Source: Podarcis melisellensis (Eukaryota). From it: a stretch of DNA of 64,000 nt. How positions within the stretch are numbered: the stretch's first letter is position 1; the number at the start of each line of letters is the position of its first letter. Both the position numbers and the translations under genes were made by a program. The stretch lies in the NCBI GenBank assembly GCA_964234715.1, contig OZ174277.1, one strand, 5' to 3'. Positions 1 to 64,000 of the stretch are shown here, piece by piece. Under the pieces are notes generated by a model. That model saw only the letters and a list, made by a program, of their open reading frames with translations. It was not told the DNA's origin and searched no databases.

Positions 1-1472
1 GGGAAGCAACCAGCCTACAAGAACAGTTAAAAAAAATGCAGGAACAATTCCTTCAAAAGACAAGAGAAGAAAAAGAAAACCATCTGAAAATTCAAAGACT
101 GAAAGATGATTTAGCAGATAGCAATCACTTAGTGGAAAAGTTAAAACAGAAGGTTGAGGAGCTTTCTAGATGGAACAGTGAGACCAAAATAATGATGACT
201 GAAGTCCGGACTGATTCAGAGAAGATAATTCTTGAAAGACAAATTATTGACAGAAAAAATGATGAATTAAAAGCCCTGGCTGAAGGTTTCAAAGAGCAAC
301 TACGTATCACAAACGAACAACTGCACAAACAGATAATACTTGAGCAGGAGCACTTGGATCACATCAAGAGATTAGAAGATGAGCTAATAAAAGCAAAAGA
401 ATTAGCCGGTGAATTTAAGCAGAAATGTGACAGGGACAATGCTTATAACATGAATGCAGAGATGGAAATAAGAAACCTACGTACTCAGATGAGCACATTC
501 ACTATGGAAATGAAGATGAACGAGCAGAAGGTCCAGCAGCAGCAGTCCCATATCCATGAGCTCAATAGCAAGATGAAGAAGCTGCAAGATGACTTGCATC
601 AGAAGACCTTGGAGGAACAAATGGCACGCCAAAATGTGGCTTTACTTCAGGAAGAATCAATTGCGTTCAAGCATTCTGCAGAAGAGTTTAGGAAGAAATT
701 TGAAAAACTCTTGGAAACTCACAACATAGCGGAAAATGACATATCTGGTATCAGGATGGAATGCATCACCCTGCAGCAAGAAAACCACATGGCTCAAGAC
801 AACATTAGAATGTATAAACTTCAAATTGAAGACCTGCAAGACAGACTTCAGAAATCCCGTGAGCAGCTTCAGCAAGGCAAGCATGCAGAAATGGAGTATG
901 TGCAGAAATACCGCAAAATGGAAGAAGAGTTACAAATGCAGAGGCGGACAGTAGAGAACTTGAAGCACCAAATAGACCTGCAGAAAAGAGATCACGGCAA
1001 TCAGCTGCGTTGGTTTCAGAATGAGATCAACAAAAGGAACATCCAGTTAGACTTTGGGTGGAAGGGAAATGGCTTTAGTTACTTGGGAGACACCTCCCCA
1101 AGAGATTTTGAACATATTAACCTCTGTACGACCACATCTCCTTTATTAAGAAGGAGACACCTAAGTGGCTCAAGTTGCAAATCTGAACCGCTGGTTGCAC
1201 AGAAGTTGCAAACAGTTGCCACTGATTCATTGCAACGAGAGAAGCCGTTCCAGTTGTCCGGAGTAACCCACCAACTGGAAAATGGAATAAGTCAACAGTC
1301 CTATGCCGAATATGTTTCCCAGACAAGCACAGAGTTTGAGATAACGGTTGATAAGAGCAACCCTATCACAAGAATTTCAGAAATAGATAAATTGAGAGAC
1401 GGCAAACTCCTCAGTTCCAGGCTTGAAGAGAGTTATGAAGTGGGCTTAGGGAAGCGCCTGCATCCATTGGAG
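1..1472 (+). CDS. DST: Dystonin BPAG1e (BP230)-specific coiled-coil rod exon, 5'-truncated by the window edge
   Basis: Frame open from nt 3; heptad-rich E/Q/K/L sequence; YVSQTSTEFEITVD..NPITRISEIDKLRD resembles the BP230 rod end; phase-0 donor GAG|gtacat at 1472/1473. Confidence 0.9.
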
Positions 1473-2586
1473 GTACATGGCACATTTGATGGCGTTTGAT
1501 ATTGCTTGGGTGTTGTTGTTACAACTTTCTGTTCTCCTGTAATCTTCATTGCTTTTCTGTTCTATTTCTATGTTTTCATCTTATCTGATATCGAACACTT
1601 TCTTACATCTGGCACGCATCAATCCGCATTATAACCCCAAGACATTTGTGCAGATGCAGAAGTTGCTTGCATGTGTGGAAGCAAAAATTTCACTCACCAA
1701 CACCCACCAAAAGGTTCCCCATTTGTTTAAAAGAGGGGGCCCTACATACCGAAGAGCACACTTCTCTGCAAAATGGTGTTTGCCGGATAAAAGAGCAGGC
1801 AGAATGATGTGTCTTTACACCGTTCTCTGCCCACAGTTGTCCCCACACCCTATGATTTCAACAAGACATGAGGTGGAGGCAAAAAGTATACTTCTAACCT
1901 TAAAAGCTCCCCATCCAACTGCCGAATGATTTTTTTGTGGCCTACAGAAGTCCAAGATCTCTCTTAAGTATTGTACTGCACATACAACAGGCCTGGCTTC
2001 CTAGAATGAAGAAAGAAATTCACAAATCCAAGTTGTTCACATCCGCATTAGATTTTTTAAAGTGGTACTTGGACCAAAAAGGTGCAGTCTCTCATTTCGC
2101 CCAAAGGAGTGACCCTGTTCAGGGTTCTCTCAGCAGCTCCCTCCAAACTGGCCATTCCACTCTTCCCATGCTGTGTTTTGTTTTTCTTTTCCAGCTGCAC
2201 TCTGTATTCCATAGCTACTGAGCATGCTCTGAGCATTGTCTCCTTTGAGTGTTTGTTTGGTTTTGCCCCCTTAGGTTTTAATATATAGTGCTTCTGTGAA
2301 TCTTGGGGATTTCCTGCCTTCATTCACCACCTGAGTTTGCAATTAGAAGGGTGATGATATTGCTAAGAGATAGTTTCTCTTTTTACACTTTGCTGTCATT
2401 CCATCCCACTTTCCTTCTCAAACCAAATTCCATATTGCCAGGGTTAATAAAGTTTGCTGATTCTTAGTGTTTGCTGTTCATATTCTGCATCTCTCCCCCT
2501 CTCCCTGTTTATGGGCTAGATTAATAACTTGATGCTATTTTCTAAGTACAGTATCCTTCATTATGTCAAACAATTCCTATTTACAG

Positions 2587-4377
2587 AATCTCCAAAATGA
2601 AGATTTATCAAAGATCAGTGCCATCTTAGAGGAAAAGCAAGCCAAGGAGGTTGCTCTGATCCCCTCTGAATATGATAATATCAAATTTCAAGGTCTCCGG
2701 CATGATGTAACTGCCAAGCAGTTGATTGAAGTTAAACTTCTAGACCTGAGCACAGCTGAACAGCTTCATTCAGGAAAGAAGGCCATTGCTGAGGTTCAAA
2801 AAAATCTTGAGAATTTTTTGACTAAGCCTACTGCAATAGCTGGGTTGTATATTGAATCTAGTAAAGGGAAGGTCTCATTTGCTTCTGCAGCTAAGCAGAG
2901 AATAATTGAAAAAGCATCTGTGTTAGCACTGCTTGAAGCCCAGGCCGCCACTGGTTTTATCATTGACCCCACAGCAGGTCAGAAATACTCGGTTGATGAT
3001 TCAGTTGCCAAGGGACTTGTAGATCATGAATACAAAAGCAGGCTTCTCGAGGCAGAAAAGGCAGTTTTAGGATATCTATTTTCTGGGAAAAAGCTGTCTG
3101 TTTATCAAGCAATTGAAACCAGAATCCTTGAAAGGCAGAAAGGCAAAAGTTTTATTGAAGCTCAGATAGCAAGTGGAGGTATTATTGATCCTGTGAGAAG
3201 TGTCCGTGTGCGTCCTGAAGTTGCGGTCCAACTGGGCTTGCTGAACAACACCGTTCTGAAATTTATATATGAACATTCCAGTAATAAAAAAGTCTTCCAG
3301 AATCCAAATAATAGGCAAGCCATGTATTATAATGATTTGCTGAAGCTGTGTTTACTTGATATCGGAAGCAAATGCTTCCTGCTCCCTGTTGGGGAGAGAA
3401 AAATAACCACTCCGTCTGCAGAAAAAATTCATAAAATATCTGTGGTAGATATTACAACTGGAGCAGAAATGACCTCCTACGAGGCTTATAAAAAGTCCCT
3501 GATAGACAAAAGTACCTACCTCCAGCTGTCAGGGCAAGAATTTCAGTGGAAAGAATCTACATGCTTTGATCACCATGGAAATTCTTACCTTGTGCTGACA
3601 GATCTAAAAACTGGGATGCAGTTCAACATTGACGAGGCATTAACTGATGGCAAAGTTGATAGAATGCTGGTCAGTCAATACAAGGAAGGGCAAATCACAG
3701 CCAGCGAGCTTGCGGATGTTTTGTTGAGCAATTCTAAACCACGCACAGATGTCAACAGCCCCATTGCTGGTGTCTGGCTGCCCGAGACAAATGAGAGAAT
3801 GCCTCTTCTGAAAGCTGCTCGCAAAAACCTAGTGGAGAGAACCACGGCACTGAGGTGCCTTGAAGCACAAGCAAGTACGGGAGGTATAATTGATCCCTTT
3901 ACTGGGAAGAGATATAGTGTGGCAGAGGCCTTGCAAAGGGAGCTGATTGATGAGGCGTCTGCTAAGCACGTCCAGCAGTGTGAACTGGTCTTTACTGGGA
4001 TTATTCACCCTGTAACAAAGAGTGTTCTGTCAGCCGTTGAAGCAATGAACACAAATGTCCTAGAGAAAGAAATGGGCACTCGCTGCCTAGAGTATCAACA
4101 TCTGACTGGTGGATTGATAGATCCCAAGTCTCATTGCAGATTATCGATGGAAGAAGCTATTAAAAGGGGCATTATTGATGCCGTCACTGCTACAAAGATG
4201 AAAAATGACAAATTCTACTTAAAAGGTATTACGTGTCCCAAGACAAAGAAGAAATTGACGTATAAAGAAGCCCTTGATAATGCAGTTTTTGACTGCCACA
4301 CAGGGCTACGATTGCTAGAAGCAGCTGAGCTCATTTCCTCAGGAATTTCTAGTCTGTATTTTTCCTCACAGTCTTAA
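2587..4377 (+). CDS. DST: Dystonin BPAG1e terminal exon: two plakin-repeat (intermediate-filament binding) domains, stop TAA
   Basis: Acceptor ttacag|AAT in phase 0; KFQGLRH, LLEAQAATGFIIDP, CLEAQASTGGIIDP plectin repeats; C-terminus KLTYKEAL..FDCHTGLRLLE..SGISSLYFSS typical of BP230. Confidence 0.95.
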   Translation, partial: NLQNEDLSKISAILEEKQAKEVALIPSEYDNIKFQGLRHDVTAKQLIEVKLLDLSTAEQLHSGKKAIAEVQKNLENFLTKPTAIAGLYIESSKGKVSFASAAKQRIIEKASVLALLEAQAATGFIIDPTAGQKYSVDDSVAKGLVDHEYKSRLLEAEKAVLGYLFSGKKLSVYQAIETRILERQKGKSFIEAQIASGGIIDPVRSVRVRPEVAVQLGLLNNTVLKFIYEHSSNKKVFQNPNNRQAMYYNDLLKLCLLDIGSKCFLLPVGERKITTPSAEKIHKISVVDITTGAEMTSYEAYKKSLIDKSTYLQLSGQEFQWKESTCFDHHGNSYLVLTDLKTGMQFNIDEALTDGKVDRMLVSQYKEGQITASELADVLLSNSKPRTDVNSPIAGVWLPETNERMPLLKAARKNLVERTTALRCLEAQASTGGIIDPFTGKRYSVAEALQRELIDEASAKHVQQCELVFTGIIHPVTKSVLSAVEAMNTNVLEKEMGTRCLEYQHLTGGLIDPKSHCRLSMEEAIKRGIIDAVTATKMKNDKFYLKGITCPKTKKKLTYKEALDNAVFDCHTGLRLLEAAELISSGISSLYFSSQS

Positions 4378-5975
4378 TTTAACAATGGAAGTTATTAAAT
4401 TGGCCTGCAGTAATTTAAACCATCTGGCTCATGGAAATGATTCCCTATGATTTAATTGGGTTGTGAAATAGGGTTCCTGGCTGATTTCTAAGCAGAACAA
4501 AGCATTTTGAGTTTGCTTATGTATAGTTTTCAGCGTACAGTAGATTTAACGTTGCTCCATGCTTGTAATTATGATGCACAATTTGATAAGAGTTAAGCAC
4601 TTCTATGCCCCATTGATTTTGGTGGAACTTTAAGCTAATGCTTTAGTTCTCCTTGAAATCATTAGGACCTGAATGTACTTAAAACTATCCCTGAATTGAT
4701 CCTCTATGTTGTATAAATGGTAGTAGCAGCTTGCTAACTGGGATCATTGTGGTAGCAATGTGTTGCAGAGTTGTTGTTGTTTTTGCTATTCCAGCTGCTC
4801 TTGGGAAATTTTCAGAAGTGAAACAATATGCTCTGTTGCATTTATATCAGTGTATGATGCAATACTATCCTGCAAAATTAAAAAAAATCTAGAGTTGGAA
4901 GGGACCACAAGTGTCATCTAGTCGAACCCCCTGCAATGCAGGAATATTTTGCCCAACGTGGGGCTCAGACCCATGACCCTGAGGTTAAGAGTCTCATGCT
5001 CCACTGACTGCGCTATCTCCATTGATTCAGCCAAAGTTAAACAGGGAGCTAAGTATGGAAACCCTCCCATTGAAGTCAATGGCACTTGAATATTTGTGTA
5101 GAACCTAATATGCAATATCATAAATAGATTTGACAGGATACTTGTTTGCCGGTGCAAAGTTTACTGTGGTGTGGGTTCTGTCATAAAGACTGGATATTCT
5201 TCTAACGGCATGTTTACATGGAAGCAAGCCTCTCTGTGTTAGGTGGCGGTTACGCCTTTGTAACAGCACAGTGCACCCCATGTCTACTCAGAAGAAAGTC
5301 CTGCTGAATTTAATGGGTTGTAGTCCTTAAGTGGGGATAGTATTGCAGCCCAAGTTACATGGAGATAAGATTCTCAGTGACACTGGAAATTTCAGAGAAA
5401 ATGATAGACTTCTGTTACATGATTATTATTTTTCTGGTTTTCCTTCTACTACATGATTCTTTACATTAAAAAAAAAACCCATATTAAACTTAAACCTGAA
5501 ATCGGCAATAAAGTTGGCTACAAAATTAGTAATTTTCCTTCTCAGGAGAAACATGTAAGATGCTATGTTAATTGCACAGGATTGAAGTATGTTATTGAAT
5601 TTCATTGTCTTCTTCAACAACATAATAATCCAGAACTGGGTGTACATCTAATGCAAAGGCTGAGATTTAGAGTGTTTTTCCTGGCAAACCCTTGCTTAGA
5701 TTTGGCTTGTGCAGTGGTGGCTGGGAGGTTTCTGTAATGTGAGTTCCATCATCTATGTATATGAATGTGTTTATATGTATCATAATGGCTATCTTAGTTT
5801 TTTCAGATGTTTTGAATTAATTACTTCAATTACTTTTTTATTATTGTTTACCTTTTTTTAAAAAAAGCATGCATAAGAATGACTGTGGTAATGGGGATAA
5901 AAAAGAAAGAAAGTAGAAATAAAGCTCATTATCTGGCATCTTCCACAATAAAATTTTTGACGGTGTAACTGTTTT
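4378..5975 (+). other. DST: Probable BPAG1e 3'UTR
   Basis: Follows the stop codon; AATAAA at 5507, 5918 and 5947; 3' end inferred, not observed. Confidence 0.6.
4891..5017 (-). mobile_element. tRNA-Lys(CTT)-derived SINE with CR1-type 3' tail
   Basis: Minus strand reads atagcgcagtcagtggagcatgagactcttaacctcagggtcatgggtctgagccccacgttgggc (degenerate tRNA-Lys), then ttcctgcattgcagggggttcgactagatgac..ggtcccttccaactct (CR1 tail, as at 22160-22210). Confidence 0.8.
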
Positions 5976-5990
5976 TCGGGTTGGCTGTAA
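5918..5990 (+). terminator. Tandem polyadenylation signals with a downstream GU/U-rich element
   Basis: AATAAA 5918-5923 and 5947-5952, followed by ggtgtaactgtttttcgggttggctgt. Confidence 0.55.
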
Positions 5991-6054
5991 CCTTAATATA
6001 CCTACAATTTTAAATATATATATATATATATTTGCAATGCACATTGTTCATCAG

Positions 6055-6189
6055 AAGTCAGTGGAAGAGGAGAAGAAAGAACACGTCGAAAAAGCTGGGG
6101 ACTTACTGAAATGGGTTTCAAACATCACCAAGAGCCTCGGCAAAGGCGGAGGAGAAAAGTCTGAAAAAGCAGATTCTCCTAAGAAACAG
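6055..6189 (+). CDS. DST: Dystonin BPAG1a/b exon ([14 protein letters not shown]...KKQ)
   Basis: catcag|AAG ... CAG|gtatta, 135 nt, phase 0-0; resembles human [24 protein letters not shown]. Confidence 0.9.
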
Positions 6190-9100
6190 GTATTAAAACA
6201 CTGCTTGAGAATAGATGCTACCAGATGCATGACACAGTGTTGTTTTATCTTTAAAGTGCCAAATGTGGCACAAGAACATTTCATTGTATTCAGCTTATAT
6301 TTTACTCAAAGAAAACCCATTGAACTTCCTGGACCTAAGTTAGTCACGCCTATTGATATCAATGGGTCTGCTCTGAGTAGGGCTGGCATTGGATACAACC
6401 TTCACTTTAAAGTGCTTAAGAACAAATATAATTTACATACTAGCGTTTTTATTTAAATTCACCAGACTACATAACTAATACATGGGTGTTTTTTCCTGAA
6501 AGACTACATTCAAGACAAAAAGGAGAAACAGTGTTTGGACAATAATATTCCCTACTTATGACGGGAAATGATAATACCTTCATTCCTTTCCCACCAGGTG
6601 TTCCTGGCTAGTCCTTTGGGTGTTAATATGGAGGTGTAATTTTTTTATAAGTTACAGGAGTTGTCAACCTTTGAGGCCCATTCAGAATTCATAGAGTGTG
6701 TACTATGGGCATGATCCATTTGTTTTTTTAATCTCTTCCAGGTCAGCACATGCTAACCCCCCCCAAAGTTCTTTTACATGGGTTCTAGGTAAAAGCTTGT
6801 CTGGTAGAATAGAAACAATCCTCCTGAATTTGCATGAGTTTACATGGGATGCTGCCCACAAAAACCTATCAGATTAAAGCTTACAGTAATAGGCTATATT
6901 AAAAATCACAAATCTGGCGTTTGCTAGTATCACAGAAATCTGGATCCAAAGCACTGCTCTTCATATATTTTCACAGTTTTTACAGAGGATCACAGCAAAA
7001 CTATCAGAGTAGACGAAGAGGTGGCACACGATTTAGTTATGGTTTTGCAGGGATCTCCTGCAGTCAACAGCCACAAAGCTGGCACCAGATCCATGATTTT
7101 CATGGTTTAGACAGTGGCAACAGATGTGACATGTGATTTGATGGTGGTTAGGTAGGAGAAAATAAAAAAACAGTTTGGAAAGGATCATTTCCCCCACTTC
7201 CTGACTCCTGTAGCCTCCCCATTTTCTCCCACTGGCCACTCCCATTTTCTTCCTTTCAGTCATCCCCATTTCCCACCTAACCAGGTGCTGAATTGAACCT
7301 GTAGAACTAACAGAGGAAATGGGAAAGAGAATGACTCTTCTTGTTTCCTCCTTCAACTCCATTGATGTTTCAAGAGGGAACCTCATGATGAAGGGGGCAG
7401 TGAGACAGGGTGTGTATCAAATTCTTCATGGGCACAAGGGGGCATTCTCAAGGCCACCACTACCTTGGAAACTCCAGGGACCTCATAAAACCCAATGATT
7501 ATAGGCCCAAATCACATTGCTTTCCCCAATTTATTAGGGAGTATCAATCACACAATTTAAGTTTATTATATTTTACGCTACACACACACACCCCATTTCC
7601 AAATGTTACACTGTATTCAAATAAGAGGTGGGGGGGGATATTGGAGGCTGAGTAGAACCTGAAATCTCACATCTGCCAAGCGTGTAAGAGTTAACCTCCG
7701 AACCAAACCCTTGAAATCTGCAGTCAGTCCTGTACCAGCAAGTAATTTGAAGAACTTAAATGATACAATATTTTACTGGTCCCATTGCATGATGCCGAGA
7801 AACTCTTCAGTCTTTCATACTTGTGCCTAATATAACTGGACATGCATGTGTCCACATGCATATTAAACACATGGAGAAAATGCTACACATGACATTACTC
7901 AGCGTAGTTTGTCCTTGAGTGCAAGCTGCTGCTTCCAAAAAATGCCAGGACAATCGGTGGGCAATCTAGATCTGGAACCCTGGCTGTGGGTGGAGTTTAA
8001 CCTGTTGCCCCTCCTATGTTCCTGATCTTGGGGGACCCCCAGTATGTGGAATTTGCATTGGAGGAAAAGATCTCCCATTGTTACGGACAGATGTTCCCCC
8101 ACTCTGCAAATTGCAGACACATGGTGAGATCCAAATCATGGTCCCAGCATGAGGCAAAAGGTTAAATACTGCTCCTCCCCCCCATCCATCTCACCACGGT
8201 CCCATTCTGAATTGGGCTTCCTGTCCTGGCAATTTGTGAAAGAAAAAGCTTGCAGACAAGTACAAACTGCCTGGTAAATTGACACGTATCTTTTGGTGCA
8301 TTTAATTGTATGATTTCCAGAGAAAATTAGCACCAAATAACGAAACACTTTTATATTTTCATTAGAAAAGCCCTTGCTTGCAGTTTTTTATAGATACAAA
8401 AAAGCCACTTACTGAAATCCGCCTCATCGTCATAACGTACAGTGACTAAGAAGCAGTTTTAAACCCCAGGGTTTGCATTCCCTCTTCACCATGAGGTTAA
8501 AATGGGCCACCTGTATCACACGGCAATCTTTTTCTTTCTGTCTAGTTCCTGTAAATTGTGGCTTACCCAGTATGCTAAATAGCATTTGTAAGGGGGCTAT
8601 CTTGATTATCTGTATCCATCGTAGTATAGAGTAGCTCCAAGGTGCAGAGATTGTGTGCACCAGCAGAACATTTTCACGTGACTTCTGTGAGCAATTATTG
8701 GGTGGTGCTCACAATGAGTAAGACTTCTTCCGGTACTCAGAACAATTTTGGAACTATTACAACAAGGTGATGCATTTTAGTTTAGTATATCAAAGCATGG
8801 TTCCATGCCCTGTATCCATATACTATGTACCCCATGTAGCACTTTCAAAAAAGAAATCTGAAATAGACTAGACCAGAATTAATCTGATTAGATTCACTTC
8901 TGTCAGTTCTATGGGATAAGAGAAAGCAGGGATACACTTAAGAATTGGGAACCCTCATGGTTGAAAAGGTGTGTGTGTGTATAAGGCTCATCCACATTTT
9001 CAGCTCTGGTTAGAGTTGGCAATCTATAACTTTTATCCTTGATTTATGGAGAGTTGCATTTAATATTGTTTGAGAACTCCTGGTTTGGAAATACTTGAGA

Positions 9101-10085
9101 ATAAAAGATCAGTATCCTGGGTAACTATACCATTCACACAAAATCCACAAAGGAAGTTAAGTGAAGTAGTTGATTTAACTTATTAAAATACTGAAAACGA
9201 TAGCTTTGAAATTGCATAGACCTCTTTGGTTGCAAGACATCCTGGGAGGGAGTAATGTCAGAGTATTTGACTTCACACATCAAGGCTGTTCTTAATCTAG
9301 TAGTTGATTATTTACAAACTGTCTAAAACAACGTGGGGAGCATTTGGTCCTCCATATGTTCCTGAAATACAACCTCCAGTATCCCTGGCCATTAGCCATT
9401 CCTACTGGAGCTGATGGGAGTTGTAGTGCAGCAACATCTCGTTGGAAGCAAAGACCAGAACAGTTTAGACAAAAGTTTTGAAGAAGGTCACCTAACAAAT
9501 GTTTTTAATAGTGGGTGTCCGTATTTATACCTGAAATTAATTATGGTTCTCGTGTTCCCAGTAATCTATAAACACAACCTTAGTGTTTCATAACCAAGCA
9601 TGTATTTATGGCTCATTAATAAGGGACAAGTTGGCTAAAAATGGATTTGCAATATAGGCTATTGCTGTTATTAAAGATACATTGGGTTGTACCTGATGCT
9701 GCTGTCACACATGCTCAAAAGACTTCCCTTCGTACAATAGGCTATTTTGTGTTTTTATCTTGTATTTTCATACTGTGAACTGCCCGGATATCTGTGGATG
9801 AAGGGTGGTATACAAAAGAATAGTCTTGCCACCCCCTCTCCCCTGCAACTCCCTGTGCACCCACAAAATCTGTTTCAGAGGGTTGGGGGACCATGCAAGG
9901 TGAGGAAGGGGAAGTCTCCTTGCACAAGCAGAACACTGTTCATACATCTCTGGATACCACCCATTATGCCCTTGATAATGTTCCTGAAATGCTCACTCCT
10001 TTCTCACCTTTTTGCTTTACCCCCGCCCCCTTTTTAAATTTATTTCTAGAATGGAGTTGTGAACATATTTTCCTCCTTTTTTCAG

Positions 10086-10174
10086 ATATCTTCTGACGAA
10101 TTGTTAACCAAGAAAGAACAGATATCAGAAGCTTTGCAAACAACGCAGACGTTTTTAGCAAAACATGGTGATAA
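10086..10174 (+). CDS. DST: Dystonin exon ([29 protein letters not shown])
   Basis: ttttcag|ATA ... AA|gtaggt, 89 nt, phase 0-2. Confidence 0.9.
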
Positions 10175-10648
10175 GTAGGTTCATTGTGATTATTGCACTT
10201 TAAAATTAGTCGTGCCCTTTCAGAATTTGTGTTGAGGACGAGTTTCAGCCATTTCTTATATAAAATCAGTGTGCAGGCAGCAGATATCCTCTAGTTTCAG
10301 GAGTTCTTATATGAAATCTGAAACAATGGGGTGTGGGTAGGTACTGCCCCTTCTACCTTATAAATGGCACCTTACTTAATTGAACTAAAGCAGTTTGCAT
10401 TAATTAATGGTGGTACTAATAATTGCACTGCTTGTTACCAGTGTATCCCTGGGAATAACTGCCCATATGACCCGCCACCACTGCCAAGTTATCAGCTTAC
10501 AAAGCAAACCTTGTCTCCAGGTCTGCTGGAACATGTCCTCATAGCATGATGTTGAATTCCACCCTGTATGTTTATTTCTTGAGAGAACAACTAATGTTTA
10601 GAAATTGCTAGCACTTCCATTCACATCTTCTATTCCCCCTCCCAAAAG

Positions 10649-10784
10649 AATGACAGATGAAGAGAAAAATGAAATGGAAAACCACGTGAGGTCCCTGCAA
10701 GAAGGTTATAAACTGTTGTCCAATGAAGATTTGAAGCAGTTGCAGCAGGAACAAGATGCAGATAATGAAAATGTGGATGAAAAG
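10649..10784 (+). CDS. DST: Dystonin exon (KMTDEEKNEMENHV...VDEK)
   Basis: aaaag|A ATG ... AAG|gtagtc, 136 nt, phase 2-0. Confidence 0.9.
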
Positions 10785-11877
10785 GTAGTCAACAGTTTGA
10801 GTTATGTTGCTGGCTGTAGTATATATGCTTTTCTGAATCTGATCCATTGCATGGTTTTGGAATTCTGTATGAATACTAAAAACAAAAACCTGCACCGAAT
10901 TGTGTGTATCACACAAACAAAATCAGAACTAAATGAATGACAGCTTTCGATCGGTTTGTGGAATTAGAATTATAGCTGAGTGTCTATAAATGGACAAGTG
11001 GAAAGTTGTATATGAACAGGCTTTTATACCTTGTGTCTTGCATGAACTAAGAGCATAGAATCATACATCACTTAACCCTTCTTTTTAAAAGCCATACTTT
11101 GAATTCTGACAAACGTCTGTACTTCAGAAACATGACACCACGTGGAAGTTCCATAGCCTCTCTACTCTTCTATATGCTCTCTGATAAGTATTTCAGGAAG
11201 TATGCCATTAAATTTCAACTGGGTACATCGTTTGGAGTTTATAGTCACATTAACTATGAGATAATACTTTAAGATCTATTACATTTGACACTGCCTTTGG
11301 AAGGCATTACAAAATGCCTGAGAGTATATGCAAAGGAAGACTATTCTGCACATACTTCTTAAATGTTGTTCCTAATGGATGACTTTTAATACAACACAGT
11401 TGCAGTGCATTTAAGTAGCTACAATACTTGATCCTTATGTGTTTGGGTGTCTATGTAAAAGTGCTGTATGCTGTAAACATGAATAGCATGTGTGTTTTTG
11501 TACCACATACTGTTTCCTCAATATATGCTAACTTCTCACAAAGCACATAGATAGCATGACAGTTTGCCTTTCAGGTACGTGTCTTTTTTGCTCACTATGC
11601 AATCATCTACTATTTTATCTTCCACTAACCCTCTTGGTGTATGCAGAGCATAGGCTTTTGGTGTACCGATGCATGTTGTGTTTCAATCTTTTATCACACC
11701 GTGTGCTGTTGAATCACTGACATCACTTCTGCATTGAACTGCTAACATTCACAGTTTGGGTGGAACTCTGGTAAGTAAGTGACTTTATATTGTACATATA
11801 TCATATTAAAATTCAAAGTATTAATCATTTACCATTCATAAAATGCTGACAATTCATATTTTTATACTCACTTTTAG

Positions 11878-14800
11878 GAGGATAAAGTTATAGCTGGCAT
11901 TATTGATCAAACAACTGGAGATATGTTTTCAGTCTTGCAGTCAATTTATAAAGGCCTTATTGACTATGACACCGGAATTCAGTTGCTTCAGAGCCAGCTC
12001 ATTTTATCAGATATAATTTCACCAGCCCTGGGAAGAAGTTTTGACCTTGAAGAAGCCAAAGCCCATGAACTTGTTGATGACCAAGCTGTATTGCAACTAC
12101 AAGGTTTACAGAATGCTAAAATGGTCATTTCAGAACTGCAATCAGCAGCACTCCCAGTTGTAGCTGCTTTGGAACAGGGTTTAATTTCAGAACCTCTTGC
12201 TATTAAAATTCTTGAGATTCAGCTTTCCAGAGGACACCTAATGATACCAGCCACGGGAGAACAGCTGACTTTGCACAGAGCTTTTCAGAAGAATCTGATC
12301 TCTGCAGCATTATACACTAAACTCCTGGAAAGACGTGACATGAGCAAAGACCTTATTGACCCCAACACTGCAGAGAAGATAACCCTTGAGGAATTGCTTG
12401 AAAGAACTGTAGTACATAGAGAAACAGGCTTGAGGCTCTTGCCTGTGACCCCTCAAGAAAGAGGCAAAATAACACTAAAATGTGGAAGGAAGATAACTAT
12501 TCTGAGAGCAGCTCATGAAGGACTCATAGAGAGGGAGACCATGTTCAGGCTCTTAGGTGCCCAGCTGCTTTCTGGCGGCATAATTCATCCTGATACAGGA
12601 CACAGAATGACTGTTGAAGAAGCAATGAGAGAAGGGGTTATTGACCAGGATGCTGCTTGTGCTATTTTGACTCATCAGCTTCAGACAGGTGGGATCTTGT
12701 GTCCAAATTCATCAAAACGTTTGTCTGTAGATGAAGCTGTGCAGTGCAACCTGATCTCTTCTAGTAGTGCTTTGCTGGTACTACAGGCACAACGAGGCTT
12801 CATTGGACTCATCTGGCCACATAGTGGGGAAATATTTCCTGTATCTACATCTTTGCATCAAGGCATGATCACTAATGAGCAGGCCTGCAAAATTCTAAAG
12901 GGGCGGCAAAAAATCGCAGCACTCTATATTCCAGAAACTTGTGAAGTGATCAGCCTGGATGATGCAGCCCAGCAGGGAGTCATAGAAAGCAACGCTTCAT
13001 CAATTTTGAACAGTGTTACCCTACCTGATGAAATGCCTAATGTGGAAGATATACCGTTGCCTTTGAAAAAAGCGGCAAGATGGCTCTCGTCTTGTGAACT
13101 CCAGGCATCCAACCAACATGCTGATGGGAAGGATGTAAACACTTCTGACACCAGTGAGCCCATACCTTGCCACTCGGAACAAACTCAAAAGCTATTCATG
13201 TCTTACCTAATGATAAATAGTTGTATGGATGCGAACACCGGTCAGAGGCTTTTGTTGCATTGTGGTGACTTAAATGAAACAGTCAGCCTGTTAATGGGTG
13301 GCAGTCGTTCTGAAAATAATACAAATGAGACTGAGGGGCAATTGTGTTTAAACACAAAAGCACAACATATTGAGCAACAGCCCAAAGGGGCAATGTTTAG
13401 TGATCTCACTAGCAATGTTTCAGAACAAGATACAAGTATTCAAAATATATCCAGCAGCAATAAGAGGGAGGCATTTTGTAAAGATCACCAGAATGACATA
13501 GTCTCAGGGAGAAATGGTTTTCATATTGTGGCTCGTGCTTCAGAGCAGTCAGAATGTGTCACGAATAGATCTGGAAAGGAAATCAATCCAGGTCAAAATC
13601 TTGAAAAAGAAAATGCACTTGGAAGTTTACTGAAACTTCCAGAACAAATGCCAGTGGAAGGGTATGAAAATTTAACTGACCAAGCAAACGCTGAAAATGC
13701 TGAAATGAAAACATCTGTTTCAAACTGTTCACAAGGACACCTTCCTCCAATAGTAAATGAAGATAACATTTGCATAGTAGAGGGGGAGAACATTAAGGGG
13801 AGTGAAAACGACTCCCCAGGCATCTTCAGTAGTGTTTTGGATGCAAATTATTCTTCAGCTATTAAGAAAGATGAGAAAGCTCAAGCAAGCACTAACGTTT
13901 CACATCTCATGGACAACAGCCCGCAAAAATGCATGCCTCAGGTTTTGCAGATTGAAGAAGGCATTATGCTAATGAAGAACAATGTGAAAGATGAGGTAAA
14001 AGATGACTTTCAGGATAGTTTATACACTAGTATAGAACCTGACCAAAAATGTTTAAATGAACGCACTAAGAAAGAATTAGAGACTTGTAATGAGAGTGGA
14101 GTATTGCAAGCGGAAACGAATGTCACCCCAATATTGCATAACATTGATGATAGGAATGGCAAGTTGCCATTAGAAGACCACTCTATAATGCATGGTGCAT
14201 GTCTTCATATGAATGATAGGCCACCACGAGAAGACATTACAGATAGCTATGGCAATTCACAATTGGAAGACCATGCTAATAAATTTGCTGGCTGTCTATT
14301 GGAAAACTACACCAGCATACAAGATGCATTACCATTGGAAACTAGAGTGCATACACATGACAGTCAGTTACTGGAAGATTGCACCAATAACTATAGCATG
14401 TCAGTCCTAGAAAATACTTCTAATGGTGATTCCCTCCTGGAAGACACTGTAAATTTGATCCATGGATTATTACAGGAAGAACAGACTGAAAGTGGGCAAC
14501 CTGTAGAAAATCAGATGAATATCAGTGATGGAGAACAACCCATAGATAAGGCTAATATATGTAGTGTATCTTTGCTTGATGACCATACCAGTTCTGATGG
14601 CATTGCACTGTTGGAATATCATACTGTAGATAAATATATTGGACCAATTCAGAGAAACGGTGCTATTACTCATGCTGGATGTCCACTCAAGGATTCCATT
14701 GATACAAATGCTGGGCTCCCAGTAAAAGTCACTACTGACACTCTCGATGGGTCATCCATTAAAATCAATACTGATAGTGAGTCCACATCACCTCTGGAAG

Positions 14801-17547
14801 TCAGTGCTAGTATGAAGCATGATGAACCACCTGTGAATGACAGCAAGTCAACATTTGAATGTGGCTCGCTAGTTCTGGAAGGCAATAACAGCAAGCAATC
14901 TGAGCTGTTGCATAAAAGAGAACATAGTACTCAGTCAGAAGATCCTTGTGATCCAACTCAACATAAAGATCGCAGTGAAACCTGTGATGCTCTGCAAATT
15001 GATCATAACAATGGTACAGTATGTAGCTCAGACAGAATAAACAAAGGTGACTCCTCTGTTGTTAAAGAAGATGCTACTCCAGAGCTCGTCCACAGTGCAG
15101 TAGCCATCAATGGAGTAGCAGACGAGTTGCAAGAAAAAGCAAAATCTTCCACGGGCAACCTAAGTAAGGAAGAAGAATGCATTCTGTGCTTTAGTGAAAC
15201 AAGTGACTCTGATACACTTGAAATTATAAATATGGCAGCATTCAATGCAAGGCTACTAGGCACAATTCTAGAAGACAAGGCAGAAAGCAGTAGAGATATA
15301 GAAGATAATGGTCAGAAAAAAGAAAGGGAAGAAAGTAAAGAGATTGACAGCTCCCTGGAAAAGTTGGATGAAGCTAAAATGCAAAGAGGTGAGCACAAGG
15401 GCATTAAAATGAAAGAAGATGACTCTGAGAGTGAACATGAAAGCATATGTATGGATGACAGTGATGATGATGGCAGTGGCAATAGTGATGATAATGGCAG
15501 TAGCGATAATGGTGACAGTGGGGATGATTTTGAAGGTTATGATTATGTGGATTTTGATTATGATACTTATGATGAGACAGATTATGAAGATGAAGAGGTA
15601 TTGGAAATGCATTACTCTCAGTGCCATGATAAAAACATTGGGGTCCAGGTGTCTGCACTTTCAGAGGCAACAGGAAACAATGGTTTACAGTGCCCTGAAA
15701 GCTACAGTGCTAATGAATATCAAAATTTAGCTGATGTTGTTAAAGAAAACATTCAGGACCTACCATGTAAAAGTAAAGAGGGAAGCCAGCAAGAAACAGA
15801 ACAGGCTTCTGACCCTTTCATGCAAGACAACCTTGCATTACAGAACAGTCAAACCTCCCAATTAAGCATAAGCAATGGTGCAACATCAGAAGACGCAATT
15901 GGAACAGAAAATATTAGTGCCAAGTCTGATATACCTTCTCAAAGAAACTTACACGCTGAACACAGGGAAGCTAAAATTCTTGATGATATATCAATGCCAT
16001 GTTTGAATTGTGAGAAAAGACAAGAAGTAGATAATGGAAAACAAGCATCTACCAGTATGCCACATAGTCAAGTAGAAATTGGTGCGCTGAAACAAAATAA
16101 AAATGGAGTGTGCATTCTGAAGGAAGATCATATCCAGGAATCAAGTGGAAGCCTTAGGGAGCCTTATTCATCAGTTATTAAAAATGGTTATGAAATTACT
16201 GCCTCATATGATGAAAAAATAAGTATTGCTCAAACTTCAAATAAGCCCACATTGGTTACAGACTCCAATGGCATTGCTAAAGATGAATCAGTGCACTATG
16301 TAGAGGGGTTTGACCTCTCTACTTATTTAAAACAAAGTGCGAAAGATATAATGGCCAAGGATATCTTAGCAATGAGAGAGAATGGTTCATCTTACCTAAA
16401 GGAAGGTGAAAGAGACAGTGAAGAGAATAGAGAGGAGCTAGTGGTATCAGGAAGTGGAAACTGCGAGGGAAAACAGCACCTAAAAGAATTGCACCCCAAA
16501 CAACAGCTGTTTCCTTCATCAGTTGTATCAGAACCCACAAGAGATAAAGTTAGCAGAGAGGCTAGTGCTCATTCCAAGGTGTATCATGATGAAAGCTACA
16601 AATGTGATTTCAACAATATGGAGCGTGTTGAAGCTATTGGAAAAGTAGGGAGCAAGGTTGATGAAACAGCTTCTGGAGAAGATACATGTGTAATTGGATC
16701 TTCTTATAGTACTTTAGACACCAGAGATGATAGCCAGAATAGCTATGAGCAGAAAGCACATGAAGCAGAGGTCACTCAAAACAGTAGTTTGGGGAAGCCT
16801 ACTGAAGATGACATTCTAGACCATGAGCCTACTTTCTCTCAAAATGGCATCCAGATAAAAATGCAGCAATCACTAAAAGATGTGATGCTTTCTAATTCTG
16901 CCCCAGTCAATGATCAGGAAGTTGTTTTTCCTGAAGTGCCTCCCATATTACCTAAAAGCTTAACAAAAATACTTAAAGGAAATATAAAAGATGTTTACTG
17001 CAAGCAGGAAGAGGAACCTTTAAGTTATATTTGCACAAAAGCTTTAATGCAAAATTTACTTAAAATGGTTGATAGCACACACTGGGAAAACGAGGACCCT
17101 GCCAAATCTGCTGTCCAACATAGAAGTGAGGATACTAGAAGTGCCTCAATGGCTGCTTCGTTGTGCATACATGCAAACGAACCTAATTCTAACCCACCTA
17201 TTTGGCTTGATAATAGAAGTCCTGATCTCCTCCTCGATATACTGAAACAAGACCGCTGCAGTCAAAGAAATGAGAACACCCGTGAGACAAGGGACATGAA
17301 GGCCCAGACAGAAAGAGAGCAGCAGAAAAACGCTTCTCAGCATGACCATGCCTTTCCCATCTCAAGAGAAACTACAAGTTCATCAGGATTAAAAGCAGAA
17401 ACTGCTGGAGAGAGTACTGAAGCATTCAGTAAGGCTCTTGGTTCGAAAGGATACCCTCAGCCCGAGAAGCCATACCAGCAACCAAAAAGCTTCTCTGAAA
17501 CCTTGGAAACAGAGGACTCTGGACCAAGACCTGATTCAAAGAGCATG
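11878..17547 (+). CDS. DST: Dystonin BPAG1b-type giant exon (1890 codons): central plakin-repeat domain PRD2 followed by a long acidic/Ser-rich disordered region
   Basis: ttttag|GAG GAT AAA GTT (EDKVIAGIIDQTTG) ... ATG|gtgagt; plectin repeats e.g. RAAHEGLIERETMFRLLGAQLLSGG; 5670 nt, phase 0-0. Confidence 0.95.
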
Positions 17548-17878
17548 GTGAGTAGCAACTTACAATTTTTGTCTTAAGTAAAGACACGTAAAACAAATGA
17601 AAAATTTATTTAGTTCATTTTGGTGCTTTTGCTTGTTAGCATAATCAAAACATGGCACCTATATTACCAGTATGCACTGAATCACCTATCGCAAGGAATT
17701 GAATGTCCTCTGGTTAACATCATAGTAGAATCACAGATGAACATTTAAATTGCATCTCCAGGCTTTTTTTTTTTAAAAAAAAAAAACCCCACACATCGTC
17801 CTTTTTGTTTTTAAAAGTGATTTCCTGCTACTGTGTTGATAAGTTCTAGTTACACTAAAATGACAATAATATTTTCAG

Positions 17879-18013
17879 CAGCAATGCTCTTGGTACTTAG
17901 AGAATATGAGGAGACATTTGACAGTGGTTCAAGATATGAAATTTCTCTTGGATGACCTGCAGCCCATCAGCAATGACCTGGAAGACCTAAAAATACAACT
18001 TGAGCAGTTAGAG
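17879..18013 (+). CDS. DST: Dystonin BPAG1b-block exon (QQCSWYLENMRRHLTVVQDM...EQLE)
   Basis: ttttcag|CAG (NAGNAG acceptor) ... GAG|gtaagc, 135 nt, open, phase 0-0. Confidence 0.85.
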
Positions 18014-18951
18014 GTAAGCTTCTTATCTGTAGAGAGAGAGAAAGCGAGGTTAAATAGTGAGGTCAGATGTCATTAGTACTAAGTCTCTATATGCTGATTT
18101 TCCATGCAAAATAATATATTCAAAGTAGCTCATAAGACCCTCAAAACACAAGTCATCAGAATAAGAGTATAGTTAAATATGTATTATCTGTCATAAATAT
18201 GCTAAATCTATTTGACAAATCATAAAAAATATACTTAACATTAGCCAGTGATCATCACCCCACATTTCTCTCACCCAAAGGCACAGAAATGTGCACCCAT
18301 TTGTCATCTAATACAAAACAATGGAACAGCACACTCTTGAGTCCTTTCCCCACCGATCCCATTTACGGGCTTGGGCTACACATTACACTCTCTCCATGGG
18401 TGATTCTCTCTCTATGGTGCATGCATTTTGTAGTCCATTCCTGCTAATTTGTAGGAGGAAGAGAGAAGAGAGCATGGTGAGCCTGGCCACAATATCTAAA
18501 GTTAAGGTATCCCTGGGTAGATGGATGCTGAGATGAAGGAAAGGGGTGGTGCAGCAGTGGTTGGAGGAAGAGCTATTGCCATAGTATAAAAAATGATATG
18601 AGCAGTGTGGCAGGTGAGTGGGGAATGAGAGATAGCAAAATAAAGAGATGTGTATCTTGGGTTCTAGGGTCAATTTATCTCATTTGTGTGGCCATTTCCC
18701 AAGCTTCCCAGGGCAATTTTAGGTGGGGTGACCCCATTTTATTCTTGCATCAGCCCTGTGAGGTGGCTAGTGACTTGCTGAGTGCCCATGAACATCATGA
18801 CTGGGTGGGGATTTCAGGTCTCCCAGCCATCTCTAGGACTAATGGTACTTCTCCCTAAAATGCAGAAGTTTCTTCTTCTGTCTTGCACGCAGTGCTACTA
18901 ATTTTAGGCAAGACCTTAATGCACCTCATCTGTATTTATTTATTTTTGTAG

Positions 18952-19167
18952 TCATTTGAATCAGGGCTTGCTGGCTTTGCTGTTACTCTGCGAAAAGATA
19001 TGAAGTTAGCAGAAGAGTTTCTAAAATTTCAGCACAAGGATGTTCCCAGAGCACAGCTTGTGGATCTAAAAGAAAGCTATGAATGTTTGGAGAAGGATTT
19101 CTTTGGGGTCTGCGAAATGTCTTCAAATCGAGCAAAGCAAATAGTCTTGGCAGTAGACTCTGAAATG
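18952..19167 (+). CDS. DST: Dystonin BPAG1b-block exon (SFESGLAGFAVTLRKDMKLAEEFLK...VDSEM)
   Basis: tttgtag|TCA ... ATG|gtaggt, 216 nt, open. Confidence 0.9.
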
Positions 19168-20109
19168 GTAGGTTCATAGCCCACATCTATTTTACTTCTA
19201 TAGATTTTTAACCTATCCAACTCCAAACTTAGATTTAGTTCAACCATTTTAAACAAAACCAAGTGTAAAATTCAAATAAGTATTGTAAAATGGTTTTGCA
19301 TACGTGGTGACAAATTTATTGCCTGATACTAGCTAGCTGGAACCCATGCTCTAAAAGTTTGTTCACAATGAATGATCACTTGCAGCACAATCCTGTGCGT
19401 GCCTCTGTGTTCATTGGGGCTTATTTGTAGGAAAGTGTGTGTAGGATTGCAGATGCATTCCTTCTGAATCACAGCGAATACAAAAACTTGTGCATCCATT
19501 GATTACTTGAACATCAAATGATGATGTGCATGTGTGATTCAGTGATCATAGATCAGCACCGCAGACAAGAGCTTTCTCAAACAATTCATTTTAATGTTTT
19601 CATGTTCAGTTGTGTATCCATTGATTGTGGTGGTGGCGGCGGTAGTAGTAGACTTATAACCCACCCTGCACTAAATAGTCTCAGAGCACGTTACAAAAAT
19701 ACCAACCTAAATTGATAAGCATGTGTACATGAGTTTGTTCTTAGTCTCATTATTTAGTGAGTTTTGAAAGAAAAGGAGTTCCATTATCGTGAAATGGTAA
19801 CTGGGATTGGAAAGAATTTGCTGTCTCCTAAAGATTTTTTGTTAGATAAGTGATATAAACCTTTTGCCCATTGTTGAAGTGTCAGAATTAAATAGACTTT
19901 GCGTATGCAAATGGTATCATCAGCAAAGTGTTCTTGTAGATCTAAAATATGCCACATGTATATAGTGGAAAAAATATCTCCTTATTTTACCGATTATGTC
20001 AGTAGCTTTGTTTCGCTGTCATCTAACTGAAATCTTTTGGTTTGGTTTTCATTTTAGTTTGGTTTAGGTCTGTTGTCGGATAAATATCTTATTTGAACTT
20101 CTTTTCCAG

Positions 20110-20256
20110 GCTAAACTTTCAGTGCTTCATCAGAAACATCTAGTCAAGCTGCAGGAGTTTACAGGTTGGATTGAGGAGAAGAGTGAAATAATGAATAATC
20201 TCAAAGTGGATACATGTGATATAGAAGATGTGAAGCAAAGGTTTCAGTTACTCAAG
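20110..20256 (+). CDS. DST: Dystonin BPAG1b-block exon (AKLSVLHQKHL...KQRFQLLK) with non-canonical GC donor
   Basis: ttccag|GCT ... AAG|gcatgt, 147 nt; this end keeps phase 0 with the next exon, whereas the adjacent GT sites do not. Confidence 0.8.
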
Positions 20257-21094
20257 GCATGTATCACTTGGTGCCTAATCTGTCAGTGACTGTTAACTTC
20301 TAGATATGATGTTTTGTAGCTGATGTCCACTCTGATTCAGTACTAGTTACTGATAACCTACATGTTCAAAAGTAGTGATAGTTTGGGTGATCATTGTTAG
20401 TTCGGATAGGCAGTCAGGTTTTGTGCAAGTAACACTCCTATAGTTTTAACAGAATGCTTACAGAAGTTCTGAATCTCAATAGTAGAAAATAATTCTTCCT
20501 TGAGGTTGGTGCTAGGCTCAACATCAGAAAATGCTGTCAGTAAGTTTATGATTTAACTCATTATCAGTCACATATTTTGCACATATGTCCACCAAGACTG
20601 TAGCAAACACAGCCTCAGTGTAATTCCCTTCAGTGCAATGATTCAAAAATAAAGGGTGGAGTCAGCAGAAGACTTGAACAACAACTTCTGCTGATGCAAT
20701 GGGGTTTCCCCCCTCTCCTCCCCAACATTACACTTAACATTATGTAGATCTGATGTTGCGAGTCAATGAATTTGAGGAAGGCTCAACAAACCTAAACGTC
20801 TAGTAATATTCTTTAATAGATTCTGGATTATGAACTGATACAGAGTGAATTCCAGATCAGATATCTGAATGATTTAAAAAAAATCAGTGAGTGAGCTTAA
20901 CCTTTTATCAAATGATAGGGCAGGCTTCCTCAATCTGGTGGCCTCTAGATGATTTGTAACAATTCCTATTGGCCCAATAACCATGCTGACTGAGGCTTAT
21001 GGAAGCTGCATGCCAAAACATCTTGAGAGCATCAGGTTGGGAAAAGCTGTTGCAGGGTTTTTTGTGCTAACTATTTTTATTACTTAATTTGCAG

Positions 21095-21328
21095 GACCTG
21101 GAGAAAGAGTTTGAATGTACAAAAATGCAGTTGGAATCCACAGCACTTGATATTCAGTTCTTCATTTCTGAGCATGCTCAAGATCTTTCCCCAAACCAGA
21201 GCAAGCAGCTCTTGAGGCTCTTGAATACCACACAGAAGCGCTTCCAGGAAATGCAAGAGACAATAAGATCCCAAGTCAACCATTTTGAAACTCTCTTACA
21301 GACAGAACAAGTTCTTGTTGACCAGAAG
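21095..21328 (+). CDS. DST: Dystonin BPAG1b-block exon ([48 protein letters not shown]...DQK)
   Basis: ttgcag|GAC ... AAG|gtttgc, 234 nt; branch-like tgctaac upstream. Confidence 0.9.
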
Positions 21329-21861
21329 GTTTGCTTCTGTGTGTGATTGTGTGCTTAGCATGACACTGAACCCAAGTGGAGACGTGACAAAATGTTGAAG
21401 TGCAGAAACTGTACTCTAGCTGAGATCGAAAGCAAAAGAATATGGTGTGCCTATCCTTCAGAATTCTAGAGCCACATGATAAATGTTTGAGGGACCAGTT
21501 GTGTGCTTCCTTCAACAGCAAGTTTTGTTTCAACAGCAATATATAGAAATGATAAAATGCTTTACCCAACAGTGGGTAATGATTTGACTTTGACTTTAAA
21601 GCTGAGTCATAAACAAACTAATAAAGCTGAGGCAGCAGACCTAGGACTTCACATTAGACTTTGGGTGTCTGTTGAAGAAGGATGCTTTGCCATCTAGTTC
21701 AGGAATCTAACCAGCTCCCTGTCCCAGGAAGCAACAATGGATGCCTCTGTGATTTGGGGAAATCACTCTGCGACTTGCATGCTGCCCTTTTGTAGGTGAA
21801 ATAGCCACAGGTGCTTGTTCTTCCTCTTGAGGGCCTTCTAAGAGGTCTGATCACTCTAGCA

Positions 21862-21953
21862 CAGGTGTGGGGAACCTTTGGCCTCCAGATATTGATGAAC
21901 TAAAACTGCTGGAGTCCAGCAACATCTGGAGGGCCAAAGGTTCCCCACATCTC
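21862..21953. mobile_element. Short palindromic hAT-type MITE (related copies ~9331-9445, 20918-21050, 33300-33428, 36088-36217)
   Basis: TIRs caggtgtggggaacctttggc / gccaaaggttccccacatct; flanked by ctctagca / ctctagtg (degenerate 8-bp TSD). Confidence 0.7.
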
Positions 21954-22029
21954 CTCTAGTGTATGGAAGGTAATGTACTCAAGAGCATTGGGAATTTGTC
22001 ATCAGTAGGGCTAACAGGGAAAAAGAAGA

Positions 22030-22220
22030 AGCAGAGTTCTACAGCAAGAGCTGTTTGACAGTGGAACAAACTCCTTGGGAGGTTGTGGACTCTCCTTCCT
22101 TGGAGGTTTTTAAACAGAGGTTGATTGGCTATCTGTCCTGGGCACTTTAGTTGAGATTCCTGCAGGGGCAGGGGGTAGACTAGATGTCCCTTGTGGTCCC
22201 TTCCAAACTCTATGATTTTA
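22030..22220 (+). mobile_element. CR1 LINE 3' end
   Basis: cagtggaacaaactcc..gtggactctccttccttggaggtttttaaacagagg..gactagatgtcccttgtggtcccttccaaactctatgatt is the canonical CR1 3' terminus. Confidence 0.8.
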
Positions 22221-22802
22221 TTAGTCTGCAAGCACCAAACAAGATTAACTTTGAAGGACAATTTCTTTTTTAATCAGTTGAGGAAGAAGGGAGAGTCTTC
22301 AGGCCAGGAAATGCAGGATTTAAAAAATATGCTTAATAGGGATGAAAGTACCGTTAAGAACAATGAGTGCCATTGCATGTCTGCTTCTGTATTGCTTAAA
22401 ACACAATAGCATTTTATATGCGGGTAATATTACATGTACCAACTGATCTAACACATGGTTTTCGACTAACCTTTGTTTTGCCATCCCCTTTTCAGAATTA
22501 ATACCTGTCTGTTACAGGTTTCAAGCCATTCAGAGATTTGGATTTTCACACGCATAATGCATGGCCAGACTTCTGCTGGGCGGTTCCATCCAAAACCTGG
22601 TCTCTTTACTTACAGCATTTGTGAGGTTTATCTCATACCTTCTATATTCAGCTTCTTTAAACTGTGTGCAGCTGCTATCATGTTTACAGCATACTCTCAG
22701 AAATAGTGTCTGGTGAAAGCTTTGAAATTTGGTTGTTTGAACATTAACCTCTATGAGAGCCTCTGAGCATTTCTATTCAGGTTTCTTCTTATTCTAAATT
22801 AG

Positions 22803-22955
22803 GACTTGGCAGACCAGCACCAGGATTTCACAGAAAAATTACAGGATATATGCGACCTTCTCACACAGACGGAAAACCAGCTGATCGGCCACAAAGAAGC
22901 ACTTGCTATTGAAGATACCAAGGCAGAGTTGCAGCAATACCAGATCAAACAGGAG
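22803..22955 (+). CDS. DST: Dystonin spectrin-repeat exon (DLADQHQDFTEKLQDICDLLTQTEN...KQE)
   Basis: aattag|GAC ... GAG|gtacaa, 153 nt, phase 0-0. Confidence 0.9.
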
Positions 22956-23934
22956 GTACAATGCTTGACTAATTGGCAGCAGCAGAGCCAGGCTGCAATC
23001 CTTACAAATCACATTGGAGTTACTTGTAAATATTTCTGAGTAAATTGCGCTTGGGAGCATTTTGCAAGCCCTGTAAATATATTTTGGACTAGCTGTTTGC
23101 ACCTCACCCGAAGTCCAGTTGAGTTTATAGTGTGAAAGTTGGTAGGTCATCAATGAGGTGCTAGCAATATCCCTTGTGTACCCTTCCAGCAGTGCCCCTT
23201 ATGTAGCCTGCACAAACATCTTGGAATGGCTCTCAAGAATGTGGGGTAAAATGAATCCACTGAACAGCAATGCGGTAGAAGAGGAGAGCTAAAATCATCC
23301 CTAGTTTAGAGGTTTGTTAGTATGCTTATGCAAAATTGTTAGATATCGCCCTTCATTTCTTCAATTCCAAAGCAGTATAAATGAGTTAAAATCACCCAAA
23401 AAACAAAAAAATGTTACTGCAAAAACCCTACAATTTTATTTATTCGTTTTTATTTATTTAACAAGATTTCTATACCACTTTATCAGCAAAAATCTCCTAA
23501 GTGGCTCACAAAAAAACATTAATTAAAACATACTGACAAAATCAAACTTTAAAAACAAATCGACACCAAATTTATCAAAATACAGCCAGCGGCTTTAAAA
23601 CAGGTATTCTTCATGGATTGTTTTTTTTAAAAAACCCTTTGTGTCTGTTTCTATACATTTTATTAACTTCTTTAAGTGAATCCTTTTTGGAGCGGAAGGA
23701 TGTGAAACAGTTTTGGGGTATTAAAAAAAGAATACTTAAAAAACATAAACAGGTAGTTCCAGTCAATATTCTCAGCCTCTGTAAAGAAGTAGCTCTTTGC
23801 GTTTGGCTTCCAATTGCTCCAATTCATGCAGTTTTTTGTTTATGCCAGTAAACGGTTCAGTCGAATGTACACTGCTTAATAGATACAAGGAGCTAAGTCA
23901 GTTGATTCATTTAGTTAGTTACTTATTTATTTGG

Positions 23935-23936
23935 AT

Positions 23937-23983
<47 letters not shown>

Positions 23984-23986
23984 TTT
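23935..23986. repeat. (ATTT)n microsatellite
   Basis: Direct read, about 13 units. Confidence 0.95.
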
Positions 23987-24574
23987 GCCCTCTCAGTTAA
24001 ACAACCATCACGGCAAGCTTGCAAGTGATTGAAATAACAACTCCTTACACAACCCGTCAGCTTCATGTCCCTTGGATGGAGTCAGAGTTTGCTTCCTTTC
24101 TGACCTGAAGTTCCTGGATAATAAGCAGTTGGAGCCAAGTGTTCTTTCTTGCAGGGAGAGGAAGAAGCAAACACCCCACAGCTGCCCCATTTCAGGCTTT
24201 TGCATAATGTCAGGGTGGACTTCCCTTGTGGTGGTGTCCCTTCTGTGGCGGAAGGCAGGAGATGAAGGCTTCCAGAAGCCCTTTGTTCCCTGGTCAGTGG
24301 CAAAGGCCAGAGTGTGTTTACCTTGACTTCCCAGGGCATCTTGTGATCACGTGACACATGCAGTTAGCTGTAATGCATGTGTCAATTTGACCGGCCCATT
24401 AGATTTCTAAAAAATGCAGAGAATTGTGTATATTAGCTTTTTGCAGTGCAAGATGTTAGTAAACAAAATTATTTCTGAATAATTCCAAAAAGTTAAAGTT
24501 GATGGCTTGTGCAGTGGTGGCAGGGCCATCTAGTATTCTTGGCTGCTGGAGGCAAAGGACAAGATAGCAAACAT

Positions 24575-24576
<2 letters not shown>

Positions 24577-24608
<32 letters not shown>
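24577..24608. repeat. (AC)n microsatellite
   Basis: Direct read, about 16 units. Confidence 0.95.
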
Positions 24609-24609
<1 letters not shown>

Positions 24610-25642
24610 ATTCCATGTACAGATGCCAACCAGATTAGCAGTTGAATCTTACTTCAACTGTTCCAGTGAGATGGCATTCTCCTATTAGAGGTTACTGCTC
24701 ACACACTTGCACTGTGCTAGTGTAGTGGCACCTCGGTAAAACGACTTCTTACTGTTTGTAGCAGAGTTTTCCCTGGAGGCAAAGGACAAGAACAGGAGTC
24801 ATACTCAAATTCACAGTCAAGAGCTTTTTATTGCTTGACTGGTTGCACAAGCATTTCTGTTACTATTATATACAAGCTATTTACATTCCTCCTTTATCTC
24901 TCCAGCACGTTATAATCTCAGTCCAGTAATTAACAATCCCGACACAGCCAAACTCACAGTATCAGCAGCACACATCGTCTTACTTCCAACCTTGTTGTCA
25001 GCTTGCGTGCTGACAGCATGTGTGTATGTCTGCTTTTGTCAGGCTGAAATTGCAGTCTGCAACTTCCTTTATTTGCACCTCCAGCTGACACCAGTCATGC
25101 CTAGAGTGCCACTCCTACACACTAAAGTAAATTCTGGAACCCTCTTTAAAATTTCCAGGAACTTTTATATGTTTCTTAAAGAATGTTTTCCTAACATCTC
25201 CACCATACCTAAGGTCAGCAAGCTAGCTTGGGGATACAGGGCAGGCCCTGTAGCACATGCAACCTTGTCCTCCCACAGAGGGGGATGCCTGAGTGGCTCA
25301 AATGGAATGATATTGTGTGATATGAAAACTCTACCTCCTGCATCTGCTGCTTGATGCGACTGCCTCACATTGCCTCATGGTAGGGTTGGCCCCTACCATG
25401 TTAGCTTCTAATTATCAGGGAAGAAGTTGTGTTTCAGGAAATTCCACGCTTTTCCAGTATAGAGCAGAGGTCTCGATCTCAGGCTTGTAGAAATTTAGCA
25501 ACCATTACTCTCTTGTTGCCCTTTTCATGAAATGTGAAGGCAAATCCAGGGTGTACCTTAGAAAAGGGGCTTTCGAAGTGAAAAATAAATGGATAACTCT
25601 TCCTTCTGATTTTTTTATTGTTGATCCCCCCCCCTTTTCTAG

Positions 25643-25876
25643 GAGCTACAGAAAGATATGCAAGCAAATACACAGGCGCTGGCAGAAATTGTGAAAAATA
25701 CGGAGATGTTTTTGAAAGAAAATGGAGAAAAGCTGCGACAAGAAGACAAGACTGCTCTTGAAAAGAAGCTTAATGAAGCCAAGACCAAGTGTTTGTTGCT
25801 TAGTCAGAAGGCAGAGGAGTCCAGGAAACAGCTGGATAAAGCCGTGACAACAGCTATTAAGCAAGAAACAGAAAAG
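25643..25876 (+). CDS. DST: Dystonin spectrin-repeat exon ([21 protein letters not shown]...ETEK)
   Basis: ttctag|GAG ... AAG|gttctt, 234 nt. Confidence 0.9.
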
Positions 25877-26019
25877 GTTCTTTGGCAACCATTTAATATT
25901 TATTTTAAAATAGCTCATTGCTATTATTTTTCCTTGCATGTGAATGCTGACCATCCCAGACAATGTCTGAATGTCTGACAATGTTTGTGAATGTCTGAAA
26001 ACTCAAGGAATTGATTGTC

Positions 26020-26021
<2 letters not shown>

Positions 26022-26068
<47 letters not shown>
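26022..26068. repeat. (TAT)n microsatellite
   Basis: Direct read; explains the spurious poly-Ile and poly-Tyr ORFs. Confidence 0.95.
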
Positions 26069-26071
<3 letters not shown>

Positions 26072-26690
26072 TATATTTTATCTTACTGGGTGTATTAAAT
26101 GTAGGGAAATGCATCTATCTATTTTCAGACATTCACCAAATGCATCTGGAATTGTCAGTATTCGCTTCCCAAAAGAAAGGAACATACGGAGGAATTCAGT
26201 GTAGCACTCAGGAGATAGTTGCTTCAGCATAAACAGTTCTGCTTGCCAGATGTCTCCCCCTGTATTCTGTTCTGAGGGTTCTCCCAGCTGCCCCTAGCCA
26301 TTTTTTTTTTCTTTTTTGGGGGGCAGAGTGCAGAGAAGGAAAGTCCCATTGCACTAGCTAAAATCCTTGTGCAGACTTTCACTAATGTGAATGTGGCCTG
26401 TAGACATTAAATGGTTCCAGGAGTCTTTCCTCCCAAGAGAGGAGCCTTTAAACAATAGCCATGCCACGGAATAATAATTCATTTTAGTTTTTCCTCAGCA
26501 TACAGAAGTGCAGGGACATTGCATCATTCTGCAGATGTTTGCACATGAGCAGTAGGAGAAAAAGTCCCACTAATTCCCTCCCCCCCCCAAAAAAAATGTG
26601 TTAGTATACCCTTGTTTGCAATATCACAAATATCTGCATTTGAACTTTTCATGACTGCATAAGATTCGAGCTTGAACTTTACTTGTGCAG

Positions 26691-26975
26691 GTTGCAGCTA
26701 GAGAACAGCTAGAGGAGAGTAAAAGCACAATAGAGAACCTTCTGGACTGGTTGTCAAAGGTTGACAAGGATGCTGAACATGGGGGCAAGAAAGACAAGCC
26801 AGCAATTAAACAGAATGGCAACCATTTCCAAGAAGGAGAGGTGGAAGAGTTGGCTGGAGAAGACGATGAAGTCAATGGCAACTTGATGGAAATTGAACAA
26901 CAGAATGAAACTCACGTGGATGGACAACTGAAGCCCTCAGAAGATAATCTCAACATGCAGTATCAGAAAGCCAAG
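26691..26975 (+). CDS. DST: Dystonin exon (VAAREQLEESKSTIENLLDWL...YQKAK)
   Basis: gtgcag|GTT ... AAG|gtacta, 285 nt. Confidence 0.9.
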
Positions 26976-27739
26976 GTACTACACGTGTATAATACTAATT
27001 GCTTTATCAATTCACGCTTGTCCTGGAAAAGAAATGAGGGTTGATATAAACCCACCTCATGTGCTGTGGAGCCAGCATTGCCAGCTGTTGTGGTGGCCTT
27101 GAAAAGGTACAAAGCAAAAGCCTAGTGCAGCCAGGAGACATAATCTGGTCCACCTCCAGATCTCTGCTTTTCATAGCAAGGAATCTCTAGAATGATTTCG
27201 TGGGAGGTGATTTCACCACCTCTCACTGCACTACAAGCCTCAGAGCATATTTATTTCCTAGCTCTTATCTAATGAACCAATAGAACATTTTCATCTCTAG
27301 CTTCTGTGTTGAAAGTGCTCAAAGCTGTGGAAAATAAAGGCAGGCCAAAGTGGGAAGTATTGAGAAGCACACCCAAACAGCCCAGCCTTAGCACATCTTA
27401 CATCCATCGGAATGCCAGTGGCCGCACACAGCTCCCTTTAAGCACAAGGTCTCTCTCAAAAGCCTCACTGTTATGGGTAGCTCTATGCAGGCACATCAGT
27501 GCATAAATGGAACTACCCCTAATGTGTGTGTGTATAGGGATATTTTAATGCTGGTGATTTGTTCTTGCGATTGGGAAGTAGGAATATAGTTGGTTGGTAC
27601 ATCTGCAGCACATAGCATTTTGATTTGTTTAATGTTTCTGAACCATCATTAAGCACATTTCCTAAGAATTGGACACATTACAGATTACATTGCTAATTAT
27701 ATATGTACGTTTTGATTCCCTGCCGCCTTCCCCACCCAG

Positions 27740-28285
27740 GCTCAGCATGAGAAAATTATTTCCCAGCAGCAAGCTGTCATAATAGCTACACAGTCAACCC
27801 AAGCCCTGCTTGAGAAGCAAGGACACCATCTTTCTCCAGAGGAAAAGGAGAAGATTCAAAGGAATATGAAGGAACTGAAGGTGCAGTATGAAACTGCCTT
27901 AGCGGAGTCGGAGCAGAAGCTGAAGTTGACCCGCTCTTTGCAGGAGGAGCTTGAGAAGTTTGATGCGGACTATGGCGAGTTTGAAAGCTGGCTCCAGCAG
28001 GGAGAGCAAGAACTTGATAACCTGGAGACAGGTGCATCTGACTTTAATGGGATTATCATCAAACTGAAAAGGCAGAAGAGTTTTTCGGAAGATGTCATTT
28101 CTCACAAAGGGGACTTGCGGTACATCACTATTTCTGGACAGAGAGTATTGGATGCTGCTAAATCGTGTAATAAAAGAGAAGGTGTCAAATATGACAAGGA
28201 AGGTATTGATACTTCTTCAACTTACGTTGAGGTACAGAATAAACTGGATAGTGCAACTGGTCGCTTCAAATCTCTCTACTCTAAG
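27740..28285 (+). CDS. DST: Dystonin spectrin-repeat exon ([14 protein letters not shown]...[21 protein letters not shown]...SLYSK)
   Basis: acccag|GCT ... AAG|gtaaat, 546 nt. Confidence 0.95.
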
Positions 28286-28544
28286 GTAAATTGTGTGTGA
28301 ATTCATGTGGAATGTGTATCAATGAGATAAACCTTTTAGTTCACCAAATTGTTACATGAAATTAAAAGCAGTGCTTTCTGTGCTGCATCTCTCTGTATCT
28401 AATGTTTTCGCTGTATCATGCAAAATGTATAACTGAATTGGGGAAGCAGAATTAGGGTTTAGGTTTCTCCCTTTCACTCTTAGTTTGTGAGTTTCTACAA
28501 TCTCTTGTTTCCACTTTTCGTTGTTACTCCATTTTTATCTTACG

Positions 28545-28725
28545 CTTTCTCCATGAGCTCAGGGTGGCAAGCATAGTCTCCAGCCACACCCCACCTCAGT
28601 TTATTCTCACAAGCTGTAAAGTAGGTTAGGCTGTAAGTTAGTGGGACTGGCCCAGGGTCACCCACTGAGCTTCATGGCTAAGCAGGGATTTCAGCCAGAT
28701 TGTCTCCTGTCCTAGCCTGACATTC
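28545..28725 (-). mobile_element. Degenerate SINE (MIR/L2-tail-like); related copies ~18700-18835 and ~56040-56240
   Basis: Shared core ggttaggctg..gactggccca(a/g)ggtcaccca(c/g)tgagcttcatg..gggattt; family name uncertain. Confidence 0.55.
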
Positions 28726-29913
28726 CCGTGCATCACTTGGGAGCATTGCCAAACCAATTTACAGTGGAACCAGATATGATCCTAAAATCACATTCAAAAC
28801 GTGGATATAATCAGGGTTCTCACAATTACCAGTAGTTTGTGAGCATAACTGCTGTTATGTTAATTAGGCTTGAAAGTATTCCTCATCATCCCTAAACCAT
28901 GTTTAAATCTTGCATCACAATTCATTGCATGTTTCTACAGAGGTAAGTCTCGCTGTGTTTAACGGAACTTGCTCCCTAGTAAGTTTGCTTAGGATTGCAG
29001 CTTTAATGTTAGTGTACTGGCTTTATTTAATGATATATAGTGGGGGTGGTGTTATGTGAAATACTAAATTGCCCTAGTCTATTTATTTTTCTGTATTGTA
29101 CAATATTTGATCTTCTCGGGGAATCCCATTTGTTTTCTTACCATTTACTCCGAGGCTTTTAAACGTGTACTCTGAGACAACTTAGAACCGAATTTGGTCT
29201 CTGTAGCCATTTAAACAGCCCTTTTAGTGTGTTAAAAAGAGTATCTTTAAGTGCCTGAACACATGAATACAGAAAGTGGGTGGGAGCAGGGACACACAAA
29301 CACACACTCCATCCCCAATGTCCTCAGTTGTTGAGCTTTCCTGTGATGTGCTAATAAGCATTCTGCAGGTGACTTCTACTCATGTTCACTAGAATCCAAG
29401 TAGAACTCTTATAAAGAGTTGAACTCTGATAAAGCAGTGTCCTCAGTTGCATGGAGGAGTCTTTTCGTGGTCAAGTGAGCAGAAGTAGAAGCCCCTGGCA
29501 CACTTCCTCTGTGCAATGTGGAAGGCTGGGGACTGCAGTAGTGTGATGTATGTGAGGACATTGGGGAGTGGGGCTTGTGTGTGCACCCTTGTCCACACTT
29601 TTAACAGTCCACATGTTCAGGTGAATGCCTGAACACCCCTAAGGCAGGAGTCTGATTGCTTCACTATGTGCCCAAAGCACAAATCAAAGCTTTGCCACTC
29701 AGGTGACATTCTGTGGTGGTGTGGTAATCAGAAATCTGGGTGATGCCATAAGATTACCACGTAGCCACAGGTTCAGCTCTTGCCACAAGTCAGGTAGCTC
29801 CCACTTATTTTGTTCATTTAACTCAAACTTCTAAAACTGAGGTTTTCTCAGGATATACAAACTTCCAGGTTATGATTTTGTCTGCAAATCCTACTTGTCT
29901 GGCTTTTCAAATT

Positions 29914-29932
29914 TGACCACTAGATGGAGCCA
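29914..29932 (+). promoter_or_regulatory. Candidate CTCF-binding site
   Basis: TGACCACTAGATGGAGCCA closely fits the CTCF core CCAC(C/T)AG(A/G)(G/T)GGC(A/G)(G/C). Confidence 0.5.
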
Positions 29933-30310
29933 GTTGCAATAAAAACCTTTCACATGAATGTCAGAAGTTAGTGAGGAGGGAAATTTAAACAAAAGCCTTG
30001 ATTCGCGCAACACACTCTAAGCCAAACCTTTGCTTTGCTTGATGCAGTGCGGCAGGAAAAGGGTTTGGTTTAGGGTGTCAGACAAAGCAGGCTTGTGTGT
30101 GCTTTCCATGTTCAGCCGTTACTGGAGCACTATGAAAAGGCATTGTTATCACTGCATAAATATCTTGTAGTACGAGCTAAGCAGAGTATTTGAATTACCG
30201 TTACAAGATGTTTTCAAATCACCTAAAGCTTTTAGTTAGTAATATTATATACAAATGCTTTAAAATATATTTCCATTCTTGAACACCGTTTTCTCTCTGT
30301 GCACTTCTAG

Positions 30311-30487
30311 TGCAGTATCCTTGGAAATAACCTCAAAGATCTGGTAGATAAATACCAGAATTATGAGGACACCTCATCTGGGCTTCTGACAGGACTTCAG
30401 GCCTCTGAAGAAGCTGTGAATAAACAGTTGTCTGAGGCAGTTGCTGTAGATCCAAAAAATCTCCAGAGACAACTGGAAGAAACCAAG
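30311..30487 (+). CDS. DST: Dystonin exon ([16 protein letters not shown]...RQLEETK)
   Basis: ttctag|TGC ... AAG|gtaaac, 177 nt. Confidence 0.9.
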
Positions 30488-31158
30488 GTAAACCAAGTGA
30501 AAAAATATCCAGAGCTGTTGTATTTTAAGAAAAAGCAGTTTATATAATAAAAGAAGGCCATGTTCCCCTTTGGTGTATGTGTGTTTGGAGAGGGGGTACA
30601 TTAGTTGAACATGTCAGATATAGAAAAAAATAATGCTGATTGTTACAAGGGAAACCTGGAAGTGTCCTGTCAATGACACTTTTTTGATCATTATCTTTTT
30701 GGCTTGTTCATGGGACCCCAAGTGCTTATTGAACATTGTGGCTATATGTCAGGGGTCCCGAACCTTTTTGAGCCTGGGTGCACATTTGGAAAGCTAAGGA
30801 ACAGTTGTGGGCCAAAACATCCATCTCACATGGTGCCGGGGGGGGGGACGGGACCCACCACTCACACTTGGATCTGATCCAACCACCACACAAATAAAAC
30901 GGACAAAAAGTGTAAGCAATACCCCACCCCCAAAAAAACCCTCTCAACAAAACAAAACCCAGTAAATTCAGAAAGGACATTGAAAGGGCAAGTGGCCTCA
31001 TCAGGGACCAACAGTGTCTGTCTAAGAGAACCAGAAGTAGAATCAGGACAGTGTATATGTTTTTTCTCCTTTTTATCCTCACCACACCCCTACAAGGTAG
31101 ATTATATTGAGAGATAACAAGTGACTTAATATAACCTAGAGGATATCATAGTTTAGCA

Positions 31159-31644
31159 CAGGGCTTTTTTTCTAGACAAAAAGCTGTCAGAACACACCTC
31201 CCTCAGAAGGCCCACCCCAGAGCCCCAAAGAATCTCTTTGGACTTGTGGGGGGTGCCTCCTCATGAGCCAGAGGCTTGTTGAGGATGCTTATTGGAGGTG
31301 AGTCTTCCTCGCCTCAGCTGAGCAGCTTAATGAGTCCCCGTCCCCACCTCTCTGGCTCTCATGAGCAATGGGGCTTGCTCAGCTGAGGCGCGGCTTTCCC
31401 ACGTGTTAGCTGGCAGGGGAAAGAGACTCAGCAAAGCGCCTCTGTGCCTCCAGCTCACCAGGAAACCCTCTCCAGAGCATGAAGCGGATGTCTCCTTTTG
31501 GGCTCTGGGGAGAGTCTCCTAATGAGCTAGAGGTGCAGTGGGGCTTTGCTGAGGTGGGTCGGGTTCTCTCCGCACTTCCTGGGCCCAGTTGAGAGGTGCC
31601 GGAACAGCGTTCCAGAACGTTCTGACAGAAAAAAATATGTCCTA
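31159..31644. mobile_element. Non-autonomous hAT-type DNA transposon
   Basis: Ends cagggctttttttc / gaaaaaaatatgtccta; 8-bp TSD gtttagca (31151-31158) / gtttagaa (31645-31652); GC-rich interior. Confidence 0.65.
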
Positions 31645-31753
31645 GTTTAGAAGGGATTTGACCTCAGTCTCCTTGGTCCAAGCCCAGTACTCCTACCTGG
31701 AGTCACTGCATCACACTGGCAACGGGGGGGGGGGGTGAATCAAAATTCAAGTA

Positions 31754-31971
31754 TAGTGGTACCTCGGATTACAAACACTTTGGGTTACAGACTCCGCTAA
31801 CCCAGAAGTAGTACCTCAGGTTAAGAACTTTACTGCAGGATGAGAACAGAAATCGTGCGGCGGCGGCAGCAGGAGGCCCCATTAGCTAAAGTGGTACCTC
31901 AGGTTAAGAATGGTTTCAGGTTAAGAACGGACCTCCAGAACCGATTGAGTTCTTAACCAGAGGTACCACTG
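31754..31971 (+). mobile_element. Tc1/mariner (pogo/Tigger-like) MITE, copy 1
   Basis: TA TSD; TIR (c/t)agtggtacctc / gaggtaccactg; internal ggttaagaac subrepeats. Strand is an arbitrary reference. Confidence 0.85.
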
Positions 31972-32716
31972 TATTTGTGTGGAGAGAGGAAACAACAACA
32001 ACAATATGGACACTTCATAAGAAGTTTTTTTTTTTTTAAAGAGAACTGGATTAAGGTAGATGAAACATTCTCTTTATCTGGAGTTCTTTCCTCCAAATCC
32101 TCCTGGTTCCCGACAAATGTTATCTCTTGTGACATAAAGCAGAAGTAGCGCTATAGGCAGAACAGAGAGGGCTCTCCATCTGCAGCTTCCCACTGACTGC
32201 CCATCCCAAAGGCCGACTGACATCACAGATTGCGTTTTTAATAACAAAACTCTCTTCCCATGGATGGGTAACTGCTTTTATGTGACAGAAAAGCTCTGTT
32301 TATGGCAGTTGGTTAGGAGAGCCTTTTTTAAAAAAATGAAATGCTTATCATAGTGGTAGCTAAGTTGCAATTTTAATGTATAGCATGAAAAGCATAGTTA
32401 TTGCGTAAGTCCCATTGTAGTAAATGGGAGCTATGCAAAAAAAGGGCAGTAAGCAAAATATCTTGGGCTGCAAATTGCACTTGCCCAAGTCAAGATAAGA
32501 AGTGCCTGTTCTGGATCAGCTCATGGTTTCATTTAGTGCAGCTTTCTATCATCCCGAGTAGCTGACTGGATTCTGCCCAGTAGAGCAAGATGTGTATTGT
32601 CATCTGTATGATGTTTAATGGTGTCTACCAAACCTATCTTACTGTTATTGTGTGCCTGTGTGTACATAAACACACGTTAGCAAGCAGTAGAATTGAAAAA
32701 TTGTACATTTTTACAG

Positions 32717-32840
32717 GTGCTTCAAGGGCAGGTGTCCGGTCACCAGGTTGCTGTAGAGAAACTGAAAAAAGCTGCCGAAGTGCTTTTTGACACCAGGGGA
32801 GAATTACTGCCAGACAAAGATGAAATCCAGAATACCCTGG
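32717..32840 (+). CDS. DST: Dystonin exon ([23 protein letters not shown]...NTL)
   Basis: ttacag|GTG ... G|gtaaga, 124 nt, phase 0-1. Confidence 0.9.
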
Positions 32841-35800
32841 GTAAGATGAGTAGCTGTCTTCTCCATTTCCTTCTTCCATTGCTCATATTTGTAGACTGGA
32901 GAAGATACTAAGTGGTGGTTGCCTCCTGGCCTCCTACAACTCAGCTATTTTTACCTTTATTATTTTTTAAGGCAAAGGGCATAATTCACTGAATCAGGCG
33001 GAGCAGTTGTTTAGCTCTCAGCCCATGAAAACCAGCAGGACTTAGTAGTGCTCAGGTTTGACTGGGTCATGTCCCTATAATGCAGCGCTGAACCATACGT
33101 GACAGTGACAGGCCCGTGTCTAAATGCAGGTCTGCTCCAGTCGCATGTTACAAATGGGATGAGAGAGCCATTTTCAAGGGCAAAAGAGTGGAGGGGAGAT
33201 GTGTTGAAGTTGCTTATGTGAGACTCCCAGTAGCCTTCCTGTGAGGCACTGATCAGGTTTCCACCTGCTTAGCTTCAATAGCTTCAGGGGATCCTAGGGC
33301 AGCATTGGGGTACCTGCCCCCCCCAGGTGCCATCGAATTCCAGCTCCCATCAGTCCCACCCAGTGGTCAGGGATGATGGGCATTGTTGTCCAGCAACATT
33401 TGGAGGACCACGGGTTCCCCATGTCTGTTCTAGGACGTTTATGAAGCACTTTGGTCAGAACTCAGACCACACGACGAATGGCTTTTGAAACTTGCAGAAC
33501 CTTCCAAATCCATTAGTGACAAGTCATAGTGTTGGTGCCGGTGGTAGTGTGTCCTGTTGCTCCAAGGCAAAAAGTCACCTTGTCATTGTTGAAAGAAGTT
33601 TCAACATAACTACCTTAGTGCTAATCATATGTAAACATTTATAGTTAAGAAGAGTAGTATCGCTTTCTAGTTCATCACATCTATATTTCTTTATACAAAT
33701 ATTTATTTACCATTATACCATTTTTTTAAAAATCAAATTAGTTTACTCTCTCTCTATACACACACACACACTAAAAAGTTAAGATCAGAGGCCATCAACT
33801 ATCTATTATTCAAAGGCCAGCATTGGCATTAACTGTGCATGTTCAGAATCTGTTTCCCTGTTTCAAGCCGGAAAAGAATTAGGGGAAATGACACACAGTT
33901 CAGTGATATTTCTACTTGTAATAATAATCAAATATGCTGAAACAGAAAAACTGTTACCAAGAAGTGCAGAGGTAATGACGGGTTAAACTAAACTTTGGAT
34001 TCAGGGGTGATCTTGTGGTTTCAGTGAGTTAAAAAGACACACATCCTAAGAGTCTCGAGAAGAGGATATCTGAGCTGATTGAGGTTTATTTTAAAATTAT
34101 AACTGTTCTGCCCTAGCAGCCATATGAGATTACTGGAATATGTATAAAGGCCTGCAAGAGAAAGCTGGCTATGCAGACTTAAGCCTTTAATTCCCTGGTT
34201 CCAACCGTCAAGTATGCGAAGTCCATCTGTTTAACATCCTGCTGTTACAAGTTAATGTATTAAAATATTGCAATACCTCTTTTCATACTCATGCCTGGCA
34301 CTGCTTAACCTGCTAAATTTTTGGTGGTTTGTTTTTCAGTGCTCCATCTGATATTTTTCTAGCTGCTTTTCTAGCTATTTGTGTTTGATATTTGATGAAT
34401 AAAGAATGTGTCAAAAAAAAGCGGGAAACCCGACACTACAGAATTTCTGGGGAAACCCCCCCCCCCCATTTCAGATCCCCTCACCAGCTACACCCGTTCT
34501 TCGCTTTGCACCCTTCTTGAGGATAGAAAAGAGTATGGGAGTGTGTATAGAGACTAGCCTATTGTACAAAGACAAAATTTACATTCATTACTCTGTTTGC
34601 TTTTGCCTCTGTTACAGCGCACCACTGGCATGTTGTCCCTGGAAACTTGCCCAGAAAATAATGCTACCCACAGGCTGAAAAGGGTTCCCCATTCCTGCTG
34701 TAAAGAATAGAAGCCAGGTTGTATTTACCTGGCTTGGAGATGTAGGCTAGTTCTGAGCAACTGATAGAATTGTCCCCTTTATGAGACAGTGATATCAGTT
34801 CCTAAAATCAATCAGCAGGAAGAACAGATGAAATCCTTCTTTTGTAGAATATTGCCCTTTGACTTCGGGCCTCAGCAGTCTTTGGGGACATTTGCTTTTT
34901 ATATAACCTCTTTCTTTTAGATATTTTGCAATTTGTCTTTTTAAAACCTGTGTCAAGCCACCTGAATCGATTAACTGTTCTATCCAACTGTTTTATCTAC
35001 AAGGCCGTCTTCTGTGGGCATGCACTTCAGGCATAGAAGGAATCACATGTTCCCAGCTCCCTTGTAAAAGGGAATCACGTGTTCCAACCCTTTGTTGTTC
35101 TCAGAGTCAAATATGTCTGACTCCAGTCAGCGTACTGATGAAGAATCCATAGTACGCTCTCAGAAAAAAATAACTTTTATCTATGGGTCCCCTATGCTGT
35201 GAATTTTTAAGGTACAGTTTCACTTGAGAGAACCTCAAGTAGAAAATTCTGCATCCTTCTGGGGCTACTCTGAGAGCCAAGCATTGTTCGCTACTGTGTG
35301 CGGCTTGTGTTAACTGGCCTCTTTCCTATATCATGTGGTATGCTCCTTGTCACAGCTAATTATTGGTCATATTGGCTAGCTGTTTGCAAATACTAAATTC
35401 TTAAGAATACTCCTTAGGCAAATCTTTAGGTGTGGATTGGGAAAGTGAGTTAGAAGAATTTTTTTGGGAGTGGGGACTGTTCTTTAAGAGGAGAGAGAGT
35501 GTGTTATTTCCCATGAGTGTTCCAGAACTGTGGGATACAGGCAGCTACAGGGATTATTTTAAAAAAGTTGAAACCGGGAGGGGGGGAGACACCCCCACCA
35601 CTTTGTCTAGTTGCCTGTCCTGCTCCAAAACTTAGGGGAAATTTCTCCCGCCTGTTTTCAAAGGGATTATGTTTTCAACTCTCTATCTTGTGCATGGTTG
35701 AAAGAAGCTTGGCCGAAAATAGCGACCCAGCAATACTTTGAATGTGTGTTTTACATGCAAAGTATTGCTTTGCTGGTATTTTTGGCTAACCTTTCAGTGT

Positions 35801-36318
35801 TAAGGCTCTTGTAAAATTGACACTTGCGTAGATAAGAGAATAATGTCAGGTGCAGCTTTTCAAACTCCTGCCGCAGTGTGCCAAGGCAAGCTACACTTTA
35901 CAGATTAACTTCTCTTCTTCCCCAATAACTTGTTTAAGGTACAGGAGCTATCTTTGATGTATTACAAAATTTGAGGTTCAATTCCATCGACTCCAGTCAT
36001 AGGGTGTTAGGGAGCAGGATTGGCAAACACTTGTGCCTGAGACCCCAAAGTGCTGTTTCCAATTGCAGTAAATTATGTTGTGATAGCCCTGGGGTAGTGA
36101 ACCTATGGCCCTCCAGATGTTGTTCGATTCCAATTTCAGCCCCCGTGGCCAATGGTACCAGGGTGATAGGAATTGTTGTCCAACCACATCTGGGTGGCTA
36201 TGGGTTCCCCATCCCTTATTTAGCTGGACTATTAGCATAACTCTGCCAAAGGCAGTTGCTTGTATTCTAAAATGGTTATGAACTTATAAACTATCCTTTA
36301 TCTACTTGTTTCTTTCAG

Positions 36319-36527
36319 ATACTATTGTGGATAAGTATAATCACTTATCCAAAGCAGTGAATGACCGGAATGAGAAACTTCAGATCACTCTGACACGTTC
36401 ATTAAGCGTCCAGGATGGATTGGATGAAATGCTTGATTGGATGAATGGTGTTGAGAAGAGTCTTGAGGAGCAAGGTCAAGTGCCTTTGAATTCTTCTGTA
36501 ATTCAGGATGTCATTAGTAAAAGTATG
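36319..36527 (+). CDS. DST: Dystonin exon (DTIVDKY...[25 protein letters not shown]...SKSM)
   Basis: tttcag|AT ... ATG|gtgagt, 209 nt, phase 1-0. Confidence 0.93.
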
Positions 36528-37475
36528 GTGAGTTAGTTTTTAGCAGAGCAAATTTTCCTACTAATGCCAGGAACTTAAAGCTCAAAGTGGGGGCGGGGGA
36601 AATCAAGATACTGAAAATAAGTTTTCATTCATACATTCAGGTATCTGAAGAAAATTCAGTCTTAAAACAGTGTTTCATTAGAGTGCATCTAGACGGTGAC
36701 TTTCTCTAGTGCGCATAGTGCATTTGTGGGTGAGATGCATGCTAATATTGTATGTTAGTGTGCCAGACAACCTGAAAGTGCATGTCAGCTGTCCCAGTCT
36801 CTGTGCAGACTGCCACAAATCCAAATATACTACCAGGGTCAGCACAGGGGGCTGCACAAAACCATTGGTCGCCACGTCTGCAGCTATTGAGTAATGACTA
36901 CCTTTTCTAAAAGTAGCAATAAACAAATCTGTCTCTTTTAGTTTCTTCTTTTTCCAGTCTTAAGTTTTGTTTGCCACATTTCTGCATCAGTTCATTTTTT
37001 TTTAAAGAAGTCATCACAACAATTCATTAGCATTTTTGTGTGCCTTTCTCCTAAATGTACACATAGATGTGTGCAATTTCCCCCGATATACACATTTTTG
37101 CAACAATTTTTGCCTGTTATGCAGTTTTGTGTGCTACATTCATTGAATTTTTATAAATATTTCATGCTAATATACACAGTTGTGTATAGATTTTTTTAGT
37201 TTGAGAACTGCATTGGTAAATTTGGAGACGTGCAAAGGATAGCTGTGCTTTTGCTTCACATATTCTTTCATGCTCACCTTTAAATGCACTTCAAATTTCT
37301 TCCGCATCTTTATCTTTGGGGTTCTCCTCATTGCTACTTCTTGTTTGTGGATTCCATTGCTTTAGAAACTGACTACAGGAAGTGCAGTTATTTACATCAG
37401 CTTGCAGTCACTTCATTCACATAGAGATGCACCCATGACTATGGCTGTCTTCTCAGACTTATCTATTTATCCCAG

Positions 37476-37793
37476 GCTCTAGAACAAGACATTGTGGGTC
37501 GGCAAAGTAGCCTAAATGCCATGAAAGAAAAGTTGAACAAATTCATGGAAACAACAGACCCATCCACTGCGTCCTCTTTACAAGCTAAAATGAACGAACT
37601 TTCTCAGCGGTTTTGTGAAGCAAATAATAAACACAGGAAAAAACTTGAAAAGTTGGAGGGATTGAAGACCAAAGTGGAGCTGTTTGAGTGCCTCACTGAT
37701 AAACTCCAGTCATTCTTGGACAAGAAAACTCAGGCTCTTGGCGAGGCTGACATCCCAGGAAAAGATGTTACTGAGATGTCCTTATATGTGCAG
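37476..37793 (+). CDS. DST: Dystonin exon ([16 protein letters not shown]...[15 protein letters not shown]...YVQ)
   Basis: tcccag|GCT ... CAG|gtactg, 318 nt. Confidence 0.93.
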
Positions 37794-37969
37794 GTACTGT
37801 AGATTTTTACTTTTGTGAGCCCTACATTGCCCCTTACTGAGCAGTACACTGGCTGGCGTAACTATGCCACCCACAATTATAAGAGAACCTGCTGAGTCCA
37901 AGGAATAAATTTTGAACACCGTGCAGTGTGTTCAGGTGTGAAGCAATTACTTTCTTGTCCATTTTAAAG

Positions 37970-38136
37970 GAAACCAACACTGAACTGATGGAGCAGAAAA
38001 AAGATCTTGAAAATTTGCAACACCTCATTGAAGAACTCTCTCCTCATGCTCTTCCTGGAGACAGGTCATTAGTGTTAGAAAAAGTAAATGCCTTGTCAAA
38101 GAAATTCAAGGAAATGGAAGAGACTATACGAGAAAA
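37970..38136 (+). CDS. DST: Dystonin exon (ETNTELMEQKKDL...LSKKFKEMEETIRE)
   Basis: ttaaag|GAA ... AA|gtgagt, 167 nt, phase 0-2. Confidence 0.9.
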
Positions 38137-39298
38137 GTGAGTACAATAATCAAATTTTAGAATAGTGTGCTGATGGTGGTGGTGGTGATGAAAATAATCA
38201 GGGTTGTCAATGAGTAAATAATTCCTGCTGATTATCTGTCTTGTGACTGATTTATTTTTACCTAATTACAATAATTTCCATGTGCATATTTCAAACACTT
38301 CATTATAGGTGCCTTTTTGAGGTAACTTAGAATTTGATAAATAAAATATCCCACTCAATACTAGAAGTTAATCTTTAATATGCCCCCCATAGTGTACAGC
38401 AGAATCAAAATAGGCTCAGCAAAGCATGCCTTGAACTTGTAATCTTGCCAGTTCATCAGTCAACCAACCAACCAACCAACCAACTAAAGGGTTACCAATT
38501 ACAAATATTAAATGTTGCAACTATAAAAGTAAGAGTTCCAAATAATGTGATGCACAGACCTGTAAGACGGTTGTGGTGTGTTTTGCAGTTTCATAAAGTG
38601 AAGGAAAAGTTACTGGCTTGTAACAATATTGCAGAATTAAGAAACACTCGTCATGCTAAGCCAAACCATAGCTTTGCATAGATGCACAAGGGTATGGGTT
38701 CTCTTCTCTAGGAGTCCGCACAATATGATAAGCAAATATGTGGCTCAGCATGGTTCAAGCAGCAAAAGAACTAGAAATGCTGAGCTGAGCCATAGTTTGG
38801 TGCGGCATGTTTTCTGGAGAAAACTAAATCATGAGTCCAATTCTAAATGACATGATAAGCAAATAATGGCTTAGCTCAGCATGGCACAGGGAGGAGTGAA
38901 ATGGCTGGGATTTCATCTCCAGGAACTTGTGTGCACCAACCAGACAACAGTAAAAATACAGTAATAATATATAAGGAAATGCCACTAGTTGGGCTGAGAT
39001 CTAAAGGGCCTGGTGTGATGGTTTGCATGTACATTGTGACAAGCCCCTGTTAGTCCATCAAGACACTCACTTTGGAGCAGCATTTGAAATGTGAGATGTG
39101 GTATGAGGGTCTGTAGTCTGAAAGGAACACTTGCAACCCTTCTGTGCATAAATAGGAGTGCTTTCAGTCCCGGCTATACATACTGGTTGTTAATACAGCC
39201 CATATTATAGTTTTACCTAGAAGAAGGATTTGCCTACATTATCCCGAGAACAAGGAGACTATCTCTCCCGTATCCCTTCCTTGTTTTCAATTGTGCAG

Positions 39299-39455
39299 AG
39301 AAGAGGATGTGTCCTCTTGCCAGAAGCAGATGGATGAGTTCAATCTTCATGTAGAATCTTTGAAGAAATGGGTAGATGAGATGACGGAAAGAATCCCAGC
39401 TACCCAGCCCTCTTTGAATGTGGAGAATTTAAACAAACATTTGCAGAACACCAAG
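39299..39455 (+). CDS. DST: Dystonin exon (KEEDVSSCQKQMDEF...LQNTK)
   Basis: gtgcag|A GAA ... AAG|gtgaga, 157 nt, phase 2-0. Confidence 0.9.
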
Positions 39456-39494
39456 GTGAGAGACTTCTTATCATTTCTGACAATAATTTCATTA

Positions 39495-39710
39495 CAGTGG
39501 TACCTCAGGTTAAGAACTTAATTCGTTCTGGAGGTCTGTTCTTAACCTGAAACTGTTCTTAAGCTGAAGCACCACTTTAGCCAATGCTGCCGCTGTGCCG
39601 CCGCTACAAAATTTCTGTTCTCATCCTGAAGCAAAGTTCTTAACCCAAGGTAATATTTCTGGGTTAGTGGAGTCTGTAACCTGAAGCGTAAGTAACCCGA
39701 GGTACTACTG
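39495..39710 (-). mobile_element. Tc1/mariner (pogo/Tigger-like) MITE, copy 2, inverted relative to copy 1
   Basis: ta|cagtggtacctc ... gaggtactactg|ta; its reverse complement aligns with 31754-31971. Confidence 0.85.
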
Positions 39711-40454
39711 TAATTGGATTTGTATGTCAGTTGATTTGTCAACTGATGGTGTCCTTTTGGTTTCAAAGAATTAAGTAGGAACGCTGTAGATCTTTTCATT
39801 GGTATTCAACTGGGTTTTACTCAGTGTAGATCCATGGAAATTAATGACTAAGTTAGGACCGTTATTTCAATGGGTGTACACCTAGTAAGACTTAGTTGAC
39901 TACTGACCATAATGACACAGCTCCAAGGGACAGACGATGCACTTGCAAGAACTTACCAGCTCACTTCAAAGCAAAAGACACCTCTGTGTGTGCAAAAGGA
40001 TGTACGTTGTGCAGCTGCACACAGTGAATAGGGAAATTCTTGCAAGTGTGGAGAACTTGGCTTGCAACTAATTGCTAGACTGAGACAGACACCTTTTGTC
40101 CCATTTTTAGCTATGTTTCAACACAAACTATTGCTGTATATGATTCATTTTTATAATAAGAAACTGGGCATGGTTTAAATATGAGTAAAGTACTTGCAGT
40201 ATTTTGGTACCAGTACATCTTCCCAGCCCTATTTCATTTGAGAGTTCTGCTATCTCACTTTTTAAAAAATGTTCACTCCAGTTTTTGGGTCATAAATGAG
40301 AAATGGCAGGGCACAGTTTGATGATAGAGCAAGTGGGATGTGTGACATGATGAGATAATTTCTGGCCATGTCCAGCCCCTCTAGAGTGGAATGCTTTTTG
40401 ACACACTTACAAATATAGTCAGTAGTTGAAAATAACATCTTGTTCATTTCTTAG

Positions 40455-40578
40455 AATTTGGAGGAGGAATGGAGTTCAAAGGCACCTGACATTCAGAAAA
40501 TGATTAGCAGAGGAACAGCATTATGCAACCTAATTAGTGTTGTGACTTCCCCTGTAAGGTCAAGGGGAGTAAAATCAG
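40455..40578 (+). CDS. DST: Dystonin exon (NLEEEWSSKAPDIQKM...LCNLISVVTSP...VKS)
   Basis: tcttag|AAT ... G|gtatgt, 124 nt, phase 0-1. Confidence 0.88.
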
Positions 40579-40806
40579 GTATGTTCAATGGACATTTCTA
40601 CGTATTTAAAAGTACACGTGAATGAAATTAAATAGCTAACACAGAATACACACACACACACACACACATATATGATGTCTTTATTAGCTCCCTAGATCAA
40701 TCCTGTGTGGTTGGGGAAATTTTATGCCAGATTGCTTGATAGACATGAATTTTAAGGTACATTAGGTCACAGGTGGTATAAGAAAAGCCTGAACCATTGG
40801 TACACA

Positions 40807-40860
40807 GCTTGAACCCATGACCCTGAGATTCAGCGTTTCATGCTGTACCGACTGAGCTAT
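40807..40860 (-). mobile_element. tRNA-Lys-derived SINE head fragment
   Basis: Reverse complement atagctcagtcggtacagcatgaaacgctgaatctcagggtcatgggttcaag; same family as 4951-5017. Confidence 0.65.
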
Positions 40861-40929
40861 TTCAGTTTAGAAAAATACTTCTCTCTGTCACTTAATAGCA
40901 TTTTTCTGTCTTCTTCACACAAGGACCCT

Positions 40930-42150
40930 ATTACTTGATTGTTCTTCTTGCTTCGAACATAGCTGAATAAGCTTTTAAAGTTATTTTTAACCTCTCTTGC
41001 AAAGCTGACTTCATTCTGAGCTTTGGCCTGCCTGACCTTCTCCTTGCAATGGTTGGATACTTGTATCTACCCTTCCTTTGTGATTTCTCCTCTCTTCCAT
41101 TTATAATACATTCCCTTCCTACATCTCAGCTAATCCATCAGCTCCTTATGCAGCCACACCAGTTTCTTTAGCTACCTCCTGCTTTTCTTTCTTGTTGGAA
41201 TTGTTGGCATTTGGGCCTTTAATATTTCACCTATAATAAACTCCCATCTATCTGGGGCTCACTTAGCTTTTGAGTATTTCTGACCATGGGATTTCTCCCA
41301 GTAGCTCCTTAAACTTTTAGGAATTGAGCTTCTTAAAGTCCAGAGTGCATCTCTTGACTACACTCAGCTTTCCCTTCTCCTCTGTATCATGAAACCAGGA
41401 GGTCGAAACCTTGTATCATGAAACCTTGTCGATCAGTTCCTCCCTGTTGGTGAGGACCAGGTCCAATATATATGACCCCCTTGTTGATTCTTCTACCTTT
41501 TGGGAAATGAAATTACCAGAGAGCCAATTGTGGGATTAGTTGGACCTTAAATTCTTGGCAGAGTTTGAGTTCCAACAGATATTGGAGTAGTTGAAGTCTC
41601 CCATGACTACTATATCTTTCCTTTTTGAATGTTTGGTAATCTGCTCTAGGAAGGCATCATCCAAGTCTTCAGTCCAAGGTCACTGTAGTTCCTTCTCCTA
41701 CCATTTTTACCCATATAATCTCATGGATCTCTTCACAAGTGTACACATCTTTTACATGCAATGTTATTTCTCCCCCCTTCCTGTTTGATCTATTCCTTTT
41801 GAATGAGTCATACCCCTCAATTCCTTCATTCCAGTCTCATTCTAGTCTCATCCCACCAGGTTCCAGTAATGCCTATTAGATAATATTTGCCATCCTGTAT
41901 TCAGAGCTCATGTTTTTCTTGCTTGTTTCCGTACTCTGTGCATTTGTATAGAGACATCTGAAACCATGAGCCATTTTTTGGCACACTGCTGCCTCTGTCC
42001 TCTGTAGAGAGTCACCTGCTGCCACCACACATCTCCCTCTTCTTTGGGGAGGAGCATGAATTGTTTTGTACGCTGTAACTTCTACTACCATCTCAGTGTG
42101 TTCGGAAGTCTGCAACCACTGTACTTGCTCCTCTGGCTGAGAATTTCCAA
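40930..42150 (-). mobile_element. Decayed CR1 LINE fragment (ORF1 esterase remnant plus ORF2 endonuclease region)
   Basis: Minus-strand RCVVAAGDSL..RTEAAVC (CR1 ORF1 GDSL motif) abutting GFRCLYTNAQS (CR1 ORF2 start); MGDFNY and LDLVLTN-like motifs further along; many disablements. Confidence 0.8.
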
Positions 42151-44731
42151 ACCTCTTCATCTTATGATTAAAATTTTGCCTCCAGTCCCTTCTTGGAGTG
42201 TTCCCAGATGCTAGCTTTCCATGCTCCTGACTCAGGTCTCAATGCACAGTTCAGAGTTCAGGCAGTGTCCTGTGAAAATGCAGGTAGCATGAGTACCATA
42301 TGACCCATGCAGGTTGTGCCACTTCCTGCCAGCTGTATGGGTTATCGGAACAGCGTAGACTGAAAACCTCGGTTTGTGTGCACTTTGGAGATCAGATCCT
42401 CTTTTTCAAAAAGAAGTGTAGCTTATCCTCCTAAATCAGAGCAATTTCCATTTTTTAGTATGGACTAATGAATCCAGCAGTAAAGGGCAAGTAACTTCAG
42501 AGCAAGTACTGCTCTAATTTAGAAAATTTATATGCTGCTTGTTCAAAGAAATAAAAAAGCAAATCATGTGTCTGGAGAGCCTTGCTACAACAGAAAAGTT
42601 TTCAGTAGGTATATAAAGCAGTACTGTGAAGGAACCTGCTTAATGCCAGCAGACAGGGAGTTTCAGAAGACAGGTGCTGCTGTGCAAAAGGAATGACTTC
42701 TTTCAAATGTCAAATGAACATTGTGTGGCACTTGTAAATGTGAAGTAAGCAAATAGGCACATTTGGGGTAGGGCAAATCTTTAAGTATACTGGTCCCAAG
42801 TTGTTAAGCCGCAGACAATAATTTTTAGTATTCGTACCAACAGAACTTTGTGTACTTGAAATAATGTTATTTTAAAAGGGTGAAATATCTGTTCAGAATT
42901 TGCTTACTAAATGTGTTAATCATTTCTTTATTGGTTTCATTATGAGTGAGTGCAAGTACCCTGAGTTTTGTGCCAATGATAAATGTTTCCCTCATGGGAA
43001 ATATAGAAAAGTCTCAATATCTTAGTATGTGAACATCTCACTTACTTGGCTGACTTACTTGCTCTCACCATTTCCCAGCTGCCATTAGGCTAACACTCAC
43101 TTTCCAGCTGGTGGTGAGGGGTGAATGCTTGGCCTTCTCCAAGGCAACCATTAATTCTACTCCATTAAATAATCATCTTCAGGCTCTCTACTTACATAGA
43201 CATACAGTAGATTCTACTTAGCGCTCTTATTCCCTTCATAAATAATGGGTACTCATGAAATTGCCTGTGGAACAGCTAAAAGGGGGGCAGGGTTTCTGAA
43301 GTTGATTTCACAGTGTGGAAAATCTGTAAACACAAAACAAAGTTTTACACCAAAATTTAACTTTGGGAACCCTCTCATTCTGCATTTTGTCTGTTCTAAA
43401 TCAGTGTACCGCAAATGTTTTGGGGTCTTTGTTCCACAATGCATGGAATCACAGAACTGCAACTACATGGAATATTTTGAGCTGCTGACTTAAGGCATGT
43501 TTCATTCAAGATTTTAGACATAGGTACTGATAACAGCTCAGAACAAGTTCTGTATATACCAATTCAGTTATGCTGGGCACAAATATGCATTATATTTTGC
43601 TTTAAAATGTTTAGTACGAGCAATCTGCAATCAGAGAGTGATCGGGCTCCAAATTCCAAGCTGCAAATAATGGATACATGTGCCTTTCATAGTTAGTCTG
43701 CAGCAGTGTTATTTTATGCTTAGGGCAGCTTCTCACAGAAAGCTTTGTACACAAGTATTTCTGCCAAAGTTATAATGTCATGATGATATTAGCATGTATC
43801 TTTGTGTTTACAGTTATGACAGCACTTGGGCTGAGCTGATTTGGGACTGATTTTGTAAAAATATCCTAAAAATTTGGTTGTTATGAAGATCCCACTTACA
43901 ACTAGTCTACTCTTAAACCACTAAGACCAGTGTGACGCACATAATAGTCTTAGACCTTGGTTTTACATTATTGTTGAAAATCTCTCTCTCTCAATATGCA
44001 GGATACAAATATTTTTATAAATAAGAATAAAAGAAAGAATTGGCTTCAACACACTGCTCATCCATTGACTCACTGGGTGCTTTAGGCAAGTCATGCTGTG
44101 ACTGCATTCACATGTCACACTAAACCATAATTTACCATAACATAAATGAGCCTAGGTGAGCCTTGTTCTCACATGCTCCCCTTTCCCCACAATTTATTGT
44201 ATTGTCTGAACCAAAACATTTGGTTAGCATTAACTATGGGTGATGGTATCTGAACATTACCCCCCATGGAGCAAATAGCAGCTTCGATGGGGGTGATTTT
44301 CATGGGGAAAATGGCACTGGGGAAAGGGTTAAACCATTACTTCGTAGCACCATGATTCCAGTCAGACACACACATCTCCAAGGCTGTTCTTCTAAAATGC
44401 AGTGGGAGAGCTGTTCACCTGCCTATGCCATATCTAGTTTGGCCCTTAAATTGGTTTGGAAAGGGATCAAATACTTCCATAGTGTCTGAACAACGAAGGA
44501 AGAACCCAACATTGCATTATGATGATTGTTCCATCAGGGCAAGCTTGCCAGATGGAATGATCCCTCCTCTCCCCTGCTTGCTGTTCCAGGGGTACTCTTG
44601 ACCTGCCCTGAGCCAGTTGGGGAACATGTGTAGGGGAGACTGCATAGTACAAGTGGAAGTCCTTGCTCAGGGCTTCTGCTGACTGAATTCATTAGTTGAA
44701 TCTTGCTCTAAATCTCTAATCTCTCTTTCAG

Positions 44732-44800
44732 CTGTAAGCGGAACAGTATTAAATGGTGAAGGAGCAGCTACAGGTACCCAGGGATTCCTAACAAACAAAG
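44732..44800 (+). CDS. DST: Dystonin 69-nt symmetric exon (AVSGTVLNGEGAATGTQGFLTNK)
   Basis: ctttcag|CT ... AAAG|gtgact, phase 1-1; resembles human GAVLNGEGTATNTEEFWANK. Confidence 0.85.
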
Positions 44801-46061
44801 GTGACTAATAATGGCTCACTTAAATACATAAATCTTATAAGCAAGCATAAGATGTTTATAATTTGTCCCATTTTAATAGAATTTTCTAAATAACAGTCAA
44901 GACCCCCTATTTAGCTGGGGTCTTCTACACTTCAACATATATATGTATATGTCTATGTCTATGTATATGCATGCATCCGGTTAATTCAACTTCTGTCTGG
45001 TTTCAGTGGGTGAACCAATGATTGTGGTTAATTGAGAGCCAAGACAAGATAAGGAGTTATTTCCTGGCTTTTTAATCCATTAAGAAGTAATCATGAGTAG
45101 CAACAGTAGCAAGGTTGTTATCTCTAGCAGGTGGAGTTCACTGTTTTTAAGAAGTGACTTGACTATCAAGTGACCCAAGATAACATATGAATATAAGAAG
45201 CTGCTTATACTGGAGAGCCCAAGTAGATGTGACATTGGAGATACATGGAGTCTCTCACACCATTCATTTGAACAGTTGAAGTAAAGGGAGGGGGGAAGCA
45301 ACTGGGGCGGGGGGGGTGATGTTCATTGAAAAAGGACAGATTCCCCCTTTCCCACTAACTATTCCAATCCAATTTGGAGTTCCACAGCTGCCCTCAAGGG
45401 GAAAATATAATCAGAAGACACTCCATGTATCTCCCATTTTGCCTCTACTTTGGCCTTGAGTTAGAACATTGGAACCATCTAAATAGGGGTGGAATTCAGA
45501 AAGGCCCCAGACTATCCTCTTATATTATTGTGTTTGGCCTGCCTAGCTGTTATCATCCTGAGCCTCATTCTTGAATCTTTTGCATGTGTTAACAGAAAAC
45601 AGCGGAAGTATATATTTTAAATTAACAGGCATGGTTTTTAAGGTTTGTTTTAATCAAAAATTAGCATGCACACATCGTACTATAACAGGCTCTGGAACAC
45701 CTCGGTTTTCCTAAGAAATCAGATGTTGAAATTAGGATGGTGATAACTAGCTGTGTTCCAAAACCCTCAAATTAGAAACCAAAATAATGCTTGTCTTCAT
45801 GCAAGATTTTCTTTCAGAAGTCCTTATACAATACAATATTTCTGTACAAAAAAAAAAAATCCACTGTCATCAGCCTGGTGACTGGTTCATTCTTTCTTAA
45901 TCTACTAATATTGGGGTATCAACTTTGTAGGAAAGAAATGACTGTAACCAATTATTCTAGTTATTATTTCATGGAAGGATTAAAAACTTTTAATGTATAA
46001 TATTTGCATCCTTTCTTGCTGTCATGACTAGAATAAAAATGTATGTCCACCTCTCTTGCAG

Positions 46062-46297
46062 AAGTGACCACTGTCCAACACAACATGTCAACTGTAAGCC
46101 ATAGTTATGATGATTTGGGAGCTGTACTGAAGGAAAAAAGATCAGAACTGGAATCCACTCTTTCAAATATGCAAAACATTCAAAGAGAATCAAATTCAAT
46201 GATGGAATGGTTACAGAATATGGACACTGCTGCAGCCAAATGGGAAGCAACTCTTATTGACAGTGAGGCTGTTAAAGAGCAAGTCGATCAACACAAG
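46062..46297 (+). CDS. DST: Dystonin exon (EVTTVQHNMSTVSHSYDDLG...VDQHK)
   Basis: ttgcag|AA ... AAG|gtagtt, 236 nt, phase 1-0. Confidence 0.9.
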
Positions 46298-46623
46298 GTA
46301 GTTTCTGTCTCCCCCTCTGTTCAAAACTATCAATTAAGCATAATTAATTTTTAAAGTGAGCTTCCTGTTCATATTAATGGACAGGGTCTGTTTAATAATG
46401 TATGTAACAGTACAACCATATATTAGCACTTTGTACTGACGCCTTATGGATAACCATAAAAAACGTCTTATCAGGCATAGGATCAGAAGTCAGATTGCAT
46501 ACCTGTGATAAAATGTATCAGAGCTGCCTAAACAGATTAAGAGATCATCTCAATGAATCACCGCTTCTGCCAAACACTTTGGTTTTTATGTATTCTCAAG
46601 CCTAACATGTTCATTCTTCATAG

Positions 46624-46753
46624 CTATTTGAAACAGAATTGAAACAGAATGAGAATAAAGTGCAAGAACTGAAGGATAGAGTGACAGAGCTATTGGAGAA
46701 GAACCCAGACTCTCCTGAGGCACCGAAATGGAAACAGATGTTGGATAAAATAG
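46624..46753 (+). CDS. DST: Dystonin exon ([18 protein letters not shown]...[17 protein letters not shown])
   Basis: tcatag|CTA ... G|gtatgg, 130 nt, phase 0-1. Confidence 0.9.
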
Positions 46754-47510
46754 GTATGGCAAGTTTTATTTTGCAGTGTAGGAGAAGGACAACGATCTAA
46801 CATTTGGCAAAACAAACCACAGATTGAATGTCTGTGAGCTTTGGAGAGAAGGATTGCACCTCATCCACATGACATACTAGAAACCTCTTCTGGACATGCT
46901 TTTGTTCATACATGACTACTGGCTTATGAGGTTTGGTCTATCCTATCAGATCTTATATTTTAAAAGGCACTGGCCACAGCCACATGTCAGGATAAAACAG
47001 CTCATGGGAACTGTAAACTATCGTCCATGGCTTAACGTTGCGTCCAAACCAGGGATCTTGGTTTGCTTAACTCAAACAAACCACAGTTCGGAAGTCAAGC
47101 ATAAACCTTGGCTTTTCATTGTGGTTTGTTTGGACTGAAACAAACGCACCGTCCCTTGTTTTTATATAATACTAAGCCAGGGCTTGTGGTTTGTTCCTCC
47201 CACTTGCAAAATCAGAATCCCCAGCTTGGCATTTGAAAACAAGCCCCGCTTTTCGTTTGCCAAAGCTTGTTCTTGGTTTCTTGATTGTTGCCTGTGTGAG
47301 CAAACCAAACCAAGACCCCCAGGTTGGATGTAAAGCTAAGCCCAGGGATCATGGTTTGTTCCTCCCCCTTGTTCTAGTAGAGAAGTGCAGCGGGAACCAT
47401 CTGCATGTCCACAGCAAACCACTGCCATTGTTTATTTGTTTGACTATTTCATATAAAATTACTACAATTATCATGCAATTTTACGAAATATTCCATTCAT
47501 TTTTTCACAG

Positions 47511-47710
47511 ATTCCAAATGGAGGGAGCTCAGCCAGGTAACAGCTGACAGACAGAAAAAACTGGAAGAGTCATCAAATTACCTGACCCAGTTCCAGGCAA
47601 CCGAGGCTCAGTTAAAACAGTGGCTGGTAGAAAAAGAATTAATGGTCAGCGTGCTTGGACCACTGTCAATTGACCCAAATATGTTGAACACGCAGAAGCA
47701 GCAAGTTCAG
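47511..47710 (+). CDS. DST: Dystonin exon (DSKWRELSQ...[26 protein letters not shown])
   Basis: tcacag|AT ... CAG|gtgagc, 200 nt, phase 1-0. Confidence 0.93.
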
Positions 47711-48706
47711 GTGAGCATTTGGTCTCATTGCATATTATTTGTAGAAAGATGCTTGTGCTTCCTGGATTGAAAACACTGCTATTGTGGACCCATGACCAAT
47801 GTGGTTTATCCTTTTTTTTTGGCGGAGTGTAGTTCTGAAAACAAATATGAAGGCACCAAACAACAATCAGTTTCCTAAAAAAAAATATGGAACTAATAAT
47901 GTTAATAATGACAAAAAAGGGCTTCTATGTGGCGAGAGAAGTGCAGCTAGAGGTTAAAGTTTTGAGCAAGGGAAAATGAATGGCAGCGCCTTTCTTCTAT
48001 GACCCTGTGCATATATAAGCAAGTATCAATCACACGTGAATTACAAAATATTCCACATTCACAACCAGTATAGATATTGGAAAAGAAATATGGGGTCTCA
48101 CTGTCTTCTTTCCCTCCTAATGCTGTTGCATGGTATGTGATGACACTTGGAAGTGCAGAAGGAGGTGCTTAATCTCTTGCCCACTCACTGATCCTTCCTT
48201 CCAAATACTCCCATGTAAGTGTATAATTTCCCCCTTCAGCACACACACTGGCTTCCAAAATCAGGAGTGAGTGATGTCCGATGAGATAAAAACCACAGTA
48301 TTTGATCTGTGGTGCCTGCTTCATCCACACGGGTCAATGCTCAGGTTGATTCATTTAACACGTGTCTCAAAGCAGGAGACTAGGTCATGCAAATCAGGTG
48401 TTTTCCAAGGTGCCTCTTTATCCTTAGTGAAAGTATATGCATGGTGGAGTTGACGCAGGGTGCACCTGCTCTTCCACATCATGGGTTGCAGTACTGGATC
48501 AGCAGGTTGTCTGAACCAGACGTAAGGGATAAATATGAATATATTAACCTACCTTAAAGCGATACTGGCAGAATGCCTTTTATTTTTACGACCAAGAGCT
48601 ATTTCATATACTCATCAGCCCAGGATGCTACACTAGGTAAACGGCTAGTACAGTTTGTGATATCTGTTTTTCCTTACACTTTCCTGAAATTACTTTCTCT
48701 CATCAG

Positions 48707-49202
48707 ATTCTGCTCAATGAGTTTGACACTCGAAAACCCCAATATGAGCAGCTGAATACAGCAGGACAAGCGATAATGAAGAGACCAGGTGAACACCCAC
48801 CTTCTCACGAAATGGTGAAGCAGCAACTGGCTGCTGTGGCGCAGAAATGGGATGGCTTAACCGGACAGCTGAGTGACCGATGCAACCGAATCGATCAAGC
48901 CATTGTGAAAAGCACAGAATATCAAAGCTGCCTGAAAAGCCTTTCTGAGAAGCTTAGTGTCTTGGATGATAAACTCAACAGCAGCCTGGCTATAAGTACA
49001 GACCCTGATTCTGTGAAACGGCAACTGGAAGTGGCCAGAGAAGTGAAAGAAGAAATTGAACGGGAAATGCCAAAGAGAAAGGCTGCTCAAGCTCTGTGCG
49101 AGGAATTGTCCTCACTGGTAGCAGAAGATTACTTGAAAGCTGAACTAGCTAGGCAATTGGATGGCATCTTAAAACCCTTTCACGATATGGAACAAAAAGC
49201 AG
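48707..49202 (+). CDS. DST: Dystonin exon ([16 protein letters not shown]...[10 protein letters not shown]...MEQKA)
   Basis: catcag|ATT ... G|gttcgt, 496 nt, phase 0-1. Confidence 0.92.
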
Positions 49203-50358
49203 GTTCGTTAACTTCATCATCATCGTCATCATCATTTTTTATTTGTATGCCACCTTTCCACAGTTAAAAAACCAATGCTCAAGGCGGCTTACAGCATGAC
49301 AAGATTTACATAATTACAAAAGTCATAAACAATAAATAAACCACATCAAATGAGATGAGATGATATTGAGGGCCTAGATTCTATGAATGGGTGGGTGAGA
49401 ATAGCTGCATATTTATAGACTATGCCAGTTATTAGAATTTTTTAAGATATCAAATGCCATGTGATTGACAGTAGATTGTATATGTGTTTACCAGTGAGTG
49501 ATTCACACATTGTAAATTAATGCTTCTGTGTGAAGTTTATGTAGGGAAAGTACATATATTTCTCCAACCTTTGTGTATTTTTTCTTGACCGTGCCACAGT
49601 TTCAGACAGGCTTAGGGTTCATCCACCCTTCTATATGCCCTGCTGCTTTCCCCTGGAGAAATTGGCGGTTTAGTGCTGAAACAGAACAAATGGCAAAACC
49701 TGATTGCCATTTGTTCTGTTTAGCACTAAAGGGCGGGTTTTCCAGGGGAAAGTGACCAGGGCAAAGCTGCTTGGATCCATGCTTTCCAGGCATGGAAACT
49801 GAATTAGCTTGGACCTGTGCTTTCTAGGCACAGGACAAGTATGGATGAGCCCTTAATTTGGGTAGGGGGTGTTTCAGACTCAACAAGGGAGTCCCAACAG
49901 GAGTTCTGTAAAGTTGCAACAGGACTGGCAGTGATCTTTGGAAGCATTTTATCTCAATGACTGTTGAGGGACTACTTCAAGCTTTACTGTTCATAGTGCA
50001 TGTCATTTATGTTTGTGATGTTTATAGTGGCACTAGTGATCATACTATCCTGGTTACCTGATTAGTTCCCCACCCTCAAGAATCCCTTGTTGTCAAGGGA
50101 TGATTATTATTATCAAGGGGTTATAATTTAGGCCGCAATACTATTATTTTCCAAGCTGGTGGTCATCAGCTAACAAGCTCCAATGAAGAATAATGTTTAA
50201 TAAAACATCTCAAATTGCAATAGGGTGCATTTTCCTATAACATAATGTTTCTCCTTGATTGAAATAACATCAACCAAAATCTTAGTTAGAAGCCACTCAA
50301 AGACACGGATTTTAAGAACTTCTGTTTGTTTGTTTGTTTGTTTGTTTGTCTTCTGCAG

Positions 50359-51833
50359 GCAATCACATTGAGCAACTTCAGTCAACTTACGTTAGTTCTC
50401 ATCAGTTCCAGCAAATGTCTAAGGACTTTCAGGCCTGGTTGGACAAAAAGAAGGAAGAACAGAATCAGCCTTGTCCCATCTCTACCAAGCTGGAGTCTCT
50501 GTGGACATTAATTGATGATCAGAAAGAGTTCAAGGCTGCCTTGTCTGACCAGACTGGTTCTTATGAAAAAATCATCACAGAAGGCGAAAGTTTACTCCAA
50601 AAGACTCAGGGAGCAGAGAAGGCTGAGCTGCAGGCCCAGCTGAACTTGCTCAGAGTTAACTGGGATGAAATGAACAAGCAAGTTAAAGAAAGGCAAGATA
50701 AATTAAACGATTGTTTGGAAAAAGCCCTTAGATACAGAGAGCATGTAGAAAACCTACAACCCTGGATAGCGAAATGCCAAAGCAATATCTCTCAAATAGA
50801 AATGAGCATAGATCCTGCTCGGCTAGAGAATTCCATCGCTCAGGTGAAGAGCTGGCAGAAGGACCTAGACAAACACCAAGGGTTGGTGGAGCTATTAAGT
50901 AATGCAGCTGAGGCATTACTCAGTGCCTGTCAGACAGACAAAGACATTATTGAAGAGGAGAAGACACTGCTGATCCAGAACATGGATATAGTCACAGAAC
51001 AACTGCATGCTAAAAGAGATGGTCTGGAAAAGATGTCTCAGAGACTGAAAGAGTTTCAAGAGTCATCAAAGGACGTTGAAGAGCAGCTGAAGAATGCCAG
51101 AGAACAGCTGGAAACACACGATTCTCTCAAACCCCAGACTTACAGTAACAAACACTTGACGATTATGCAGGCTCAGCAGAAAACACTCCAGGCCGTGAAG
51201 GCTCAAGTGGACCTTACAAAAAAGCTGGCCCAAGAACTGGTGGCAGATGCTTCAGATTCATCAGGTGTCTCTGACCTCTTGTTGCAGGCAGAAACATTAG
51301 AAGAAGAATTCAGCACCATCAGTCAGCAGGTTGAAGATAAATGTTCATTCCTGGAGACTAAACTCCAGGGAATTGGCCATTTCCAAAACAGCATCCGAGA
51401 GATGTTTTCTCAGTTTGCAGAGTTCGACGATGAATTGGACAGCATGGATTCTGTGGGTAGGGATCTTGTCACACTGCAGTCACAGCGAAAGGATATAAAA
51501 ACTTTCCTGAAAAAGTTGGAGGAACTCATAACCAGTAATGAAAATGCAAATAATACCTGCAAAATGATGCTAGCAAATGAAGCTGAAGCTTCTCCAGATC
51601 TTGCAGGTATAAAAAGGGACTTGGAGGCTTTAAATAAGCAGTGCAACAAGTTGCTAGATAGAGCAAAAGCCAGAGATGAACAGATTGAAGGGACTATTAG
51701 CCGCGTTGAAGAGTTCTACAGTAAACTAAAGGGGTTTTCTAAACTGCTTGGGGAAGTTGAAGAGCATGAAGAGTCCCAGGGGTCTGTTGGAATGGAAATT
51801 GAGACGATAAATCAGCAGCTGAACGTATTTAAG
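50359..51833 (+). CDS. DST: Dystonin large spectrin-repeat exon (GNHIEQLQS...[29 protein letters not shown]...NVFK)
   Basis: ctgcag|GC ... AAG|gtaaga, 1475 nt, phase 1-0; the next constitutive exon lies beyond the window. Confidence 0.95.
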
Positions 51834-52646
51834 GTAAGAAGGACCTTTCTAAGTTTTTAGAATTCTGTATTGTAAAATGAAAACTGTAAGAATATTGTGA
51901 CGCGAGCTCCTTAGTAGTCTAGACCCCCAAGGAAAAGTGATTGGGTTGGCCCTCCTTTTTCAGCTTATAGATCATGTGTTGTAAGCCAGTCAATTTCTTA
52001 AGAATTGCGTTCAAAGTCATTTTTCATGTTTCCCAACAGAGGGTGCTTTTTGCCTATTTTAAGACGAGTGAGATCTAACATAACATACATCCCACCCAAT
52101 GCATTCCCGTCTTGAGATCTAAAGCTTTATTAATAAGCAAGTTTTGTTTGTTTGTTTATGAATTCAAATGCTTCCTCTAATTTCAACGGATAAACATAAT
52201 TGCTGCAAAATAGTTACATCATAACATTTTTATTTGCCTTGTAATGAATAAGACTTAAGTTGTCCAACAGGAAGTGATATCACATGCTCCTTTGGTTTGG
52301 GGGTCCTTGGAATTTACAAGTAATTTGAGGGTTGTGGTCTGAAGTTGTATGAAGTGTTCTCAGCTCAGTGTTCTCATGAAGCAATTTAGAAACTGAGAAG
52401 ATGGTCTTCTCTTTGGTCAAAAGTTATTAGAGAAGCATTCTTAAGTTGTTTTAAAACAAAATGTCCTGCATTTTGCTTTGAAGATCTCCAGCAAAGCTGA
52501 GCTTCTTGTGTTCTCCTCTCCTCCCCTCTCCCACAGCTGACATGATTAATGGTAATTTAAAAACTGGCTGGGTGCAAATACACTAAATCATGGTTCCATT
52601 CAAGCACGCAGAAGGGTTGTCAACTGCAGCTTTTGTTATTCTAGAG

Positions 52647-52782
52647 CAAGGCTTTCCAAACTTGGATCTCCAGCTATTGTTAAACTACAATTCCTATCAT
52701 CCCTGACCACCAATCCTGCTAGCTAGAGATGATGGGAATTATAGTCCAACAACAGTTAGAGACCCAAGTTTGGGAAACACTG
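52647..52782. mobile_element. Palindromic hAT-type MITE
   Basis: tttccaaacttggatctccagct..actacaattcctatcatc / gatgatgggaattatagt..gagacccaagtttgggaaa; TSD-like ttctagag / ccctagag. Confidence 0.75.
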
Positions 52783-54099
52783 CCCTAGAGCTTAACTAAC
52801 ACAGTTCAATTTACTTTAAAAGTTGGGATTCTTTAAGAATCTTTATATTTCCTTTGCTTCCCATTGTTACTATACTGCCCGGCTGAGGAAGCTCAGCGCT
52901 TCTGTGGCAGGAGAGCCTTCTCAGTGAACAGATTGCTGAATGATGGGATAGAATGAGGGCAGGAGCAGCCCTGAACTTTCCCCACCTCCACACCCATTCA
53001 GAATATAGCCATAATCTTTCCCAGAGAGCAAGACAAAGCACAATGAACACAGCCTCCAGCATCCCACGCCCCAGAGGCATTGCACAGGCATGCAGGAAGA
53101 AATAGATCCTGCTCTGAGTAGTGTGTTTATATCAAACAATTCCAAATAAAAGACAATGGGGAGAGGAACTGAAGAAGCTGCAATTCAACTGTCTTCTCTG
53201 ACAGCTGGTGCTTATATATGTATTAGCGGCAGATATTTATTTCATTTACTATGCGTACCATATGAAGAGCCAGCCCTCCTGTGACAGAGTGAAGGTGAGG
53301 TCAAGCAGAGTCCTGGGCGAGGTCCAAAAAGGCTGAGATTAGCTTTCATTCCTGGGGGTTGTCCCAAGAGTCATGACCTGGGATCATGCCAGGCATTATG
53401 CAGTCAAGAGGTTTCATCCAAACCTGGTTCCCAGGATCAAGAAAAGTACTGATCAATCAGTCAGGGCAAAACAAAGAAGTGTGGAAGTGAGCTAAGGCAA
53501 GGGCAACAGGCCACTGGCTGTGCATTTGTTCTGCTGAAGCATAGTTCTGGTTTCTGTCTTGTAACCCCGGCCCTCATCCAAGAAAGCTGTCTGGCAGAAA
53601 TTATTTTAATATCCAGTGTGCCTAAGATAAACTCAGTGGCTGAAAGCAAAAAAACAACAACCCAGCCTTGGGCACTAGGTGTTAACTTCCATGCCATAAT
53701 GAACTTTCATTTCCTAAGATGGCACAGAAGGGAAGCACAACACTAGGTCCTCTTGCCTGCTCAACACCAGAATCAGTAGAATAAAGGCATATAAAGGCCT
53801 GAGCAAATGAGACATCATTTACCTGGCATACAAAAAATAACAGAAGGAGCCCTTCTGAGCCAAAGATAGAGCTCCCCTGATGAAAAAGCCCTCTTTCAGG
53901 TTATCAAACAATAGGACCTGAAGAGATATAACAGTGGGCAGTGGAAGAAACCACTTTTTAAGGTACACTTGCTTCCAAGATGGGTTTTTTAAACTTGAAA
54001 GTCATAAAAAGTACTTAAAGGATTGCTTTTTCCTATGTATTTCCTTCAGTGTGACCAAGCAACGTCAGAGGTCTTGCTTTGCATCTCCCCAACAGCAGA

Positions 54100-54340
54100 T
54101 ATGCAATGGGTGAGAACAATGAACAGGGCAATATCAGTTACGGCACCAGTGCTCTGGACTGCCCTCCCCAGGAATGCATGTCTGGACCCACCATTGCGTA
54201 CATTTCACAAGCTCTTTAAGAGCTCTTTTGCAAACCCTTTGATGGCTCTTAGCAGATCTCTCTGCTACTGTGATGATAGTGGTTGTGCTACTACCATTTG
54301 TTTTTCTGTATTGTTTTACTGGCTTTTCTTTTCTTTTATG
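54100..54340 (+). mobile_element. L2-like LINE 3' remnant
   Basis: acagggcaatatcagttacggcaccagtgctctggactgccctcccc..tttcacaagctctttaagagctc resembles L2 ORF2 end (RAFSVAAP.LWNALP). Confidence 0.5.
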
Positions 54341-54559
54341 GCTTTCCTTGCCATATAACAATGCAAGGTATCCCCCAGATAAATATGGGATGAGCAGACG
54401 TTTGAGAATTTCCCCTGTCTTTCTCCACCACATCCTTGAAAGGGGATCAATGATATCCCTGAGGAGCTGTAGTCTATGCAATCTACTGGCCTGTTCAGGC
54501 TTTCTTTTTGTAATTTGCAGTAAGAATTGGAACAATTATGTTACCTCTTTGGGTAAAGT

Positions 54560-55500
54560 TTGTAATTCTTACTTCATTTTATAATGTATATGGAACAGTT
54601 AGAACAAGAGACAAAAAATAAAAGATGAAAAACAAAACTATAAAATAGGAATGTAGAATGAGTTAAAATAACAAAGTAAAGACTTTCAACTTTACCAGAT
54701 CATCTATAGTTACAGATTTGCCAGGCATGTGACAAAGGTTGTCTTGAAAATTATGGTGCCGCGGTATATGTCATAAACCAATGCCAAATCACATCAAAAG
54801 TGTAAGATTTGGGCTGTTTTCTCTTGAGTTGCAATTACTATTCATTCTGTCAAGATCATATATAAGACTAGTTCTTTTGACAATATATATTTACATTGGT
54901 ATCATCAAAAATATTCAGTAACATTAATTTTGGACAACAAACAATATTTTCTTTAGTGATATTTATCATTTCTCTCAAAATTAAATTAAATTTTGCACCA
55001 ACTGACATTCCCACTATAAATAATAATATGTGGCAAGTTTATTGCAAACCCTCTAACAGTCAGGTGATATAGAATAAAATATTTTTGACATTTGCAAAGG
55101 CTTGCAACACCATCTGTGTAACATTTTAAAGTTTTCCCTAAGGAAACCAGAAACAGATTTTTAGGGTCATGATGCCCAGGTTTTATTCCAGTCCTTGGGA
55201 ATAATTTGTGTGCCAATATCCAGTTCCCATATCTTGTTAAGGGGTGGCATAGATCCATAAGTTACATTGAGCAACGTAGAGTACAGTTTAGAAACTAATC
55301 TTTTCTCCCCTCTACCCATTGTGCTTAATAATTTTTCAGATGGTGTTTTAATTAAATTCATAGTTTTATTTTTAAAAGAACAGGTAAAAACACAAGCTCT
55401 AAGACCCTTGTCTTAGAGCTTGTGTTTTTACATGTTCTTTTAAAAATAAAACTATAAATTTAATTAAAATAAATCCAGTTTGTATTAAGTTAAGCCTTCT
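54560..55500 (-). mobile_element. Decayed L1/Tx1-clade LINE ORF2 3' region
   Basis: Minus-strand fragments KLVSKLYS, KIWELDIG, ATYYYL*WECQLVQNF (cysteine-rich C-terminal motif of L1 ORF2); AT-rich and disrupted. Confidence 0.6.
55346..55469. repeat. 124-bp near-perfect palindrome (60-bp arms, 4-nt spacer)
   Basis: 55346-55405 is the reverse complement of 55410-55469 with 2 mismatches. Confidence 0.95.
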
Positions 55501-55661
55501 TTCTCTCTGACAGTTTTCACAATTTTTTCTTAATGTCGCAAGTAAACGCTGCACTTTATGGGTTTAGACTGCAACAAGCTCTTTCTGTGTCTGATTGTGT
55601 TTGGGGAACTTCTGACTTGGAGAACTGGTGTTTCAATACGTGCGTGTGTATTGGGATAACA

Positions 55662-56015
55662 GTAAAGGTAAAGGGACCCCTGACCATTAGGTCCAGTTGT
55701 GGCCGACTCTGGGGTTGTGGCGCTCATCTCGCTTTATTGGCCGAGGGAGCTGGCGTACAGCTTCCGGGACATGTGGCCAGCATGACTAAGCCGCTTCTGG
55801 CGAACCAGAGCAGTGCACGGAAACACCGTTTACCTTCCCACCGGAGTGGTACCTATTTATCTACTTGCATTTTTGACGTGCTTTCGAACTACTAAGTTGG
55901 CAGGAGCAGGGACCGAGCAATGGGAGCTCACCCTGTCACGGGGATTCGAACCGCCGACCTTCTGATCGGCAAGTCCTAGGCTCTGTGGTTTAACCCACAG
56001 TGCCACCCGCATCCC
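55662..56015 (-). mobile_element. Full-length Sauria SINE
   Basis: Minus-strand 5' gggatgcgggtggcactgtgggttaaaccac, B-box ggttcgaatcc, 3' tail (acCTTT)n; TSD-like tgtattgggata (55647-55658) / tgtattggggta (56017-56028). Confidence 0.92.
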
Positions 56016-59000
56016 TTGTATTGGGGTACTGTATATTTATTTATTTATTTATTATTACATTGTATATCCCACCTTGCCTCCAAAGAGATCAAGGCAGCAT
56101 AAAGCTCCCCCCCTCTCCATTACCCTCACAACAGTCCTGTAGGCTAGCCTGAGAATTGGTGACTAGCCCAAGGTCACCCAGTGAGCTTCATGACCAAGTG
56201 GGGATTTGAAGCTTGTTCTCCCATGGCCTAGCATGACACTCTGATTTATTTGTTTATTTATGAAAACACTCAGCATGTTCATTCCATGTACATTTTATCT
56301 AGAACATCTTTGGGTTGTATTCACTTAGTCATGCTTAGAGTAGACCCACTGGAAGCGAACGGGACTTAAATCAGTTCTAAAGCCCTGTTGATTTCAATGG
56401 ATCTACTCGTAAGCACGACTAAGTCTGGATCCAATTTGCTTGGCAGAATGTGTTCATCACATGCAACAATGCATTTTGGCAACAGTTGCACACAGAGCTT
56501 CACAAATCCCTGTTGTTGGACTACAAAGATTAGTCTCTTTCTTTGTCTTTAGCATCCGATTCAGGTTATGTGAGGGCAACTTGAATGGGTTTAATAGCAC
56601 ACTTCTGAAGGTCCTTTCAGAAGGACCTCTCTATTTCTTGAAGATATGCACCTATGTTTGCAAAAAGAAGAAAGACAGCTTTGTATTATTATTTCTATGA
56701 ACCATTCTATGAATGGTTACAATGGGGGGGGGGAACGAACAAGGGCTAAAATGTTTTGATTTGAAAGATAGCTAAATTGATCTTTTAATCCACTCCTTGA
56801 CGATACCTGATGGGTATTTTTATATGTTTTATTACAAATACTGTGTGTTTTAAATTTTGTTTCCCCTCTCTGATTATTTGGGGGGGGGGGGGTTCTTGTG
56901 TTTATTTTGATTATGCATTTTGTGTTTTTATATTGTGATTTTATCCTGTGAACCGCCCTGAGACCTGTGGGTATAGGGCGTTTGTTTAATTAATTAATTA
57001 ATTATATTATTCCTAATAATCTGTATTATCTATTTTTATATATTTAAATGAGTTTTAAACCATGCTTCATTTACAAATAAGAATATGAAAAGTGGTTCAC
57101 ATTATCCACTTTATCCATTAATAAGCCAACAGTCAACCACAAAAGTGCGGGCTTCTTTCAGACAGTGACATGGTTTTCACGCCACACTAAGACAAACCAT
57201 GTCTTAGTGCAAGTGTGCAGCTCCTGGAGAGGAGATAATGGTCATCTTGCTGCTCCACAGTTGTTTTGCTGCTGCACCAGACTGAGCTAAGCCATGGTTT
57301 GACTTGGCCTGTCATCTTAATTTGGGCTTGTGGCATGTCTCTCTCCAGCATAATCATGATCTGTAACCAAGGTGTTTCCTGTGGACGACCACCATTTGAG
57401 GCAGAGACCTAGCTTTTTGGTCTCCATTCCTTGTTTTAGCAGTAGTCTCCAGTGAGGGGTTGAGGGTATGTGTATTGCTGTTGTCCATAAATGCACCATC
57501 TCCTGGGACACGCTATCAGAGGGTCTGTACCTGGTGCTTGGCCAAAGAAGCAGACTGGGATGCTGCTGGTCTATCAACTACCCTGTTGCCCAGCAGCATG
57601 CTTGATCAAGCTAGTCAAGGTAGTCTCTGGACTACTTCAATATCCATTAGAGGCTGCCACTGTATTGGCTGAGCTCAAGATTTAAGGATTTAAGATTTGA
57701 TGGTAGTCTTTGCCCCAAATGACCTGAGGGATGGACTGAGGTTGGGTGTGGAAGTGCACTGCTTTGTCATGGTCCGATCATTTCCTGGTATAGTTTAGAT
57801 TGGTAGCAACAATTTCCTGACTGGCAGTTGCCATTAGAAGTTTTGTGGCCAGGTACCATAAGTATGCTGGTGTCACTCAGCCATAACATCTGAATTAGGA
57901 GCAGTTGCGCATGCCTTGGAACAGTGCCTGGACCCAGTTTTAGCTTATTGATGTCTTTACTTGTTTTGAATGTTATAAATACTTGTTTTTAGTGATTTTT
58001 TTTACTGTTATTGTTACTGGTTTATTCTTTTTGTAAACCGCTCTGAGGTTTTATTATAATCAGTGGTATATAAATGTTGTGAAATAAACAAACAAATATA
58101 CATGACGTGCAAAGCAGACCACTAAGTAATAGTAAAGTAATAAAGGTCAAGTGGTAGTCCCAAGCTCATTGGAGGAAGGGAATAGCAAATTGGAATTGCG
58201 ACTAGTGACTCTGCTTTGAAATCATTAACAAGAACGGTGGTCCATAGGCATATATTTTTACAATTAACAGTAGTCAGTCCACTTTTAACAAGTATTGCTT
58301 TTGGGTAGCTGAGAAGAAGATTGTCTGCTTGTAGTTCTTATATCTTATCTATCGGTATTTACATAGAGAAAAGAGGATTTTGTTTTGTATTCAGAAATCC
58401 TACCCAAGAACAAATCTTCCAGTGTTTCCATTTTCAGTTACTTACAGTAGCTGGCATATTGTATTTCATGGTGTTTCTCTTTCATTCTCTCACTTTCATT
58501 CAGTTTTATTGTAGACCTTTGTGCTTTAAAGAAAGTACGCATTGAATGAACGTGGGCAAAAGAAAAATTCAGCAGATGAACTTGCTTTACTTGGGTTACA
58601 CCATGCCCATTTCCTCACAAAGAGCCAACCAGCTAAGATGATCCTGAAAAACAAAAGCCCTTGTTTAGTTTGTATTTTGCTGAACATTTTAATGAGCTAC
58701 TTCATGCTAGGGTGGGGTTGTGGGGAAGCAGCGTTCAATCTCTGCCACGTAATTACAATCCTTGAAATGTCTGCAAAATATTTCAGCCATAAACCTGCCA
58801 CACTCTTTATTTATTCTTTTATTTATTAAAGCACATGGATTTATGTCAGTTTCTATCACTGAATGGCTCATTAAATCCCCTCCCCCATTTAGACCATTAC
58901 TAGATGCGGAAAGGGTCGTTTCAGTATATTTCCAGTGTTCAGATATATGTCAAGAGGTGCCTTCTAATTGCGCTTCATAGGAGATCTGGGCCCGGATGAA

Positions 59001-60699
59001 TATTCCAGTTGATGAGCTTGAACTAATATTTAAATTGGTTTAGGTCGGTGTCGTAGATGGTGGCCTCTTACCTTGTTGATTGAATCAGTGCAATGTGTTA
59101 ACTCTTCCCTGAAGTACATGGTTTCTTTTCACAGGCGCCTTCAAAAGTAAAATTATATTTTCTTGCTGCATCAACTTCAATATTTGCATCTGTTTTGCAG
59201 CTTAAATATAAAATGAAAAAAAGAATAATAATTTATTATCACTACATTAAAGAAAAAACTCGACATACATTTGGGGTGGCTGTCTGCATACAGACCTTAT
59301 CCTTTGTCCAGAGCCCTCTGTATATTCTAATGCTCACATGGAGCTCCTTTACAGATGGTCTTCCCCATTCATTTAAATGGAAGGAGTAGCTGCGTGTGTC
59401 AGTTCAGGTGCTGCCTTGGACATGTACAGTGCCTGTTCAACAAATCCATGCTCAGCTGACTATAAATACATTCTGGGTTGGGAGTGACAGACTTCCTTCA
59501 AAGGAGGGTCTTAAGATTGATTGTCATTCCAGTACTGACCCATTTTGCTGCTTGAAGCAGAGCCCAAATAGTGTCTCCTGCCCCCCATCCAGGGCCACTG
59601 TTTTGAAAACACTTGCTGCACTTTATTTGGGAATATCCTTTGTGGCACACAATAAGATTTAGTTTGGAGTAGTGAATATGTATGGCAATGGACTGCCAGA
59701 AACTTCATTCCTGTCTGCGACTATCCCTTCTTATAGTGCTGCCTTCCCAAGGGAGGGGAACTTTTTCTGCTGTAGTTTTTGTGTATGGTTTGTTGTGACT
59801 GCAGCTTGTGGTATGAAACATTGTCTTTTTAGTGGGACATGATTGTTGTTAACAACGTGGGCATTTTTATATGTAGATATGCTGGTATACATATGGCAAA
59901 TAAATTAACAATCCACCAGCCTTTAGAAATGAGCTGCTCTCCTTGCTCTGTATTATTTTTACTCTTTTTAGTGCTTTAGCTATTTATTTTATTAAAAATA
60001 TAATATGCCTTCCATCTAAATAGATCCAGAAACAAATAAGTAAAACTAGTCATGCTATTAACTCAATATAGTGTGGTTTTTAGGAGTACTGTACTGGGTG
60101 AGATTTTTGAAAAGTTGCAGCACTTCTTTGCATGTTGGGATTTGCAGTTGTCTGAGAGCCAGGAAGTGTAAAAAAATATCAAGCAAATCCCTTTTCATTG
60201 GATTAACTGGATTGTGAATGAAGAATGCATTCTGTAGTCATTCAGAGAGACCAATTTGCCGGCTAAATCCCTAATTATAGAATATAATGTACATGTGTTA
60301 CAAATATAGAGCAAAGGATGCAATCCTATGGAGATTTTTCATGGGGCTTGCTCAGAAGTAAGATCTGGCTGTTAATTAAAATTGATTTATGGTGATGGTG
60401 GAAAGTAATTCAATTTGATTGAATTCTTATTATACAGCTGGTTAGTTTAGTTTATAATGCTACATACCATTAAAAGTGACCATCCACTATATTCAGATTC
60501 CTGTTAATCTGCATAATTTGTAAGTACTGGATTATTATTTTTGTTATGAAGCAGAATAAGTGCAGTTTGTCAGTGTTTTAGAAGGGTCCTGGGTAGTCTG
60601 GTCCATATTTGTATGGTGTCAGGTTACCTGGTTAAGCAACATGTAGTAAATTTTTGACATTTTGAACTAATTAGCACCGGTTTTTCCATTCTGCTTGTG

Positions 60700-61300
60700 A
60701 GCCACCACCCACCCACCCTCTTTTCCTCCAGAATTACAGAGCACAGACTCCGATATGCAGGAGTGCTGCAGACAGGAACTTGCTCCTTTGTGCACCTCCC
60801 CCTGAAAAGGCTCAGCCTCGTTCAGAGACAAGACAAACAGTAAAAGTGAAAGATGGCTAAGTAAAGTCATGTGGGGCAGGAAGCGTAAGGGGGAAGAGCT
60901 AAGAGGTCAGGCACCTCCTAATGCTCGGTTGGAATAATACTCAGGGAACGAATGCGATAGGAGCAGATGTTGCCTAAAGAATAGCAAAGGGCGTTTCTTT
61001 TAAGCTCACTATTGGGAGGGATGCCTGTCAGACCATAAGAAACCAGGGAGAGCCGGAAAGCTTATCAGCTGCGCTGGGCAGGACATGTGAGCGTTTATTG
61101 TTGTGAGCTCTTTTTCATGCCTTCTTCGCTACAGCTGCGCTTCAAGACGGAGATGAAAACAGTGACCACGCTCTTTTAGCCACCGTTTATGCCAAAAAAA
61201 AAAAAAGGCCTGCTGAATTTAAACAGAATGTGAATCTGTTGTGCCTTTGTGCCGGAGTGGAGGAAGAAACGCTGTAGTTTCCTGCTGTGTTGCCTTAAAA
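60700..61300 (+). promoter_or_regulatory. Putative internal promoter / 5' region for the KIAA0754-like exon
   Basis: About 15 CpGs in 60880-61280 in an otherwise CpG-poor window; no recognisable repeats; two CAGCTG E-boxes; about 1 kb upstream of the ATG. TSS not visible. Confidence 0.4.
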
Positions 61301-62256
61301 CAGGACAACAACTTTCAAGGAATGTGTTCTGCGAGTGAAACTGGGGGGAAAGTTTCTTTTTCTACTCATTCTGTTCCGTTGCTTTTTTGTATTATTATTT
61401 CATTGGTCTGGCTCCTCAGAAAACTGTTGTGTTTCCCATGGAACTTCTGAACGCGACACAGAGAAGCTTTAAGGAAGCAAGGAATAAACTGCCTTTTGAA
61501 TCGAGGTTATTTATAGCTGCTGCCAAAAAAGGGGGAGAAAGCTTCTTCTTTTATTATTATTATTATTACAACTCTGGATATACCTTTGTTTTTCCTGAAG
61601 CCTTTCTCTGTGCCTTGGTCTCCACAGTCCACAGCTCTTCTGGTTTCTTTTTCTTCAAAAGCGTCCACAACATGGCTTATTTATAAAGGAGATGGAATTC
61701 TGCAAGCCATTTAAATGGATTACAGTTAATCTGTCACCTCCTGAATATAGCGTGCTGCCTGCTATAATGCTGATTCATTTTGAAGACTTAATCTGGAGAT
61801 TTAAGACACACATTTTGACCTAAAAATTGAAATGGAATGCTATGTGGGAAGTTCTGAGTCTTTTGAGCCACTTAAAGATTTTCCTGGGGTTTGGGGGTTT
61901 GTACATTTTGTTGGTGTCTTTGTGCATTGAGTTAGTATTTTAAAATATTAAAAGGTGTGGGGTTTTTTTGTTTCCCCTCTCCCCACCCCCTTAAGCTCAA
62001 GCACTTTATATTTTAGGGGCAGGGGGAGAAATGTTTTAAATCACAGCCAGGTAAACTTACACAGATGCACTGATTACGACCTTAACCGCCTCATAAATTA
62101 TTTCCTGTGTTTTAGTATGTAAGCATCTTTCTGCATTTACTGTACTTTTTAAAAACTGCTTTTCTATTACTTTATTTTAATTTTTACTTTATGTGTGTTG
62201 CGTGTCTCCAATAAGATAGCCTAGCAGCAGTGCTAGACCTGTTAATTCCTGCAGAA

Positions 62257-63546
62257 ATGGGGAAGCCGCTGAGCAGGCCAGACTGTTTACGCCAGAATCC
62301 TCCTTGTGTAGGAAAAGGTGATGAAGAAGAAGAGGATATAAATATTGAGGACTGTTATGTTCCCCAGAGGTCAATCTATGACACAGTGCGGCTGAATGAA
62401 CAGATTGACTCAGGTTCTAAAGGCAGCCTCTCTTCCAGGCATTTCTCAGATCGGACTTTGCCGTATAGTCATAGAACACTGGACCTTAGTACATTGTGCT
62501 CCAATGGTGCCCTCTCCTCCTCTAGTGTCTTTGAACTCAGAGGACGGGAAGCCAATAAGCTAGATGAAAAAATGATCTTTGATGCCCTTAAGCTGAACAG
62601 TGACATCATTCGAACAGCTGGCTTGCCCAAAGCAAAGTATCACACAGAAAAGAAAGAACATAGGAGATCCTGGAGGATGCTTGTCCCACCAAATTTTGCA
62701 GACTATGGAAATAAAAGTGAGTGCTCACTTGCTGGGACTGTTGATGTGTCCGACTTAGCAGCAACAGGCCAGGTCAAATGTGGGACTAGTTCTCTAACTT
62801 CCGAAGAAGACGACTCTGGTCTGTGCAGTCCTCCAGCAGAAAGAGAAGAAAAACAAGATGTGCTAGAAGGGGAACAAACTCAATTTAGGAGCATATCTTC
62901 CATAGACGATAATCAGTTTGTAGGTAAATTTGGATCATTTTCTCCTACCATTTCTAGTAGTGAACATCAAATTTCATTGCTTACCTCCAGAAGTGCCCCT
63001 ACCAGTGGACACTGTCGAGTAAAATTGCAGAATGCTTTACATATAGAGCAAGAACCTTTCTGGAACTATAAGGGCAACCAAGGGGAAGGAGATGGACATT
63101 GCAGTCCACTGACATATTTGAAAGAAGACCTCTTAGCACTACCCCAATGGCTCCAGGATGGTGAGAGGGAACATGATTTCACTTTAGACAAAGAGGAAGT
63201 GAGGAACAGCGCTGAAGCCAATGAGCCATTAGACACCCAAGACAGGATGATTGAAAAGGACCTCCTGGATATTTCAACTCAGGATATAGATATTTATGAT
63301 GATGATGCAGCAGCTTTACATGCTAGTGATAAGGACTTAGTAAAATATGTGATTTTGCATGAAACTGAGGAAAGTAATATGGCCCATACAAGTGCAATAG
63401 AATTGTCCTGTCAGGCTTTAGAGGCTAATAATACCACATGCTGTCAAAAAGCAAATCCAATCAGCGCTGAATTCAGCTTTTGGACTACAGGCATGCAAAT
63501 AGAACAAACCTTGGATACAGTTTGCAATGGCATGTTGTCTTATAAG
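62257..63546 (+). CDS. KIAA0754-like nested coding exon; probable alternative first coding exon of a short dystonin isoform (430 aa)
   Basis: Strong Kozak gaaATGG; MGKPLSRPDCLRQNPPCVGKG..IEDCYVPQRSIYDTVRLNEQID..KLDEKMIFDALKL..RRSWRMLVPPNF matches my recollection of the N-terminus of MACF1-nested KIAA0754; phase-0 donor AAG|gtaatt at 63546/7. Confidence 0.8.
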
Positions 63547-64000
63547 GTAATTCCAAACTTAAATGCATTCTTTTCATGCTGCAGGGTGGGTTATTTTTTA
63601 TTATTTTTCTTCTGTAATTGCATCATGAATGCTTATGTTTAGATTTTGCTAATCTACCCAAAGAGTTCCTTTAGAATCATTTGCCCAACAAGTTATTAGA
63701 AGGCAGAAATTGGCGAGATGGTCACTTCAGTAAATTGATTAAGGGCAGTTTGTGACAGGGTTGATTGCTTCCAGCTGTTTGGTTGCATGGCTATTTATTG
63801 CCCAGATGGTGCCTGTTACCCTTTATTTGGAATGCGTCCACTAGGCATTGATGTTCAGCACCCCCTCCTCCCCTCCTCTCAAATTATGTTTCAAGCAGGC
63901 AATGCCATTCAAGGGCAGATAGGCCTTCCCTATTCAGATTTAACCAGATTTCAGCTGCAGCCATATACTGTACACACTTTCATGGGAGTAAGGCCCATTA

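Follow-up and report, generated by a model that had tools for sequence, protein, structure and literature searches.

The short dystrophin isoforms Dp260, Dp140, Dp116 and Dp71 are produced from internal promoters and begin with unique first exons. Within the spectraplakin family, a 2017 spectraplakin review lists potential myristoylation and palmitoylation sites in the classical dystonin leads (isoforms 1, 2 and 3 of BPAG1a/b), describes D-type isoforms of Drosophila Shot without the actin-binding domain, and mentions a conserved extra exon common to dystonin and MACF1. This extra exon is probably the KIAA0754-like first exon of dystonin (DST) and MACF1 considered here. Papers on dystonin mutants count isoforms a, b and e with leads 1–3 only and leave out the short product, and no functional study of the dystonin or MACF1 (KIAA0754) head, or of the short isoform, was found in the searchable literature.

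Closest to the present case are about 25 public protein models named 'dystonin', 2,100–2,750 amino acids long and distributed from fish to mammals (Phrynosoma, Pseudonaja, two turtles, Haliaeetus, Rhinolophus and other bats, whale, beaver, Sus, bear, meerkat, monkey and many fish), whose residue 1 is the start of the 430-codon exon described below. Nested in the dystonin gene of Podarcis melisellensis, at positions 62257–63546 (+ strand) of the 64,000-nt stretch of DNA analysed (the window), is an open reading frame (ORF) that is very probably the coding part of an alternative first exon of this short dystonin, used in Podarcis as in the other species. A preliminary description made from the letters of the window had presented the exon as hidden, which was overstated, and had added that a predicted isoform may already be in databases, which is the case. 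Exon and short isoform are already known from public annotation and are not a discovery; experimentally they are uncharacterised.

Dystonin occupies the + strand of the window, with rod and plakin-repeat exons at 36–4377, the giant plakin-repeat exon at 11923–17577 and, after it, spectrin-repeat exons up to 51833. The last of these upstream constitutive exons has its 3' end at 51810–51833 (+), reading ...NQQLNVFK/gtaaga (the slash marks the exon end here and below), in phase 0. About 10.4 kb past this point is the ATG of the ORF (62257–62259), in a good context with G at both −3 and +4, followed by 430 sense codons that end in phase 0 at AAG/GTAATT; both exons are thus in the same phase and can use the same downstream acceptor. 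The donor GTAATT (63547–63552, +) falls at the 63546/63547 boundary, right after AAG. An in-frame TAA at 62212–62214 (+), 45 nt from the ATG, shuts the frame to anything spliced in from upstream, and a TAG at 63640–63642 (+) is met only when the donor is skipped. Elsewhere in the gene, a long run of TAT/ATT triplet repeats lies in an intron at about 25990–26060 and appears as poly-Tyr and poly-Ile in the list of ORFs.

The stop-to-stop stretch around the ORF measures 475 codons and ranks fifth by length in the window, behind four stretches that belong to known dystonin exons; the one ranking sixth has 208 codons. Given the base composition and six frames, about 2 × 10^-10 open stretches of such length are expected by chance. 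A search of vertebrate proteins with the 430 residues returned 195 homologues. Identity to the head, as we call the product of these codons, is 80% in Elgaria, 71% in Pogona, 66% in a boa, around 61% in turtle and birds and 52–54% in the mammals elephant (54%), opossum and naked mole-rat, while in sturgeon, whale shark and teleosts the match covers the exon's first half. The same setting recurs in Elgaria, Pogona, Emydura and Pogoniulus, where the ORF is likewise nested on the gene strand; the host gene there encodes 7,800–7,965 residues and is identified as dystonin by its CH, plakin and plectin domains.

Codon substitution divides the exon into two parts. In the N-terminal module (codons 1–215; 62257–62901, +), of which the first ~170 residues are common with MACF1/KIAA0754, pairwise Nei–Gojobori dN/dS values are 0.03–0.16, and the whole module, residues 1–60 included, is nearly invariant from shark to mammals in the alignments. 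The C-terminal half (62902–63546, +) is variable but stays open at near-constant length and ends in a conserved ...LDTVCNG..S.K; its dN/dS is 0.28–0.55 across the pairs with an estimable dS, the window–mole-rat pair being left out of this range owing to saturated dS in that half. Exon length is 425–434 codons in all seven sequences compared. That the ORF is a chance opening, a pseudogene or a transposon remnant in an intron is hardly credible. Such an origin would fit the absence of any match between the 430 residues and Pfam or PDB sequences, as well as the predicted disorder of the head, but it is refuted by the chance expectation given above and by dN/dS values that have stayed far under 1 for some 300 million years or more, and it would leave the near-invariant first 60 residues and a position fixed in both dystonin and MACF1 without explanation. 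The preliminary description had put forward the ORF with its ATG and its phase-0 end, the phase match to the exon ending at 51833, and a syntenic conserved ORF with dN/dS below 1 in other dystonin loci; the first two are confirmed as written, and the last holds in the four sauropsid loci.

The end of the exon is conserved. A phase-0 end with an exon-final G followed by gtaat, the first five bases of the intron, is found in seven of seven species (AAG in six, CAG in mole-rat), whereas the read-through tails past the donor vary between species both in sequence and in length (2–70 residues). These comparisons indicate that the 430-codon ORF is a translated exon under purifying selection and that its functional 3' end is the splice donor. 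About 150–250 nt past the donor, at 63700–63800, is an intronic block with 83–93% identity among lizards and turtle and 60% identity to mole-rat; conservation there exceeds that of the exon's C-terminal half, and splicing control is a candidate role.

The same 3' end bears on the reading that the ORF is a stand-alone nested gene, in which the donor is ignored, translation runs to the stop at 63640–63642 and a free protein of ~461 residues never joins dystonin. Annotation gives this reading some weight: single-exon read-through models exist at NCBI and Ensembl for several species (in Elgaria, Pogona, Pogoniulus and elephant the NCBI annotation makes the ORF a single-exon gene of its own, with an 'uncharacterized protein' as product), the homologue matches include a 424-amino-acid human entry derived from cDNA, and the 2017 review leaves open whether the extra exon is 'its own isoform'. 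We nevertheless consider a stand-alone gene improbable, because the donor and phase are kept while the tails diverge; in addition, the full-length mRNA contigs described below are spliced, and the 454 nt past the donor in the window contain neither AATAAA nor ATTAAA. A minor unspliced product may exist beside the spliced one.

Joined directly to the head in all nine of the long or spliced models that were aligned (lizard, snake, turtle, bird, bat, pig, a Logan mRNA product, fish and naked mole-rat) is the next dystonin exon, beginning VFQKEEIEPLQ in most. In Podarcis this exon lies past the end of the window, and its position is known from other species: it is found 2.4–3.7 kb past the donor in Elgaria, Emydura and Heterocephalus, where it is preceded by a clean, pyrimidine-rich cag/GT acceptor in phase 0 and starts with a whole first codon. 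As it begins with a whole codon, it accepts either the exon ending at 51833 or the 430-codon exon.

The strongest evidence for splicing of this kind comes from four assembled mRNA contigs of 9–10 kb from non-primate mammals (L007–L010), which contain the head followed by the downstream dystonin structure. Three of them (L007–L009) come from three sequencing runs, are ~10 kb each, are 99.9–100% identical and carry an unbroken ORF of 2,690 codons; L010 has 9.1 kb and 2,636 codons. They represent spliced mRNAs, since the dozens of exons needed would not fit into genomic DNA of that length. Their heads are 71–74% identical to that of a New World monkey, the same as to those of other placental orders, so that the contigs are not from human or another primate. 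Of such mammalian Logan proteins the alignments took in two, both non-primate by this comparison; the two human entries among the homologue matches stayed outside the alignments. A search for squamate mRNA contigs of the long isoform gave genome-based models only for squamates, those mRNA contigs found being mammalian; one squamate Logan contig (L002) follows the genomic sequence to either side of the ORF and is hence uninformative on splicing. Splicing to a VFQKEE-like next exon without upstream exons, as the preliminary description had anticipated, is borne out in these other species by gene models (VFQKEE or VFEKEE) and by the mammalian mRNA contigs.

The contigs also bear on where the transcript begins. 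Nucleotides 105–2319 of L007 are collinear with mole-rat genomic DNA as one exon, from 929 nt before the ATG to the donor, and the sequence past the donor corresponds to the next three exons, at positions 8503, 10144 and 12945 of the mole-rat locus. In a comparison with the full window, L007 aligns to nothing but the ORF and a block at 61459–61797; it has no match to any of the upstream dystonin exons that the window holds, although downstream coding exons do align across the same evolutionary distance. Since upstream exons are absent from the contigs and the 5' untranslated region (5'UTR) is collinear with the coding part, these mRNAs begin inside the intron, with a single first exon. Their 5'UTRs measure 0.4–1.1 kb and extend without a break from the sequence immediately before the ATG. 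At the very start of the mRNA contigs, ~100 nt have no alignment to the mole-rat locus, and a short non-coding leader exon may precede the main exon.

Against this arrangement has to be set the reading that the ORF is part of an internal cassette or 'poison' exon, entered from upstream dystonin exons through an acceptor and bringing a stop into the message. In the window a good acceptor-like site, cctgcag (62248–62254), does lie 2 nt ahead of the ATG, but of the five sauropsids compared it is present only in Podarcis, being missing in Elgaria, Pogona, Emydura and Pogoniulus, and a phase-0 entry from 51833 would meet a stop after five codons. Nearly all homologous protein models match from their residue 1, and purifying selection over 430 codons would stay unexplained. 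We rejected the cassette as very improbable, on account of the Podarcis-only acceptor-like site and of the frame from 51833 that closes after five codons.

In the first-exon reading, a promoter inside the intron that follows the exon ending at 51833 would drive the short dystonin, with transcription starting roughly 0.4–1.1 kb 5' of the ATG. The first exon would consist of a long 5'UTR and the 430 codons, and its phase-0 donor (AAG/GTAAT) would be spliced to the next constitutive exon (VFQKEE...) past the window end. Conservation 5' of the ATG extends over ~800 nt to bird and mammal and ~1.75 kb to turtle. The conserved non-coding block at 61459–61797 (+), which matches the 5'UTR of a mammalian short-isoform mRNA contig, is presumably 5'UTR of the same exon in Podarcis.

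Two segments of this upstream sequence are candidates for transcriptional control. At 60800–61100 (+) is a block with 78–95% identity among sauropsids (lizards and turtle) in which G+C (0.47–0.48) and the CpG observed/expected ratio (0.57–0.68) are raised above the surroundings; as it sits about where a 5'UTR of 1.0–1.1 kb would begin, it is a candidate internal promoter. The second, at 61600–61800 (core 61668–61735), ~500–600 nt before the ATG, is conserved from lizard to mammal nearly as well as the coding head and contains an invariant TTATTTATAA at 61677–61686 that reads as a TATA-like or MEF2-type (YTAWWWWTAR) site. This block is located inside the 5'UTR of L007, and the 5' end of L010 is ~90 nt downstream of it, so that two start sites are possible; the block is a candidate for a second promoter or for an element that controls expression in particular tissues. 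Farther upstream, an intronic block at 58742–59131 (core 58941–59045) aligns to Pogona, turtle (65%) and bird (71%) and has no spectrin-like ORF; it is possibly an enhancer.

The presumed 5'UTR is rich in upstream ATGs, with 16 in the window between 61140 and 62256 and 13–14 in the longer mammalian mRNA contigs (L007, nt 1–1023), none obviously conserved as an ORF. Their number suggests that translation of the short dystonin may be regulated, weak or inefficient.

The predicted product would have ~2,600–2,700 residues, comprising a disordered 430-residue head, at least 14 spectrin repeats, two EF-hands, a GAS2/GAR microtubule-binding domain and a C-tail, and would lack the calponin-homology actin-binding domain, the plakin domain and the plakin repeats. 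The spectrin-repeat, EF-hand and GAS2 exons of Podarcis lie outside the window, and this domain content is read from orthologues: in two orthologous short products, one from Pseudonaja and one mRNA-derived, the Pfam matches comprise 14 spectrin repeats, two EF-hands and one GAS2 domain, and the same scan of the two gives no match to a CH domain, a plakin domain or plakin repeats. The domain composition foreseen in the preliminary description is therefore that of the orthologues. By this comparison the short product comes from a spectraplakin gene but is not a canonical spectraplakin, the actin-binding and plakin domains being absent.

The head itself is predicted by AlphaFold2 (72-sequence alignment) to be disordered, with a mean pLDDT of 45.9, apart from one helix at residues 104–112 (62566–62592, +), the sole predicted element of secondary structure; no fold emerges that could hint at what the head does. 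Given this predicted disorder, its conservation looks like that of a string of short linear motifs. The head starts Met-Gly-Lys-Pro-Leu-Ser-Arg-Pro-Asp-Cys, followed by an invariant block Asp-Cys-Tyr-Val-Pro-Gln-Arg-Ser-Ile-Tyr-Asp-Thr; the region around Cys33-Tyr34...Tyr41 is invariant and is followed by an Arg-Arg-Ser-Trp motif. Within a conserved acidic Ser/Thr stretch is Asp-Ser-Gly-Leu-Cys-Ser-Pro (62812–62832, +), of the DSGxxS type, in invariant or nearly invariant columns. This motif resembles a beta-TrCP phosphodegron and is conserved in dystonin heads, and the stretch around it is largely conserved in MACF1 heads too.

The first residues form a candidate acylation lead, Met-Gly-Lys-Pro-Leu-Ser...Cys10...Cys17 (62257–62319, +), in which Gly2, Ser6, Cys10 and Cys17 do not vary across 72 sequences drawn from both paralogues and hagfish. 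The lead as a whole would suit N-myristoylation with subsequent palmitoylation. Gly2 and Ser6 fit the positional pattern of N-myristoylation; Lys3, also invariant, does not fit PROSITE PS00008, which requires an uncharged residue at position 3. ARF6 and NCS-1 start Met-Gly-Lys and yet are myristoylated, so that position 3 of this pattern is not decisive. It is in our judgement an evenly balanced question whether the invariant lead carries an N-terminal myristate and palmitate and so anchors the microtubule-binding tail at a membrane. A report of MACF1 myristoylation (PMC4200515) was set aside as support, as it concerns an internal glycine generated by caspase cleavage and not a KIAA0754-type N-terminus.

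The paralogue MACF1 has a counterpart of this head. Residues 1–170 are 52% identical to a Hyaena 'KIAA0754 homolog' (E = 5 × 10^-50), in line with the KIAA0754 likeness that had been proposed for the N-terminus. MACF1 models of 3,100–3,400 residues from fish, frog, snakes, birds and wombat start with a KIAA0754-type head; their precomputed Pfam annotation gives spectrin repeats, EF-hands and GAS2, in agreement with our own scan of the Bagarius model. Database names such as 'MACF1, isoforms 6/7' indicate that curated databases already attach KIAA0754 to MACF1.

Alignment of the short dystonin of Pseudonaja with the short MACF1 of Xenopus and Vombatus gives two collinear pieces, one pairing the heads and the other, with 62–63% identity, running from the first exon that the two share as far as the C-terminus; the junction at which the head joins is thus homologous between the paralogues. 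In hagfish, too, a model has a KIAA0754-like head followed by spectrin repeats. All weak head matches whose source was looked up are from fish, with no invertebrate among them. This arrangement probably existed before the DST/MACF1 duplication, and it appears to be limited to vertebrates. An internal start retained in both spectraplakin paralogues, as had been supposed, accords with the MACF1 head at the homologous junction and with the hagfish model. A broader proposal, which we hold more tentatively than that of an acylated dystonin lead, is that both spectraplakin genes of vertebrates possess an ancient, internally initiated isoform whose Gly2/Cys10/Cys17 lead is doubly acylated and which would act as a membrane-to-microtubule tether.

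If this is true, a membrane-anchored disordered head on a microtubule-binding spectrin/EF-hand/GAR tail would have a role separate from actin–microtubule cross-linking, and the invariant acylation-type lead offers a simple, testable hypothesis on where the protein acts. Purifying selection on the short dystonin is strong all the way from shark to mammals, yet this product is absent from the isoform counts made for disease and for mouse mutants. It should survive mutations or gene traps that lie upstream of the exon and be lost with C-terminal truncations; whether the short isoform is spared or lost could bear on differences between dystonin alleles, and the same could apply to MACF1.

Among known systems, the predicted short 'dystonin' isoforms of Phrynosoma, Pseudonaja, Haliaeetus, Rhinolophus, Sus and fish are orthologues with the same first exon, junction and domains; the Podarcis case shows no difference in kind and adds a further species. 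The KIAA0754 exon of MACF1 has in common with it the invariant lead, the first ~170 residues and the position in the gene, and its models are likewise of two kinds, a stand-alone protein and the head of a long product (here MACF1), but it comprises ~1,100–1,400 codons against 430 in dystonin and is not alignable past residue ~170. The classical dystonin leads are similar in being a set of short, differing sequences, supplied by alternative promoters, that may target the protein to membranes. They differ in lying at the 5' end of the gene, ahead of the actin-binding and plakin domains, whereas the Podarcis exon starts deep in the spectrin rod and drops both. Shot D-type isoforms are also spectraplakin products that lack the actin-binding domain through an alternative start; the dystonin head, however, has no relative outside vertebrates among the matches with a checked source. 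The short dystrophin isoforms likewise arise from intronic promoters in a giant gene of the spectrin family and keep the distal rod and the C-terminal binding domains, but they belong to another branch of that family, and their first exons encode few residues, in contrast to the conserved 430-residue head of the short dystonin.
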